A DNA stretch of 60,962 nucleotides, filler included. It is 5 parts of 5 records of this genome, joined end to end, with 100 filler letters (N's around TTAATTAATTAA, not from the genome) between each part and the next. Parts side by side here need not be neighbours in the genome. Positions count along the whole stretch, not along the records: positions 30,177 to 38,402 come from DRR723986_6896; 4 more parts are not named here. The stretch is one strand, 5' to 3'. The notes beneath the pieces were generated by a model that saw only the letters and a list, made by a program, of their open reading frames with translations, was not told where the DNA came from and did no database searches. The position numbers and the translations under genes were made by a program. This document shows positions 1 through 60,962 of this stretch, piece after piece (the stretch's first letter is position 1; every line of letters begins with the position of its first letter).

Positions 1-17
1 AGGCAGCCTGCCTGCAA

Positions 18-84
18 CCGGCGCAGCCGCCACACCTCCTCCGGCGCAGCCGCCACACCTGCAACCGGCGCAGCCGCCACACCT
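18..84. repeat. Three exact direct copies of CCGGCGCAGCCGCCACACCT (18-37, 41-60, 65-84)
   Basis: Identical 20-mers read directly in the sequence, spaced 23 and 24 bp apart, at the contig edge. Confidence 0.9.
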
Positions 85-228
85 CCGTTGCGATCAGGGA
101 GGAGGAGCATCGCGCCTGCCCCAAATCGCCTGAGAGGAAACTTACCACGTCCCACGCGAAGCAGAAAGGTGCAATAACCTGATCATATTAGTGGCACGCT
201 ACGCCGTGCGGTGCGCGTGATGGAAGAC

Positions 229-328
229 TGCAGGCAGGCTGCCTGCACTACGGGGTGGTGGAATTTTGCAGGCAAGCTGCCTGCACTACGGCGTGATGGG
301 ATTTTGCAGGCAAGCTGCCTGCACTACG
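229..328 (-). repeat. GTAG-type REP-like palindromes: three tandem copies with a 38-bp period, plus a partial inverted copy at 1-16
   Basis: TGCAGGCA-RGC-TGCCTGCA-CTACG at 229-252, 267-290 and 305-328. The reverse strand reads GTAG followed by an 8-bp-stem hairpin. Located just 3' of the LysR stop. Confidence 0.8.
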
Positions 329-330
329 TG

Positions 331-1305
331 TTAGCCTTGGGGCTCACCGTCTTCCAGGTAGCTCTGCGCGACTGCTTCGCGAAATGCCCTCTGATGCATT
401 GTCTCGTGTTTGTGGCGACGCCGCAGCGTCACGATATGTTCATGCCCAAGCAGGTGGCTCAAATCGACGAACTTTGCCAAGCTGTTCGATTCCGCCTGAG
501 ATCGAAAAACAGGACTGACCGGAGCTATCGCAACTCCGAATTCCATGCCAACATACTTCATCAACAGATCCTTCGTGCTGGCTTCAAAAACGATCTTCAG
601 CGGCAGCGCACTGTTGCCGTCGCGAAGTACCGAATCAATCCGCTCTCGCGAGTTGGTGCCGCTGGCAGGTGCAATCAACGGAAGATCCCGCAGCACGTTG
701 AGAGTTATACTCGCACTTGCACCGAAGTTGCTCTGCGGGGAACAGATGAGCATAAACGGAAACTGCGTCACCTCTTCCATTAGCAAGCTTGAGGGAACAT
801 CGTTTAGATCCAGTTGTCCAACCACCGCCAGGTCAACCTTGCCGTCCAACAGTTGCTGGCGGCAAGGCTGAGAAGGCATGTCAACAAGGTTCATCGACAC
901 CTTAGGATGCTTCTCCTTGAACTGGCGGATCGTCTCGGGCAGTTCGTAGACCAAGATGTCGTTGGGGGCCGCGACCGACAGCGTCGAACTAGATGCTTCC
1001 CCGGAGTTCCCAAAGTCGGCGCGAATCGCATCAAAGCCCTGGACAACCGGTCTGGCCAAATCGACTAAATCCTTGCCCTGGCTGGTCAGCACAACTTGTT
1101 GCCCCTCGGCTACCACTAAGGCAATGTCGAACTCTTTCTCGAGCCCTCGGACTTGTTGCCAGACGGAGGGTGTCGCCAAGTTCAGATTGGCCGCAGCGCT
1201 CGCGAAACTGCGCGTCCGAGCCACTTCGACGATCGCTCGCAGTTGGCTCATCCTTAGCTCTTTGTAATATCGCCTACGCTTGGGAGTTTCCGATTTCTTC
1301 GGCAT
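331..1305 (-). CDS. LysR-family transcriptional regulator
   Basis: N-terminal HTH (LRAIVEVARTRSFASAAANLNLATPSVWQQVRGLEKEF) and LysR substrate-binding domain. Start chosen at MPKKS; the ORF track extends to 1404. Confidence 0.9.
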   Translation of the reverse strand: MPKKSETPKRRRYYKELRMSQLRAIVEVARTRSFASAAANLNLATPSVWQQVRGLEKEFDIALVVAEGQQVVLTSQGKDLVDLARPVVQGFDAIRADFGNSGEASSSTLSVAAPNDILVYELPETIRQFKEKHPKVSMNLVDMPSQPCRQQLLDGKVDLAVVGQLDLNDVPSSLLMEEVTQFPFMLICSPQSNFGASASITLNVLRDLPLIAPASGTNSRERIDSVLRDGNSALPLKIVFEASTKDLLMKYVGMEFGVAIAPVSPVFRSQAESNSLAKFVDLSHLLGHEHIVTLRRRHKHETMHQRAFREAVAQSYLEDGEPQG

Positions 1306-1501
1306 TGGGCTCGAACAACTTCTTTGCGAAACGTGCAACAGTCCAACGACGCTCATACGCTTCAATAATGGGCCATCGTCGATGCGTTCTTTGAACCCAC
1401 CCACACTGGAGCAGCAATCACATTACAATATGCTCCCCAACCGGGTAGACCAATATCTTGGCCTGCGACAAAGCCAATTTTCTCGAGAGCTGAAGAACGT
1501 A

Positions 1502-3259
1502 ATGAAAAAGCAATATACCGAAAACACCTCCTCAGCCCCAATGTCGCGTTGGGACAGTGCAATACTGTTTGCGAATTGTGCGAGTCGCACTTTTAGGCAG
1601 AGCGGCTTGCTTAGAGTGCTTACCGCGGCGTCGCTACTATTGGCGCTGGCGATAAATCTTGGTCACGCGGCGGATCGCCCTAACATTATCTTCATCATGT
1701 CCGACGACCATACAGCGCAGGCCGTGGGGGCCTATGCAACTGTATTGAAGGATCTCAACCCAACTCCAACTCTAGACGAATTGGCTCGCGACGGGATCGT
1801 CTTCGAAAATGCTTTCTGCACAAACGGGATATGCACTCCCTCTCGAGCTTGCATTATCACCGGGCAATACAATCACAATAACGGTGTGTTTGATCTCGGC
1901 GGTCGCATCAAACCTGACAAGCAGATGCTGCCCATCCAGATGCGTCGTGCGGGATATCAGACGGCAATTGTTGGCAAGTGGCACTTAAAAGAAGAGCCCA
2001 ATTACGATTACTACAAGGTCTTGCCTGGACAGGGTAAGTACATGAACCCGCAGTTTCGCGTTCAAGGCGACAAGGCATGGCCAAACAACACTGTTTCGCA
2101 CCAAGGGCAGCATTCATCGGACGCCATCACAGATTCAACTCTTGAGTGGTTTCAAGAGCATCGTGATACGTCGAAACCATTCTTCCTGTGCCACCACTTT
2201 AAAGCACCGCATGACTATTTCGAGAATGCACCGCGTTACCAATCCTACTTGAAGGACACGGTCATTCCGGAGCCCGACACGCTGTACGACGTTCCGGATT
2301 CTTGGGGGTCCATCGCCACGCGTGGTGACCAAGATGAACTTCGCGAGCATATTGGAACATCGATTGGATCGCGAAACCCACGCCGCTCCTACGCGGTTGA
2401 CCTGTACGAGCGTTTTCCGGAGGAGTTTCCGGCCGGTTACGATCCGAAAACCACATCCGAAGTTGAGACCACGCGGCTCGCCTACCAGGCTTACCTGAAG
2501 AAGTACCTGCGGTGCGTCAAAGGCGTCGACGATAACCTCAAACGACTGTTCGACTACCTGAAGGCCGAGGATCTTTACGACAATAGCGTCATCATCTACA
2601 CCGGAGACCAAGGGTTCTGGCTCGGCGAAAACGACTACCAAGATAAACGGTGGGCCTATGATCCATCGCAGCGGATGCCACTGTTGATTCGCTATCCGCC
2701 TTCGATCAAAGCTGGTACTCGCACCGATGCAATTGTGGAAAACGTGGACTTCCCTGCCCTCATGCTCGACTTCGCGGGTGCTGAAATCCCAGAATCTGTA
2801 CAAGGTCGGTCGTTTCGGTCCATTTGCGAAGATGGGGCCGAGCCCGACGGTTGGAAGCAAGCGGCCTACTATCGTTACTGGATGCACATGGCTCACCACG
2901 ACAATCCTGGTGAGATGGCGATGCGAACCAAACGCTTCAAGCTGATCTACTTCTACGGTTGCAGCTACGAGGGCGACAAACTGACGCCACCTGGATGGGA
3001 ACTGTACGATTTGGAAAAGGACCCACAGGAACTGAACAATGTTTACGATGACGCTGACTACGCCGAAGTGCGTGAGCAGCTCAAGCAGCAATTTGCAGAA
3101 CTGCGCACGGCGGTCGGCGATGACGGAAGCCACTATCCGAAGTGTGAGGAGATTGTCCAAGAGTTCTGGGACTTCAGCGACGCGGACATGCAGAAGGCCA
3201 AAGAAATATCGCACGCCTTCAAAGCACGGCGGGAAGCGGAATTGGCCAAACGCAAGTAG
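1502..3259 (+). CDS. Secreted formylglycine-dependent (S1) sulfatase
   Basis: RPNIIFIMSDDH, CTPSR (C-x-P-x-R) motif, GKWHL, GDQG. Hydrophobic signal-like segment before AADRPN. Start uncertain (1502 or later). Confidence 0.92.
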   Translation: MKKQYTENTSSAPMSRWDSAILFANCASRTFRQSGLLRVLTAASLLLALAINLGHAADRPNIIFIMSDDHTAQAVGAYATVLKDLNPTPTLDELARDGIVFENAFCTNGICTPSRACIITGQYNHNNGVFDLGGRIKPDKQMLPIQMRRAGYQTAIVGKWHLKEEPNYDYYKVLPGQGKYMNPQFRVQGDKAWPNNTVSHQGQHSSDAITDSTLEWFQEHRDTSKPFFLCHHFKAPHDYFENAPRYQSYLKDTVIPEPDTLYDVPDSWGSIATRGDQDELREHIGTSIGSRNPRRSYAVDLYERFPEEFPAGYDPKTTSEVETTRLAYQAYLKKYLRCVKGVDDNLKRLFDYLKAEDLYDNSVIIYTGDQGFWLGENDYQDKRWAYDPSQRMPLLIRYPPSIKAGTRTDAIVENVDFPALMLDFAGAEIPESVQGRSFRSICEDGAEPDGWKQAAYYRYWMHMAHHDNPGEMAMRTKRFKLIYFYGCSYEGDKLTPPGWELYDLEKDPQELNNVYDDADYAEVREQLKQQFAELRTAVGDDGSHYPKCEEIVQEFWDFSDADMQKAKEISHAFKARREAELAKRK

Positions 3260-3279
3260 CCGGCAGATGTACCAACTGG

Positions 3280-4659
3280 TTACTTCCCGATGCAAAAGCG
3301 GCTGAAAATCTCCCCAAGGATATCCTCAGTATGAACTTCGCCAATCATCGACGATAGCGACTCGATGGCCTGGCGAAGTTCAACGACGACCAGTTCCTCT
3401 CCGATTGGATTGTCAACTAACTGCATCGCCGACGCCAGAAATGTCGTCGCTTCGGTGATACTCGACGCGCAACGCGTCATGGTCAGATGCAGTGTCTCAC
3501 TTCGGGTTTCGCCCTGCAACACCAACAGTCGCTCGGAGACCTCACTGCAGAGTCGCTGGATTGAATCCGGTTGCTCGATACTAACAGCAAACAGATCTTC
3601 GCGATCGGTAGCGTTTAAATCACTCTTGGTCCCAACGGGCAGTATCTCTTTTCCGGCTACTTCCCCCAGTTGCTTGAGTGCCTGCTCAAGCGAATTCTCA
3701 GGCGGAACGCAAAGCAAAAGCATGTCGGCCTCGTCGATGGTTTTTGCCAACACGGCCTGAGCTTGGGCACGAGGTGAATTGCCGGCGAGTTCCTCGGCTC
3801 CAGCCGTATCGGTCAAATCGACCTGGCCGTCGCCGATTTTAATGGTAGTGGTTACGGAATCGCGAGTTGTTCCCGCTTGATCGGAAACGATAACGCGTTC
3901 AGATTCAGTGATCGCATTGAACAGAGAGCTCTTGCCTGCGTTGGGCGGCCCCACCAGCGCCAGCCTAGGAACACGCGACCGAGTCCCCCGGGAGATGATT
4001 CTCTTCTCAATGTCCTGCAACTGCGTGGTCACTTCCGACAGCGAAGCTTTCAGCTCGGCAGCGGCAATGAACTCGATGTCCTCTTCGATGAAGTCCATGC
4101 CAGCTTCGACATGTGCGGTGAGTTCGACGAGCTTATTGCGAAGCTGCCTTACGGGCTCGGAGATATTGCCGCTTAACTGCGAGAGGGCCCACTGCAAATC
4201 TTCTGCGCCGTCGGCCTCGATGACTCCAAGCACGGCCTCGGCCTGAGCCAAGTCGAGCTTTCCGGCAAGGAAGCTACGCAGAGTGAACTCACCACGCTGG
4301 GCAACGCGTGCACCTAGCTGGCAACAGAGTTCGACTAGCGATTCAACCACTGGCATCGAGCCGATTAGGTGGATTTCCGCAGACGGCTCTCCGGTGTAGC
4401 TCCGTGACGTGGGCCAGAAGTAGCAATCTACCTCCAGCGTCCGATCACCGAGACCGGTACGAATAGGAATCCGCAACTGCCTGGCGACTGAGCTCTCCAG
4501 CCAAGCGTGTTTTTCCTTTGCTGACTCGGAGGTCGCTGGCACGGACAGTTGGTCAAGGATCTCCTTGCATCGTGAACCGCTCAACCTGACAACGGATCGG
4601 CCGGCTGGGGCAAGGCCTGAGCCTACGGCAACAATCGTGGCCTCCAAATCCAGCTTCAT
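3280..4659 (-). CDS. mnmE: tRNA modification GTPase MnmE (TrmE)
   Basis: [21 protein letters not shown]1 [22 protein letters not shown] and C-terminal FCIGK. Confidence 0.95.
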
Positions 4660-4750
4660 TGTCATCCTTGATTTTCGGCCGCAATCGAAGTCTGCAGTGG
4701 CGAGCCAAGCCCGCGCCTAGCGCATCACTCGGCAAGATGCTGCCAACAAG

Positions 4751-5968
4751 CTAGAATCCCGGACGCCCACCGCCCGGAGGTCCGCCAGGGGCCATTTGAT
4801 TTACACTTTCGATAATCGAGTCGACAAAGCCATCAAACTCCTCTTGTGACTCGGCTGTGGCAATGCCTTCGGCTGGGAGCATGAACGCCCCGAGAACTAT
4901 AGAGAGCCCACCTAGTTGCGACTTGTCGAAACCAGCAAGCCCCTTTTTCGCTTCGTCCACTCCCTTTCGCATGTCATTCATGAAGGAGGGTACAACCCAC
5001 TTCTTGCCCACCTTTTGAAATTGAACTTCGTTAGTGGCACCATTTGTCGTTATGGCAACCGTCGCTCGGCTTTTTCCAGACTTGATAACTTTGAACTGTA
5101 CGTCCTGATCGGCCGCCGAGATACCTGGTGGCATCGGCAACAACGGAACAATAGCTTCGCCGGCAGCAACCGAATGTGGTGTAACGTCAGCAATTAGAAC
5201 GGCGATCGATTCAACAATCTTGCCCTTTGCAAAGTTCTCTTGCTGCCAGTGTCGTGAGTCTGTGAATGCCGCGACAAGTCCTGCAACCTTTGGCCAAACC
5301 TCTTCAAGTTTGCCTTTTTCGACTGGGATCTGTTGGAAGTACTTATTCCCAAACACAAAGTCTTTCTGTTCGGTCACGACCGTTCGCAAATGGGACATCA
5401 GCCTAGCTATTTGCTTGAACTGCCCACTGCTCAGCATCCCAACTGCTTCGACACCGATGTCTTCCAAGTCTTCCTGCATTCTCTCCGGTAGTGCGTGCCA
5501 AGCGACCATCGCGTTCTTGTCGGCAAACCCACTTTCGAGAACTTCACACCACTGTTCGATTGTTGGATCGTCTGGGAACGGGTACTCCATCAACTCGCTC
5601 GAATCCACGGTGAATTCCGGAGCTGCGGGCTCTACAATCTCCTTAACCGGAGCCTTCGGGACAGGCTTGTTGTAAGCCTTCGGGTTGGCGAGTTTCTTTG
5701 CTTTAAAGTGGCTCGCGATGCTCAATTGTGAGAACTTAAATTCCTTCTCAGCACCGCTATCGACACTGCGTAGAACCACGCCATCGTCGGTCACACGAAC
5801 AAACTCCGCGTTAAAGCCGCGACCACCCAGCATTTCCCAACGGTTTTCTTCCTCCTGAGCACTCGCCGCAGGAGCGAATGCCAAAAGAGTCAGACTGCAA
5901 ATCGCAAGATGCAGCGTCTGCAGTAGGCGTGGGGAGGGATTGATTCGATTCGACAAGTGTAAAAACAC
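4751..5968 (-). CDS. Exported hypothetical protein with an N-terminal SHD1-like domain
   Basis: Signal-like segment ending APAASA, then RWEMLGGRGFNAEFVRVTDDGVVLRSVDSGAEKEFKFSQLS, resembling the SHD1 domains common in planctomycetes. Gly/Pro-rich tail. Start uncertain. Confidence 0.65.
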   Translation of the reverse strand: MFLHLSNRINPSPRLLQTLHLAICSLTLLAFAPAASAQEEENRWEMLGGRGFNAEFVRVTDDGVVLRSVDSGAEKEFKFSQLSIASHFKAKKLANPKAYNKPVPKAPVKEIVEPAAPEFTVDSSELMEYPFPDDPTIEQWCEVLESGFADKNAMVAWHALPERMQEDLEDIGVEAVGMLSSGQFKQIARLMSHLRTVVTEQKDFVFGNKYFQQIPVEKGKLEEVWPKVAGLVAAFTDSRHWQQENFAKGKIVESIAVLIADVTPHSVAAGEAIVPLLPMPPGISAADQDVQFKVIKSGKSRATVAITTNGATNEVQFQKVGKKWVVPSFMNDMRKGVDEAKKGLAGFDKSQLGGLSIVLGAFMLPAEGIATAESQEEFDGFVDSIIESVNQMAPGGPPGGGRPGF

Positions 5969-6210
5969 AGCCTTCTCCGAGTGTGTTGTACCGAAATCTA
6001 GAAGCGGGGAGCATCCGACAGGACGCATCGCTCAGGTGCCTGGGGGCGGGGAGCGGAAAAAGCCCCCTAACGCACGTTATGGACAGTCCCCTGCACGATA
6101 ACTGAGGTCACAAAGAAACGCAAATCCCACAGGAAATCTAGCGGCTTCGTTTTTTTAGGCATCCTAGCGAGGGCCCCTCTGGCACTCTCGGTCGGCAAGG
6201 GACTTTGTCG

Positions 6211-7278
6211 CTAGGCCAGGGGCTGGCCGGTTGCGTCGGAAGACTGCGTCTCGGTCGCGGCCCATCCTAGGTGAAACTGAGTTTTCGTCCCTGAGGGGCT
6301 TTTGATTGCGGTTCGAAAGCCCATTGGCGTGCAGTTCACCAAACTGGCTCGAACGCCCTCCTCTTCGATCTCAAAATCAACTGAGGGTGCTGCTTCGAAG
6401 GCGGAAGTAAACTGAACCACGATTGAGGTCTGGCGTTCGCCGTCGGCCAGTTCAACCAGGCATTCACCCGATTCAACTCGCACGCCGCCATCGATGATTT
6501 GCGAGGTTTGGGCGCGAACTAGTTGCGTCTGGCCAGTATCTGGATCTTCAGAGTTGGTGTCCGCGTCCTCTGCGTAAAGTACGCCCAATGACTCTGGCTC
6601 GGCTCGCAATCCAGGCACCTCCCGTTCGGCAAGGGCCGCCAGCAATCGAGCCTCGTTCTCCAACGACTCTATTTGCGACGCCTCTGATGCAAATTCCGTG
6701 GCATCGTCACCGTCGATCAGACTGATCACAGACAATTCACCCGGAGAGTCTTCGCGCGAAATTTCCATGCCTGAAGGCTTCGCAGAAGCTTGAAGTTGGA
6801 CATTCGCTGCGTCACACTTATCTGCACCGAACTGGCTAGCCATCGCCCAAACCAGCATCGGTAGCCCGAAGAGCACCAATGCTGCGGGAAAAACCTGAAC
6901 AAGGCCACCAACGCACAAATAGAGGCAGCCGAAAGTGTTGACCAACACAATGCAAGCGAGCAACTGGATTTGGCGTCTGCGTTCAGCGCCGCGATCGTCT
7001 TTCGCGCCCGCTGCTGCCAATCGACTGACCAACCACACAAGTGCACCGGAAACGAGCGCTGCTAGGCCACTTGCCGCACTGCCTGACCACGCACTCAATT
7101 GGCTTGTCGAAGCTGCCGGTGCGGGATCGTAGTGCTGTGAATCGTAGGTCAACACCATCCCTAGCCACAGAGCAAATGCCCCAGCGGCGGCAATGGTCAT
7201 GAAGGCAACACCAGCGTCGACTGTTGGAGTTGTCGTTTGATTCTCTTGCGAACTCACACTCTCATCCTTGAATGTCAT
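6211..7278 (-). CDS. Hypothetical membrane protein (about 4 TM helices, acidic linker, C-terminal beta domain)
   Basis: 355-aa ORF with four hydrophobic segments, starting 15 bp after the epmA stop on the same strand. Confidence 0.7.
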   Translation of the reverse strand: MTFKDESVSSQENQTTTPTVDAGVAFMTIAAAGAFALWLGMVLTYDSQHYDPAPAASTSQLSAWSGSAASGLAALVSGALVWLVSRLAAAGAKDDRGAERRRQIQLLACIVLVNTFGCLYLCVGGLVQVFPAALVLFGLPMLVWAMASQFGADKCDAANVQLQASAKPSGMEISREDSPGELSVISLIDGDDATEFASEASQIESLENEARLLAALAEREVPGLRAEPESLGVLYAEDADTNSEDPDTGQTQLVRAQTSQIIDGGVRVESGECLVELADGERQTSIVVQFTSAFEAAPSVDFEIEEEGVRASLVNCTPMGFRTAIKSPSGTKTQFHLGWAATETQSSDATGQPLA

Positions 7279-7293
7279 CGACGTAAAGTTCGC

Positions 7294-8295
7294 TCAAGCC
7301 CGTTCGATGGTCAGAGCGATCACTTCATCAATAGTCTTTGCTCCCAACAGCACAGCAACAAGGCGATCCAGCCCCATCGCACAGCCTGAGCACTGGGGAA
7401 GTCCGCCGACGTCCATTGCATCCAACAGACGACTGTTTTCAGGTAATTCTCGTTGGGCACCGATACAACGTTTTGCATTCACCATTCGATTTCGGCTTCG
7501 CAATTCTGTCGCGTCGGTGAGCTCATTGTAGCCATTTGCTAGCTCGATGCCTGCGGCAAAAAGCTCAAAACGCTCTGCAGTATCCGGATCTTCGCTGCTG
7601 ATCTTGGCCAGTGCGCTCTGCGTGGCTGGATAATTGGTCACAATGCACGGTCCGCTGGCTCCAAGGTCAGGTTGCACGCATTCGGCAAAAAGCAGATTTA
7701 AGAGTTCGTCGCGGTCGAGCGACCAATCGAGCTGGCCGGTGAATTTCGACGCCAATTCCGCCAGGGCCTCAATCGGTGCCAATATCGGATCCACGCCCAG
7801 ACTTTCCGCAAATGCGCTCCGGTAGGTGGTTACCGCCGTGTCCGCGCCAAACAACTCACCAGAAAGTGCGGCGAGCAACTCGACACCTTCCTGCATTGCG
7901 TCGCCAGTTCGATACCACTCGATCATCGAAAACTCTGGATTGTGCCACGGCCCTCGTTCGGTTGCGCGGTACGCTGGAGCAATTTGATAAATCGCTTCGC
8001 ACCCAGATGCAACCATGCGTTTCATCGCAAACTCAGGGGAAGTCTGCAGGAACAGCTCCTTTGCCAGCGACGCCACTCCCAGAGCCTCAGCGGGAACGGC
8101 AATGGGTTCGATGTGTTGGTCCACAACTGTATCCGCACTTAGAGTAGGCGTATGGACCTCGAGAAAATCCCGCTTGTGAAAGAAGCTGCGGATTTGCCAG
8201 ACAATTTCCGATCGCCGCCGGATAGCATCTACGGTCGCGTTGGATCGCCAATTCGAGTCGAAGTCATCGGATACACCCATTCTATCGTTCACCAC
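7294..8295 (-). CDS. epmA: EF-P lysine aminoacylase EpmA (GenX/PoxA)
   Basis: LQTSPEFAMKR, HNPEFSMIEWY, ERFELF..GIELANGYNEL, GCAMGLDRL. LysRS-like catalytic domain without an anticodon domain. Start may be 8280. Confidence 0.92.
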   Translation of the reverse strand: MVNDRMGVSDDFDSNWRSNATVDAIRRRSEIVWQIRSFFHKRDFLEVHTPTLSADTVVDQHIEPIAVPAEALGVASLAKELFLQTSPEFAMKRMVASGCEAIYQIAPAYRATERGPWHNPEFSMIEWYRTGDAMQEGVELLAALSGELFGADTAVTTYRSAFAESLGVDPILAPIEALAELASKFTGQLDWSLDRDELLNLLFAECVQPDLGASGPCIVTNYPATQSALAKISSEDPDTAERFELFAAGIELANGYNELTDATELRSRNRMVNAKRCIGAQRELPENSRLLDAMDVGGLPQCSGCAMGLDRLVAVLLGAKTIDEVIALTIERA

Positions 8296-8658
8296 GTTCC
8301 ACCTGATGATGCGTCTGTTCTGATTGGTTTAGCGGTTCACCAACGACCGGGCCGATAGTTTCGTACCGATTGTACAAACCGCCAAGTCATAAAGGCCGCA
8401 AAAAAGCAGATAAGCTTCCGTGTCAGAGAGGACGCGCGGCGATACAAGTCTAAGTTTTTGCTGGTAGAACCGTTCGAGCCACGTCGCAAGCTTCCATGCT
8501 TGACGACACGTCGTCGAGCAGCCGAAACATGTTCATCTGCAACTGCAACTGCAACATGTGCATAGGCAGCCGTAGCATGTTCACAAGCAGCAGCATTTTG
8601 TCGCGCGCAGCCGCTACCAAGATCACACTTCGCACAATCGGCACAAAGGGCAGGACCA

Positions 8659-8850
8659 ATGGACGCAGGACTCACCGCTAGCGCTTCAGCAGTACAACAA
8701 GCCAAAGTGAACAATCAAGTCGCGACGTCGATCGCAACCAAAACCCTTGACGCTCAAAAGCAACAGGGCGAAGCGGCCGTTGACTTGGTTAAGCAAGTTG
8801 AGCAGATTTCAAATCAAATCGCATCCGGCAAACTCGACATCCGCGTTTAG
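8659..8850 (+). CDS. YjfB-family small protein
   Basis: QVATSIATKTLDAQKQQGEAAVDLV...GKLDIRV matches the YjfB pattern. AGGA RBS just upstream. Confidence 0.75.
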   Translation: MDAGLTASASAVQQAKVNNQVATSIATKTLDAQKQQGEAAVDLVKQVEQISNQIASGKLDIRV

Positions 8851-8902
8851 CTGCGGCCGCTAGATTGCTGCGTCACGCTGCACCGTGGCCATCCCGCGAT
8901 GA

Positions 8903-10258
8903 CTATTCCGCGTCCTGAGCACTCATCTCCGAGAGCATTGCCAGCCAACGCCCTGCCTCGTGATCCGAGGTCGCTGTCGAAAGGACACTGTCCCGTCCAG
9001 CCGCGCCCATTCGTTTCATGTGTTCTGGTGCCGACAACAATTGCTTCAGTTGATCAACGAGTGCATCGGTCTGAGAGGGCGAAAACAATTCTCCGCCGCC
9101 GTGAGCCGCAATCAACTCGGGGAATGCTCCATGGCTAGGCAGCAGCACAGGTACGCCCGCTGCCATCGCTTCGAGTGCAAACAGCCCCTTCGGTTCTTGA
9201 TACGTCGTTGGTACGCAGAGCAGATCGATTTTGCGTAGGAAGTCCAGTTTTTCGCCACGGTCAACAGATCCGTGATAGCAGAATCGATCTTCTAACCCCG
9301 CATCGCGAAGCTTCGTTTGCGATTCGTTCCAGTATTCTTGGTGCTGCGGTCCCAGCCACCCAGCGATCTCCAAGTGCAAGTTGCGGAACTGCTCAGTCGA
9401 CGCCAAGCGGATGAAAGCATCGACGAGTACGTGTAGCCCCTTCTCCGGTGCAAGTCTAGCTAAATAGCCAACGCGCAGTATTCCTGGCGCATCAATCACC
9501 GCGGTTGGCGTTGAGACGGTTGCTGAGTTAGAAGCCGGCGACGCATCGCTTAAGGATTCGAAGTCAAGAAAATCAGACACATCGATGGAAAGTGGTGTTA
9601 CGAAGCAGCGGGCCGCCTCAAACCCCAGCAGCTCCTGCATCCGCCGAGCATAATCTTCCGAATTCAAAATGAAACGATCAACGCTCTTGGCAATGCGGCG
9701 CAATTCCACGATGGCATTTTCACGAAATTCCGGCAACAGACTATCGTAGAAGATATCGTCACCTTGAAGCACGACCGCGACCTTACATTCCAATCGCTGC
9801 TTGATGGTTTCAATGCATCCAGCAATCAGCAGGTTGGAGAACACAACCACATCCGGCTTCTCGGACTCGAGCCAGTCGCACAGGCGTGCCACTTCTTTGC
9901 TCTGATTGCCGTGTGCACCTCGCAGCATAGAAATAGTCAACGGACCGAGTTTGTCCGCAGTGGTCCCCATACTGCGATTTGCAATCCACCGCACCAGCTT
10001 GGGCGAGCTAAGAAATGAATCTGTCCAGCGTGGCAGGAGCCGAAACACGGACGACATCTGCTGCAAGTAAACGTTCAGCCCACCAAAGAACAACTGATCG
10101 CTACTGACACTTTGTTCATCGGTAAGAATGGGAGTGTATGTCGGCACGAGAAGCGCATCATGCCCCTGCCGGATCATTGACTTGGCAATTGCGTTGTCAT
10201 GCAAGCAACTGCCGCAGTACATACCTGCAGCGCCGGCGGTTAGGTAGATAATCTTCAC
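8903..10258 (-). CDS. GT4-family glycosyltransferase
   Basis: GYLARLAPEKG and EPKGLFALEAMAAGVP (E-x7-E). N-terminal AGMYCGSCLHDN. Confidence 0.9.
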   Translation of the reverse strand: MKIIYLTAGAAGMYCGSCLHDNAIAKSMIRQGHDALLVPTYTPILTDEQSVSSDQLFFGGLNVYLQQMSSVFRLLPRWTDSFLSSPKLVRWIANRSMGTTADKLGPLTISMLRGAHGNQSKEVARLCDWLESEKPDVVVFSNLLIAGCIETIKQRLECKVAVVLQGDDIFYDSLLPEFRENAIVELRRIAKSVDRFILNSEDYARRMQELLGFEAARCFVTPLSIDVSDFLDFESLSDASPASNSATVSTPTAVIDAPGILRVGYLARLAPEKGLHVLVDAFIRLASTEQFRNLHLEIAGWLGPQHQEYWNESQTKLRDAGLEDRFCYHGSVDRGEKLDFLRKIDLLCVPTTYQEPKGLFALEAMAAGVPVLLPSHGAFPELIAAHGGGELFSPSQTDALVDQLKQLLSAPEHMKRMGAAGRDSVLSTATSDHEAGRWLAMLSEMSAQDAE

Positions 10259-10294
10259 AGCGGACTACTTTACGAACGTTTCAAAAACGGGCGA

Positions 10295-11323
10295 TTAGGT
10301 AGTTGCTGCCTCAAGTGGCGCGTCGGACTTCTCAGGCACCTTTTCCAGGATTTCTAGCAGTACGTTATCAACGTCAATGCCTTCGGCCTGGGCTTCGAAG
10401 TTGAGCAGCGTTCGGTGACGCATGCTCGGCAGGTAAACGCGACGCACGTCCTCAAAACTCACGTTGAAACGCCCATCCAGCAACGCTCGCACTTTAGCGG
10501 CCAAGGCAAGTGTTTGCGCACCACGAGGGCTGCTGCCCCAGCGAACGAACTGATTCGTAACATCGACCGCCATTGGGCCTTCTGGGTGCGTCGCCAGCAC
10601 AAGCCTGACGATGTAATCCTGAACGTGACCAGCCAGAATGACCTCACGCACGAGTTGCTGCCACTTGCGAATCTCCTCGCCGTCCATGATCTTGCCCGTT
10701 TCGATCACCGTACCACGCGTGGTTCGATCGACGATCGTATTCAGTTCATCTCGAGTGCTATAGCCGACTACCAACTTGAACAGAAACCGGTCCAATTGAG
10801 CTTCAGGCAGTGGGTAGGTTCCCTCTTGCTCGATAGGGTTCTGGGTTGCGAGCACGAAGAACGGTTTATCGAGCGTGTAGCGATGTCCCGCCACGGTGAC
10901 GGTTCCCTCCTGCATCGTTTCGAGCAGAGCGGATTGTGTTTTCGGTGTAGCTCGGTTGATTTCATCGGCCAGACAGATCTGCGTGAAAATTGGGCCCTTC
11001 TGAAACTCGAACACTTTCCGCCCGTCATCCTTTTCGACAATCATGTTGGTGCCCAAGATGTCGGCGGGCATCAGGTCAGGCGTGAACTGGATGCGCGAAA
11101 AATCAAGGCTCAGCGTTTCGGCCAACGTCCGCACGAGCATTGTCTTTCCGAGTCCCGGCACTCCTTCCAGCAGGCAGTGCCCACCGACAAACATGCTCGT
11201 CAACACACCGTGAACGATGTCATCGTGCCCGACAATGACTTTACCAATCTCGTCGCGAACCGCCTCGTACCGGCTCTTGAACTCATCTGCCTGCTGCTGC
11301 ATCTGTTCAGCGACGTTGGACAT
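10295..11323 (-). CDS. moxR: MoxR-family AAA+ ATPase
   Basis: LEGVPGLGKT, RIQFTPDLMPADILG, LADEINRA, ATQNPIEQEGTYPLPEAQLDRF, GSSPRG. Confidence 0.95.
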   Translation of the reverse strand: MSNVAEQMQQQADEFKSRYEAVRDEIGKVIVGHDDIVHGVLTSMFVGGHCLLEGVPGLGKTMLVRTLAETLSLDFSRIQFTPDLMPADILGTNMIVEKDDGRKVFEFQKGPIFTQICLADEINRATPKTQSALLETMQEGTVTVAGHRYTLDKPFFVLATQNPIEQEGTYPLPEAQLDRFLFKLVVGYSTRDELNTIVDRTTRGTVIETGKIMDGEEIRKWQQLVREVILAGHVQDYIVRLVLATHPEGPMAVDVTNQFVRWGSSPRGAQTLALAAKVRALLDGRFNVSFEDVRRVYLPSMRHRTLLNFEAQAEGIDVDNVLLEILEKVPEKSDAPLEAATT

Positions 11324-11460
11324 GGGGGTTTCTCGTTTACGAAAGGTGTCACTAGTTGTTCAATTGCCCAAGAAAGATTCCCGGGAATGTCTCTTGTAAT
11401 TACAGGTGCATCAGTATGCGAAAGACCGGAAGTAGCTGATTCTGCCGTCGCCGGAAATGG

Positions 11461-14400
11461 TTACTTCTTGTCATCATCCTGGTTCGACTTGGCGGCTCGT
11501 TTAGCGGCCAGCAAGCGAGAAGTATACCCGCTCTCGTTCTCTTGGTTGATCTGCGGAGAAGCGGTAGAGCCAGTTTTGGGTTTTTCTTCGCGCGAGGGTG
11601 TTTCGGTCAGCGACTCCAGATCCGCTGCCCCGATCGACTCGCTGGCTTCGAAACGAGTGGCCGCCTTGGCTGATTCCATCTCGCTAGAAACTTCGGTCTT
11701 CTTGCTCTTCAGCCTCTGTAGGCTTTCCTGCCGCTGCTCGTCCTTGGGTGACTCTTTCCGACGCACCAGCTCGGCCGCCTTTTGCATTGGATAAGCGTAA
11801 TTGACGGCAACTCGGCGAACGAAAACGTCACCGAACAAACAAAACGCTCCGACGAGCAAACACCAATGCCAGATATCCTGCATGCTCATCGCTCGTGGCA
11901 AACCACCTCGATAGGCGTTCATGTCGACGAGCTGCTCGAGGTTTTCGCGTTCGAGCGGATCCGCCATCACGCCCGCTTTACCGCCCTCTGGTTTGAGATT
12001 CGCTAACCGCTCAAGTGCAGCAAAATTCGTTTGGCGAATACGGTACTCGTCAGAAAACGGCACACTTGCACCTGTGGTGACCGGAGCCATACCGGCCCCA
12101 GGTATTACATTTACCAAGTAGCTGCCCGCACCGGAAGTGTCGAACTCGCCCGTGTACCGCCCCGGTGCGACTTGTCGCATGACAAGCGGCATTGGTTTCA
12201 AGTCTGGTCCAACGGCAACGGCCTGCATGTCGAGGAAGTTGAGAAACTCATCGTCCTGGTCCAAGGCGTTGACGACGACTTGGACTTTGCTGTCGCTGAC
12301 GTTGGTCGCCACCGAAAATTGTGCATCACTCTTGGTTGGCCGCATTGCCCAGCGGACTAACTGCGAGAAGAACTGGTCGTAGCCGCCCCACTGAGTCCAT
12401 TCGCCAGCCCATCGCTTGCCAGCGTCGCTGGTGAAAACGGCTGTTCTACCGAGTCCGTAAGTCCAGGTCGCTAGCACAGTTTGATTCTCTGCCTCGCCGG
12501 GTTTATTGGATCGAATGGGCACTTCGACCAGTGGGCTGTCTTTGACACTGGTCAGGACAAAGCCGCGGAGATTTGGTAACTCACGCGGCAGGCCTTGAAC
12601 GATTTCATGTGCCGACACAACCTGAGGCTGCAGGCCACCATCCGGCTCGTAGACAAGCGGCCGTGAAACACGCATCGCCTCACGCTGAAAAATCTTCGGA
12701 AGGGCCGACGGATTGGTGGCAACGTAGTAATTCCCACCGGTCACAGTTGCAATGTTTTGCAATGTCGAGTGGCCCGCCGGTCCGTGCGAACCGACTGCAA
12801 CCGTTGATATCTTGATTTGGTTGCTCGCATACTGGTTAAGGATTCCAGTAGGAGGCGGCGTGGGGTCACCGTCACTGATGATGATCATGTGCTTGATCGA
12901 TGCCGGCGTGGCTACCAACGACTTCAATGCCATTTGCATTGCTGGCTGGAAGTCTGGCATGTCGCCGGGCGTCATCGACCGCAACCGACTCACCATCGCT
13001 TGACGGTTCGGTCCGACCCGCATCATGCCATTCTTGCCGCCCCAAATCCAATTGTCGCCAAGATTCCCGTAAACGGCCACGCCGCAGTAGTCCATCGGAC
13101 CAAGCACTTCCAAGGCGGCCTGCCCGATTCGTTTCTGCCAATAATTCCCTTGTGCAATTTCACAGGCGTGCAGGATCATTGCGAGGGCACCGACTGCTTC
13201 GATTTTCTTGTTCTTGATTTGAAAATCGACCGGCATAGCCTCTTCAATAACCGTGTTCGCCCAGCCTCCCGCTCCAAAGGAATTCGGGCTTCCGAGCATG
13301 ATGAGCCCGGAACCAAACTGTTCCGTGTTGCTGACCAGCATCTCAAGCTGCTCGTCGGAGAAGTTCGAGATCTCGGCCGCCGATTCACCACCAGATCGTG
13401 GCACACCGGCCAGGATCACACAGTCGTATCCCTGCAATTCTGCCAAGGAGGTGAAAAGTTGATCGCTGGATTGCGTATCAACTTCGATTTCGCTTCGACG
13501 CAGTGATTGAATTAAGGCCTCGAATTCCCCCGGTGCATTAAAGTCCTCAATAAAGAGCACTCGTCCTTTTCCGCGAACGTAAGTAAACGCGTCGGCACGG
13601 TTGTTCTGCTGCAGAGCGTCATCGGCGGCGTTGTCGGGCACAAACTCGGCCCGGTACGTGTAACCGGCCGCTTGTTCGATTGTGTCGCGGATTGGAAAGA
13701 CGTTGACGTCCTTATCCAGTTCAACCGCTTCATCCAAGATAATCTGCTCACGAGCCCCTACACTGCGCAGCACCCGGAGTCGCCCGGGCACGGGGCTCTT
13801 TTCGCCTTCTTGGAAACGATTAACAACAACGCGAGTCTCGAAGGGCTGTCCACGCCGTATGTTCGGGGGAAGGTCGACCTTCTCAACCAGGATCTCAGCG
13901 TTCGAGGAGATCCGAATGGGCACTACATCGATGCCGATGCCGGATTCGATCATCGATTGGGCAACCTTGGTCGCCCGCCCGAGCGTTTCGACTCCGTCGG
14001 TGACGACCACAACCCGCCGCGCGGTATCTTCCGGGAACGAAGCCTGAGCCAACTTGAGAGCTGATTCGAGATTCGTTGCATCCGTTCGGCCTAAGTAACT
14101 TTCGAGTCCGTTGACAACTGGCAGATCATCGTCGAACGGTGGAAACTCAATCGCGGCTTCTCTTCCAAAGACGATCAAGCCACTCCGATCACGCCGCTTG
14201 TCATTGCGGTGCTTCTTGACGTTATTGATGGCGTACTTCAGCATCACTTCACGTTTTGCGCGAGGGATACTATCACTCTGATCTAACAGATAGACGACCG
14301 TCATCTTGTCGCTGATCCAAACCCATTGGACTCCGGCGATTGCAAAGATGATCAATAGCAGCAGGACGGACCGAAGAAACAACGCGGCGAACCGCCGACC

Positions 14401-14538
14401 TTTGCCCAACGACGCCATGGGGCCGAAGCTGAAGATCCACAGCAGAGGAATCAGTACCAGCAGCGCGAGCGCCCACACGTATTCAAACGAGATCGAGACG
14501 TTGGTCAGGGCACGAAACCAGTCGTAAAAGCGTTCCAT
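11461..14538 (-). CDS. Membrane-anchored double-VWA / GATase-like domain protein
   Basis: Two N-terminal TM helices, VWA with MIDAS DQSDS, GATase1-like middle region (YDCVILAGVP...GSPNSFGAGGW), second VWA (IIISDGD) and a C-terminal TM. Start chosen at MERFYDW; the ORF track extends to 14760. Confidence 0.85.
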   Translation of the reverse strand: MERFYDWFRALTNVSISFEYVWALALLVLIPLLWIFSFGPMASLGKGRRFAALFLRSVLLLLIIFAIAGVQWVWISDKMTVVYLLDQSDSIPRAKREVMLKYAINNVKKHRNDKRRDRSGLIVFGREAAIEFPPFDDDLPVVNGLESYLGRTDATNLESALKLAQASFPEDTARRVVVVTDGVETLGRATKVAQSMIESGIGIDVVPIRISSNAEILVEKVDLPPNIRRGQPFETRVVVNRFQEGEKSPVPGRLRVLRSVGAREQIILDEAVELDKDVNVFPIRDTIEQAAGYTYRAEFVPDNAADDALQQNNRADAFTYVRGKGRVLFIEDFNAPGEFEALIQSLRRSEIEVDTQSSDQLFTSLAELQGYDCVILAGVPRSGGESAAEISNFSDEQLEMLVSNTEQFGSGLIMLGSPNSFGAGGWANTVIEEAMPVDFQIKNKKIEAVGALAMILHACEIAQGNYWQKRIGQAALEVLGPMDYCGVAVYGNLGDNWIWGGKNGMMRVGPNRQAMVSRLRSMTPGDMPDFQPAMQMALKSLVATPASIKHMIIISDGDPTPPPTGILNQYASNQIKISTVAVGSHGPAGHSTLQNIATVTGGNYYVATNPSALPKIFQREAMRVSRPLVYEPDGGLQPQVVSAHEIVQGLPRELPNLRGFVLTSVKDSPLVEVPIRSNKPGEAENQTVLATWTYGLGRTAVFTSDAGKRWAGEWTQWGGYDQFFSQLVRWAMRPTKSDAQFSVATNVSDSKVQVVVNALDQDDEFLNFLDMQAVAVGPDLKPMPLVMRQVAPGRYTGEFDTSGAGSYLVNVIPGAGMAPVTTGASVPFSDEYRIRQTNFAALERLANLKPEGGKAGVMADPLERENLEQLVDMNAYRGGLPRAMSMQDIWHWCLLVGAFCLFGDVFVRRVAVNYAYPMQKAAELVRRKESPKDEQRQESLQRLKSKKTEVSSEMESAKAATRFEASESIGAADLESLTETPSREEKPKTGSTASPQINQENESGYTSRLLAAKRAAKSNQDDDKK

Positions 14539-14813
14539 CTGCTCTGCCTGAAACGTTATGAAAAGCGACTTTGCGAAGGCGTCAGCTCGACCAGCCTCGT
14601 GAATCGCCGAAAATGCACTTCCCCAGTGTATCACATTCGCATTACACCAGAACAGGCTTCCAGCAGAACATTGGCACAACACACTCATGACAGCCATAGC
14701 TGATGGGCGGACGCTTGAACCGCGAATTCGCGAATTCGCTTGGGCTATAATCTGCGTCAAAGAATTTGCTTGTTCGAAGTGCGTCTGAGCTTTCCTGATC
14801 GGTATTTATTGTT

Positions 14814-15461
14814 ATGTCAAACGACTACGACGTCAGTCACTGGATCCAGCTCGTCAAGGATGGCGATACAGAGGCGGCAAACGAGCTGTGGGCGCATTAC
14901 TTTGATCGCCTCGTCCGCGCTGTCCGAGCTCGTTTGGGAGGGCAAAACCGGGCTGTCTCAGACGAAGAGGACATTGTGCTGAGCGTATTCAACAGCTTCT
15001 ACGATGCCGCACAGCTAGGCCGCTTTCCTGATCTAGCCGATCGAGACAGCCTATGGCAGGTCCTGCTAAGGATGTCCGTTCGCAAAGTTGTCGACAAACG
15101 GCGGCACGATCAACGGCAGCGGCGAGGCGGAGAGCAGCAACCGCAGTCTATCGACCTTCACGCGGAAAATCGGGCTTTGCACGAAATCGTTGGAGATGAA
15201 CCTACTCCGGAAATGGTCGTCGTGATGCAGGAGGCCGTCGAGCAACTTTTTTCGCATCTGGGTGTCGGCCAGCTTCGAGAAATAGCGGGTGCCAAGTTAG
15301 AAGGGTATTCCAATGCCGAACTTGCTCGCAAATTTGAGTGTTCTGAACGAACAATTGAGCGTCGGCTGCATCTGATCCGCGAAAAGTGTCAGCAGGAGTT
15401 AATCGATAAAGATGAACATACGACAACGAAGACTATCGATTGCCGCACTCGAGAAAATTGA
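14814..15461 (+). CDS. ECF sigma factor of the planctomycete kinase-associated type
   Basis: Sigma2 (AANELWAHYFDRLVRAVR...DEEDIVLSVFNSF) and sigma4 (LEGYSNAELARKFECSERTIERRL). Confidence 0.9.
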   Translation: MSNDYDVSHWIQLVKDGDTEAANELWAHYFDRLVRAVRARLGGQNRAVSDEEDIVLSVFNSFYDAAQLGRFPDLADRDSLWQVLLRMSVRKVVDKRRHDQRQRRGGEQQPQSIDLHAENRALHEIVGDEPTPEMVVVMQEAVEQLFSHLGVGQLREIAGAKLEGYSNAELARKFECSERTIERRLHLIREKCQQELIDKDEHTTTKTIDCRTREN

Positions 15462-17208
15462 CGATGTCTGTGCCCAGTATGAACAGGGCTGGCAGCGTGG
15501 TGCGCCCGAGCCCATTGAATCCATTGTTGAAAAGAACAAGGAGTCACTCGACCGCAATGTGCTGCTAGCTGAGCTGATTGTTCTAGAGGTCGACTACCGA
15601 AGTCGGCGTGGCGAAAAGCCGGCCATTGAAGAGTTTAAAGAACGGTTTCCGGATGACCACACCATTGTCAGCGACGCACTCGCCGATAGAGTGCCACCTC
15701 GAGGGGCATTTCAACCACCTTCCATCGACTCACTCTCAGAACTTTTCCCAAATTTGCAGATCGAAAAACTGGTTGGTGCCGGAGGAATGGGGGCCGTCTA
15801 TAAGGCTCGGCAGCACGGATTAGATCGGGTTGTTGCACTGAAAGTGTTGCCGGAAGAGTTTAGCCATGACGTAAAGTTTGCGATGCGGTTTACTCGCGAA
15901 GCTCGCACGCTCGCGAAACTGAACCACCCAAATATTGTGAGCGTTTATGAGTTTGGTCTAGCCAACGAAACTTACTATTTCCTCATGGAGTACGTGGACG
16001 GATCGACTTTACGCGAAGTGGCCCATTCGCAAGCACTTGCCCCTGAGTACGCTTTGGCGATAGTGCCCCGATTGTGCGACGCACTGCAGTATGCACACGA
16101 AAACTCCGTGATTCACCGAGATATAAAACCTGAGAATATCTTGATGTCAGTCGACGGAGCGGTGAAAATTGCCGACTTCGGGCTGTCCCGAATTCTTGAC
16201 GAAAGCCAATCTTTGGCCCTCACCGCAACGCACCAAGTCATGGGGACGCCACGCTACATGGCCCCGGAGCAACTCGAGGGTTCACACAGTGTTGATCATC
16301 GAGCCGACATCTATTCCCTCGGAGTCGTGTTCTACGAAATGCTGACCGGCGAGTTGCCAATCGGAAGATTTGCCTTGCCTAGCCAGAAGGTGCAGGTCGA
16401 TGTTCGTCTCGACGAAGTTGTCCTACGCACACTCGAAAAGGAACCTCAGTTGCGATACCAAGCCGCGGTGGAAATAAAGTCCGATCTCAGCTCAATTGCC
16501 TCCACCGCGAGCATCGATAGCCTGGCCAATCGTGGCACGAATGAGACTACCGATTATACGATTCAGGCAAAGCGTGAAAGTTCGCCCAGCAGTCTCCAAG
16601 AACAAGAAGTCGCAGCTAGACTCTTGATCAATCGACGTCAGCTCATGAGTCGTGTGCGAAATGCTCTCAAACCGTTGTTCTGGGGCCAGATGTTGCAGAT
16701 GCTAATCGGCATATTGCTGATCGCAATCGGCGCACGCTGTTGGACGCAGAACACCCACTTCGGAGCTGAGTCACCGCTGGCGCTCTACCGTTTGGTGTGC
16801 GGTGTTTCCTTGCATATTTACGGCATTGTGCTAATCGGTGCCGCAGCTGCTGTGCTTACACGAATCAGACGTGTTGACTGTGCCAAGCCCGTGGTGACCG
16901 TCCGCGAGTCGCTCGACACTATTAAACGCGTTTATTTAGGCGTTGGCTTTTTGATCGGTTTGCCCTGGTGGCTGATGTGGTTACCTTTGGTAGCTGCCGT
17001 TGGTTTTGATGAGGTCCTCTTGCCCGGCAGCCTTTGGGTGTCCTTAGTTGTAGGAATTCTGGGACTGTTAGCCTCGTTTCGGTTGTATGCTCGCCTGCAG
17101 CGTTCAACCAGCGCCGCCGGAGAGAAGTGGCGAACCCAATTCGCAGGCAATAGTCTGATCCACGCCCATCAAGCACTCGACGAAATCGAAGCTGCAAACA
17201 TCGCTTGA
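15412..17208 (+). CDS. Hanks-type Ser/Thr kinase with a C-terminal multi-TM domain
   Basis: GAGGMG, VALK, HRDIKPEN, DFG, GTPRYMAPE, DIYSLG; about four TM helices at the C-terminus. Overlaps the ECF gene by 50 nt. Confidence 0.93.
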   Translation: MNIRQRRLSIAALEKIDDVCAQYEQGWQRGAPEPIESIVEKNKESLDRNVLLAELIVLEVDYRSRRGEKPAIEEFKERFPDDHTIVSDALADRVPPRGAFQPPSIDSLSELFPNLQIEKLVGAGGMGAVYKARQHGLDRVVALKVLPEEFSHDVKFAMRFTREARTLAKLNHPNIVSVYEFGLANETYYFLMEYVDGSTLREVAHSQALAPEYALAIVPRLCDALQYAHENSVIHRDIKPENILMSVDGAVKIADFGLSRILDESQSLALTATHQVMGTPRYMAPEQLEGSHSVDHRADIYSLGVVFYEMLTGELPIGRFALPSQKVQVDVRLDEVVLRTLEKEPQLRYQAAVEIKSDLSSIASTASIDSLANRGTNETTDYTIQAKRESSPSSLQEQEVAARLLINRRQLMSRVRNALKPLFWGQMLQMLIGILLIAIGARCWTQNTHFGAESPLALYRLVCGVSLHIYGIVLIGAAAAVLTRIRRVDCAKPVVTVRESLDTIKRVYLGVGFLIGLPWWLMWLPLVAAVGFDEVLLPGSLWVSLVVGILGLLASFRLYARLQRSTSAAGEKWRTQFAGNSLIHAHQALDEIEAANIA

Positions 17209-17299
17209 TTGCGGTCGCACGCTGATCAATCGTTATACTTGGTCGCCAGTAGTGGTTCCGCTGAGACGAAGCATCTCACAGCCGGCCTCGATACTCTTC

Positions 17300-17326
17300 T
17301 GTGAGCCGCAACTCGTCAGCGGCCGG
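17300..17326 (+). repeat. Dispersed REP-like element, 25/27 identical to 20711-20737
   Basis: TGTGAGCCGCAACTCGTCAGCGGCCGG versus TGTGAGCCGCGACGCGTCAGCGGCCGG. Confidence 0.75.
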
Positions 17327-17397
17327 CCTCTCAAATAGCATGCCGATGGAAGATCTGGGTACTCTCAAGCAAGAACGAAACCACTACCGCATACTCT

Positions 17398-20091
17398 CTA
17401 CACTCCGCCGCCCCACAGTTGGTATTCATCATCATCATCGTCATCAAACAGCCAGCTAAGGTCGACATGATTTTCACGGCTGCTCGCTTCACCCTCGGCT
17501 TCAGCACCGGGTGATTGATTGAGTCGATTGATGATGATGAGGGCGTCGATCGGTGTGACTACGTCGTCGTTGTTGACGTCGGGCCTGGAACGCGGATTGG
17601 AAATGCCACTGTTTAGCTGGTTCACAATCATAAGTACATCGCTTGGAGAAACAGAATGATCACGATTAACATCGAGACGGTCATACCAGTTGTGCATTTG
17701 GCTCTTTGTGTGACCAAACAACCGGTACACGGCCCCCATTTCGTTGAATCCACGCCTCTCGATTAGGCTTAGCCATACACTTCCATCATCAGCAAACTCC
17801 AATCCGGTAACTGTTTCTCCGTTCGGTGAGAAATCATAGTCGCGAACTCCAGAGTCGCCCAGCGCATCCAAGGCCTCTCCGCTGTAATCGTATGCTAGTA
17901 GGCGAACTTCAGCTGAGTGGCGTCCGTGTGCGTTTGCCAAAAGGATCACACCAGATCGAACCGCAATCTCCGGTGCATCATGGGCAACGTTCCACTCCCA
18001 CGGCAAATCCAACTTTCCACCTGAAGAAAAACTGGAGTCGAGCCTTCCCTGCGGATCAACTTTTACTAGAAGGTATCCTTGCGTGAAATCCGAATAGTAG
18101 AGTCGGACAATCCCATACAGGTTGCCACGTTCATCAATCTCTCCCGTCACCCAAACGTGCCGCTCAAGCTCTTCTGGTGCAGCGAGTCCGTTTTCACCAA
18201 ACCCGGAAACGGCCTGTCCGTTGGCGTCGAATGCATGAAAAACTGAGTCGCGATAGACCAGCACAACGCCAAGCGATGTCGAAACCATAACATCAAGGAC
18301 AGCTGAAGGTTTCTCGTATAGACGCAGGACTCCTCCGTCAGCAAATCGAGGGTCCAGTTCCCCGTCGGCTGTAATCCGGATAATGGCAGCAACTCCGATG
18401 CCCTCCGAGACTTCAGCAGTTTTACGGTGGTTGCTGGCAACAATTGTCACTGTTCCTTCATCGTCGACACGGGCGAATAACTCGTTCGCTCGCGGCGTAC
18501 TTACCACAATGTGGCCATCAGTACCGAAGCTTATATCGGGCGTACTATCTTCACTGAACTTCCGGATTTCAATCGAGTACGGATTCGCTCCAGCTCCATT
18601 GATGACATACCATCCGCCATCACTTGCTCCAATGGTGACCGGACTAAGGACTTTAGTGTCGCCAAGAGTGGAAGTTTGGATTGTGCCTGTGGGAGCTCCG
18701 ACGTGGACTCTGCCGGTATGGACAAGCGGCGAACCGAAACCTTGCCAGCCAGCCGCAATCAAGGGCGATCCCCGATGTGTACGCGCCAACTCGATTGCGT
18801 CGGTCTTGCTGACGCCTGTTGTGCGGTCAGTTCCGCGTCTACCAGAATCTCCCCAAGACTGATCGACCTCTCCTTGGGGAGTAAAGCGAACTACTAATCC
18901 GTCATGCTTCCAGTTGTTTCCTGGTTCAGGCTCGTGCGTTCCGAGCCAGTACAGATTGCCATCTGCATCGCGGTGTAATCCACGACTGAACACCGACTGG
19001 TCAAGTGCAAACTGCGCCAGCCCTGAAACTCCGAACGAATGGTTCATACTTCCATCAGCAGAGATGTTGGCGATAACCATTCGAGATCCACGATTTTCAA
19101 CCCAAGTCTGTTCGATGAACAACTCGCCGTCTGCGGTTGGGTGAACGAACATGTTCAGCTCATAACGCCCCTTGGCAACCTCGAAGTGGAAGACTCCTTC
19201 GTCACCAAATGATTTGTCCAACTCCATTGCGATGGTGTACTTCGAAACTGTGTATTCGCGAGAGTCGGTGCCGTTCGTTGCGAAAACAGTAAAGTATGAA
19301 TCTCCCAAAGGAGACATGTACATCCGCTCGAGAAGCGGAGCCTCGACTGCGCGGACACCATCTTCCCCGAAGGTCTCATCGGCCGAGCCATCAGCGTGCA
19401 ATCTCACAATGACACTCATCGAAGTTCCAGATTCTTGCCGAGAACCGAACAGCAAGACTCTACCGTCCGGCGCTACCAAAAACTGCGGCTGCAGTACTAC
19501 TGGCAAGCGAATTTCGCCATCGTTACCAAAGCTTACATCTAGCTTTCCAGCATTCGTAAATCGCCTCAACACGGTCTCTTGATTGTCCCGACCGAGAGTA
19601 AGAAATCCTCCGTCAGGATGAGCGATACTGTCGTACGACAATCCACCGCCGAGGCGCAGCAGCCCTTGATCACCGAAACTTTCGTCGACAATGCCTTCGC
19701 TATCGAACGCTACAAAGCTTCTATTGTTTAGTTGCCCCGTCTCAACAACGATGTTGCCATTCGAAATACGGAGCACACTGGCAATTGCCTCTGCGTGGTC
19801 ACGATCAAACCACTCGTGCATGCCGCCGACTCCAAAGTCGCTCTCTAGCTGCCCAGCTTCATCGATTTTCGAGAATCCGATAGCAGAACCACTGCCAGAT
19901 CCGATTGACTCGACCAATAGTTGAGAATCCTCCAACGCTACGATCGCTGCGACATACTCGGTCCGATTCACGACTGGAAAAGAATCCTCAAATCGTCCAT
20001 CATTCGCAAAGTTCATGTCGACGTCACCGAAGGTGAGGCACAATCGTGGCTCCATCTCTTCAACATGCATCCTTCGCGGGCGGTACTTCAT
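17398..20091 (-). CDS. Planctomycete extracellular protein with delta-60 (DUF5122-like) repeats and a dockerin-like domain
   Basis: N-terminal RRMHVEEMEPRLCLT export motif, about 12 G-x-LD-x-SFG-x-x-G repeats, two DVNxD EF-hand-like repeats followed by EAEGE. Confidence 0.85.
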   Translation of the reverse strand: MKYRPRRMHVEEMEPRLCLTFGDVDMNFANDGRFEDSFPVVNRTEYVAAIVALEDSQLLVESIGSGSGSAIGFSKIDEAGQLESDFGVGGMHEWFDRDHAEAIASVLRISNGNIVVETGQLNNRSFVAFDSEGIVDESFGDQGLLRLGGGLSYDSIAHPDGGFLTLGRDNQETVLRRFTNAGKLDVSFGNDGEIRLPVVLQPQFLVAPDGRVLLFGSRQESGTSMSVIVRLHADGSADETFGEDGVRAVEAPLLERMYMSPLGDSYFTVFATNGTDSREYTVSKYTIAMELDKSFGDEGVFHFEVAKGRYELNMFVHPTADGELFIEQTWVENRGSRMVIANISADGSMNHSFGVSGLAQFALDQSVFSRGLHRDADGNLYWLGTHEPEPGNNWKHDGLVVRFTPQGEVDQSWGDSGRRGTDRTTGVSKTDAIELARTHRGSPLIAAGWQGFGSPLVHTGRVHVGAPTGTIQTSTLGDTKVLSPVTIGASDGGWYVINGAGANPYSIEIRKFSEDSTPDISFGTDGHIVVSTPRANELFARVDDEGTVTIVASNHRKTAEVSEGIGVAAIIRITADGELDPRFADGGVLRLYEKPSAVLDVMVSTSLGVVLVYRDSVFHAFDANGQAVSGFGENGLAAPEELERHVWVTGEIDERGNLYGIVRLYYSDFTQGYLLVKVDPQGRLDSSFSSGGKLDLPWEWNVAHDAPEIAVRSGVILLANAHGRHSAEVRLLAYDYSGEALDALGDSGVRDYDFSPNGETVTGLEFADDGSVWLSLIERRGFNEMGAVYRLFGHTKSQMHNWYDRLDVNRDHSVSPSDVLMIVNQLNSGISNPRSRPDVNNDDVVTPIDALIIINRLNQSPGAEAEGEASSRENHVDLSWLFDDDDDDEYQLWGGGV

Positions 20092-20264
20092 GGTGTATTC
20101 CTAATCACTGAATTTCGTCGGCATAGCTCACCTGCGACGGAATATTCTAGTTTCCGCGAAGCCCCTTGTCACGCTGATCGCGGACTAGGCACGCGCGTCA
20201 CTCCATAAGCCCACGCTTTCCGCTTGCTTGCTTCGAGGATCGGTGTTGTACGGAAGGGAGAAGC

Positions 20265-20737
20265 CCCCCATCGCCCGGCCTCCCCCAAAGGGAGAGGTGA
20301 AGTACGGGCGACTGCCTATTCATTAATCTCCTATCAGTCGAACCGCGATAGCTTAGGGCTTCTACGTCACGTCTGCTGCAGTGGTTTGGAATGGCCGTCG
20401 GGCTAAGGAAGACCGTTGCGGCAGGTTAGGGACAGGATCACAGGATTGACAGGTTTGGGGAGGAGCAAAATGGTTTGTCTGACCTAGCTTACAGCAGGAA
20501 TCGGTGGCTAGCGCAATGCGGCCGATAAACCGTCACTTCCACCGGCTTGCGGGGGAGGTCGCGAGGCACGAACGGGAGGAGGCTATTCGGTGCCTCATTT
20601 CGTTGTCCAGCTAGATTCACAGTGCGAAGAAAAAGAACCCTCACCCGGGCTGACGCCCGACTAGTCCCAGAAGGAGAGGTGACAGAGCAAGCCTGCTGAA
20701 GGTGACGCAATGTGAGCCGCGACGCGTCAGCGGCCGG
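20265..20737. repeat. Non-coding cluster of degenerate palindromic repeats of several types
   Basis: CCCTC/CCCC...GGGAGAGGTGA-type hairpins at 20265-20301, 20533-20582 (reverse) and 20637-20683; ACAGG(A/T)T triplet at 20431-20455; TGTGAGCCG element at 20711-20737. Confidence 0.6.
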
Positions 20738-20739
20738 GC

Positions 20740-20839
20740 NNNNNNNNNNNNNNNNNNNNNNNNNNNNNNNNNNNNNNNNNNNNTTAATTAATTAANNNNN
20801 NNNNNNNNNNNNNNNNNNNNNNNNNNNNNNNNNNNNNNN
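20740..20839. other. Artificial contig spacer
   Basis: 44 N + TTAATTAATTAA (stops in all six frames) + 44 N. Confidence 0.99.
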
Positions 20840-20920
20840 TCGACCCAAGCGGGGCTCGTTGTGGCTGCTTCCTTCCGGATCTGACCAGGTTGGCGAGGCG
20901 CTCGCCCGCGCCAACCTCTC
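20840..20920 (-). ncRNA. ffs: Signal recognition particle RNA (small type, 4.5S), 3' end cut by the contig edge
   Basis: Minus strand reads GAGAGGTTGGCGCGGGCGAGCGCCTCGCCAACCTGGTCAGATCCGGAAGGAAGCAGCCACAACGAG, containing the conserved SRP helix-8 motif CAG.TCCGGAAGGAAGCAG. Confidence 0.93.
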
Positions 20921-20927
20921 AAGAGGT

Positions 20928-20956
20928 GATATAGTCGTCTGTTTTGGGGTTGGCAA
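20928..20956 (-). promoter_or_regulatory. Probable sigma70 promoter of ffs
   Basis: TTGCCA-N17-TATATC immediately upstream of the predicted 5' end. Confidence 0.6.
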
Positions 20957-20988
20957 CCCTTGGTCCGCATCCTTGATCTTGTGCGATG

Positions 20989-22920
20989 TCACAACATAAG
21001 AGAATAGCGCACAAACCCTTCGTCGTCTTGCTCAAGGGCGATGGGAGCCATGTTTTGCAGCTCGTCGAGGTACAGGGCGGCAGAGGGGCTGGTGTGGACG
21101 GTTGTGCGGGTCTGATTCTGGGGGGTAAAGTGCCATGGAAACGGCAGATCGGCGATGGGGTCACGGGGCAGGCGCCCCATTAGGTAATCGCGCACAATAT
21201 GCTGGATCAGGCGCGAGGGGACGGGAACGGGCCGCGCGGATGTGAGGGCTTTGAAATGGCCACCGCCATTGGCGCGGTAATTGTTCACGGCAACGACGAA
21301 TTTCTGGCTGTCGGTGACCGGTTTGCCTTGGTAGCTGAGATTGCGAATCCGATGGTAGGATGGATCAAGCAGGTCTCCGTTCAGGTCAAAGCGGGCCGGG
21401 TGGGATGGATCGATTTGGTATTCGATGCCAAAAATCACATCAAAATTGTGTCCGGGAACGTCTGGATTGACGAGGGCCGTCTCCTCGGTTCCGGGTTGGA
21501 TTTGATGAAAGAGACCAGCCGCCATTTCCAGCCAGTCGCGCAGTTGCGCACCGGTCACGATGAGCCCGTGCAGTTCGTTGGGAAAGACATGCAGATCCGC
21601 AACATGGCGTAGCAGGATAGGGCCTGCGGGCACGTTGGTGTAATGTTCGGGTCCCGCGCGCCCACCGAATTTTGACGGCGCCGAAGCAGACAGCAGGGGC
21701 AGATCGGCATAAGGCGTCCCGCTGATGTAGGCGCGCAAGGCGGCGGCTTGGGCGGTGGCAACTTGGCTGAGCCCCCGATCCGGCGCGAAGTAGGTAAAGT
21801 AGCTGTGGTAGGGGCGGGTGCTTGCACCAACCGGGCGCTGCATGTTTTTCCGAGTTGTGGTGTGAAACGGTGTGATCAGCTGTGTGAGCTCTGCGTCTTC
21901 GGGCGCGAGTGAGTGGAGTTGCCCGGTGTCCGAGCGTTCGAAAATAGGACGGAGTTGCGTTGCGGCTGTACCAATGGTCCAGCCGCAACGCCCATCTGCG
22001 ATCAGGGACAGGTCAATGAGCCCCAGATGCGATCCGGCAGATCCGGGCATGACGGTGGGCTTTCCGTGCACCATGCCGGTGTTTGCCTCGACGTGGTCCA
22101 AGCCTGCGTGCGCGGGGCCGGGCAGTAACAGGTGGGTGTGACCGGCGACAACAACATCTAACCCTTTGAGCGCAGCCAGGGGGATGGCGGCGTTTTCAAG
22201 ATCTGGTGCGGCAGAGGTGTCTTGCAGTCCGGTATGCGCCAGCGCGATGACCAGATGACAGCCTTGCGCCTTGAGCGTAGAGATCGCTTGTTGTGATGCC
22301 GCGAGGATGTCATCAATTTCAACCTTACCGCGGAGCAGGTGTGCATCCCAATCCAGAGCTTGGGGCGGTAAGACGGAAAAGACGCCGATGCTGAGCGGCC
22401 AATCCTGCCCATCTGCCGTCACGTTCCGTTTGAGAATGGTATAGGGTTGCCAGCTTTTGTGATTGTCCAAGCGATGCACATTGGAGTTGACGGCCGGACA
22501 TTTCAATTGCGCCAGAGCGGTGTCTAATGCTGGCAATCCAAAGTTGAAATCGTGGTTCCCCAAACCAATCGCATCGTATTGCAGCAAGTCCAACGCTTGG
22601 ACCATCACATGGGGTTGGCCATCGTCAGGTTGGGCAAATTCGCCAAGCGGGGTGCCTTGCAATGTATCGCCATTGTCCAACAGCAGTGTGGTGATTCCTG
22701 CATGGTCTGCTTCGGCGCGGGCCTGTCGGATCAGGCTTGCCGTGCGGGTGAACCCAACAGTCGGATCCGCCTGATCTGTGTAGTAATCAAAGCTGGCCAT
22801 GTTCATGTGGAGATCGGTGGTGGCCAGCACGCGGAGTTGAGCGACCGCATTTTTTGGACACGGCTTCGCTTGGTCTTGGTCGTCGAACAATACCTTGGCG
22901 TCCGAAAGTGAAGTCAACAT
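20989..22920 (-). CDS. cpdB: 2',3'-cyclic-nucleotide 2'-phosphodiesterase/3'-nucleotidase family protein (CpdB-like), no evident signal peptide
   Basis: TTDLHM, DNGD, GNHDFNFG, GHTH, and a C-terminal 5'-nucleotidase domain (NNYRANGGG). Confidence 0.88.
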   Translation of the reverse strand: MLTSLSDAKVLFDDQDQAKPCPKNAVAQLRVLATTDLHMNMASFDYYTDQADPTVGFTRTASLIRQARAEADHAGITTLLLDNGDTLQGTPLGEFAQPDDGQPHVMVQALDLLQYDAIGLGNHDFNFGLPALDTALAQLKCPAVNSNVHRLDNHKSWQPYTILKRNVTADGQDWPLSIGVFSVLPPQALDWDAHLLRGKVEIDDILAASQQAISTLKAQGCHLVIALAHTGLQDTSAAPDLENAAIPLAALKGLDVVVAGHTHLLLPGPAHAGLDHVEANTGMVHGKPTVMPGSAGSHLGLIDLSLIADGRCGWTIGTAATQLRPIFERSDTGQLHSLAPEDAELTQLITPFHTTTRKNMQRPVGASTRPYHSYFTYFAPDRGLSQVATAQAAALRAYISGTPYADLPLLSASAPSKFGGRAGPEHYTNVPAGPILLRHVADLHVFPNELHGLIVTGAQLRDWLEMAAGLFHQIQPGTEETALVNPDVPGHNFDVIFGIEYQIDPSHPARFDLNGDLLDPSYHRIRNLSYQGKPVTDSQKFVVAVNNYRANGGGHFKALTSARPVPVPSRLIQHIVRDYLMGRLPRDPIADLPFPWHFTPQNQTRTTVHTSPSAALYLDELQNMAPIALEQDDEGFVRYSLML

Positions 22921-23109
22921 AATCCGATCTCAATGCCCGTTATGGTTGTAGGTTTATGTGAGATTCAAAATTGCGGTAGATGCAAGGGCTATGGCTGTCT
23001 CAATTTGTGTCAGTTTGGGGGTTTCGGCCAAAATGCCACAATGTTTTTTCGATTGTAACGCTGGTCGCACCGTGTCAGCCCTGTGGCAAACGCCAAAGGG
23101 AGAGCAGGG

Positions 23110-24093
23110 ATGAAGCGCGCGGAACAGGTGACATTTGGTGGATCGGCCCTGAACAGAGCCGCCGAAATCCGAGGGGATGAGGCCGCGTTGGCTAAGGCGG
23201 TGGCGCATCCTGATGCCGCGTGTCTGCTGTTGTGGCGGGGCAAAGTTCTGATGCATGGCGATCACTTTGAACGCCTGTCTTGGATCATGATGGCGCATCC
23301 GTTGATCAAAGACGGCCCCGGTGGCGATGTTGCGCACCCTATCTTCTTAGGTTTCGAAGATGACGGCGCGCCGTGTTTTGCTTTGGATATTTCCAATTGG
23401 GAGCCAGAGGGGCAGGATCTGAGCAGTGTTGGGGCCTTTGTTGATCGCACTGAGCAGCAGCACCCTGATATTGCACCGGGTCACGTGTTTGTTGAATTGC
23501 GTCGCATCATGACACGTCTGAGCGCGCGCGATGCTGAACTGCTTGCGACCGCCAAAGCGGTGATTTCCTGGCATAAAACACATAAGTTCTGTGCCTGTTG
23601 CGGTGCAAAAAGTGAAATGGTGCAAGCGGGGTGGCAGCGCAGTTGTCCCGAGTGTGGCGGACAGCATTTCCCACGTACCGATCCGGTGGTCATCATGTTG
23701 ATTACACATGGAAATAGCGTTCTGATGGGGCGGTCCCCGGGTTGGCCCGAGGGGATGTATTCGCTGTTGGCCGGATTTGTGGAGCCGGGCGAAACGCTTG
23801 AGGCTGCGGTGCGGCGCGAAGTGATGGAAGAAGCAGGCGTGCCCGTGGGACAGGTCAGTTACCTAGCCAGTCAACCTTGGCCATTTCCGGCCTCTTTGAT
23901 GTTTGGCTGTGCTGGCGAGGCCTTGAGCCGCGACATCACCATTGACCCGGTCGAGATCGAACATGCGATGTGGATGACCAAAGACGAAATGATGCTGGCC
24001 TTTGCCGGTGAACACCCCTCGGTTCTGCCTGCGCGAAAAGGTGCAATTGCACATTTCTTGTTAGAGAACTGGCTTGCGGATACGCTCGATTAA
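23110..24093 (+). CDS. nudC: NAD(H) diphosphatase / NAD-cap decapping enzyme NudC
   Basis: Zn finger (CACCG...CPEC), FPRTDP, Nudix box GFVEPGETLEAAVRREVMEEAG, SQPWPFP. Confidence 0.95.
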   Translation: MKRAEQVTFGGSALNRAAEIRGDEAALAKAVAHPDAACLLLWRGKVLMHGDHFERLSWIMMAHPLIKDGPGGDVAHPIFLGFEDDGAPCFALDISNWEPEGQDLSSVGAFVDRTEQQHPDIAPGHVFVELRRIMTRLSARDAELLATAKAVISWHKTHKFCACCGAKSEMVQAGWQRSCPECGGQHFPRTDPVVIMLITHGNSVLMGRSPGWPEGMYSLLAGFVEPGETLEAAVRREVMEEAGVPVGQVSYLASQPWPFPASLMFGCAGEALSRDITIDPVEIEHAMWMTKDEMMLAFAGEHPSVLPARKGAIAHFLLENWLADTLD

Positions 24094-24131
24094 GGGGATG
24101 CTTATGCGAGTTAAAACACAGCAGGTTTCCG

Positions 24132-24599
24132 ATGCAATTTTCCAGCAAAGAAGATATTGAAGCGCCCATCGCGGAGGTGTTTGAACTGTTGTCGGAGTTC
24201 GAAAGTTTCGAACGGTCGGCGCTTCGGCGTGGGATTGAGGTTCAGCGTGTTGATGCATCACTGCCCAAAGGGGCTGGAATGGCATGGGACACTGTCTTTT
24301 TGGTGCGCGGTAAGCCGCGGGAAATGCATCTGGAGCTTGTGGAATACACAACCCCGACACTGATGCGGTTTGAATCGCTCAGCAAGGGCGTTGAAGGCAA
24401 TGTTGTCATTGAATTGCTGGCGTTGTCGTCGCGGCGGACCCGGTTGAGTTTTGATGTCACCCTGTCGGCGAATACTTTGGCTGCACGTTTGCTGTTGCAA
24501 TCGCTCAAGTTGGCGCGGAGCAATCTGAGCCAGCGGTTCCGTCTGAAATTGGCCGAATTTGCCCGTGACATCGAAGAGCGCCACACCCGCCGCGCCTGA
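24132..24599 (+). CDS. SRPBCC (START-like) family protein
   Basis: MQFSSKEDIEAPIAEVFELLS N-terminus and C-terminal helix; co-oriented after nudC. Confidence 0.75.
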   Translation: MQFSSKEDIEAPIAEVFELLSEFESFERSALRRGIEVQRVDASLPKGAGMAWDTVFLVRGKPREMHLELVEYTTPTLMRFESLSKGVEGNVVIELLALSSRRTRLSFDVTLSANTLAARLLLQSLKLARSNLSQRFRLKLAEFARDIEERHTRRA

Positions 24600-24615
24600 G
24601 GCGGTCTGGCGGTGC

Positions 24616-24640
24616 CTGACCCCGTACCTGTCGGGGTCAG
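24616..24640. terminator. Hairpin between convergent genes
   Basis: CTGACCCCG-N7-CGGGGTCAG, a perfect 9-bp stem without a U-tract. Confidence 0.5.
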
Positions 24641-24662
24641 CGGTGTCTGCAAGGGGTGAGGG

Positions 24663-25496
24663 TTAGCCCCGTTCGCGGGCGGCTGGGTATACGCCCAAGA
24701 TTTCAACATTTGTTGTGAAATACCCCAGTTCATCCATCGCCAGCTGGACGTTGGCGTCGTCTGGGTGCCCTTCGATATCCGCATAAAACCGCGTGGCCGT
24801 GAACGAGCCGTCAACCATATAGCTTTCCAGCTTGATCATGTTGACGCCGTTGGTCGCGAATCCACCCATGGCTTTGTACAGCGCGGCGGGGATGTTGCGG
24901 ACCTGAAACACAAAGCTGGTGATCATGCCCTGATTGCCGCGGCGTGATTCGTCGGGGGTGGGGGACATCACCAAGAATCGGGTGGTGTTGTTGCCTTGGT
25001 CCTCGATGTGGTGGGCCAAAACGTTCAGCCCATAAATTTCACCGGCCAATTCACTGGCGAGCGCGGCTGAGTGTATGTCGTTGGCTTCGGCAACCTCGCG
25101 GGCGGCGCGGGCGTTGTCAGGGCTGACGCGGCCGCGAATATTGTGCTGCGTCAGAAAGCCAGCGCATTGCGGCAGCAACACGAGGTGAGAGTGGGCTTCG
25201 GTGATATCGTCAATCGTGGCACCGGGGACCGCCAACAGGTTGATATGCACACGCACAAAGGCCTCATCAATGATGTGCAGACCGCTGTGGGGCAACAGTC
25301 TATGGATATCGGCCACCCGCCCGTAGGTGGAATTTTCCACTGGCAGCATGGCGAGATCAGCGGCCCCGGTTTTGACGGCCTCGATCACGTCTTCGAAGGT
25401 GCGGCAGGGCAGCGCCTCCATGGTGGGTCGCGCGTTGCGACAGGCCTCGTGGCTATAGGCGCCGGGCTCTCCCTGAAAGGCGATGCGATTGGTCAT
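24663..25496 (-). CDS. pheA: Prephenate dehydratase
   Basis: IAFQGEPGAYS, LPVENST, NTTRF, and ACT domain (NIPAALYKAMGGFATNGVNMIKLESY). Confidence 0.95.
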   Translation of the reverse strand: MTNRIAFQGEPGAYSHEACRNARPTMEALPCRTFEDVIEAVKTGAADLAMLPVENSTYGRVADIHRLLPHSGLHIIDEAFVRVHINLLAVPGATIDDITEAHSHLVLLPQCAGFLTQHNIRGRVSPDNARAAREVAEANDIHSAALASELAGEIYGLNVLAHHIEDQGNNTTRFLVMSPTPDESRRGNQGMITSFVFQVRNIPAALYKAMGGFATNGVNMIKLESYMVDGSFTATRFYADIEGHPDDANVQLAMDELGYFTTNVEILGVYPAARERG

Positions 25497-25616
25497 TTGT
25501 CGGTATCCATGCAACAGGTTCGTAAATTGGGCGATTAGTCGCGGTGTCTATACCTTGCCTCTTGCAAGGGGAACCCTTAGACACCCGCCCAGACAGCTGA
25601 AATGGACTCGCGATCA

Positions 25617-26123
25617 ATGTTCGACACGATGACAGTTACCAAGGCCGCAGCCGGCCTGTTCGGTGCCTTCCTGGTACTTCTTCTTGCCAAATGGGGCGCT
25701 GAGAGCCTGTATCACGTAGGGGGGCATGGTGAAGCCTCTTACGTGATCGAAACAGACACGGGCTCGGATCAAGTGACCGAAGCCGAAGAAATCAACTATG
25801 ATGAGTTGATGATGGCCGCAGACGTCGAAAAAGGCGCAAAGGTCTTTAAGAAATGTGCGGCCTGCCACAAGGTCGAAGACGGTGCAAACAGCACTGGCCC
25901 CTTCTTGTATGGCGTTGTTGGCCGTCCGGTCGCTTCGGTTGCCGGGTTTGGTTACTCGGGCGCGATGGAAGCCAAGGGCGGCGATTGGACAGTCGAAGAG
26001 CTGGACCACTTTATCGCCAAGCCAAGCAAATCGGTTTCCGGCACTTCGATGGGCTTTTCTGGCCTGAAGAAGCAAAACGACCGGATCAACCTGATTGCTT
26101 ATCTGGACAGCCTGAACAAATAA
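25617..26123 (+). CDS. cycM: Membrane-anchored cytochrome c (c552/cy type)
   Basis: N-terminal TM helix, acidic linker, CAACH heme motif, distal Met in GTSMGF. Confidence 0.88.
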   Translation: MFDTMTVTKAAAGLFGAFLVLLLAKWGAESLYHVGGHGEASYVIETDTGSDQVTEAEEINYDELMMAADVEKGAKVFKKCAACHKVEDGANSTGPFLYGVVGRPVASVAGFGYSGAMEAKGGDWTVEELDHFIAKPSKSVSGTSMGFSGLKKQNDRINLIAYLDSLNK

Positions 26124-26147
26124 ATCGGGCCTGCCCTTTGAAAATAT

Positions 26148-26179
26148 AAAACCGCTGCCTGTTGGGTGGCGGTTTTTTT
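26148..26179 (+). terminator. Rho-independent terminator after cycM
   Basis: AAAACCGCTGCCT-GTT-GGGTGGCGG followed by TTTTTTT. Confidence 0.8.
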
Positions 26180-26351
26180 ATGTCTGGGTTTTGCAAGATA
26201 CGCGGGTGTTTGCTGTGGGAATGGCGTCTTCACGAAGCGTTCACATATTCTAAACTTGAAACTTGGTGCTCTGGACCTTTAGCTAGCAGCAACAAAAATT
26301 GGTTTAGGTTCCGATATCGGAATAGCCGAACCAAAACGGAGGTAGAGCCTG

Positions 26352-28286
26352 ATGACATCCCCCCGCGTCGTGACCCGCGCCCGTGTACTGGATCCAAGGC
26401 CTAAGATGTTGGCTGTGTTGGGGGCATCGTTGATGTTTCTGGTGGCGGCGACAGGATTGGTGCGTGCCGAAGGGGATGTGATCAAGAGCCACGGATACTC
26501 CTTTTTTGGCGATCTGACCTATCCAGCGGATTTTAAGCACTTTGATTACGTGAACCCGGATGCGCCTAAGGGCGGAGAGATTTCGGTTTCAGCGCCGGGG
26601 ACGTTTGATTCGATGAACCCGTACAGCCGCAAAGGTCGGGCCGGGCGGTATTCGTGGATGGTTTATGAAAGCCTGCTGGGCGAAATGCCTGCCACAGGCG
26701 GCAGCCTGCCTGCGGATGTGATTGGCGAAAGCTATGGTCTGTTGGCCGAACGGTTGGAGTATGACGAAGGCAAGACCTGGGTCATTTTCTATATGCGTCC
26801 TGAGGCACGGTTTGCGGATGGGTCGCCTGTGACCGCGCATGATGTGGTGTTCAGCCACAATCTGTTTCTAGAGCAGGGTCTGCCCTCTTATGCGCAGGCT
26901 GTGAAGAAACGGATTTTGTCTGCTGAGGCGTTGGACGATCACACGGTGAAATTCACTTTTGCCACCGGGATCTCGCGCCGGTCATTGATTGATCAGGCGG
27001 GCGGCGTACCTGTATTCCCCAAAGCCTGGTATGAAAAGACGGGTGCACGGCTGGATGAGCCGCGTTTGGATGCGGCACCGGGGTCGGGCCCTTATCAGCT
27101 GGACAGCTATGATGTGAATCGGCGTATCACGTACAAGCGTAATCCGGATTATTGGGGTAAAGATCTGCCAATCAACGTAGGTCGGCACAACTTTGACAGC
27201 ATCCGGGTCGAATATTTTGCTGATGACACCGCCGGGTTCGAGGCCTTTAAGGCTGGCGAATATACATTCCGGGCCGAGGGCAATTCAAAACGCTGGGCGA
27301 CGGGCTATGCGTTTCCAGCGGCTGATAAAGGCTGGGTCAAACGTGAAGAAATTCCCGATCTGACCCCACCGACGCCCACAGGGTTTGTTTTCAATCTGGG
27401 TCGTCCGGCCTTGAAAGACAAACGCGTGCGCGAGGCGCTTTCGCTGGCGTTCAACTTTGAATGGACCAACGAATCCTTGCAGTATGGGTTGTTCAAGCAG
27501 CGCCATTCCTTTGTTGAGAACGCACCGCATATGGCGGGAGATGCCCCAACGGGTGCAGAGTTGGAATTGTTGGAATCGCTGGGCGATTTGGTGCCTGCGG
27601 ATATGCTGAGCACCCCGGCGGTAATGGCGCATAGCTCTAAAGCCAAGCGGTTGAACGACCGGCGCAACCTTCGCAAAGCAATGAAGTTACTGGATGATGC
27701 GGGTTGGGCCGTTGGCGATGATGGCATGCGGCGCAACGCCAAGGGCGAAAAGATGGTGCTGGAAATCCCACATACATCGAGCAGCTCGCCAACTCTGACG
27801 GCTGTGATTGATGGGTTTGCCAAAAACTTGATCACCATGGGGGTCGAGGCAAAGCCGGACAAAATTGATTCCGCGCAATACACCCTGCGCAACCGGGAAC
27901 GCGATTATGACATCGTGTTCGACAACTATCGCCCCTTTCTGTCGGCAGGCACGGGGTTGATGCAGATGTATGGATCGGGCGAGGCTGAGTTTAGCCTGTT
28001 CAATCCGGCAGGATTGGCCAGTCCGCTGGTTGATGCCATTATCGAACGTTCCTTGGTCAGCACGAACAAGGAAGAAGAAGCCGCAGCCCTGATGGCCCTT
28101 GACCGGGCGCTGCGGTATGAGCGGATGATGGTGCCGGTTTGGTACAATGATGCCAGCTGGGTCGCGTATTGGGATCAGTATGATCACCCCGAGACATTGC
28201 CAGAGTACGCCCTAGGGGAGCTTGATTTCTGGTGGTTTGATGCGGCCAAGGCGGAGAAACTAAAATCCGCTGGCGCGTTGAGGTAA
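26352..28286 (+). CDS. yejA: ABC peptide transporter substrate-binding protein (YejA / microcin C type)
   Basis: FKHFDYVNPDAPKGG, GTFDSMNPY, RNPDYWG; family 5 SBP. Confidence 0.9.
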   Translation: MTSPRVVTRARVLDPRPKMLAVLGASLMFLVAATGLVRAEGDVIKSHGYSFFGDLTYPADFKHFDYVNPDAPKGGEISVSAPGTFDSMNPYSRKGRAGRYSWMVYESLLGEMPATGGSLPADVIGESYGLLAERLEYDEGKTWVIFYMRPEARFADGSPVTAHDVVFSHNLFLEQGLPSYAQAVKKRILSAEALDDHTVKFTFATGISRRSLIDQAGGVPVFPKAWYEKTGARLDEPRLDAAPGSGPYQLDSYDVNRRITYKRNPDYWGKDLPINVGRHNFDSIRVEYFADDTAGFEAFKAGEYTFRAEGNSKRWATGYAFPAADKGWVKREEIPDLTPPTPTGFVFNLGRPALKDKRVREALSLAFNFEWTNESLQYGLFKQRHSFVENAPHMAGDAPTGAELELLESLGDLVPADMLSTPAVMAHSSKAKRLNDRRNLRKAMKLLDDAGWAVGDDGMRRNAKGEKMVLEIPHTSSSSPTLTAVIDGFAKNLITMGVEAKPDKIDSAQYTLRNRERDYDIVFDNYRPFLSAGTGLMQMYGSGEAEFSLFNPAGLASPLVDAIIERSLVSTNKEEEAAALMALDRALRYERMMVPVWYNDASWVAYWDQYDHPETLPEYALGELDFWWFDAAKAEKLKSAGALR

Positions 28287-28295
28287 ACCAGACTT

Positions 28296-29381
28296 ATGGG
28301 AGCTTATATTCTAAGACGCCTGTTGCTGGTGATCCCCACTTTGTTGGGCATCATGATCGTCAACTTTACGCTGGTTCAGTTTGTGCCTGGTGGCCCGGTT
28401 GAACAGATCATTGCCGAGCTGCAAGGCGGTGGCGACGCCTTTGAAAGCTTTGCCGGTGGCGGCAGTGATGTCGAAACGCAATCTGGGGCGCCCAACGAAG
28501 AATACGTCGGCGCGCGGGGGTTGCCCCCGGAATTCATTGCTGAGCTGGAAAAGGAATTTGGGTTCGATAAACCTCCGTTAGAGCGGTTCCTGTCGATGCT
28601 GGGCAACTATATGCGGCTTGATTTCGGCGAGAGCTATTTCCGGTCTGTCAGCGTGATTGATTTGGTGCTGGAAAAGATGCCGGTGTCGATTTCACTGGGC
28701 CTGTGGTCGACCTTGATCGCCTATCTGGTGTCGATTCCGTTGGGTATTCGTAAGGCGATCAGTGACGGATCCAGTTTTGACACGTGGACCAGTGGCGCGA
28801 TCATCGTGGCCTATGCAATTCCGGGCTTTTTGTTTGCGATCCTGTTGTTGGTCTTGTTCGCCGGTGGGTCGTATTGGCAGATCTTTCCGTTGCGCGGTCT
28901 GACCTCGGATAACTTTGATCAGCTGAGCCCGATTGGTAAGGCGTTGGATTATTTCTGGCACATTGCTTTGCCTGTATTGGCTTCGACGATATCCGCCTTT
29001 GCGACGCTGACCTTGCTGACCAAGAATTCGTTTCTGGACGAGATCAAGAAACACTATGTGATGACGGCACGGGCCAAAGGGCTAAGCGAAAGCAAAGTTC
29101 TGTATGGTCATGTGTTCCGCAATGCGATGCTGATTGTGATTGCTGGTTTTCCGGCAGTGTTCATCGGGGTGTTCTTTTCCGGGTCCATCATTATCGAAAC
29201 GATTTTCTCGTTGGATGGATTGGGGCGTCTGGGGTTTGAGGCTGCTGTGGCGCGCGATTACCCGGTGATCTTTGGCACGTTGTTCATCTTTGGTTTGATG
29301 AGCCTTGTGGTCGGGATCTTGTCCGATCTGATGTATGTGCTGGTTGATCCGCGCATTGATTTCGAAGGGAGGGAAGGCTGA
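28296..29381 (+). CDS. yejB: ABC transporter permease YejB
   Basis: [42 protein letters not shown]. Confidence 0.93.
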
Positions 29382-30076
29382 TGGCGATGTCCCCTCTGAA
29401 CCAGCGTCGCTGGCGTAATTTCCGTCGCAATGGGCGGGCGTTCTGGTCGTTGATCCTGTTTTCGATCCTGTTTGGGTTGTCGCTATTTGCTGAGTTTTTG
29501 GCCAATGACAAGCCGATCCTGGTGAATTATCGGGGCGAATATTTCACGCCGATCTTTAACTTTTATCCCGAGACGGCGTTTGGCGGCGATTTCCAGACCG
29601 AAGCGATTTATCGCGATCCTGAGGTGAAGTGCCTGATTGCATCCGGCGGTTTGGAAGACTGCTTTGACGAGCCTGATGAAATGCTGGAACAGATCAGCGC
29701 GGGCACTTTTGAGGCGGACGGGTTCGACAAAGGCTGGGCGATCTGGCCGTTGATTCCGTATTCGTTCAACACCACGGTGGATCGTCCCGGTGCGGCGCCA
29801 TTGCCGCCCAACAGCCAGAACTGGCTGGGTACGGATGACACCAAGCGCGATGTGCTGGCGCGGGTCATTCATGGGTTCCGACTGTCGATCCTGTTCACCT
29901 TGGTTGTGACCGGGGTGGCGAGTGTGATCGGTGTGTTGGCGGGGGCCATTCAGGGGTTCTTTGGCGGTTGGGTTGATCTGGTGTTCCAGCGGATCATTGA
30001 GATCTGGTCATCGACGCCATCGCTTTATGTCATCATCATCATGTTTGCCATTCTGGGGCGCAGTTTCTGGCTGTTG
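29381..30076 (+). CDS. yejE: ABC transporter permease YejE (3' partial)
   Basis: SPLNQRRWRNFRRN, ANDKP, WLGTDD..RDVLARVIHGFR; runs into the spacer. Confidence 0.9.
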
Positions 30077-30176
30077 NNNNNNNNNNNNNNNNNNNNNNNN
30101 NNNNNNNNNNNNNNNNNNNNTTAATTAATTAANNNNNNNNNNNNNNNNNNNNNNNNNNNNNNNNNNNNNNNNNNNN
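30077..30176. other. Artificial contig spacer
   Basis: N-run with central TTAATTAATTAA. Confidence 0.99.
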
Positions 30177-30177
30177 G

Positions 30178-30336
30178 GCCTTCAACTTCGCGGTGATCCA
30201 GAACATCACCGGCCGATCCACCGGTTTCATCGCCAAGGCGACCTGGCCATTCCTGCTGATCATGATTGTCTTCGTGATCCTGCTGGCGGTGTTCCCGCAG
30301 GTCGTGCTGATCATGCCGGAACTGCTGCTCGGCTGA
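30178..30336 (+). CDS. dctM: C-terminal fragment of a TRAP transporter large permease (DctM-like); not in the ORF track
   Basis: Manual translation AFNFAVIQNITGRSTGFIAKATWPFLLIMIVFVILLAVFPQVVLIMPELLLG* matches the typical DctM C-terminus. Confidence 0.75.
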   Translation, partial: AFNFAVIQNITGRSTGFIAKATWPFLLIMIVFVILLAVFPQVVLIMPELLLG

Positions 30337-30377
30337 CCTCCCGCCCGTGAGGGCGCATCACGGCGACCGTTCTCCTC

Positions 30378-30412
30378 ACGCGCCAGGGCCTCACCGCCCT
30401 GGCGCGTTTTTT
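30378..30412 (+). terminator. Rho-independent terminator after dctM
   Basis: ACGCGCCAGGGC-CTCACC-GCCCTGGCGCGT followed by TTTTT. Confidence 0.85.
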
Positions 30413-30509
30413 CGTGCCGGGACCCCGGCCGAGGGGCCAGGAAACAAATCGGCCCCGACAGGACAAAGCCTGCGGGGCCGCGATCGCAGTGTGGTGGGCG
30501 TTCAGGCAA

Positions 30510-31283
30510 TCATTTGTTGCCGGTGAGAATGACCTCGTCTCCGACGCGCTTGGCCGTGCGCAGCCCGCCCGGCACCTGCAAGGTCGGCAATAGCTCGATC
30601 AGTCCGATGTTGACGTATTGCGGCGTCGAGATGGCGTAGTCGACCGCATCCGCGATGTCGGAGGTCTGTGGCATCTCGAAACCGTCGAAGTACTTCGCCT
30701 TGGCTTCCTCGGGAGAGATCCCTTCCACCGTGGCAAAGATGTCGGTCTCGACCCGGCCGGGGCTGATCTCGGTCACGCGCACGCGACGGCCAAAGGCATC
30801 GACCCGCAACTGGCGCGACAGGGTATGTATCGCGGCCTTGGTGGCGTGGTAGGCGATATGCCCGCCAAATTCATAATGCCCGGCCATGGAGCCGATGTTG
30901 ATGATGTGCCCGCTGTCGCGCGCCATCATCCCGGGCAGGATCAGCCGGGCAAGGTGCAGCGCGGCGCGCAGGTTCACGTCGATCTGCTCGTCGATGTCGA
31001 AGGCGCTCGATTGCAGCAGGCTGCCCGGCCGCGAGACCCCGGCGCAGTTCACCAGCACGTCGACTTCGAGACCGCCCAGCAGGGTTTCGAGCGCCTTGGT
31101 ATCGGTGACGTCGACGGCGTGGGGCAGGGCGCCGGTACGGGCGGCCAGCGCCTCGAGTTTTCCCGCCGACCGGGCGATGGCGTGAACGGTCAGTCCCTTG
31201 TCGCTCAGGCGTTCGACGATGGCCTCGCCCATGCCGCCGGAGGCGCCGGTGACGAGGGCGGTCTTGTAGTCGGAGAATGGCAT
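30510..31283 (-). CDS. SDR oxidoreductase (YdfG-like)
   Basis: TGASGGMG, NCAG, YHATK (YxxxK). Start MPFSDYK with a GGA RBS; the track's longer N-terminus overlaps pxpA. Confidence 0.9.
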   Translation of the reverse strand: MPFSDYKTALVTGASGGMGEAIVERLSDKGLTVHAIARSAGKLEALAARTGALPHAVDVTDTKALETLLGGLEVDVLVNCAGVSRPGSLLQSSAFDIDEQIDVNLRAALHLARLILPGMMARDSGHIINIGSMAGHYEFGGHIAYHATKAAIHTLSRQLRVDAFGRRVRVTEISPGRVETDIFATVEGISPEEAKAKYFDGFEMPQTSDIADAVDYAISTPQYVNIGLIELLPTLQVPGGLRTAKRVGDEVILTGNK

Positions 31284-31311
31284 CGGTGTGGAGTCCTTCC
31301 TGTTTTTCGGC

Positions 31312-32076
31312 TCAAGGCTGCTGTGACAGCGGCACGATCCGGCCCTCGCGGGCGGTGATTTCATGGCGCAGCCGGCTGGCAAGCTCGACCGCTCCGGCGG
31401 TGTCGGAATGCACGAGGATCGACTGCACTGGCATGTCGATCTCGCCGCCGTCGAGGGTTTCGATCCTCTCGTCCTGAATGACCCGCAGAACGCGTTCGAC
31501 CACTGCCTGCGGGTCGTGGATGACTGCGCCGGGTTGCCCACGCGGCGCCAGCTGGCCATTGGCCAGATAGGCGCGATCGGCGAGGAACAGGCGGACCACC
31601 CGGGCCCCGCGCGCCGTCGCTGCGCGTTCCAGCTCGGAGTGGGGCAGCGTCAGGTAGGCAATGTCGGGATCGAAATCGCTGACCGCGCGCACCAGTGCCG
31701 CGGCGATCCCGGCGTCCGCGCTGGCGAGGTTCCCCAGTGCGCCATGAGGATTCACATGGCTGATCCGGTGGCCGATCCTCCGCGCGATCCCGTCGAGCGC
31801 GCCAAGCTGATAGAGCACATGCGCCTCGAGTTCCGGGATCGGCATGTCTATGCGCCGCCGCCCGAATCCCATTCGGTCGGGAAAGGACACATGCGCGCCG
31901 AGATCGACGCCGTGGTCCCTGGCGAGGCGGACGGTTTCCTCCATGATCACCGGGTCGCCCGCGTGATAGCCGCAGGCGACGTTGGCCGAACTGACCTGCG
32001 CCATGAGCGCCGCGTCATCGGCGATGCGGTAGGGGCCGAAGCCTTCGCCCATGTCGGAGTTGATGTCGATGATCAT
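31312..32076 (-). CDS. pxpA: LamB/YcsF family protein (5-oxoprolinase subunit A-like)
   Basis: IDINSDMGEGFG, SANVACGYHAGDP, GAHVSFPDRMGFGRR, PHGALGN, ADRAY, LVHSDT. Confidence 0.92.
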   Translation of the reverse strand: MIIDINSDMGEGFGPYRIADDAALMAQVSSANVACGYHAGDPVIMEETVRLARDHGVDLGAHVSFPDRMGFGRRRIDMPIPELEAHVLYQLGALDGIARRIGHRISHVNPHGALGNLASADAGIAAALVRAVSDFDPDIAYLTLPHSELERAATARGARVVRLFLADRAYLANGQLAPRGQPGAVIHDPQAVVERVLRVIQDERIETLDGGEIDMPVQSILVHSDTAGAVELASRLRHEITAREGRIVPLSQQP

Positions 32077-32465
32077 GCGTCGGGCTCCAAGTCAAAGAGG
32101 ACATCGGCATAGCCGACGAGCTGTCCGGGCGTCGCGTGGCAGACGATCGGGCGCCCGGCACAGGGCGATAGGACAGGCTGCAACAGCCCGTCGTCGCAAA
32201 CGAAGCCGAGGATCTCGCCCTGTTGCACGGCTTGGCCCTCGGTCAGGGGCGGCAGACCGTCATCCTCACCGCGCGGGCGGAAATGGCCGAGGCCGGGGCT
32301 TTTCGCGTGCTGGCGCTGCGGTGCTGCGACGGGTTTCGGGGCGGTCGTGACCGTTGTGGACCGCGTAAGGGTCAGATCGATGCCGGGGCCGGTCACGCGC
32401 AGCGTGGTGGTGCCGGTTTCGGCCATCACCGCGCTCAACTGCTGAACAAAGGCAAGATCGGTCAT
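32073..32465 (-). CDS. BCCP-like protein lacking the biotinylated lysine
   Basis: AccB-like layout (KSPGLGHF...VQQGEILGFV...PVLSPCAG...VGYADVLFDL), with CDDGLL where EAMKM would be. Confidence 0.75.
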   Translation of the reverse strand: MTDLAFVQQLSAVMAETGTTTLRVTGPGIDLTLTRSTTVTTAPKPVAAPQRQHAKSPGLGHFRPRGEDDGLPPLTEGQAVQQGEILGFVCDDGLLQPVLSPCAGRPIVCHATPGQLVGYADVLFDLEPDA

Positions 32466-32467
32466 CG

Positions 32468-33430
32468 CTACCAGCTCCTTGTCAGGGTTCGATGGCGCGC
32501 CAGCCGCGCCGCAAGGTCGTCCAGGTCGCGACGCAGATCGGCCTCTGCCTGCGCCGCACCCGCAAGGTCGGTCCGCTCGAAACGCAGGCTGTCACCCGGG
32601 CGGGCCTGGCCCAGCTTCCAAAGGTCGGCTTCGATCACGCAGGCGATCTTGGGGTAGCCGCCCATGGTGGCGCTGTCGGCCAGCTGGATGATCGGCTGCC
32701 CGCCCGCGGGGACCTGTACGATGCCCGGAACGATCCCGTGCGAGCGCATCTCGGTGGTGCTGTCACGGGTCAGGGTCGGGCCGGACAGGCGATAGCCCTG
32801 CCGGTTGCTCTGCGCCGTGACCTGCCAGGGCTGGCCCCAGAAATCCGCCTGGGCCTGTGCGTCGAATTCGTCATGTTCGCCTGATGGCAGGGCATACAGC
32901 ACGATCTCGCCGCCTGCGTTTTTCAGAGGCGGCGGAGGAAGGACGACCGGCGCGGTCGTGGCACGCGGCGCGGCGGGTTTGAGCAGGTCGCCGGGGCGCA
33001 GGGCACGGCCTTCGTGGCCGCCAAAGCTCTCGCGCAGCTGCGTGGCGCGGGACGCCAGAACCTCGGGCACGTCGATCCCGCCGGGAAGCGCGAGGTAGAT
33101 GCGACCGCCTTGCGTGATCGGGCCGAATCCCAGCAGGTCGCCCGCGTTGGCCACCCCGGCAAAGTACCGCGGCAGCGGTCGCCCGGCGAGGGTTGCGTCG
33201 GCATCGGCACCGGCCAGGGCAAAGGCGCAGTTTTCAGTGAACCGCAGTTGCGCCGGGCAGAGCGGGATTTCCAGCGTCGCCGCCGACTCGGGATTGCCCA
33301 GAAGAAGGTTGGCGGTGCGATGCGCCAGAGCGTCCATCGCACCCGCACGGCCCAGCCCCTGAGCCCAGTAGCCGTCACGCCCAAGGTCCTGGACCGTTGC
33401 CAGCGGCGGGATGAATTCGACCGCGATCAT
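32468..33430 (-). CDS. pxpC: Biotin-dependent carboxyltransferase family / PxpC (AHS2-like)
   Basis: TVQDLGR, GAMD..A...ANLLLGN, SNRQGYRL, GIVQVP.GGQPII.LAD..TMGGYPKIA. Start MIAVEF overlaps the pxpB stop (ATGA). Confidence 0.9.
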   Translation of the reverse strand: MIAVEFIPPLATVQDLGRDGYWAQGLGRAGAMDALAHRTANLLLGNPESAATLEIPLCPAQLRFTENCAFALAGADADATLAGRPLPRYFAGVANAGDLLGFGPITQGGRIYLALPGGIDVPEVLASRATQLRESFGGHEGRALRPGDLLKPAAPRATTAPVVLPPPPLKNAGGEIVLYALPSGEHDEFDAQAQADFWGQPWQVTAQSNRQGYRLSGPTLTRDSTTEMRSHGIVPGIVQVPAGGQPIIQLADSATMGGYPKIACVIEADLWKLGQARPGDSLRFERTDLAGAAQAEADLRRDLDDLAARLARHRTLTRSW

Positions 33431-34084
33431 GCCAGCACCTCCACCGGGTTGAAGCGGATGCGGTCGCCCGGAACCAGCAAGGCGGGGGGCACGCGGAATG
33501 GGTCGAAGAAATCGACCGCGCCCGCGCCGATGGTGTTCCAGCCGCTCGGCCCGGCCGAGGCGGAAATGCCGGTCTGCAAACCGGCGATCGACAGCGAACC
33601 CTTGGGCAGATCGGTCAGCGGCACCTTGCGGCGCGGCGTCGCAAGCCTCGGGTCGAGGCCGCCGAGGTAGCAGTATCCCGCATGGCTGCCCACCGCATAG
33701 ACCGTGTAGTCCGGCGCGGCATGGGCCGCGACAAGGGCGTCGATCGTCAGCCCGGTCAGAGCGGCGGCCTCGGCCAGGTGCGGGCCGCCCGCGCCGCCAT
33801 AGATGATGTCGATGGTCAGAAGCCTGCCGTCCATCTCGCGCCGGATGCCGCTGGTCCAGAGGCGTTGGAGGTCGCGGTGCAGCGTCTCGGGATCGCTCGG
33901 GACGTGATCGAGCAACAGCGTCAGGTTGGTCATGCCGGGCACGGCCTCGCGCACGCCGGGCCACTGAGCCGCCTCATGGGCCAGTGCCCAAAAGCGTTGC
34001 TGCGATGGCAGGTCGAAGGGGCAGTCTGCCTCGAACAGGATCGCGCGGGCGCCGATCATCGACAGGCGGGTGGCGTGGGTAAGG

Positions 34085-34092
<8 letters not shown>
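33427..34092 (-). CDS. pxpB: PxpB (AHS1/KipI-like)
   Basis: EAVPGMTNLTL, YGGAGGPHL, GYCYLGGLDPRLATPRR, GPSGWNTIG, GDRIRF. Confidence 0.9.
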
Positions 34093-35435
<1,343 letters not shown>

Positions 35436-35443
<8 letters not shown>

Positions 35444-35861
35444 CGGCCATCCTCATCAGCAGGGCACCGGCTTCGACCGGGTCGCCGTTGTCCAGAGCAA
35501 TCTCCGTCACGCGACCCGATCGGGGGGCGGGGATCGGGGTCATCATCTTCATCGCCTCGATCAGGCACAGGGTCTGACCCGCCTCGACCCGCGCGCCGAC
35601 AGTCACAAACGGGGCGGCTTCCGGCGCGGGTGTCAGATGGCAAATCCCTGCAAGAGGCGCTGCGACCTCGGTGCCTGCGGTTCGTGCCGGGGCGACCGGC
35701 TTCGGGGCGGGCTCGGCGACATCGGTTGGTGTCGCTTCGCGCGGATCGCCCTGGCGCGAGATCTCGATGGTCAGACCATCGAGGGCAAGCCGCAGTTCGG
35801 ACAGGCCAGAGGAGGCGGCCACGCGCATTGCGGCGATCACCGGGATCGGATCGAAGGTCAT
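35436..35861 (-). CDS. accB: Biotin carboxyl carrier protein (AccB-like)
   Basis: Pro/Ala linker and intact EAMKM biotinylation motif. Start may be 35927. Confidence 0.9.
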
Positions 35862-36108
35862 CTGGTCAGCGTCTCGGCTGCGCGGCGCACCGGGCGAGGT
35901 GTCTGAGCGCGAAGGGTTTTCGGTCATGACGCAACCGTAACACCGCGGTTTTCAGATGAGGTCAGAGGCGATTTGAATGACCCGGGTTCGGCATCCCGGG
36001 GCCGGCCCATCGCGAAACCCGATCATGTCAGATCGACACAGTCTTATGCCGTAAGCAGGGGGCTTTCTAACCTGCCGCCGACATCAAGGCGCAGGAAGGA
36101 TCCCCGAT

Positions 36109-36795
36109 ATGCCCCACATCATCACGAAATTCGACCGCGCCACCCCCGAGGATGTCGCCGCGCTTGCGAAATTTCCCTCTGCGACCATCCACGAGGCGCA
36201 GGGGCGTCTTGGCGCGCTGTCTTCGCGCATCAAGCCGATCGACCGCGCCATGAAGCTCTGTGGTCCGGCCTTCACTGTTATGAGCGCGCCGCGTGACAAC
36301 CTGATGCTGCAACTGGCAATCCACTACGCCCAGGCCGGTGACGTGATTGTCGTGTCGGCAGGCGCCTACGAGGAAGCGGGCAGCTTTGGCGACGTGCTGG
36401 GCAATGCCTGCAAGGCGAAGGGGATTGCGGGCGTCGTCACAGATACCGGCGTGCGTGACACGCTGGCGCTGATCGACCTGGGCCTGCCGGTGTTTTCGCT
36501 GTCGGTCTGCATCACCGGCACGGTCAAGGAAACGCTGGGCTACACCAACCGGCCCATCGTCGTCGGCGGGCAGGAGATCCGCCCCGGCGACATCATCAAC
36601 GGCGACGCCGATGGCCTCGTCGTGGTGCGCAAGGAGGATGCGGCGCGCGTGGCCGGTCTCAGCGCTGCACGCGAGGCGGTCGAGGCCGACCTGATCGAGA
36701 AATACAAGGCGGGCGGCACCGTGATCGACCTGTGCAACCTCGCCCCCGTGTTGCAGGCCAAGGGCCTGACGACAGATCTGACCACCGACCTGTGA
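36109..36795 (+). CDS. RraA-family HMG/CHA aldolase-like protein
   Basis: ATIHEAQGR.GAL, CGPAFTV, DNLMLQ, FGDVL, GVRD, PGDII.GDADGLVVV; AGGAAGGA RBS. Confidence 0.85.
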   Translation: MPHIITKFDRATPEDVAALAKFPSATIHEAQGRLGALSSRIKPIDRAMKLCGPAFTVMSAPRDNLMLQLAIHYAQAGDVIVVSAGAYEEAGSFGDVLGNACKAKGIAGVVTDTGVRDTLALIDLGLPVFSLSVCITGTVKETLGYTNRPIVVGGQEIRPGDIINGDADGLVVVRKEDAARVAGLSAAREAVEADLIEKYKAGGTVIDLCNLAPVLQAKGLTTDLTTDL

Positions 36796-36806
36796 GGGAT
36801 GGCACG

Positions 36807-38015
36807 ATGACCCCGATCAAGCTTGCCCGCCGCGTTACGGACATCCGCGTTTCGCCCTCCACCGCCGCCGCCCAGAAGGCGCGCGACCTCAAGGCGCAAG
36901 GCCGCGACATCGTCGATCTGACGGTGGGCGAACCCGATTTCGACACGCCGCAACCGATCAAGGAGGCGGCGATGGCCGCGATCCGGTCGGGTGTCACGAA
37001 ATACACTCCTGTCAATGGCTTGCCGGAACTGCGCGAGGCGATCCGCCACGATTACCGCACCCGTCTCGGTCTGGAGGTCGCAATGGATGAGATCTGCGTC
37101 GGCGGCGGAGCCAAGCAGATCCTCTTCCTCGCGCTCATGGCGACGGTGGAGGCTGGCGACGAAGTCATCATCCCAGCGCCCTACTGGGTGTCCTACCCCG
37201 ACATGGTGATCGCCCAAGGCGGCACCCCGGTGATCGTGCCTTGCCCGGAAAGCCAGCGCTTCAAGCTGACGCCAGAGGCGCTGGAGGCCGCGATCACGCC
37301 GGCAACCCGCTGGCTGGTGCTGAATTCGCCGTCGAACCCGACCGGCGTCGCCTACACGCCCGACGAGTTGCGCGCGCTCGGCACGGTGCTGCTGCGGCAC
37401 CCGCAGGTTCTGGTCCTGTGCGACGAGATCTACGATCGCATCTGGTACGCGGATTTCGACGTCAAGAGCATCGTCTCGGTCGTGCCAGAGCTGAAGGACC
37501 GCGCGCTGGTGGTCAACGGCGTGTCGAAATCCTACGCCATGACCGGCTGGCGCATCGGCTATGCCTCGGGGCCAAAACCGCTGATCGACGCGATCAACAA
37601 GCTGCAGTCGCAATCCTCCTCCTGTCCGTCCTCGGTCAGCCAGGTCGCAGCGGCCTTTGCGCTGACCTCGGACCAGTCGGCGGTGGCAGAGACGGTGCGC
37701 ATCTACCAGGCCCGCCGCGGCCGCGCCTGGGCGCTGCTGAATGCCGTCGAAGGACTGAGCTGTCTCAGGCCCGACGGAGCCTTCTACCTGTTCCCCAACT
37801 GCTCTGGCGTGATCGGCAAGACCACTCCCGAAGGCAAGGTGATCGAAACCGACCTCGATTTCGTCCTCTACCTGATGGACTCCGCCGGCGTGGTCTCGAT
37901 CCAGGGAGAGGCCTACGGCCTTGGGCCGCATTTCCGGATATCGACCGCGACGTCGATGGATCTGCTGGAAAGCGCCTGCAGCCGGATCGACGGCGCTTGC
38001 CGGGTGTTGCGCTGA
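36807..38015 (+). CDS. Class I PLP aminotransferase (aspartate transaminase-like)
   Basis: GEPDFDTP, PAPYWVSY, NSPSNPTG, DEIY, SKSYAMTGWRIG, GAFY, FRIS. Confidence 0.93.
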   Translation: MTPIKLARRVTDIRVSPSTAAAQKARDLKAQGRDIVDLTVGEPDFDTPQPIKEAAMAAIRSGVTKYTPVNGLPELREAIRHDYRTRLGLEVAMDEICVGGGAKQILFLALMATVEAGDEVIIPAPYWVSYPDMVIAQGGTPVIVPCPESQRFKLTPEALEAAITPATRWLVLNSPSNPTGVAYTPDELRALGTVLLRHPQVLVLCDEIYDRIWYADFDVKSIVSVVPELKDRALVVNGVSKSYAMTGWRIGYASGPKPLIDAINKLQSQSSSCPSSVSQVAAAFALTSDQSAVAETVRIYQARRGRAWALLNAVEGLSCLRPDGAFYLFPNCSGVIGKTTPEGKVIETDLDFVLYLMDSAGVVSIQGEAYGLGPHFRISTATSMDLLESACSRIDGACRVLR

Positions 38016-38124
38016 ACCGACGGCAGCCGGCCCGGGCCGGGTCGCACGGCGACAAATCGGCAAGTTGAGGAGTCCCGCAACGCAGTCTTCGGGTCGCGGA
38101 GCCACATCATCCCGTCCTGCGGCC

Positions 38125-38402
38125 ACGCCTATGGCCGAACCGACGCCGTTCAGATGCCAACTCTTTCATCTTGGCCCGCAGTTCCGTGTCGGCAGGGCGC
38201 ATCGACGTGCGCCGACACACGCGCGGAGCAATCCCGGCAAACGCGCAGGCGCGTCGTCGATTGTAGCCCTTGGTCTTCATCGCCCAGTTCACAGCATTTC
38301 TTTTCGAGCAGGGCTTCGGAAGTTTTTCCAAGCATCTCTTTCAACGTCGCTGCATCCATCATCTGCTCGGCCAGCATCTTCTTCAGATTGGCATTCTCGC
38401 TT
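38125..38402 (-). mobile_element. Degenerate IS3-family (IS407-like) transposase fragment: end of orfA and start of orfB
   Basis: ENANLKKMLAEQMMDAATLKEMLGK, then in another frame RRRACAFAGI...LRAKMKELASERRRFGHRR. Similarity stops before the integrase core; the other end is cut by the spacer. Confidence 0.8.
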
Positions 38403-38502
38403 NNNNNNNNNNNNNNNNNNNNNNNNNNNNNNNNNNNNNNNNNNNNTTAATTAATTAANNNNNNNNNNNNNNNNNNNNNNNNNNNNNNNNNNNNNNNNNN
38501 NN
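38403..38502. other. Artificial contig spacer
   Basis: N-run with central TTAATTAATTAA. Confidence 0.99.
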
Positions 38503-38503
38503 C

Positions 38504-38890
38504 TATACCGCCGGCGCCTCGAAATCGATGCTCGATCCGTTTCGCCCCGAAAACCCCGATGATGTGGCGCGACTGAAAACCATTTTGGGCCAGATGCACG
38601 GCGTTTTCATCGATTGGGTGCAACAACGGCGCGGCGAAAAACTGCAGGCCGCGGGCGACACGGCCCTGTTTGAGGGCGATATCTGGATGGGCGAGGGCGC
38701 CCAAAAGCTGGGCCTGATCGATGGTATTGGCCATATGGAAGACGTGATGAAAGAAACATTCGGGCCCAAAACCCGCTTTGCCTGGCACAGCCGCAGGCGC
38801 CCCATGTTCCAGCGTTTTGGCATGCAGCTGGCGCAAGATGCATTGGGCGGCATCGAGGAACGCGCAGCCTTTGCCAGGTTTGGGCTGTAA
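38504..38890 (+). CDS. S49 (SppA/SohB-like) peptidase, 5' partial
   Basis: YTAGASKSMLDPFRPE...FIDWVQQRRG...LFEGDIWMGEGAQKLGLIDGIG. Confidence 0.85.
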   Translation, partial: YTAGASKSMLDPFRPENPDDVARLKTILGQMHGVFIDWVQQRRGEKLQAAGDTALFEGDIWMGEGAQKLGLIDGIGHMEDVMKETFGPKTRFAWHSRRRPMFQRFGMQLAQDALGGIEERAAFARFGL

Positions 38891-38891
38891 A

Positions 38892-39059
38892 ATGCTCAGC
38901 AAAATCGTGGCATTGTTCTTGGTAGGCATGGCCGTGCTGGCGATGTTTGGAAAGCTGCGCTTTCCCGGCCAAAAAGCCCTGCGCGCCCGGCGCTGCACCG
39001 CGTGCGGGCGCTTGAAACTGGGCAAAGCCCCCTGCCCCTGCCAAAAAGGATCGCATTGA
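38892..39059 (+). CDS. 55-aa membrane-anchored protein with CxxC/CxC
   Basis: MLSKIVALFLVGMAVLAMFGKLRFPGQKALRARRCTACGRLKLGKAPCPCQKGSH, with 1-bp and 2-bp gaps to the flanking genes. Confidence 0.7.
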   Translation: MLSKIVALFLVGMAVLAMFGKLRFPGQKALRARRCTACGRLKLGKAPCPCQKGSH

Positions 39060-39061
39060 TT

Positions 39062-40009
39062 ATGGAATGGTTGCTTGTGGGGCTTGGCCTGCTGATTTTG
39101 CTGTTGGCCGGCGATGCCTTGGTAAAGGGGGCGGTCAACCTGGCCCTGCGCATCGGCATTCCGGCGCTGATCGTCAGCCTGACAATCGTGGCCTTTGGCA
39201 CCTCGGCGCCAGAGCTGCTGATTTCTGTCAAAGCCGCCATCGAAGGCGTGCCGGGCATTGCCATGGGCAATGTTGTGGGATCGAATACCGCCAATATTTT
39301 GTTGGTTTTAGGCATTCCAGCAATGTTGGCCACCATGCATACCCACAATTGCGATACCCGCAAAAGTTATATGCAGATGATCGCCGCCTCGGCCTTGTTC
39401 ATCGCGCTGGCCTTTGCGGGCAGCTTCACATGGATCTCGGGGGTGGTCTTGCTGGGGGCGTTGGTGCTGATCATGGGATTGGCCGCCCGCGATGCCCAAG
39501 CCCACCGCAAAGCCGGCCAAACCGCCGAGGATGACGACGCGCCCGAAGGCGCCGACCCCAATATGCCATGGTGGCGCATTATTGGGTTTTTGGCACTGGG
39601 CCTTGTGGGCCTGCCCTTGGGCGCCGATCTGCTGGTGGATAACGCCGTGATCATCGCGCGCGATTTTGGCATCAGCGAAACCGTGATCGGGCTGACGCTG
39701 GTGGCCATTGGCACCTCGCTGCCGGAACTGGCCACCACAGTCATGGCCGCACTGCGCCGTCAGGCCGATGTGGCCTTGGGCAATGTGATCGGATCAAACA
39801 TATTCAACCTGCTGGGCATTATCGGCGTGGCCTCGCTGGTGGCCCCCATCCCCGTCGCGCCCGAGTTTTTATCCTATGATCTTTGGGTCATGTTGGGCGC
39901 CTCGCTGTTGTTGGTGCCATTTGTGTTTTTCGGCAAAGATATCACCTGGAAATGGGGCGTGGCCTTGACCGCGCTGTATTTGGGCTATGCTGTCAGCGTA
40001 TTGATCTGA
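39062..40009 (+). CDS. Calcium/sodium antiporter (CaCA, YrbG-like)
   Basis: Two alpha repeats: GTSAPE...GNVVGSN and GTSLPE...GNVIGSN. Confidence 0.92.
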   Translation: MEWLLVGLGLLILLLAGDALVKGAVNLALRIGIPALIVSLTIVAFGTSAPELLISVKAAIEGVPGIAMGNVVGSNTANILLVLGIPAMLATMHTHNCDTRKSYMQMIAASALFIALAFAGSFTWISGVVLLGALVLIMGLAARDAQAHRKAGQTAEDDDAPEGADPNMPWWRIIGFLALGLVGLPLGADLLVDNAVIIARDFGISETVIGLTLVAIGTSLPELATTVMAALRRQADVALGNVIGSNIFNLLGIIGVASLVAPIPVAPEFLSYDLWVMLGASLLLVPFVFFGKDITWKWGVALTALYLGYAVSVLI

Positions 40010-40031
40010 CAGCGGCATAAAGGCGGATAAA

Positions 40032-40811
40032 ATGAAGCGGGCATTGGTGACAGGGGCCGGCAAGCGGCTGGGGCGCGCGATGGCGCAGTATCTGGCGCAG
40101 CGTGGCTTTGATGTGGCCATCCATTACGCCGCATCAGCAGATGAGGCCAAAGACCTGGCCGCAGATCTGGCGCAGATGGGCCGCCGCGCGCCGCTGCTGC
40201 AGGCCGATCTGCTGGATGAAAGCGCCACACAAGCGCTGTTGCCTGCGGCGGCCGATGCGCTGGGCGGGCCGATCACCTGCCTGGTCAACAATGCCTCGAT
40301 CTTTGAATATGACAATATCACCACCGCTACGCGCAGCAGTTGGGACAGGCATTTCGAATCAAACCTGCGCGCGCCTTTCGTGCTGACCCAAGCCATGGCA
40401 GCCGCCATTCCCGCGCCCCTGCCCGACGATATGGGCGAACCTGTTGCACAGGGGCTGGTGGTGAATATGATCGATCAGCGCGTGCGCAAGCTGACCCCCG
40501 AATTCATGACCTATACGCTGGCCAAAATGGGGCTGTGGGCCTTTACGCAAACCGCAGCCCAGGCGCTGGCGCCCAAGATCCGTGTCAACGCCATTGGCCC
40601 CGGCCCCACCCTGCAAGGCGGGCGCCAGTCGCTAGATCATTTCACCCGCCAGCGCCAATCTACCGTGCTGCAGCGCGGGGCCAATCCCAGCGATATCACC
40701 GCCGCCTTAGGCTTTTTCCTAGACAGTCCCAGCGTGACCGGCCAGCTGATTTGTTGCGATGGCGGCCAGCATTTGGGCTGGCAAACCCCCGATGTTTTGG
40801 GTGTGGAATAG
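40032..40811 (+). CDS. SDR oxidoreductase (pteridine reductase/FolM-like)
   Basis: TGAGKRLG, NNASIF, NMIDQR, YTLAK, RVNAIGPG. Confidence 0.85.
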   Translation: MKRALVTGAGKRLGRAMAQYLAQRGFDVAIHYAASADEAKDLAADLAQMGRRAPLLQADLLDESATQALLPAAADALGGPITCLVNNASIFEYDNITTATRSSWDRHFESNLRAPFVLTQAMAAAIPAPLPDDMGEPVAQGLVVNMIDQRVRKLTPEFMTYTLAKMGLWAFTQTAAQALAPKIRVNAIGPGPTLQGGRQSLDHFTRQRQSTVLQRGANPSDITAALGFFLDSPSVTGQLICCDGGQHLGWQTPDVLGVE

Positions 40812-40831
40812 CCCGCCTTCGCAACCTGTGC

Positions 40832-41050
40832 TTTCAAAGTTTTGCACCGCTGCCAAACTGGCCCAGTAAGTGTTACAAAAACGTTATAAAAATCAGGCAC
40901 TTGTTGTTGGCATCATTTTTTTAATAATGTTTTCAAACACTTGAAAACATGCCTAAAATTTAGGCAACTGCAGGAAGTGGCCTTATCGCAACGAAAAATT
41001 CCGTCTGCCCAGATGCTACCCACAGACTTATCCACAGGAATCGTGGACAT
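40832..41050. promoter_or_regulatory. AT-rich region with IHF-like sites, two palindromes and DnaA boxes (candidate oriC)
   Basis: Perfect TTATCCACA at 41028-41036 flanked by degenerate boxes; WATCARNNNNTTR match at 40891-40903; palindromes at 40927-40950 and 40950-40966. Confidence 0.55.
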
Positions 41051-41115
41051 GTTCACACTTGCACAGGGCGGGGTTTCGTTGCAGCAAGACGGGGAATCGC
41101 CAAAGGGGTATTGCC

Positions 41116-42975
41116 GTGCCAAATGATCAGCCCCCTCTGCACGGGCATGCATTGATACAAGACTATCTGAAAACCCTCGATGGATCACCCGGGGTGTATC
41201 GGATGCTGGATCAGCAAAGCCGCGTTTTATACGTGGGCAAGGCGCGTAACCTAAAGGCGCGGGTGTCAAACTATGCCCGCCCCAGTGGCCATTCGGGGCG
41301 CATCGCGCGGATGATCTCGGAAACCACGGCGATGATGTTTCTGACCACCCGCACAGAAACCGAAGCGCTGCTTCTGGAACAAAACCTGATCAAGCAATTA
41401 AAGCCGCGCTATAATGTGCTGCTGCGCGATGACAAATCTTTCCCCAATATTCTGGTCACCGATCACGCCTACCCGATGATCAAAAAGCATCGCGGCGCAA
41501 AAAAGGAAAAAGGCACCTATTTTGGCCCCTTCGCCAGCGCCGGCGCGGTCAATCGCACCTTGGCACAGCTGCAGCGGGTGTTTTTGCTGCGCAACTGCAC
41601 CGACAGCCAATTCGAGGGCCGCACCCGCCCCTGCCTGCAATATCAGATCAAACGCTGCACAGCCCCCTGCGTGGGCAAGATCAGCGCCGCCGACTATGGC
41701 CTCCAGGTGGCCGATGCCCAGCGCTATTTGTCGGGCAAATCCACCCAGATACAAGAAACCCTGGCAGCCCAAATGCAAGCGGCATCAGAGGCCATGGAAT
41801 TTGAACGCGCCGCCGCCCTGCGCGACCGCATTCGCGCCCTGACACAGGTGCAAACCACCCAAGGCATCAACCCCCACACCGTGACCGAGGCCGATATCGT
41901 GGCACTGCATATGGAGGGGGGGCAGGCCTGTGTGCAGGTGTTTTTCATCCGCGCCGGGCAAAACTGGGGCAACCGCGATTTTTACCCGCGCGCCGGCGCC
42001 GATATCGAGGCGCCCGAGGTGCTCGAGGCGTTTTTAGGCCAGTTCTACGACGACAAGGAACCGCCGCGCCAAATCTTGCTGTCGCACCCGATCGAGCATG
42101 GCGATCTGATGGAACAGGCGCTTGGCCAAAAGCTGGGGCGCAAAGTGGCGCTGCTGGTGCCGCAGCGGGGCGAAAAGGCCGAATTGGTCGATAGCGCGCT
42201 GCGCAATGCGCGCGAATCCCTGGCGCGCAAAATGGCCGAAAGCGCCACGCAAACCAAATTGCTGGCAGCCCTTGCACAGGCCTTTGCCCTGCCCGCGCCC
42301 CCCCAGCGGATCGAGGTGTATGACAACAGCCACATCCAAGGCGCCCATGCGGTGGGGGCCATGATCGTGGCCGGGCCCGAGGGCTTTGTGAAAAACGCCT
42401 ATCGCAAATTCAACATTCGCGGCGACGAGCTGACACCGGGCGATGATTTCGGCATGATGAAAGAGGTGCTGGGCCGGCGTTTCAAGCGATTGTTGAAAGA
42501 CGATCCAGATCGCAGCCTGGGCCTGTGGCCTGATCTGCTGTTGATCGATGGCGGCGCCGGGCAGGTTTCGGCCGTGGCGCATATTATGGCCGAATATGGC
42601 GTGCAAGATATCGCCATGGTGGGCGTGGCCAAGGGCATTGATCGCGATCATGGCAAGGAAGAATTCCACCGCCCGGGCCAGCGCCCCTTTGCGCTGCGCA
42701 TGAACGACCCGGTGTTGTATTTCATCCAGCGCCTGCGCGACGAGGCGCACCGCTTTGCCATTGGCACCCATCGCGCCAAACGGGCCAAGGCCGTGGGCGC
42801 CACCCCGCTCGACGAGGTGCCGGGCGTCGGTGCGGGGCGCAAACGCGCGCTTTTGGCGCATTTCGGCTCGGCCAAGGCGGTATCGCGGGCGGGATTGGCT
42901 GATTTGAAGGCGGTCGATGGCATATCAGACGCGCTTGCCGAAACAATCTACGCGTTTTTCCACGAAAAAGGCTAA
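41116..42975 (+). CDS. uvrC: Excinuclease ABC subunit C
   Basis: GIY-YIG (PGVYRM...[12 protein letters not shown]), [30 protein letters not shown]-terminal HhH; GTG start. Confidence 0.97.
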
Positions 42976-43640
42976 GGCGCCGGCGTATTGGGCGCGGCCA
43001 GATGCACCACAGGCCCGCCCGCCGCTGCGGCATCTTGCGGGTCATGTGTGACCATCACCACGGGCAAATGCGCCTGGCGCGCACGGCCAAAGACCACATC
43101 GCGCATCTGGCCGCGCAAATCGGCATCAAGGGCCGAAAACGGCTCGTCCAGCAGCAGCGCACGGGGGGCGGCCAGCAGCGTGCGCATCAGCGCCACGCGG
43201 GCCTTTTGCCCGCCAGACAAGGTGGCCGGGTCGCGCGGGCCAAACCCCGCCAGCCCGATATCGGCCAATGCCGCCTCGACCGCGCGGTGGCGCGCAGCAC
43301 CACGCACCTGCCGCGCCAAACCAAAGGCCAGGTTTTGCGCCACGCTCAGATGGGGAAAAAGCAATGGATCTTGGAACAACATGCCGATGCCGCGCGCCTC
43401 GGTTGGCAGGGCGCTTACGTCTTTGCCCCCCAGCATCACCTGCCCGCGCAGGCGAAATTCTGGGCCCAAAGCCCCGACAATTGCCGCCAGCAGGGTAGAT
43501 TTGCCCACCCCAGACGGCCCCATGACCGATACAATCTGCCCCGGCTGCACCTGCAGCGACTGGCGCAGCAAAACCCGCCCCCGCAGCGCCACCTCTAGCC
43601 CATTCAGCACCAGAGGTGCCGGGTTTGCGTTTTGTGCCAT
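42972..43640 (-). CDS. ynjD: ABC ATP-binding protein (YnjD-like)
   Basis: [34 protein letters not shown]. Start MAQNAN; the track's extension overlaps the permease. Confidence 0.85.
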
Positions 43641-43651
43641 CTCGCCCCTGC

Positions 43652-45421
43652 CTATCCTTGGCGCATGCCGCGCCGGTTGCGCCACCACAGCCCCGGCAAC
43701 AGCACTGCCACAGCAAAAGGGGCCAGCGCCAGCGCGGTCTGCAGCAAGGCCCACACCCCGATGGCGCGCCGGTCGCCGCCCGAGGCCAGCGCCACCGCCT
43801 CGGTGGTCAGGGTGCTGACACGGCCGCCCCCGATCATCAAACTGGGCAAATATTGCCCAACAGATACCGCCATGCCCACAGCCATGGCCGCCAAAACCGG
43901 CGCCAATAGCATCGGCAAGCGCAGGCGCCAAAACACCCGCGCCGGGCTGGCCCCCAGGGCCCGCCCCATCGTGCCCAGGCGCGCGTCCCAGGCGCGATAT
44001 GGTGCGCTGAGCACCAAGAAAACATAAGGAAACACAAACAAGATATGGGCCAGCGTTACCGCCAGCACCCCGCCCTGCACACCCGCCAGCAGCATCAGGG
44101 TTTGAACGCCCGGCAAAAACGCAATTTGCGGCACCAACAGTGGCAAATAAAGCAGCCACACCACGCCCGCCCCCATGGGCATGGCAAAACGCGCCTCGGC
44201 CTCGAGCCAGGTCAGGGCCAAAACCAGCGCCACCACGGTGGCCGCCACCGCGATAGCGCAGCTGCGCCACAGGCTATCCATGGCGGCGGGCACGTGCCGC
44301 TGCCATTGCCCCCAGCCCATCGTATCGGGCCACAGGTTGGGAAAGGACCACAACCCAGAAACCGACCATAGCGCCAGCACCATAAGGCCCAGCACCACAC
44401 AGCCCAGCACCGCCATGGCGCCCCCCAGCACCAGCGCCGCGCCCACAGGCCCGGGCCCACGCCTGTGGCCAGCCCAAGCCCATCGCCGGCCAAACCTGGC
44501 CACACCGCGCTCGGCCAGCAGCCACAAGGCTATGGCCAGCCCCACCAGCACCAGCTGCACCACAGCGCCCGCCGCCCCCAGCATCCGCAGGCTAAGATCT
44601 GGGTCATTCATCCAACGGGTGATCTGCACCGCCAGCACCGGCGGCGTGCTGGGCCCCAAAATCAGCGCCACATCCACAACCGTCATGGAAAAAGCCAACA
44701 CCACCAGCACCGGCAGGCGGATTTGCCGGTAGACCAGCGGGAAAACCGCCAAAACCCAGGCAATGGGCCGGGCATAGCCCAAACTGCGTGCCATCAGCAT
44801 GGCGCGGCTGGCATCAGATTGGCCCAAGGCGGCCAGCACCATCAGCAGCAGGAAAGGCACCTCTTTCACCACCAGCCCTGCAATCAGCGCCCAACCGCCC
44901 GGGTCTTGCACAATCAGCAAATCAGGCGGGCGCTGCCACCCCGTGGCCCAGGGCGAAAGCAGCCGCACCCCCCACCCCGAGGGGGCAATCAAAAACACCA
45001 GCCCAAAGGCCACAGCCGCATGCGGCACCGCCAAAAGCGGCGCCAAAGCGTGGCGAAACAGCCCAAAACTGCGGCTGCCCTGCCAAATGGCCACCAAGCC
45101 CACCACCAACAGCAGGGATAGCGCTGTAGATACCAGCCCCACCTTCAAACTTAGCCACAGCGCGGGCCAAAACCCAGCCCAAGCCAAAAGATCGGCAAAT
45201 ATCGCCAAGCCCGGCTGGGCCTGGCCAAAGACAGCCATCAGCCCAAAGGCAGGCGCCAATGTGCCCAAAAGCCCGGCAAAGACCGGCAGCGCCAGCGCCG
45301 CCAAAACCACGCCGGGCGCCCGCCGCAAACCCCAGGCCGCCAGGCCCCGTGGCCGCGGCCAGGCTGTGCTGGGGCTGGCTGGGCTGGGGCTGGCTGGGCT
45401 GGGGCTATTTTCCGCCGCCAA
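43652..45421 (-). CDS. ynjC: ABC permease with two fused TM domains (YnjC-like)
   Basis: LAVPHAAVAFG, KEVPFLL, VVDVALILGPSTPPVLAV, QYLPSL..GGGRV.TLTTEAVALASG. Confidence 0.85.
   Translation of the reverse strand: MAAENSPSPASPSPASPSTAWPRPRGLAAWGLRRAPGVVLAALALPVFAGLLGTLAPAFGLMAVFGQAQPGLAIFADLLAWAGFWPALWLSLKVGLVSTALSLLLVVGLVAIWQGSRSFGLFRHALAPLLAVPHAAVAFGLVFLIAPSGWGVRLLSPWATGWQRPPDLLIVQDPGGWALIAGLVVKEVPFLLLMVLAALGQSDASRAMLMARSLGYARPIAWVLAVFPLVYRQIRLPVLVVLAFSMTVVDVALILGPSTPPVLAVQITRWMNDPDLSLRMLGAAGAVVQLVLVGLAIALWLLAERGVARFGRRWAWAGHRRGPGPVGAALVLGGAMAVLGCVVLGLMVLALWSVSGLWSFPNLWPDTMGWGQWQRHVPAAMDSLWRSCAIAVAATVVALVLALTWLEAEARFAMPMGAGVVWLLYLPLLVPQIAFLPGVQTLMLLAGVQGGVLAVTLAHILFVFPYVFLVLSAPYRAWDARLGTMGRALGASPARVFWRLRLPMLLAPVLAAMAVGMAVSVGQYLPSLMIGGGRVSTLTTEAVALASGGDRRAIGVWALLQTALALAPFAVAVLLPGLWWRNRRGMRQG
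45368..45406. repeat. 15-bp tandem repeat (2.6 copies) encoding SPSPA in the YnjC N-terminus
   Basis: GCTGGGGCTGGCTGG twice plus GCTGGGGCT. Confidence 0.85.
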
Positions 45422-46619
45422 AGCGCGCGATCCAATCCGCCTCGATCTGCACCATCCAGCTGGGGTGCGGCTCGGGCAGGGCGGCGCCTAACTGATCGGG
45501 GGCAAGCGTGGCAATGCCCAGATCGATCTGATCAAACAGCGCGCGATCCCCGGGCGACAGGCGCGCCATATCCAGCACCGTGCCATAGCCCAGATAGGCC
45601 GGATCCAGCGCCCGCGCTTGGGCCTGCGGTGACAGCAGCAAATTGGCCACCACCATGGCCCCGGCCTTGGCGCTGGCGTTAAAGGGAATGGCCACGAACG
45701 AGGCATTGCCGATGCTGCCGCCGCTGGGCACGAAGGTGCGCACGCTGGCGGGCAATTGGCCATTTGCGATGGCGGCAGAGGCCTCGCCCGGGCTAAAGGA
45801 GATCGCCAGCGCCACCTCGTCATCGGCCAAAAGCTGAATTTGCCGCGTGCCGGTTTCGGGATAGGCCCGGCCCTGGCGCCACAAATGCGGGGTCAGCGCC
45901 TCGATATAGGCCCAAAGCGGCGCTGTGACGGCGACATAATCGGCCTGATCCACCGGCGCCAATAGCACCGAAGGGTCATCCACCACCTCGTAGAGCACCT
46001 GTTTCAAAAAGGTCGTGCCCAGAAAATCGGGCGGTTGCGGATAGGTAAAGCGCCCCGGGTTGGCGCGCGCCCATTCAAGCAGCGCGCGCATATCGGCAAG
46101 CGGCGCCATATCTGCGCTGTCATACATAAACACCACCTGGGCTGTGGCCCATGGGCTTTCCATGCCATCGGTGGGCACGGTAAAATCGGCCTGCACCGGC
46201 TTGCCTGCAACATCGACCAGCTGCCAGTTTGGCAGATCTTCGGCAAAGGGGCCAAAAAGCAAACCGGCCTCTTTCATCGCGGCAAAATTTGGCCCGTTGA
46301 TCCAGATCAGATCAACCGCGCCACCGCTGGTCAGGCCTGCCTGCTGCTCGGCCAGCACCCGCGCGACTGCATCGGCGGTGTTGGACAGTTTCACATGGGT
46401 CAATGTCACGCCATAGTCTTCGGCCGCGCGCTGGCCGATCCAGGCGATAAACTCGTTGGTGGTGGTCGAGCCACCCCAAGCGTTCCAATAGACCGTCTGG
46501 CCCTTTGCCTCGGCCAGAACGGCGGGCCAATCGGCGGGGTTGGGCTGGGGTGTTTCCGCCTGCAGGGGCGCCACGAAAAGCCCTGCGGCCAGGGCAAGGC
46601 CCGTCAGATGTTTCAACAT
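45405..46619 (-). CDS. ynjB: ABC substrate-binding protein (YnjB-like)
   Basis: Signal peptide, GQTVYWNAWGG, DLIWINGPNF, RFTYPQPPDFLGTTFLKQ, EPHPSW. Confidence 0.85.
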   Translation of the reverse strand: MLKHLTGLALAAGLFVAPLQAETPQPNPADWPAVLAEAKGQTVYWNAWGGSTTTNEFIAWIGQRAAEDYGVTLTHVKLSNTADAVARVLAEQQAGLTSGGAVDLIWINGPNFAAMKEAGLLFGPFAEDLPNWQLVDVAGKPVQADFTVPTDGMESPWATAQVVFMYDSADMAPLADMRALLEWARANPGRFTYPQPPDFLGTTFLKQVLYEVVDDPSVLLAPVDQADYVAVTAPLWAYIEALTPHLWRQGRAYPETGTRQIQLLADDEVALAISFSPGEASAAIANGQLPASVRTFVPSGGSIGNASFVAIPFNASAKAGAMVVANLLLSPQAQARALDPAYLGYGTVLDMARLSPGDRALFDQIDLGIATLAPDQLGAALPEPHPSWMVQIEADWIARFGGGK

Positions 46620-46625
46620 AAGCAA

Positions 46626-47255
46626 CTACTCCTTTGTTGCGGGCTGCGCCCCGCCAAATACCCGCTGCGCCAACACAACGCGCGACAGGGCCGTGATCAG
46701 ACATAGCCCACCAAAGCCCCAAGACAGGGGCGCAAAATAGGCAGGCCACAGGCAAAGCGCCACGAAAAAGGCAATGGTTTCGGCCCCTTCCAGCAAGCCG
46801 CCCGTAAAATACAGCGATTTCACCCCGCGCGCATCGCTGCGCATTGCGCGCTTTTCCGCCAAAATGGCAAAGCCCAGAAACGTGGCGCCATTGATATAAA
46901 AGCTAAACAGCAAAAACGCCCCCGCCAGCCCATTGGCGCCCGGGTTGGCCAGCACAAAGCCCAAGGGCAGCGCGCCGTAAAAGATAAAATCGCAGATGAT
47001 ATCCAGATAGCCGCCGAAATCGGTTTTGCCACGGGCCCGCGCGATGGCACCATCCAGCCCATCGGCCAAACGCCCCAACAAAAGCGGCACCAGCGCCCAA
47101 TGCGGCGCGCCCAAACCCACCAGCAGCGCAGCCCCCAGCCCCAGCCCCAGCCCCAACAGCGTCACCGCATTGGCCGTGACACCGCGCGCGGCCAAAAACC
47201 GGCCTTGGCGGTTCAAAACGGGGTCAATCAAAGGGCGCAGCTGGGCGTCAAACAT
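46626..47255 (-). CDS. CDP-alcohol phosphatidyltransferase family protein (YnjF-like)
   Basis: DGAIAR-x7-G-x3-D-x3-D signature; KSLYFTGGLLEGAET is typical of the YnjF-like group. Confidence 0.85.
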   Translation of the reverse strand: MFDAQLRPLIDPVLNRQGRFLAARGVTANAVTLLGLGLGLGAALLVGLGAPHWALVPLLLGRLADGLDGAIARARGKTDFGGYLDIICDFIFYGALPLGFVLANPGANGLAGAFLLFSFYINGATFLGFAILAEKRAMRSDARGVKSLYFTGGLLEGAETIAFFVALCLWPAYFAPLSWGFGGLCLITALSRVVLAQRVFGGAQPATKE

Positions 47256-47317
47256 GGTAACAGTTTGACCTGTTAGATCAGGAAAAGCCATTGCCAAAAG
47301 CGTGATGTCGCCCGGCG

Positions 47318-48271
47318 TTAGCGATTAAAGCTCATGGGCAGGTCAAAGGTGAACAGCCCCGTGCCCAGCCCTTTGGGGGCGCGGGGCAGCCGCGCTTGGG
47401 TGACAGCGTTCAGCGCCGCCTGGTCTAACGCCCGGTCGCCAGACGAGCGGCGCACGCTGACGCTGTGCAACGCCCCCGCCGCATCAAGGCGCAGCCGTAA
47501 TATCACCTTGCCCGCGGCCCGCGTGCCCGCTGGATAGCGCTTTTTGCGCTCGATCTTTGCGCGCACTTGCCCGCCCCATTGGGCCATCAACCTTTGGCTT
47601 GCGGCGCGCCCTGCGCCAGTTTGCTGCGCCCGGTCCTGCGATTGGCCGGCCTCGGCGGCAGGGCCCGCGCCCTTGGCGGTTTGCGCCGCACGCGGGGCCG
47701 AGGCGGCGGGCGGTTGCGGCTGTGGTTGCGGCTGTGTGGGTGGCGCATCGGCCCGGGCCTGTGGCTGCGCCAAGGCGGGGCGCATCTGTGGGCGTGTGGG
47801 CGCGGGCGTGATCGCAGGCATAAGCGCTGTGGGCGCCGTGGCTGTGTTGGCGGTGCTGGGCGCGGGTGTTTCCGGGCTGCGGGGCAGCGGGGGGGCAGGC
47901 AAATCGGGGGCGATGGGCGGCTGCACATCCGCCATCGGGGCCTGCGGCGCGGCATGGGGCTGCGCCAAGGGCGCAGGCTGTGCTGCTGCTTGCGGTGGCG
48001 CCTGCAAGACCGGCAGATCAGGCGCCGGCATGGTATCGGGACCTGGCAGCGCCGGCGGGGCTGTCACAGGGGCCAGCTGGCTCAGGCTGGGCGGGCGTGT
48101 CCAGCTGTCAACCAGCTGCCCCATATTGGCGGGCATCGCCGCCAATGTCAGCGCGTCTTGGCCGCCCTCGCCGCCGCTGGGCAGCCCCATGCCACCGGGC
48201 TGTGACAAGACCAGCACATGCGCCCCCACCGACACCCCCACAAACACTGCATATTCCAGCAATATCTTCAT
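47318..48271 (-). CDS. tonB: TonB energy transducer
   Basis: TM helix with SxxxH (SVGAH), Pro-rich linker, C-terminal YP...SSGDRALDQAAL. Confidence 0.88.
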   Translation of the reverse strand: MKILLEYAVFVGVSVGAHVLVLSQPGGMGLPSGGEGGQDALTLAAMPANMGQLVDSWTRPPSLSQLAPVTAPPALPGPDTMPAPDLPVLQAPPQAAAQPAPLAQPHAAPQAPMADVQPPIAPDLPAPPLPRSPETPAPSTANTATAPTALMPAITPAPTRPQMRPALAQPQARADAPPTQPQPQPQPPAASAPRAAQTAKGAGPAAEAGQSQDRAQQTGAGRAASQRLMAQWGGQVRAKIERKKRYPAGTRAAGKVILRLRLDAAGALHSVSVRRSSGDRALDQAALNAVTQARLPRAPKGLGTGLFTFDLPMSFNR

Positions 48272-48648
48272 GGCTGCACCACCAATTCTACCTGCGCAAA
48301 CCCCAAGCCCGCCAGCCGCGCCATCACCCCTGCCAGTGCCGTGCCCGCCAATGCCTGATCGCAGCGCAGGCTGATGGCCGTGTCGCGCGGCAGCGCCGCT
48401 ATGGCCTGCCACAGATCTGCGCCCGCGCGCGGCCCGGCCAGGGCCAACTGCCCGTCGGCGCCCAGAAACAGCACCGCCTGGCCCACAGGCGGGGCATCAG
48501 ATTGCGCCACCGGCAGCCGGGTTTCAAACGGATCGGGGGGCGAGATCTGCGCCGAGATCAGGAAAAAGATCAGCAGCAAGAACACCACGTTGATCATCGG
48601 AACAACGCTTTCGGGTGGGCTGCGGCGTGGCGGGCTGGCAAAGCGCAT
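48268..48648 (-). CDS. exbD: ExbD/TolR family protein
   Basis: VVPMINVVFLLLIFFLI (Asn at the usual TM Asp position). Confidence 0.88.
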   Translation of the reverse strand: MRFASPPRRSPPESVVPMINVVFLLLIFFLISAQISPPDPFETRLPVAQSDAPPVGQAVLFLGADGQLALAGPRAGADLWQAIAALPRDTAISLRCDQALAGTALAGVMARLAGLGFAQVELVVQP

Positions 48649-48651
48649 GGG

Positions 48652-49029
48652 CTATTCCACCACAGTCAGGCGGGCAAAACCCGCGCGGCGCAAAACATCT
48701 GCCACATCCAGCAGCCGCTGCACATCGGCCGTGCCACGCGGGCGCAACACAATCATGTCATCGCGCGATTGGGTCAAAGGGCGCAGCGCTTGGGCCAGGG
48801 CCGCCAACGCCACGGGCTGGCCGTTCAACGCCACCCCATCGGGGGCCACATCCACCAGCCGCGGCGGCCCGCTATAGCCCGCAGCCCCCCCCGCCATGGT
48901 GATCGGCACCGCCTGATCAATGCCAAAGCGCGCCGCCAGCATGAAAAAGATCAGCAGCAAAAACACCACGTCGATCATGGGCGTCAGGCTGGGGCGCCGG
49001 CGTGGGCGTGGGGCGGCAAAGCTAAACAT
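48652..49029 (-). CDS. exbD: ExbD/TolR family protein
   Basis: LTPMIDVVFLLLIFFML with the conserved TM Asp. Confidence 0.9.
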   Translation of the reverse strand: MFSFAAPRPRRRPSLTPMIDVVFLLLIFFMLAARFGIDQAVPITMAGGAAGYSGPPRLVDVAPDGVALNGQPVALAALAQALRPLTQSRDDMIVLRPRGTADVQRLLDVADVLRRAGFARLTVVE

Positions 49030-49646
49030 TACCCCCCCACGCCCGCGGCCACGAACAGGCGGGTGGCCATATCTTCCAGATCGGCCTGCACCCGCTCGGC
49101 CAGCCCCTCGAAGGCAGACAGCGCCACCGCTGCGGGAATGGCCACCGCCATGCCTGCGGCTGTGGTCAGCAATGCCTCCCAGATGCCACCCGCCAATACC
49201 GACGGATCGGCACGCGCGCCGCTATCTTGCAGGGCCTGAAACGCCTCGATCATCCCCAAGACCGTGCCCAACAGCCCCACCAGCGGGGCGATGGTCACGA
49301 TCAGCTCGAGCGGGCGCAACCCTGTGCGCAAAAGCGCCAGCTCGCGCAGGGCAAGGCGGGTGACTTCCTCGCGCTTGGCCTGTGTGGGCAGGGGGCCATC
49401 GATCACCGCCATGGCCGCGCAGACAAACCGCAACCGCAAGCTGCGCGCCAAAGGCAGCTGCACCGCTTGGCCCGCCACGCGCGATTGCACCAAAATCTCG
49501 GCCCGGCCCCGCGCCCAAACACCCGCCAAGCTGAGGCGCCATAATTTCCACGCAATCAGCGCCAGCGTGAAAACCGACAAGCCAGCAATCACCCACAGCG
49601 CCGGCCCCCCCAGATCAAGAAAGCCCGTGATTTGCCCGCGATCCAT
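49029..49646 (-). CDS. exbB: MotA/TolQ/ExbB proton channel
   Basis: APLVGLLGTVLGMIEAF, LAGGIWEALLTTAAGMAVAIPA. Confidence 0.9.
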   Translation of the reverse strand: MDRGQITGFLDLGGPALWVIAGLSVFTLALIAWKLWRLSLAGVWARGRAEILVQSRVAGQAVQLPLARSLRLRFVCAAMAVIDGPLPTQAKREEVTRLALRELALLRTGLRPLELIVTIAPLVGLLGTVLGMIEAFQALQDSGARADPSVLAGGIWEALLTTAAGMAVAIPAAVALSAFEGLAERVQADLEDMATRLFVAAGVGG

Positions 49647-50299
49647 TATCCTGCTGTCCTTCTGACATGGTCCATCCAATACTGCCCACCGCGCGCCGTG
49701 GCCGCATAAACGGCCTGCCCTGCCGCATGGCCAATCGCGGTATGCATGCCGGCAAAACGCGCCTGCCCCGCTGGTGCTGCAACGGCAATGCAATCTGTGC
49801 CCGTGCCCGTGGCAAGCCCGGTGGGCAGCTGGCAGCCCAGTTCCGCCACAGCCACGGTGCGCGCCTGCGCCACCAGGGCCAAAGTTTCGATCAGCGCGGC
49901 CTGGGTCAGGCCCACAGACAGGCGCAGCGCCACGTTGATGGTGCCAAATTGCGCCGGGTCATAGGCCACGCGGGCACCGATACGTTCGGCATTCGACAGC
50001 CCGATTGTCACCACCGCTGTCGCTGTCACATCCTCGACCGTGGCATGGGCCACCTCGAAGGCGCTGACATCACGCGAGGTTAGAAAACAGGGGGCATCGG
50101 TGGCGCCATAGGCCTGCAACTGGCCTTGCAACCATGGGTCCACATCCATGCCCGGGGGCAGATCGGCATTGCGCACCTCGCGCCACAAGATCCGCCGTGC
50201 CGTGCAAAAACCCGGTGTGTTTAAGGCGAAACTGAGCACCTGCATCGGTGCGCCCAGATCAAATTCCAGCCAGGGGCGGGCCAACGTAACAGCCATCAC
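49646..50299 (-). CDS. cbiZ: Adenosylcobinamide amidohydrolase CbiZ
   Basis: FLTSR, TIGLSNA, GTINVA, ATGTGTDCIAVA, FAGMHT; located inside a B12-riboswitch operon. Confidence 0.85.
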   Translation of the reverse strand: MMAVTLARPWLEFDLGAPMQVLSFALNTPGFCTARRILWREVRNADLPPGMDVDPWLQGQLQAYGATDAPCFLTSRDVSAFEVAHATVEDVTATAVVTIGLSNAERIGARVAYDPAQFGTINVALRLSVGLTQAALIETLALVAQARTVAVAELGCQLPTGLATGTGTDCIAVAAPAGQARFAGMHTAIGHAAGQAVYAATARGGQYWMDHVRRTAG

Positions 50300-51045
50300 A
50301 GCACCTCGAGGGGTTGGAAAATATGGCCCTGCGGTGTTTGTGCCTGATAGGCGGTAATGCCAAAGACGCGCGCCACCAATTCAGGTGTCAGCACCTTGGA
50401 CGGGGGGCCATCGGCCTGAATGCCGCCCTGCCCCAACACCACCAGCCGCGCACAATGGCGCGCAGCCAGCCCCAGATCGTGCAGCGAAACCAGCACCGCC
50501 CGGCCATCGGCGGCCAGGCGTCGAAACATCTGCATCGTGGCGATTTGATGCGCCGGATCCAGCCCTGCAATCGGCTCGTCTGCCATCAACAGATCAGTCT
50601 CTTGCGCCAGGGCGCGCGCAATCAGGGCGCGGGCCTGCTCGCCGCCAGACAGGCGCGTCACCGTGCGGCTGCGCATGGCTGCAAGGCCCATGTGATCAAG
50701 CGCGCGCTCGACCGCGGCATGATCTGCAGCCGACAGGCGCGCCGCCTGGTGTGGCATGCGACCCAGGCGCACCAAAGCCTCGATGCTGACGGGCCATGCA
50801 ATCTCGCGCGATTGCGGCATCCACGCCACCGCCCGCGCCCGTGCCATAGGCGCCATACCCGCAAGCGAGCTATGCCCGCCATGCGCCACCAACCCCAGGG
50901 CCGCGCGCATCAGCGTGGTTTTGCCCGCACCATTGGGCCCGATCAGGCCTACCATCTCGCCTTTTTGCAGCGATAGCGTGACATCGCGGAAAATATCGCG
51001 CCCGCGCAAAGACACCGACAGGTTTTGCAGCTCTAGCACGCTCAT
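50296..51045 (-). CDS. btuD: Cobalamin ABC transporter ATP-binding protein
   Basis: GPNGAGKT, LSGGE, ADEP, LHDL; operon context. Confidence 0.85.
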   Translation of the reverse strand: MSVLELQNLSVSLRGRDIFRDVTLSLQKGEMVGLIGPNGAGKTTLMRAALGLVAHGGHSSLAGMAPMARARAVAWMPQSREIAWPVSIEALVRLGRMPHQAARLSAADHAAVERALDHMGLAAMRSRTVTRLSGGEQARALIARALAQETDLLMADEPIAGLDPAHQIATMQMFRRLAADGRAVLVSLHDLGLAARHCARLVVLGQGGIQADGPPSKVLTPELVARVFGITAYQAQTPQGHIFQPLEVL

Positions 51046-52025
51046 GGCTGCTCTTTCCGGGTTTTGTAGATCAGATGCAAAAACAGCGGCGCCCCCACAA
51101 GCGCGGTCAAGACGCCCAGTTTCAAATCGCGCTCTGGCACCACAAGGCGCACCGCGATATCAGCCGCCAGCACCATCGCCGCGCCGCCCAGGGCCGAGGC
51201 CGGCAACAACCGCGAGGGCTGTGCCCCCACCAAGGGGCGCAGCAAATGCGGCACCACCAGCCCCACAAAGCCGATCGTGCCCGCCACCGCGGTTGCAGCC
51301 CCCACCACACAGGCCGTGCCCAGCACCAGCATCAGCCGCAAGCGCCCCAGATGCACCCCCATGGTGGCCGCGGCATCCTCGCCCAGCGTCAGCGCGTCCA
51401 GCCCACGGCCCAGCCGCGCCAGCACCAGCCAGCCCAGCAGCGTGAAAGGCAGCGCCAGCCACACATGGGTAAGCGAGCGGTCGGCCAGCGACCCCATCAT
51501 CCAGAAAACGATCTCGTTCACCGCGAATGGGTTTTTCGACAGGTTCAGCACCAGCTGCGTAATCGCCCCGGCCATGGCCGAGATAGCAATACCCGCCAAT
51601 ATCAGCGTTAATGCACCCCCCCTGGGGCCCGCCAGCGCCAAAACCAGCATCACCCCCACCAGGGCCCCGGCCAAAGCCATCAGCGGCAGGCCCAGCATAA
51701 AGGCCGCAGCCAGACCGCTTTGAATGGCAATCACAGCCCCCAGCGCCGCCGAGGCTGACACACCAATCAGCCCAGGTTCGGCCAAAGGGTTGCGCAAATA
51801 GCCCTGCATCGCCGCACCAGCCAGCCCCAGGCTGCCCCCCACAAGCACCGCCAAAATGGCCCGCGGCAGGCGAATTTCGCGCATCACCATCGCCACCGGA
51901 TCCAGCCCGCCACGCAGCAACCCCAGCAAACTGTCTGCCGGGGCAATGCGCGCGGGCCCCACCAAAAGCGACAGGCAAAACAGCCCAAAAACCAGGGTGC
52001 AGAGGGCAAACATAAGCCGCGTCAT
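51042..52025 (-). CDS. btuC: Cobalamin ABC transporter permease (FecCD/BtuC family)
   Basis: IRLPR, QGYLRNPLAEPGLIGVS, LGEDAA, IGFVGLVVPH. Confidence 0.88.
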   Translation of the reverse strand: MTRLMFALCTLVFGLFCLSLLVGPARIAPADSLLGLLRGGLDPVAMVMREIRLPRAILAVLVGGSLGLAGAAMQGYLRNPLAEPGLIGVSASAALGAVIAIQSGLAAAFMLGLPLMALAGALVGVMLVLALAGPRGGALTLILAGIAISAMAGAITQLVLNLSKNPFAVNEIVFWMMGSLADRSLTHVWLALPFTLLGWLVLARLGRGLDALTLGEDAAATMGVHLGRLRLMLVLGTACVVGAATAVAGTIGFVGLVVPHLLRPLVGAQPSRLLPASALGGAAMVLAADIAVRLVVPERDLKLGVLTALVGAPLFLHLIYKTRKEQP

Positions 52026-52861
52026 CGCTGTGCCCCCAGCTGGGCGCGCAGGGCGCGCATATCGGCAATGGCGCGCAACACATAGGGCGTGCCACATACC
52101 CAATCACGGTCGGTCATGGTGCCGCTGGTGTGCTGGCGTTTCAGCTGCGCCACCACCGGGTGCTGCATAATGGCCTCGGCCCGGCTGGCCCCCGGATAGG
52201 GCTGGCCCGTGACCACCACATCGGGGTTGGCCATCGCCAACAGCTCGAGCGGCAGCGCCCCGATGGCGCCCAGCTCTTGCGCGATATTGTCAAACCCGCC
52301 CGCCCGCAGGATTTGCCCCGCAAGCGAGCTGTCGCCCGAGGTATAGCCATTGGCGTAATAAAGCGCCGCACGCGGGCGGGGGCCGGGTGTGGAAATGGCC
52401 GCCAAATCAGCCTCGAAACGTTGCACAAGCGCTTGGGCCTCGGCCACACGCCCCAGGGCCTGGCCCATCTGGCGCACGCGCTGGGGCACATCTTGCAGCG
52501 CATAGGCGGGCGAGAACACCTCGACCGGCACGCCCAGGCGGCGCAGCATATCCAGCGTGGCGCGATCGGTGAAGCGCCCTGCCACCACCAGATCGGGCTG
52601 CAGCATATAGATTTCTTCGGCCAGGCCAGAATTGGCAGGAATATCCGCCGCCTGCGCCGCCATGGTCGAGACACGCGGCACCGCCGCCAGTTTTGTAACC
52701 GAAATCACCTGCCCCGGCGCCGCCAGCATCAAGGCCAACTGATCGGTGCATAAATTCACCGAAACGACACGCTGCGGCGCGCCGGCCAAGGCAGGTGCGC
52801 TGGCCAAGGCAGGGGCCAAAACCAGCGCCGCCACCCCGGATATGAGCCTAGAAAGACGCAC
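52022..52861 (-). CDS. btuF: Cobalamin-binding periplasmic protein
   Basis: PQRVVSVNLCTDQL, PDLVV, WVCGTP. GTG start overlaps the btuB stop; start uncertain. Confidence 0.82.
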   Translation of the reverse strand: MRLSRLISGVAALVLAPALASAPALAGAPQRVVSVNLCTDQLALMLAAPGQVISVTKLAAVPRVSTMAAQAADIPANSGLAEEIYMLQPDLVVAGRFTDRATLDMLRRLGVPVEVFSPAYALQDVPQRVRQMGQALGRVAEAQALVQRFEADLAAISTPGPRPRAALYYANGYTSGDSSLAGQILRAGGFDNIAQELGAIGALPLELLAMANPDVVVTGQPYPGASRAEAIMQHPVVAQLKRQHTSGTMTDRDWVCGTPYVLRAIADMRALRAQLGAQR

Positions 52862-54767
52862 GCAAACCAAAGTAGAAAGCGCGATCCGACGTGCCATAGC
52901 CCGAGATCGTTTGATATTGTTTATCAAACAGGTTCTCGATGCGCAGATAGGCCTCGGCGCTGTCGGTCAGGCGGTGGACCAGGCTAAAGCCATAGACATC
53001 GTAATCGGGCATCATGGTGCCACCATCGGGGCGGTTGCCAATACGCTGCATGGATAGGCGCGCGGTGGTATCGGCACCCAGTTTTGCGCTCAGCGCCAGG
53101 TTCAAATCATGGCGCGGGGTGCGGCGCAACGGGGCGCGGCTGGGGCTGCGGGTGAACAGATAAGTGTAGCTGCCATCCAGCGAGAAAACCGCGCCCAAAG
53201 GCAAGCTGCCCGATAGCTCGTAACCCTTGCGCTGGGTGATACCTGCGATATTTGCATAGGTCGATACGGCACCACCGTTACAAAACGCATTCGTTGCATC
53301 AGGACAGAACTGATAGGTGATGGCATCGTCGGTGTTATTGGCAAAAGCCGTCAGCGAAATATTGGCGCCATTGTCATAGCGATGATCAACACCCAGCTCA
53401 AAACCCTTGCTGGTTTCTGGCCCCAGATCGGGGTTGCCAGCCGTAGGGAACAAGCCCGGATATACGGCAAACAGCTCGTTGCTGGACGGCGGGCGATAGC
53501 CTGTCGAGGCCATGCCGCGCAGCGTTGTTTGCTCGTTCAGCTGGTAGGCCACGGCCAAGCGCCCGGTGTTAAAGCCCCCAAAGCTGCTGTGATGATCGCG
53601 GCGCAAAACCACCGATAGATCCAGCTGCTCGGTCGGGCTGTAGCCCAATTCGGCAAAAACCCCGCCTTGCTGCAAAATGGCATTGCCCCCCGGCAGGGCC
53701 GTGGTTTTTACGCTGTCGCGCGTGCCATCTGCCCCCAAAGACAGGCGCACCGCCTGCGTCAGATCGCGCGAGGCCGTATAGCGCAGGGCGTTGCGCTTTG
53801 CGTCAAACGCCGAGGCAAAGGGCGTGGCAAAACCCGATGTTGTCGGCGACACCAGCGACCGTTTGCTGCCAAAATAGGAATATTGCACGCTGTGATCCCA
53901 GCCCCAGGCCTGACCTTGCGCAAAAAGCCGCGCGCCGGTGCTGACATAGCCGTAGGTTTCATCAGAGGTGCCATCCTGGGGCGCGCTGCCAAATTCATCG
54001 AATGCGCCGCTGCTGATCTGGCGAAACAGATTGCCGCCCAGCACCCAGCCATTGGCCAATGCGTGCTGCACGCCAAATGCGGCGCGGCTGCGCTCGAACC
54101 CATCGGCTTCGGTGTTGCCTGCGTTTTCCTCGGCGCTGGAAAACCCATCAGCTTGGGCTGCGTTCAACGCCAGGCCAAAGGTTGTGGCCCCAACTCGGCG
54201 GGTCATGGCAAAATTGCTGGCGATGGTGCCGAAACTGCCCACCTCAAGCGACACATCATACCTGTCGCCATCGGGTGCCTGGCCCAGCGCCAGCGTATCC
54301 AATGTCAAAACACCCGCAATCGCCGTGCCCCCGTAAAGCGCAGATTGTGCGCCGCGCAGCAATTCGGCGCGCTGCACCATGCCCGCGGTCAGCCCGCCAA
54401 AATCGTTGAATTGCACCTGTGGCGACGAGGCATCGGTGGCATCCACCCCATCAATACGCACCGCCAAATAGCGCTCGGACAACCCGCGCACCGATACCGA
54501 GGCGCTGCTGCCCATGGGGCCGTTTTGCGTAACATTGACGCCGGGCAAATTGGCCAGCGCACCGCTCAACGAGGGGGTGCTGGCCTGCACCAGATCGGCA
54601 CTGTCCAGCGTGCTGACAGATACGCCGCTGCGGGCAATAGGTGCCACGGTAACACCGGCCGATACCGTAATCTCATCCAGCTGGAACGCCTCTTGGGCCG
54701 AAAGCTGGGGGGCGGCAAGCGCGCCCAGGGTGCTGGCGGCGGCGGTTGCGTAAAATACGCGTTTCAT
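52848..54767 (-). CDS. btuB: TonB-dependent cobalamin receptor
   Basis: Signal peptide, TonB box LDEITVSA, plug (LLRGAQSALYG), ENLFDKQY, terminal Phe; directly downstream of the riboswitch. Confidence 0.9.
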   Translation of the reverse strand: MKRVFYATAAASTLGALAAPQLSAQEAFQLDEITVSAGVTVAPIARSGVSVSTLDSADLVQASTPSLSGALANLPGVNVTQNGPMGSSASVSVRGLSERYLAVRIDGVDATDASSPQVQFNDFGGLTAGMVQRAELLRGAQSALYGGTAIAGVLTLDTLALGQAPDGDRYDVSLEVGSFGTIASNFAMTRRVGATTFGLALNAAQADGFSSAEENAGNTEADGFERSRAAFGVQHALANGWVLGGNLFRQISSGAFDEFGSAPQDGTSDETYGYVSTGARLFAQGQAWGWDHSVQYSYFGSKRSLVSPTTSGFATPFASAFDAKRNALRYTASRDLTQAVRLSLGADGTRDSVKTTALPGGNAILQQGGVFAELGYSPTEQLDLSVVLRRDHHSSFGGFNTGRLAVAYQLNEQTTLRGMASTGYRPPSSNELFAVYPGLFPTAGNPDLGPETSKGFELGVDHRYDNGANISLTAFANNTDDAITYQFCPDATNAFCNGGAVSTYANIAGITQRKGYELSGSLPLGAVFSLDGSYTYLFTRSPSRAPLRRTPRHDLNLALSAKLGADTTARLSMQRIGNRPDGGTMMPDYDVYGFSLVHRLTDSAEAYLRIENLFDKQYQTISGYGTSDRAFYFGLRASF

Positions 54768-54908
54768 TCTGGTCTTCCTTCCAAAGGGCGATGCCCTGGC
54801 AATGCAATATGTCGAAGGAAGGGTATGCCTTCCCGTGACGGTGAAACTGTCACCACAACGGAAAGGACCGTTATCCATAGCGCACCCCGCGCCCGGATAG
54901 GGTGATCA

Positions 54909-55106
54909 CTTCGGCAGGTCTCCTGACTTGTGGGTCATCGCTTGGCCGGGCCTTCCCGCAGGTCCCAAAGGGCCTGCAGTGGCATATGCCGACGTCGCTC
55001 GCCACTTACAGTTGCGGGGGCAGTCACGGCATTGGGCGTGGCATGTCATACCGCCACCCGCACCGTTGTTCCCTTTTAACCAGCCGATGAATCGACTGGA
55101 CCGAAG
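54909..55106 (-). promoter_or_regulatory. Cobalamin (AdoCbl-type) riboswitch
   Basis: Minus strand has AAAAGGGAA, CGGTG, ACTGCCCCCGCAACTGTAAG, GCCACTG...GGGAAGG and the B12 box AGTCAGGAGACCTGCC, closed by P1 CTTCGG/CCGAAG. Confidence 0.95.
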
Positions 55107-55207
55107 CAAGCATCGTTCTACGTGATGCGGGCGGTTTTGAAAAGCGCAAAGGCGACCATGGGCCCCTCTGCCCCGACATTGGCCCGTTTCACACCGGGGC
55201 TACAGCC

Positions 55208-55465
55208 CTAATCAGGGCGCACCCGCGCCGCGGTTTTGTTGGCAAAGGCCTCTAGCCGCCCGCGCGAGGCAGGTTGGGTATTGACGATACCCGCCACCAC
55301 CGATTCCGCATAGGCGGCATCCAGCGCCGACATATTTTGCATATGGCTGATGGCGCTGCAGATCGCAAAATTCGACAGCGGTGGGTTGGTGGCAGCGGCG
55401 CGCGCCACTTCCAGCGCCTTGGCCTCGGAATCATCAACCAGATATTGCGCCAGCCCCACCGAAAT
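55208..55465 (-). CDS. Crotonase/enoyl-CoA hydratase family, C-terminal fragment
   Basis: GLAQYLV...[18 protein letters not shown]...ES...RLEAFANK resembles the crotonase C-terminus; cut by the spacer. Confidence 0.65.
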
Positions 55466-55466
55466 T

Positions 55467-55566
55467 NNNNNNNNNNNNNNNNNNNNNNNNNNNNNNNNNN
55501 NNNNNNNNNNTTAATTAATTAANNNNNNNNNNNNNNNNNNNNNNNNNNNNNNNNNNNNNNNNNNNN
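55467..55566. other. Artificial contig spacer
   Basis: N-run with central TTAATTAATTAA. Confidence 0.99.
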
Positions 55567-56184
55567 CTGCGCCAGCGTTATGTCGTAGGCCCTGAGTTTG
55601 TTGGGGTCCACGACCACCTGGTATTGCTTCACCATGCCGCCGATCGTGGCGACTTCCGACACGCCGTCGACGGTCTGAAGTTCGTATTTCAGGAACCAGT
55701 CCTGAAGGGCACGCAGTTGGGCAAGGTCATGGTTGCCGGTGCGGTCTATCAGGGCGTACTGGTAAATCCAGCCGACACCCGTCGCATCGGGGCCAAGCTG
55801 TGGTGAAACATCTTCAGGCAGGTTTGCAGCGATCTGACCGAGGTATTCCAGAACACGGGTTCTGGCCCAGTAAAGATCGGTGCCGTCCTCGAAAACGATG
55901 TAGACGTAGCTGTCGCCAAAGAAGGAAAAACCGCGCACATCACTGGCACCTGGTACGGCAAGCATCGCCGTGGCGATGGGGAATGTGACCTGGTCCTCCA
56001 CCACCTGAGGCGCCTGGCCGGCGTAGGGCGTGCGCACGATGACCTGAACGTCCGAAAGGTCCGGGATTGCATCGACGGGCGTTTCGCGGATTGCCCAGAT
56101 ACCGGCGACGGCGATCATGGCGGCGATTGCCAGCATGATCACGCGGTTGGCGATGGAGGCACGAATGATTGCGGCAATCATCAC
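55567..56184 (-). CDS. cusA: CusA/SilA heavy-metal RND permease (3' partial)
   Basis: [60 protein letters not shown]. Confidence 0.95.
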
Positions 56185-58382
56185 AAACCCTCCTCACGCC
56201 GAACGCCGACCAATGTCATGGAGAAATCCGGATTGCGCTGGAGCAAAAGTGTTACCTCCTGATCCAGTGGCAAATCACCAACGGCAACGGCCTGATCAAC
56301 GGCAAAATCCATGGTCATGCCCGGCATGCCTATCTCTGCCATCGGTCCGTGAGTGATGTTGGCCGTGCCGGCATCCCGATCAAGGGCGTTGATGGTGCCG
56401 CGGACTTCCATCGGCGGGGTGACCGGCTCTGCCTTTGCCAGGACCATCGTCATTCCGTCCGGCCTTGAAAAAGTGAGCGTGGTTTCCGTGCCGACTGGCA
56501 GGGCATCCAGATCCAGGGCCTCGTCCACCGCGAATGCCATGGTCATGCCAGGCATGCCGATTTCGGCAATGGGGCCATGGGTGATTGTAGCCTTCGCGTT
56601 TTCGGTATCGATCGAGTTGATCGTTCCCGACACCACGATGGGTGCGGCTTCGGCTTGCGCGTCGTCGGCAACCTCCTCGGCCTGCTCTGCCGCCGGGCCC
56701 TCGGCAACGCCCGGCAGCCTTACCGCCACGATCGAAAAGAGACCGCCGTCGCCCTTGGCAAGGTCGAATTCGACCGGAACATTCACCGGAACCGACTGCG
56801 GATCGAAGCCCGTGACATCCAGGTCCATTTGCATGGCGGGCCAGCCGAGATCCGGGATCGGACCATGTTCCATCGTCAGTTTGCCGTCGCTTGTAACAGC
56901 AAGAACGGTTCCCGACCCCGTGGCTGCAATGCCGTCGTCTGACCCGAGCTCGATCAACCCCAGAAGGCCATCAGCGCCGCGCGCTGCCTTGAAGGAAACC
57001 TGCTGGCCCTCGCTCAACCGGTCGAGAGGGATGGACGCCGCAACAGGAAATCGTGTTGTCATCGCGGGCCAGTCGAGACTTTCCAGACTGTCGTGGCGGA
57101 TGGTTGCCAACCGGGTTTCGCGGTCGAGCGCGACCAGTTCACCGGTTCCGCGCGCAGGAACCTCGTTCGTCGGCGCCATGCGCATCAAGCCCGCATTGAG
57201 CGCGCTTTCGCTGTCGATCAGGAACTGGGCCGAAGCAACAACCTCTTCACCAGGCTCAAGCCCCTGAACAACCTCCGTGCGCCCGTTTTCTCCAAAATTG
57301 TCACGCAATCCGGTGGTTATCAGCCTTGGTTTGAAAGTGCCTTCGCCGACCTTGATGACAACACGCTCCGCTGTTCCCGTCCGGATGACGGCTTCGGAGG
57401 GAATGGTGACGGCAGTGCGGGTCTCGTTGGGAAACAGCCTGACGTTGCCGAACATGTTCGGCCGCAACAGACCTTCGGCGTTGTCGAACAGGAGCCTGAC
57501 AGGCAGGGTTCGCGTTTTTGGATCCAGTTCCGGGTAAATGTAATCGATCTGACCTTCGAATGTCCGTCCCGGCAGATGTTCGAAGCGGGCGACCGCACGC
57601 ATGTCTTCCGTCAAACGCGCGATGTCGCGCTCGAAGACATCCACAATCAGCCACACCTTGTTGAGATCCGTGATGGACATGGCCTGAGCGCCGGGCTGCA
57701 GGAACATGCCGTCGGCAGCCGCAAGGGCAATAACGACCCCGTCGCGCGGCGCGACCACCTTGATCCTGCGGGCGACCTTGCCGTCTGCCTCGATCTCGGC
57801 AATCTGCTCCTCTGAAGCCCCATGGCTGCGCAGCTTGTTGCGGGCAGCCTCCAGGGACAGACCGTTGCCGTTCGAAAGCGAACGCAGGAAATCGAAGCTG
57901 GCAATGCCGAATTCGGGCGAAAACAGCTCGAACAGCACTTCGCCCTTTTTCACTCGGTCGCCAACGGCGCGAATGTTCAGCGTCTCGATCCAGCCGTCCA
58001 CCCGGGTGTGAACATGACTGGTCAGATGTTCGTCGTATCCGACGAAGCCGACGGTTTCGATTTGCCGGGAGATTTCACCGACACGGGCCAAAGCGGTACG
58101 AACGCCGATGGCATTGACCTCGGCCGCCGACAGGTTGACTTCAGCCGGATCAGCGGAAGGTTCCTGTCCGGCATAAACCGGTATCAGATCCATTCCCATC
58201 GGCGACTTGCCGGGCCCGGGCTGGCGGAAGTTCGGGTCCATGGGGGCGACCCAATAGAGAATTTCTGGTCCCCCCGACGCATTGCCGTCGCCCGGGTTCA
58301 GATAAAGGCGCTCAAGAAACACCCCGCCTGCCACACCTGCGGCAAGGGCGATGATGCTGAGCGCGGTATAACGTCCACGCAT
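56181..58382 (-). CDS. cusB: CusB-type periplasmic adaptor fused to four C-terminal CusF-like domains
   Basis: N-terminal YWVAPMDP...[10 protein letters not shown] metal site, MFP core ending [10 protein letters not shown], then four G-x-V/I/L...H-x7-(W/M)P-x-M repeats. Confidence 0.9.
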
Positions 58383-58468
58383 AGTAACCTCTGAGTTGCC
58401 AGCGGCTGTTTGCCGAAGGCATGTCCATCACTTCTGGCTCCGCGAAAATCTGCGGAGGAACGATGTTT

Positions 58469-58843
58469 TCAGAGGAGGCGGGGAGGTCGTTCGGGAAGGG
58501 TGATGTCCGAGACGTGCAGGGCATCAGGCGGCAACTGCGTGAAGGCGAGGGCCTGGGCAAAACCCAGTGCCATTTCCTGGCTATCGCGAACCGTATCGGC
58601 AGCGCACAACGCACCGCCGCAGCACAGGTCGAATTTCACCTGTCCGTCGTCCGGCATTTCATCGCCCATCATTGCCGAGGCATGACCCATCATCGTTTCA
58701 CACGGCATGCCGGCGTTGGCCGCAACATGTTCTCCAGGAGCCATCATCGCCTGGTGCGCAGGTGCAAACCCGGCAAACAGCAGGGCAATCGCGAACAGGA
58801 TCGTCGCGGCCAGTCTGCTGATGTGATGCACGGATCGGGTCAT
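58469..58843 (-). CDS. Small exported Met/His/Cys-rich metal-binding protein (CopL/DUF2946-like)
   Basis: Signal/TM segment, AMM...GMPCETMMGHASAMM...CCGGALC, C-terminal PERPPR; directly upstream of cusB. Confidence 0.65.
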   Translation of the reverse strand: MTRSVHHISRLAATILFAIALLFAGFAPAHQAMMAPGEHVAANAGMPCETMMGHASAMMGDEMPDDGQVKFDLCCGGALCAADTVRDSQEMALGFAQALAFTQLPPDALHVSDITLPERPPRLL

Positions 58844-59104
58844 GTTGCGCGATATAATCCAGTCCAGCACAAATACAAGTGCCTGATAGGTGCTGTTGAG
58901 CAAGCCTTCGAAGGGCGGTTAATAAATTTCCGTTCTTGATCTGGAACCGTGAAACGCCCGGTTCTGCGATAGTTCATCCGATCACAAGACAACCTGAGAC
59001 CTAAATACGCCTGGCGGGGCCGAAGCAGAAGCGAATATGAGCGTCGGCCCTTCAATTTTTCGTTTGCGACAAGGAGATTAAAGCGGATCTGAACAGGGTC
59101 GCGT

Positions 59105-59818
59105 CTATTCAAGCAATTGGATACCGGCGAAAAGGATAATGAGAATTCCGGCAGTCGCATCGAGCGCTCGGGAAACCACGCTGAGGGTCGCGCCGTTCCT
59201 GAGAGCGACATCGAGAAACAGTCGTTGGCCGAAAACCGCCAATCCTGCCACTGCACAAAGCGTAAAGGCGATGCCGACAAGCATCGATGCCGCGAACATC
59301 AGACCCGCCACCGGTTCGCCTTGCGACAAGGCAGCCACCACGACAAACAATGTCAAAGGACACGGTACGAGACCGGCTGTAAGGGCCACCCAGAAGCCTT
59401 CGGTTCGCTTCCTGCCCGGCCTTGAGCGGATTGCCCGGACAAAGAGCCATGCGCCGATACCGATAAGTGTGACGCGGCTGATCAACTCGAGGGCCGGGGC
59501 CCGGCCACCACCAACAAAGGATCTTTCCACAAGCTGGGAGGCAAAGAAGGCGATCAGAACGGCTGTGAGCACATGTGTTGCCGCCAGAAGTGTCGAGACC
59601 GAAAATGCACGGGCGAAGCTGCTTCTGGCTCCGGCGACATAGCTGGCCAGGATCGTCTTTCCATGCCCGGGCGTCAAAGCGTGGATGGCGCCGAACAGCA
59701 CCCCTGTCCCGATCATGCTCGCAAGAAGCCAGACATCTCCCGACTGGCTGAATTCCAGCAACGAAGCCCGCACGCCGCCATAAATCCAGCGTTGCCAGGA
59801 GATGAGAAGATCCATCAT
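59105..59818 (-). CDS. RcnA/NicO-like nickel-cobalt transporter without a His-rich loop
   Basis: HALTPGHGKT and GLVPCP motifs; start MMDLLISWQ coupled (ATGA) to the MFS stop. Confidence 0.8.
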   Translation of the reverse strand: MMDLLISWQRWIYGGVRASLLEFSQSGDVWLLASMIGTGVLFGAIHALTPGHGKTILASYVAGARSSFARAFSVSTLLAATHVLTAVLIAFFASQLVERSFVGGGRAPALELISRVTLIGIGAWLFVRAIRSRPGRKRTEGFWVALTAGLVPCPLTLFVVVAALSQGEPVAGLMFAASMLVGIAFTLCAVAGLAVFGQRLFLDVALRNGATLSVVSRALDATAGILIILFAGIQLLE

Positions 59819-60960
59819 GGCTGGCGATCCGGCCAGGTGTGGTGAAGGCTGTCGATCACGAACGCATGTGCGTGTCGTTTTCCATGCGCTTTGGCAAGAT
59901 GCGGATGGTTTGCCGGCAGGTCGGGGTGCGCATGGTCGAGAATACTGTGATCGTCTGCAGGCCAGGACTTGCCGGCCACAGCCCAGCCAAGCACAGCCAT
60001 TCCGGCGAGAACGACCATTGTCACAGACATCGAGGAATTTGCTCCAAGCCAGCCGGCAAGCGGATAGGCAATCAGCCAGCAACCGTGCGAAAGAGCAAAT
60101 TGTGCCGCAAAAACTAATGGACGGTCCTGGGGATGGGCGGAATTTTTGAGAAGCCGTCCAGAGGGCACGAGCACCGCCGACATGCCCGCCCCCATGGCAA
60201 ACCAGACCAGCAGCAGGGCTGGCCAAACGAAAGGCACCGGCAGGACCGCCAACAGGCCGGCGAATATCAGCAATGAAACGGGAAGCAGTGCCCCGCCGGC
60301 GAGCATGACGAACCGTTCGGAACGGCTTGCAAGAAGCTTTGGCAGCGTCAACGCGACAACCATAGAGCCTCCGCCATAGGCCGCCATCGACAAGGCCAGG
60401 TCGGTGTCGTCGAGACCAAGGTACGATTTCACGATGACGACACCGTTGACGATCACCATGGCTCCCGAGGCAGCAACCGCGAGATTGAGAGCCAGCAATC
60501 CTCTCAGGCGTGGTGTCTTCAGATAGATCTGCAGGCCCTTGACGGTTCTTCGGAACGCGGGCTCTTCCGCGTCGGCCTGCGGCGAGACGAGCCGAATGGT
60601 CAGGATCAACCCGGCGGAGAACAGGAAGCCGGCAACGGTACCACCGAACAACCAGTGGAAGCCGACAAGGCCAACCAGGACGGCTGCAATCATCGGGCTG
60701 AGAAGGTTTTCAAGATCATACGCCATGCGCGACAGCGACAAGGCACTCGTGTAGTCCTTTTCATCCGGAAGGATATCGGGAATGCTGGCCTGGAAGGCAG
60801 GGGTGAAGGCCGCGGACGCGGTTTGCAACAGGGCGATCAGAACGTAGATCTGCCAAATCTCGTCAACGAAGGGCAGGGCCACCGCGGTCAGAGCCCGGAC
60901 GATATCCAACGTGACGAGAAACATCCGACGCGGAAACCGGCTCGCATAAGCGGCAGCAAT
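59815..60960 (-). CDS. MFS transporter, NreB/NrsD-like nickel-resistance protein (5' partial)
   Basis: SAAFTPAFQA.IPDILP, ALSLSR.AYDLENL.SP, FAAQFALSHGCWL, His-rich tail (HAHPDLPANHPHL...HAHAFVIDSLHHTWP); the frame stays open to the window end. Confidence 0.85.
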   Translation of the reverse strand: MAAAYASRFPRRMFLVTLDIVRALTAVALPFVDEIWQIYVLIALLQTASAAFTPAFQASIPDILPDEKDYTSALSLSRMAYDLENLLSPMIAAVLVGLVGFHWLFGGTVAGFLFSAGLILTIRLVSPQADAEEPAFRRTVKGLQIYLKTPRLRGLLALNLAVAASGAMVIVNGVVIVKSYLGLDDTDLALSMAAYGGGSMVVALTLPKLLASRSERFVMLAGGALLPVSLLIFAGLLAVLPVPFVWPALLLVWFAMGAGMSAVLVPSGRLLKNSAHPQDRPLVFAAQFALSHGCWLIAYPLAGWLGANSSMSVTMVVLAGMAVLGWAVAGKSWPADDHSILDHAHPDLPANHPHLAKAHGKRHAHAFVIDSLHHTWPDRQP

Positions 60961-60962
60961 CG

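Follow-up and report, generated by a model that had tools for sequence, protein, structure and literature searches.

To our knowledge, the only characterised biotin-using enzymes with the carboxyltransferase fold of the PxpB/PxpC pair act on urea and guanidine, and this pair shares ancestry with the urea carboxylase carboxyltransferase domain. The E. coli 5-oxoprolinase is described as biotin-independent. [quoted passage not shown] A mycobacterial PxpB/PxpC homologue is reported to bind biotinylated BCCP with the biotin in the active site, and its cryo-EM structure contains two bound BCCP domains, the biotin of one being placed for carboxyl transfer and that of the other disordered (PMC13012033). 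Given this report, the claim in a previous sequence-only reading of the present locus that PxpABC works without biotin is not as secure as it sounds. Lysine-less BCCP homologues are described in plants, where these BADC proteins are reported to inhibit ACCase. No assigned function for the nine-gene cluster described here was found in the literature searched.

The window, that is, the whole stretch of 60,962 nucleotides that was analysed, consists of five contigs joined by N44-TTAATTAATTAA-N44 spacers, and the contig carrying the cluster occupies window positions 30177-38402 (8,226 bases, GC 0.668). On the minus strand the gene order is accB-accC-pxpB-pxpC-(lysine-less BCCP paralogue, hereafter BCCPx)-pxpA-SDR, and divergent from these lie the genes of an RraA-type aldolase and an aspartate-type aminotransferase. 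The features, in window coordinates, are as follows.

30178..30337, plus strand: 3' end of dctM (TRAP transporter large permease), truncated where the contig ends; convergent with the SDR gene
30378..30407, plus strand: intrinsic-terminator-like hairpin after dctM, with a 12-bp stem, 10 of its pairs being G-C, and a downstream T run (consensus match only)
30470-30451, minus strand: weaker terminator-like hairpin past the SDR stop (consensus match only)
30510-31283, minus strand: SDR, last gene of the operon (Pfam adh_short, 2.1e-43)
31312-32076, minus strand: PxpA of the LamB-YcsF family, presumed metal-dependent hydrolase subunit (Pfam LamB_YcsF, 6.6e-91)
32073-32465, minus strand: BCCPx, 130 aa (hhalign to AccB profile; fold match 1BDO)
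32468-33430, minus strand: PxpC-like carboxyltransferase subunit with subdomains A and B, previously called 'allophanate hydrolase subunit 2' (Pfam CT_A_B, 6.1e-86)
33427-34092, minus strand: PxpB-like carboxyltransferase subunit with subdomains C and D, previously called 'allophanate hydrolase subunit 1' (Pfam CT_C_D, 4.9e-55)
34085-35443, minus strand: AccC, dedicated biotin carboxylase and AccC paralogue (TIGR00514, 642.3 bits, cut-off 626.5)
35436-35927, minus strand: AccB, dedicated BCCP (EAMKM motif; Pfam Biotin_lipoyl, 1.1e-18)
36109-36795, plus strand: RraA-family class II pyruvate aldolase / oxaloacetate decarboxylase (NF006731, 209.8 bits, cut-off 179)
36807-38015, plus strand: cluster-specific class I (aspartate-type) aminotransferase (Pfam Aminotran_1_2, 1.1e-73)

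All nine genes of the sequence-only reading were recovered in place, eight by Pfam or NCBIfam profile matches and BCCPx by alignment with AccB. The aminotransferase start formerly set at GTG 36732 is moved to ATG 36807, since alignment of the family model then spans residues 1-401 (NF004769, 671 bits, cut-off 617), and AccB may in fact begin at an internal ATG near 35861. From the coordinates, accB and accC overlap by 8 nt, accC and pxpB by 8 nt, pxpB and pxpC by 4 nt, and the BCCPx gene and pxpA by 4 nt, with gaps of 2 nt from pxpC to the BCCPx gene, 28 nt from pxpA to the SDR gene, and 11 nt from rraA to the aminotransferase gene. The 52-aa dctM fragment matches Pfam DctM weakly (E 0.0026, below cut-off) and shares 69-85% identity with the last 52 aa of DctM proteins neighbouring the cluster in the 12 loci listed. 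The contig does lack accA, accD and an allophanate hydrolase, as had been remarked, but this absence tells little, as the contig comprises only 8,226 bases of a five-contig window.

PxpB scores 166 bits against TIGR00370 (cut-off 145.55), PxpC 283.6 bits against TIGR00724 (cut-off 230.2), and PxpA 327.7 bits against the PxpA subfamily model NF003814 (cut-off 226). The best solved relative of PxpC is E. coli YbgK (5DUD, 1.1e-62), which is nearer by sequence than urea carboxylase (2e-37). AccC contains all three biotin carboxylase Pfam domains; AccB falls under the cut-off of TIGR00531 (83 bits against 115), and its E-A-M-K motif is invariant across an alignment of 21 AccB sequences. BCCPx has no match in Pfam or NCBIfam. 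It aligns with AccB over its full length, with CDDGLL at the position of EAMKMM, and profile-profile comparison by hhalign gives a probability of 99.4% (E 5e-22, 138 columns), so that its designation as a lysine-less BCCP was correct. Its AF2 model (pLDDT 89.8) has as best fold match the biotinyl domain of E. coli BCCP (1BDO, TM 0.85), and by profile and predicted fold BCCPx is a true BCCP homologue. Judged by its sequence it cannot carry biotin: the MK motif is found in 0 of the 79 loci, among 80, in which BCCPx was detected, and of the 150 best database representatives 147 lack the biotinyl lysine, two of the other three being natural fusions of a lysine-less unit with a true BCCP.

Conservation was assessed in 80 loci holding the closest PxpC relatives among at least 549; the counts thus apply to that subfamily, not to PxpC genes at large. 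In the 55 well-flanked loci, with 7 kb or more on each side, PxpA, PxpB and BCCPx are each present in all 55, the SDR is found in 53 and the aminotransferase in 51, AccB in 50, AccC in 47 and an RraA protein in 45, and all nine genes occur together in 41 (52 of the 80 loci overall). The loci belong to Alpha-, Beta- and Gammaproteobacteria. Gene order varies among Paracoccus, Bradyrhizobium and Ralstonia yet content is kept, which argues for selection on the set, and the comparison indicates that the nine genes form a functional unit that has been conserved, rather than a chance neighbourhood. The co-occurrence of aldolase and aminotransferase with the operon in other genomes, on which the earlier proposal depended, is borne out by these counts. 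AccC is without a copy within 10 kb in 8 of the 55 loci, and four Granulosicoccus loci keep PxpB-PxpC-BCCPx-PxpA-SDR but lack AccB, AccC, an aspartate-type aminotransferase and RraA in the neighbourhood (in one, L024, a class V aminotransferase was identified along with a xylose-isomerase-like protein), suggesting that genes elsewhere can provide the biotin parts, or that these may not be needed.

In a quick tree, 84 cluster-type PxpC sequences fall on one side of a branch with SH-aLRT 94, opposite nine paralogues representing the canonical PxpC of E. coli/Variovorax, the pxpA-B-C-accC-accB type, and urea carboxylase. Further PxpC paralogues, in sets of the canonical or pxpA-B-C-accC-accB type, are present in all five cluster-bearing genomes checked, each from another organism, and in each of these the cluster accC is the second-best accC match, the best, at 697-745 bits, lying elsewhere. 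The cluster is therefore an additional, specialised system, and its AccB/AccC are distinct from those of fatty-acid acetyl-CoA carboxylase, as first proposed.

The reading favoured here, with a probability of roughly 55%, is that the locus encodes a split, multi-subunit, biotin-dependent lactam amidolyase together with product-disposal enzymes, scavenging a small nitrogen-containing ring compound of the pyroglutamate type. The domain set and close coupling of the seven-gene operon speak for this reading, and the cycle is modelled on urea carboxylase plus allophanate hydrolase: the biotin on AccB would be carboxylated by AccC with ATP and bicarbonate, PxpB/PxpC would transfer the carboxyl group onto the amide nitrogen in the substrate's ring, the activated N-carboxy-lactam would be cleaved by the LamB/YcsF hydrolase PxpA, and the carbamate would lose CO2 to leave an amino acid, the net result being ATP-driven opening of an otherwise stable lactam. 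BCCPx would be an architectural subunit, filling the second BCCP site known from the mycobacterial PxpC homologue, which is independent of biotin, or, alternatively, bridging the biotin carboxylase and the Pxp module. The amino acid would then be transaminated by the cluster aminotransferase to a 2-oxo acid, which in most genomes the RraA-type enzyme would cleave or decarboxylate to pyruvate and a second product, and the SDR would oxidise or reduce a hydroxyl or carbonyl of the substrate or product. A 4-hydroxy- or 4-hydroxy-4-methyl-pyroglutamate as substrate, the order of the steps, and the role given to the SDR are speculative. The biotin independence of the E. coli enzyme, the nearer relative of PxpC, and the ATPase activity cited for co-purified PxpB/PxpC count against this reading, as do the loci that lack AccC or RraA nearby.

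The SDR has 3ASU as best solved relative (2.1e-34), which we take to be of YdfG type, and a counterpart at the matching position in 74 of 80 loci (59-85% identity). Aminotransferase counterparts occur in 69 of 80 loci, 67 at 47-81% identity and two (L051 and L075) at 34-36%. Alignment of the RraA protein to the P. putida HMG/CHA aldolase 3NOJ is full-length (E 1.8e-47), and the R-D pair of RraA falls on chain residues R123-D124. The pathway logic of the original proposal is partly supported, and its aldolase step is weakened: RraA accompanies 45 of the 55 loci, but it was not found within 10 kb in the other 10, no substitute aldolase was seen in seven RraA-lacking loci inspected, and the RraA of most non-Rhodobacterales loci is of a different subfamily, that of the beta/alpha clade being only 30-36% identical.

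Uptake would be by the TRAP system on this contig and elsewhere by a polar-amino-acid or Dpp-type ABC system, with control by a LysR or NAC-type regulator. TRAP binding proteins adjoining the cluster have DctP6/DctP7 (2PFZ/2PFY) as top solved relatives, the match being distant and 6WGM scoring nearly equally; the ligand reported for DctP6/DctP7 is pyroglutamate (PMC3454389, PMC13274462). The cluster ABC binding protein belongs to the Gln/Arg-binding type, and in Ralstonia a NAC-equivalog regulator adjoins the cluster (484.6 bits against 309). The proposed 5-oxoproline-type lactam is consistent with the proximity of PxpC to YbgK, that of the TRAP proteins to DctP6/7, and the published ATP-driven lactamase (PMC8453981).

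The same transport evidence, the PxpA and PxpB scores above their family cut-offs, the 5-oxoprolinase subunit as best solved relative of PxpC, and growth of C. glutamicum on 5-oxoproline would also fit a nutritional island for plain L-5-oxoproline. Here Pxp with its own biotin carboxylase and carrier would yield glutamate, the aminotransferase would convert glutamate and oxaloacetate to 2-oxoglutarate and aspartate, and RraA, as oxaloacetate decarboxylase, would balance C4/C3 pools. This is doubtful, though the strongest of the alternatives: another Pxp set already exists in five of five genomes checked, PxpC reaches only 284 bits against the PxpC equivalog NF045499 (cut-off 500), glutamate needs no dedicated SDR whereas the SDR is the best-conserved accessory gene, and an oxaloacetate decarboxylase would draw on the acceptor that the aminotransferase also needs.

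An open-chain substrate, either an amide or a ureide, is rather unlikely; candidates would be an N-carbamoyl/ureido amino acid or a 2-oxo-acid amide (2-oxosuccinamate, 2-oxoglutaramate), whose terminal nitrogen would be carboxylated as in urea before hydrolysis by PxpA. Urea and guanidine offer acyclic planar amide-type nitrogens, the domain set matches urea carboxylase, NAC-type regulation fits nitrogen scavenging, and the aminotransferase could act first to give a 2-oxo-acid amide; however, PxpC is far nearer YbgK than urea carboxylase, the transport hints favour pyroglutamate-like ligands, and PxpA/LamB proteins are tied to lactam use (PMC8453981).

A regulatory module, in which PxpB/PxpC and BCCPx sequester biotinylated carriers and tune other carboxylases, as mycobacterial homologues do with long-chain acyl-CoA carboxylase and, comparably, as plant BADC proteins are reported to inhibit ACCase, is very improbable, since the module sits in a catabolic unit with a transporter, nitrogen regulator, PxpA, aminotransferase and biotin carboxylase, and a sequestering protein would need neither its own AccC nor a functional AccB. 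That AccB/AccC are housekeeping acetyl-CoA carboxylase genes lying by chance beside unrelated pxp genes is, despite the AccC score above the equivalog cut-off, extremely unlikely, and in the five genomes compared already refuted by the higher-scoring accC elsewhere; the low AccB score, the 8-nt overlap with pxpB, and the company that AccB/AccC keep with pxp genes in 47-50 of 55 loci also speak against it.

The cluster is common to many soil and marine bacteria. If the biotin-dependent lactam amidolyase reading is true, its downstream enzymes would pass the lactam product into central metabolism.

The spacers N44-TTAATTAATTAA-N44 at 20740-20839, 30077-30176, 38403-38502 and 55467-55566 divide the window into five contigs, the G+C content of which spans 0.544-0.668; this spread may indicate a mixed bin or an island-rich genome. 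The nine-gene cluster lies entirely inside the third contig (30177-38402, 8,226 bases, GC 0.668), and because the spacers separate the contigs, genes left of 30076 or right of 38503 are not physical neighbours of the cluster. The ORF listing and family scans locate all nine genes that the sequence-only reading had named, together with truncated ORFs at both contig ends.

Features of the third contig (bit scores are followed by the family cut-off)
Left contig end, convergent with the SDR gene: last 52 codons of a TRAP large permease (DctM), 69-85% identical to the DctM beside the same cluster elsewhere
30510-31283, minus strand: SDR
31312-32076, minus strand: PxpA; LamB_YcsF (PF03746) 6.6e-91; NF003814 327.7 bits against 226
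32073-32465, minus strand: BCCPx, the lysine-less BCCP paralogue, 130 aa, without any family match
32468-33430, minus strand: PxpC-like protein; Pfam CT_A_B
33427-34092, minus strand: PxpB; Pfam CT_C_D; TIGR00370 166 bits against 145.55
34085-35443, minus strand: AccC; three biotin-carboxylase domains; TIGR00514 642 bits against 626.5
35436-35927, minus strand: AccB; EAMKM motif; TIGR00531-type BCCP equivalog 83 bits, below the cut-off of 115
36109-36795, plus strand: RraA-family protein; NF006731 209.8 bits against 179
36807-38015, plus strand: class I aminotransferase; NF004769 671 bits against 617
38156-38401, minus strand: 82-aa ORF fragment at the right contig end; no Pfam match

The minus-strand genes are packed closely, with overlaps of 8 nt between accB and accC, 8 nt between accC and pxpB, 4 nt between pxpB and pxpC, and 4 nt between the BCCPx gene and pxpA, and with gaps of only 2 nt from pxpC to the BCCPx gene and 28 nt from pxpA to the SDR gene. 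The genes for AccB, AccC and the BCCP paralogue are thus translationally coupled to the pxp genes. The two plus-strand genes are divergent from this operon, and the aminotransferase gene starts eleven bases past the end of rraA. Long ORFs on the opposite strand (for example 34070-35929, plus strand) are without family support and are therefore regarded as shadows of the high-GC sequence. The AccB ORF carries a 22-codon N-terminal extension (35861-35927) that is not found in orthologues, and an internal ATG at about 35861 is more likely to be the true start. Assignment of the 82-aa fragment as an IS3-type OrfA was considered and dropped, as Pfam gave no match; the assembly break at this fragment may reflect a repeat.

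BCCPx aligns end to end with the AccB proteins of its clusters, with EAMKMM replaced by CDDGLL in the window protein. The profile of BCCPx (41 sequences) matches that of AccB (21 sequences) over 138 columns (hhalign 99.4%, E 5e-22), and the column of the carrier lysine is occupied by a variable residue in the BCCPx profile. The AlphaFold (AF2) model has a pLDDT of 89.8, and its top fold match is the biotinyl domain of E. coli BCCP (1BDO; TM 0.85 on the target, rmsd 2.0 Å), followed by Arabidopsis BCCP1 and the E. coli BC-BCCP complex. The 130-aa protein therefore has the fold and the N-terminal region of a BCCP, and lacks the biotinyl lysine in (A/V)MKM. Among the 80 loci closest to the window of at least 549 PxpC relatives, 79 have a BCCPx orthologue between pxpC and pxpA; the remaining one, L056, stops just beyond pxpC. 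The motif [AVS]MK[MLVIA] occurs in none of these 79 orthologues and in 65 of the 68 AccB proteins of the same loci. A search of 1.84 billion representative proteins with the BCCPx profile gave 92 matches at E <= 1e-30, and the motif is missing in 147 of the best 150. Two of the three motif-bearing exceptions (P0061, 250 aa; P0096, 281 aa) are natural fusions of an N-terminal lysine-less BCCP unit to a C-terminal genuine BCCP with EAMKM, which argues, as a Rosetta-stone hint, that both carriers act in one complex. A word-index protein search with the 130-aa sequence returned 20 word-sharing candidates, none of which reached a score, an outcome that marks the sensitivity limit of that search and not absence. 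In one locus (L015, Flavimaricola marinus) the BCCPx residue that aligns with the carrier lysine is itself a lysine (VCQGKLRIP), with the AMKM context missing; judged from this sequence, the protein is probably not biotinylated. Translational coupling within a catabolic operon, together with retention in 79 of the 80 loci, suggests that BCCPx is a required subunit.

The remaining subunits resemble two known enzymes, neither of which accounts for the whole set. The carboxyltransferase domain of urea carboxylase is represented by PxpB for one half (Pfam CT_C_D) and by PxpC for the other (Pfam CT_A_B), and the domain set of that enzyme, comprising biotin carboxylase, carboxyltransferase A-D and BCCP, is present here as separate proteins, as had been proposed. 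The domain inventory is identical to that of the urea carboxylase/urea amidolyase of K. lactis (3VA7, 5I8I), and the logic of the latter, ATP-driven N-carboxylation followed by hydrolysis, is the one that would apply by analogy to the window. Nevertheless, the parts of the window system score far below the cut-off of the urea carboxylase equivalog TIGR02712 (470, 186 and 38 bits against 1303.85), the subunits are split, and there is an extra lysine-less carrier. The hydrolase is also different, being of the LamB/YcsF type in the window and an amidase-signature allophanate hydrolase in urea amidolyase; the latter domain is found in none of the nine proteins on the 8.2-kb contig. Structural papers on urea carboxylase are said to mention KipA/KipI genes beside BC/BCCP genes.

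The second known enzyme is the 5-oxoprolinase PxpABC (E. coli YbgJ/YbgK/YbgL, B. subtilis KipI/KipA/YcsF, C. glutamicum pxpTABC), which belongs to the same three families and shares the pxpB-pxpC order. YbgK is the best solved relative of the window PxpC (1.1e-62); urea carboxylase and the mycobacterial homologue are more distant by sequence (about 3e-37). PxpA and PxpB of the window exceed the cut-offs of NF003814 and TIGR00370; PxpC, however, reaches 284.4 bits against a cut-off of 500 for the equivalog NF045499 and passes only the domain-level TIGR00724. C. glutamicum grows on 5-oxoproline through pxpTABC (PMC13274462), and ATP-requiring opening of a gamma-lactam would be common to PxpABC and, by prediction, the window enzyme. 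Unlike a three-gene system devoid of biotin components, the window operon has coupled genes for a biotin carboxylase and for two BCCPs, one of them lysine-less, none of which is found in the E. coli operon, and the small BCCPx gene is placed between pxpC and pxpA. Furthermore, an SDR, an aminotransferase and an RraA protein accompany the operon, and the genomes checked keep another Pxp set.

A housekeeping role for the carboxylase subunits is ruled out in five genomes. In all five the best accC match (697-745 bits) lies outside the cluster and the cluster AccC comes second (641-682 bits), so that cluster AccB and AccC are not the fatty-acid AccBC. AccC of the window does pass the acetyl-CoA carboxylase equivalog and AccB does not, and neither accA nor accD is found in the window locus.

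Searches with blastn of plasmids and chromids recovered the same gene content in Paracoccus, Bradyrhizobium and Ralstonia and, by DNA match, in Variovorax. The annotated records of the first three have the same nine functions in differing arrangements: in Paracoccus the aminotransferase comes after the SDR, and in Bradyrhizobium and Ralstonia a NAC-type LysR gene lies beside accB, the aminotransferase-RraA pair is divergent from the LysR gene, with a polar amino-acid ABC transporter coming after the SDR. A scan with the PxpC alignment, taking one genome per species, met at least 549 relatives. The nine window proteins were mapped onto the closest 80 loci, including a subset of 55 with at least 7 kb on both sides; because the loci were chosen by PxpC similarity, the counts apply to this PxpC subfamily alone.

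Occurrence of the window proteins in the 80 loci closest to the window of at least 549 PxpC relatives, and in the 55 of these that are well flanked
PxpA: 79/80; 55/55 well-flanked
BCCPx: 79/80; 55/55 well-flanked
PxpB: 78/80; 55/55 well-flanked
SDR: 74/80; 53/55 well-flanked
Aminotransferase: 69/80; 51/55 well-flanked
AccB: 68/80; 50/55 well-flanked
AccC: 65/80; 47/55 well-flanked
RraA: 59/80; 45/55 well-flanked
All nine together: 52/80; 41/55 well-flanked

The neighbourhood survey of all nine genes proposed earlier thus finds the complete set in 41 of the 55 well-flanked loci among these 80. RraA is absent within 10 kb from 10 of the same 55 loci, and in seven RraA-lacking loci no replacement aldolase is found beside the aminotransferase, where porins, an MFS transporter, a hydrolase, dehydrogenases and other genes occur instead; there is thus no evidence for non-orthologous displacement in these seven. 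Four Granulosicoccus loci (L021, L022, L024 and L026) keep PxpB-PxpC-BCCPx-PxpA-SDR together with TRAP and Dpp transporters, whereas AccB, AccC, the aspartate-type aminotransferase and RraA are all missing locally. The only one of the four that was scanned, L024, carries, ahead of pxpB, genes for a class V aminotransferase (TIGR01976-like) and for a TIM-barrel protein resembling xylose isomerase. A few other loci keep AccB and not AccC. These exceptions indicate that the invariant core is PxpB-PxpC-BCCPx-PxpA with the SDR, and that this core is often, though not always, accompanied by AccC, the aminotransferase and RraA.

Of 83 loci, 70 have a LysR regulator near the cluster. Transport genes recur as well, with ABC systems of the SBP_bac_3 type in 39-43 of the loci, TRAP systems in 19-21 and Dpp-type SBP_bac_5 systems in 12. 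Within 10 kb, 23 of the 83 loci have a gene for a 2-hydroxyacid dehydrogenase resembling glyoxylate/hydroxypyruvate reductase, and 26 have one for a Zn-ADH resembling L-idonate 5-dehydrogenase. The two dehydrogenases are seen in both alpha and beta clades (for example L001, 14288-18347, and L003, 16685-20028) and could form a sugar-acid module of their own or connect the cluster with glyoxylate metabolism.

A quick maximum-likelihood tree of PxpC was built from 84 cluster-type sequences with nine paralogues added. All 84 fall on one side of a branch with an SH-aLRT of 94, and the nine paralogues, the canonical PxpC of E. coli and Variovorax among them, fall on the other. The window PxpC, the best identity of which is 65%, is sister (support 99) to a clade of 25 rows made up of Rhodobacterales, Labrenzia and Granulosicoccus. 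RraA is 73-84% identical to the window RraA in the sister clade and only 30-36% identical in the large clade of Burkholderiales, Hyphomicrobiales and Rhodospirillales. The Ralstonia RraA, the sole scanned member of the large clade, belongs to another subfamily (NF004850, 315.8 bits against 231).

Five cluster-bearing genomes each carry further CT_A_B genes. Variovorax paradoxus has a separate canonical pxpB-pxpC-pxpA, Pacificibacter has a related set, the Pseudomonas among the five has a fused urea carboxylase, and Microvirga sp. VF16 has four PxpC paralogues altogether. A pxpA-pxpB-pxpC-accC-accB type occurs in Microvirga (two copies), Paracoccus versutus and Pseudomonas serbiensis (L086, L087, L088 and L090), in the same genomes as the nine-gene type. 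Like the window cluster, it has a biotin carboxylase and a carrier of its own beside the Pxp subunits. The gene order is nevertheless different, there is no gap between pxpC and accC for a BCCPx gene, and its PxpC is 33-41% identical to that of the window. The 13-17 kb stretches around these loci contain no match to the window aminotransferase or RraA and no adjacent SDR. This type is presumably the equivalent of P. aeruginosa PA0492-PA0496; the papers on PA0492-PA0495 are apparently expression and regulation studies.

A structural precedent for a Pxp module that handles biotin carriers is MSMEG_0435-0436 of M. smegmatis (KipA/KipI homologues; PDB 9YX5, 3MML), a PxpC/PxpB homologue found on the long-chain acyl-CoA carboxylase. 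In the cryo-EM report (PMC13012033), it holds two BCCP domains of AccA3, with one biotin "positioned to participate in a carboxylation reaction" and the other disordered. Binding of two BCCP domains fits the one biotinylatable and one lysine-less carrier of the window, although the mycobacterial homologue is distant from the window PxpC and borrows AccA3 carriers, whereas the window encodes both carriers as dedicated, separate genes. Because the mycobacterial structure shows two BCCP domains, one with disordered biotin, BCCPx could be the permanent occupant of a second, biotin-independent BCCP site on PxpC; alternatively, it might be a bridge joining the biotin carboxylase to the Pxp module. 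Plant BADC proteins are likewise BCCP homologues minus the biotinyl lysine that join biotin carboxylase/BCCP complexes, but they are described as negative regulators of plastid ACCase, whereas BCCPx is encoded inside a catabolic enzyme operon.

Caprolactamase CapAB and the hydantoinase/oxoprolinase-type lactamases provide a chemical precedent in that, like the enzyme proposed here, they carry out ATP-driven, bicarbonate-needing hydrolysis of lactams. According to PMC8453981, breaking a lactam by hydrolysis can be an uphill reaction that is coupled to ATP, and caprolactamase requires bicarbonate besides ATP; a carboxylated lactim is discussed there as a possible intermediate. CapAB differs from the window system in belonging to unrelated families (an actin-fold ATPase and a Zn subunit) and in using no biotin.

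Taken with the resemblance of PxpC to YbgK and with PMC8453981, where PxpA is described as the Pxp subunit that probably acts as a metal-dependent lactamase, these precedents favour, with a probability of roughly 0.55, the general mechanism in which the complex would open a lactam with the help of carboxybiotin. The biotin on AccB would be loaded at the expense of ATP and bicarbonate, PxpB and PxpC would pass the carboxyl group onto the ring nitrogen, PxpA would hydrolyse the activated, imide-like bond, and the carbamate would decarboxylate last. This reading is reasonable because lactam hydrolysis can be uphill, caprolactamase needs bicarbonate, and the mycobacterial homologue holds BCCP domains.

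A wider form of this mechanism, which we consider unlikely, is that Pxp-type lactamases as a class are biotin enzymes ("lactam amidolyases"), of which the window would be the most complete form, with an obligatory pseudo-carrier and a substituted-pyroglutamate pathway. Carboxybiotin would N-carboxylate the lactam on PxpB/PxpC, PxpA would hydrolyse the ring and CO2 would leave, as in urea amidolyase. The need of bacterial 5-oxoprolinase for ATP would then come from a biotin carboxylase, which systems lacking a dedicated copy would take from housekeeping AccBC or AccA3. BCCPx would fill the second, biotin-independent BCCP site of the mycobacterial cryo-EM structure, and the cluster would encode a so far unrecognised route for the breakdown of a substituted pyroglutamate.

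Several features hint that the substrate of the lactam-opening complex is a pyroglutamate-like, amino-acid-like nitrogen source. The top solved relatives of the TRAP binding proteins beside the cluster in Granulosicoccus (L024) and Roseivivax (L013) are B. pertussis DctP6 and DctP7 (2PFZ, 2PFY; E 1e-27 to 1e-31), a distant similarity, with 6WGM scoring nearly equally for L013. DctP6 and DctP7 were crystallised with pyroglutamate (PMC3454389, PMC13274462). The SBP_bac_3 protein of the cluster resembles glutamine and arginine binders, and the Ralstonia cluster regulator passes the NAC equivalog. A substituted 5-oxoproline or a related lactam is favoured over plain 5-oxoproline, as a preference and not a result, on two grounds: a further Pxp system is present in the genomes checked, and the cluster carries an SDR, an aminotransferase and usually RraA. 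Specific substrates that were considered are 4-hydroxy- and 4-hydroxy-4-methyl-5-oxoproline, 6-oxopipecolate, 2-oxoglutaramate lactam, opine lactams and N-carbamoyl amino acids.

The window RraA aligns over its full length with the HMG/CHA aldolase of P. putida and has an R-D pair at residues R123-D124 of the 3NOJ chain, which we take to be the catalytic Arg-Asp pair. It passes NF006731 for HMG/CHA aldolases and falls short of the stricter TIGR02798 (ligK_PcmE; 186 against 304.5). From this alignment, cleavage of a 4-hydroxy-2-oxo acid, as suggested earlier, is plausible for the clade of the window. The nearest solved relative of the SDR is 3ASU, presumably of the YdfG type. The gene observations of the sequence-only reading are confirmed, and its interpretation as a substituted-lactam pathway running through N-carboxylation, hydrolysis, transamination, aldol cleavage and an SDR step is partly supported.

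A literature search, supplements aside, found no paper that names a function for the nine-gene set or for any Pxp operon that includes a biotin carboxylase. A split urea-carboxylase-like or Pxp enzyme was already known; what is new is the nine-gene catabolic form with its universally retained pseudo-carrier, in three proteobacterial classes. The PxpB/PxpC fold is very common in bacteria, with at least 549 relatives met in the scan, and an operon joining Pxp subunits with their own biotin carboxylase, true carrier and pseudo-carrier is a defined, expressible set of seven proteins with which the question of N-carboxylation by carboxybiotin can be put to Pxp chemistry. The locus is compact and of interest to specialists in biotin enzymes or nitrogen catabolism, while its chemistry is still conjecture. 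If the substrate is 5-oxoproline only, the finding would be a modest one, a variant of a known salvage enzyme. If the proposed chemistry is true, lactams would be a new substrate class of biotin-dependent carboxylases, there would be an explanation of why PxpB/PxpC homologues hold biotinylated carriers in the 2026 cryo-EM work, and BCCPx would be a first bacterial example of a required lysine-less BCCP subunit, in a nitrogen-scavenging pathway common to plant-associated Burkholderiales, rhizobia and marine Roseobacter-group bacteria.
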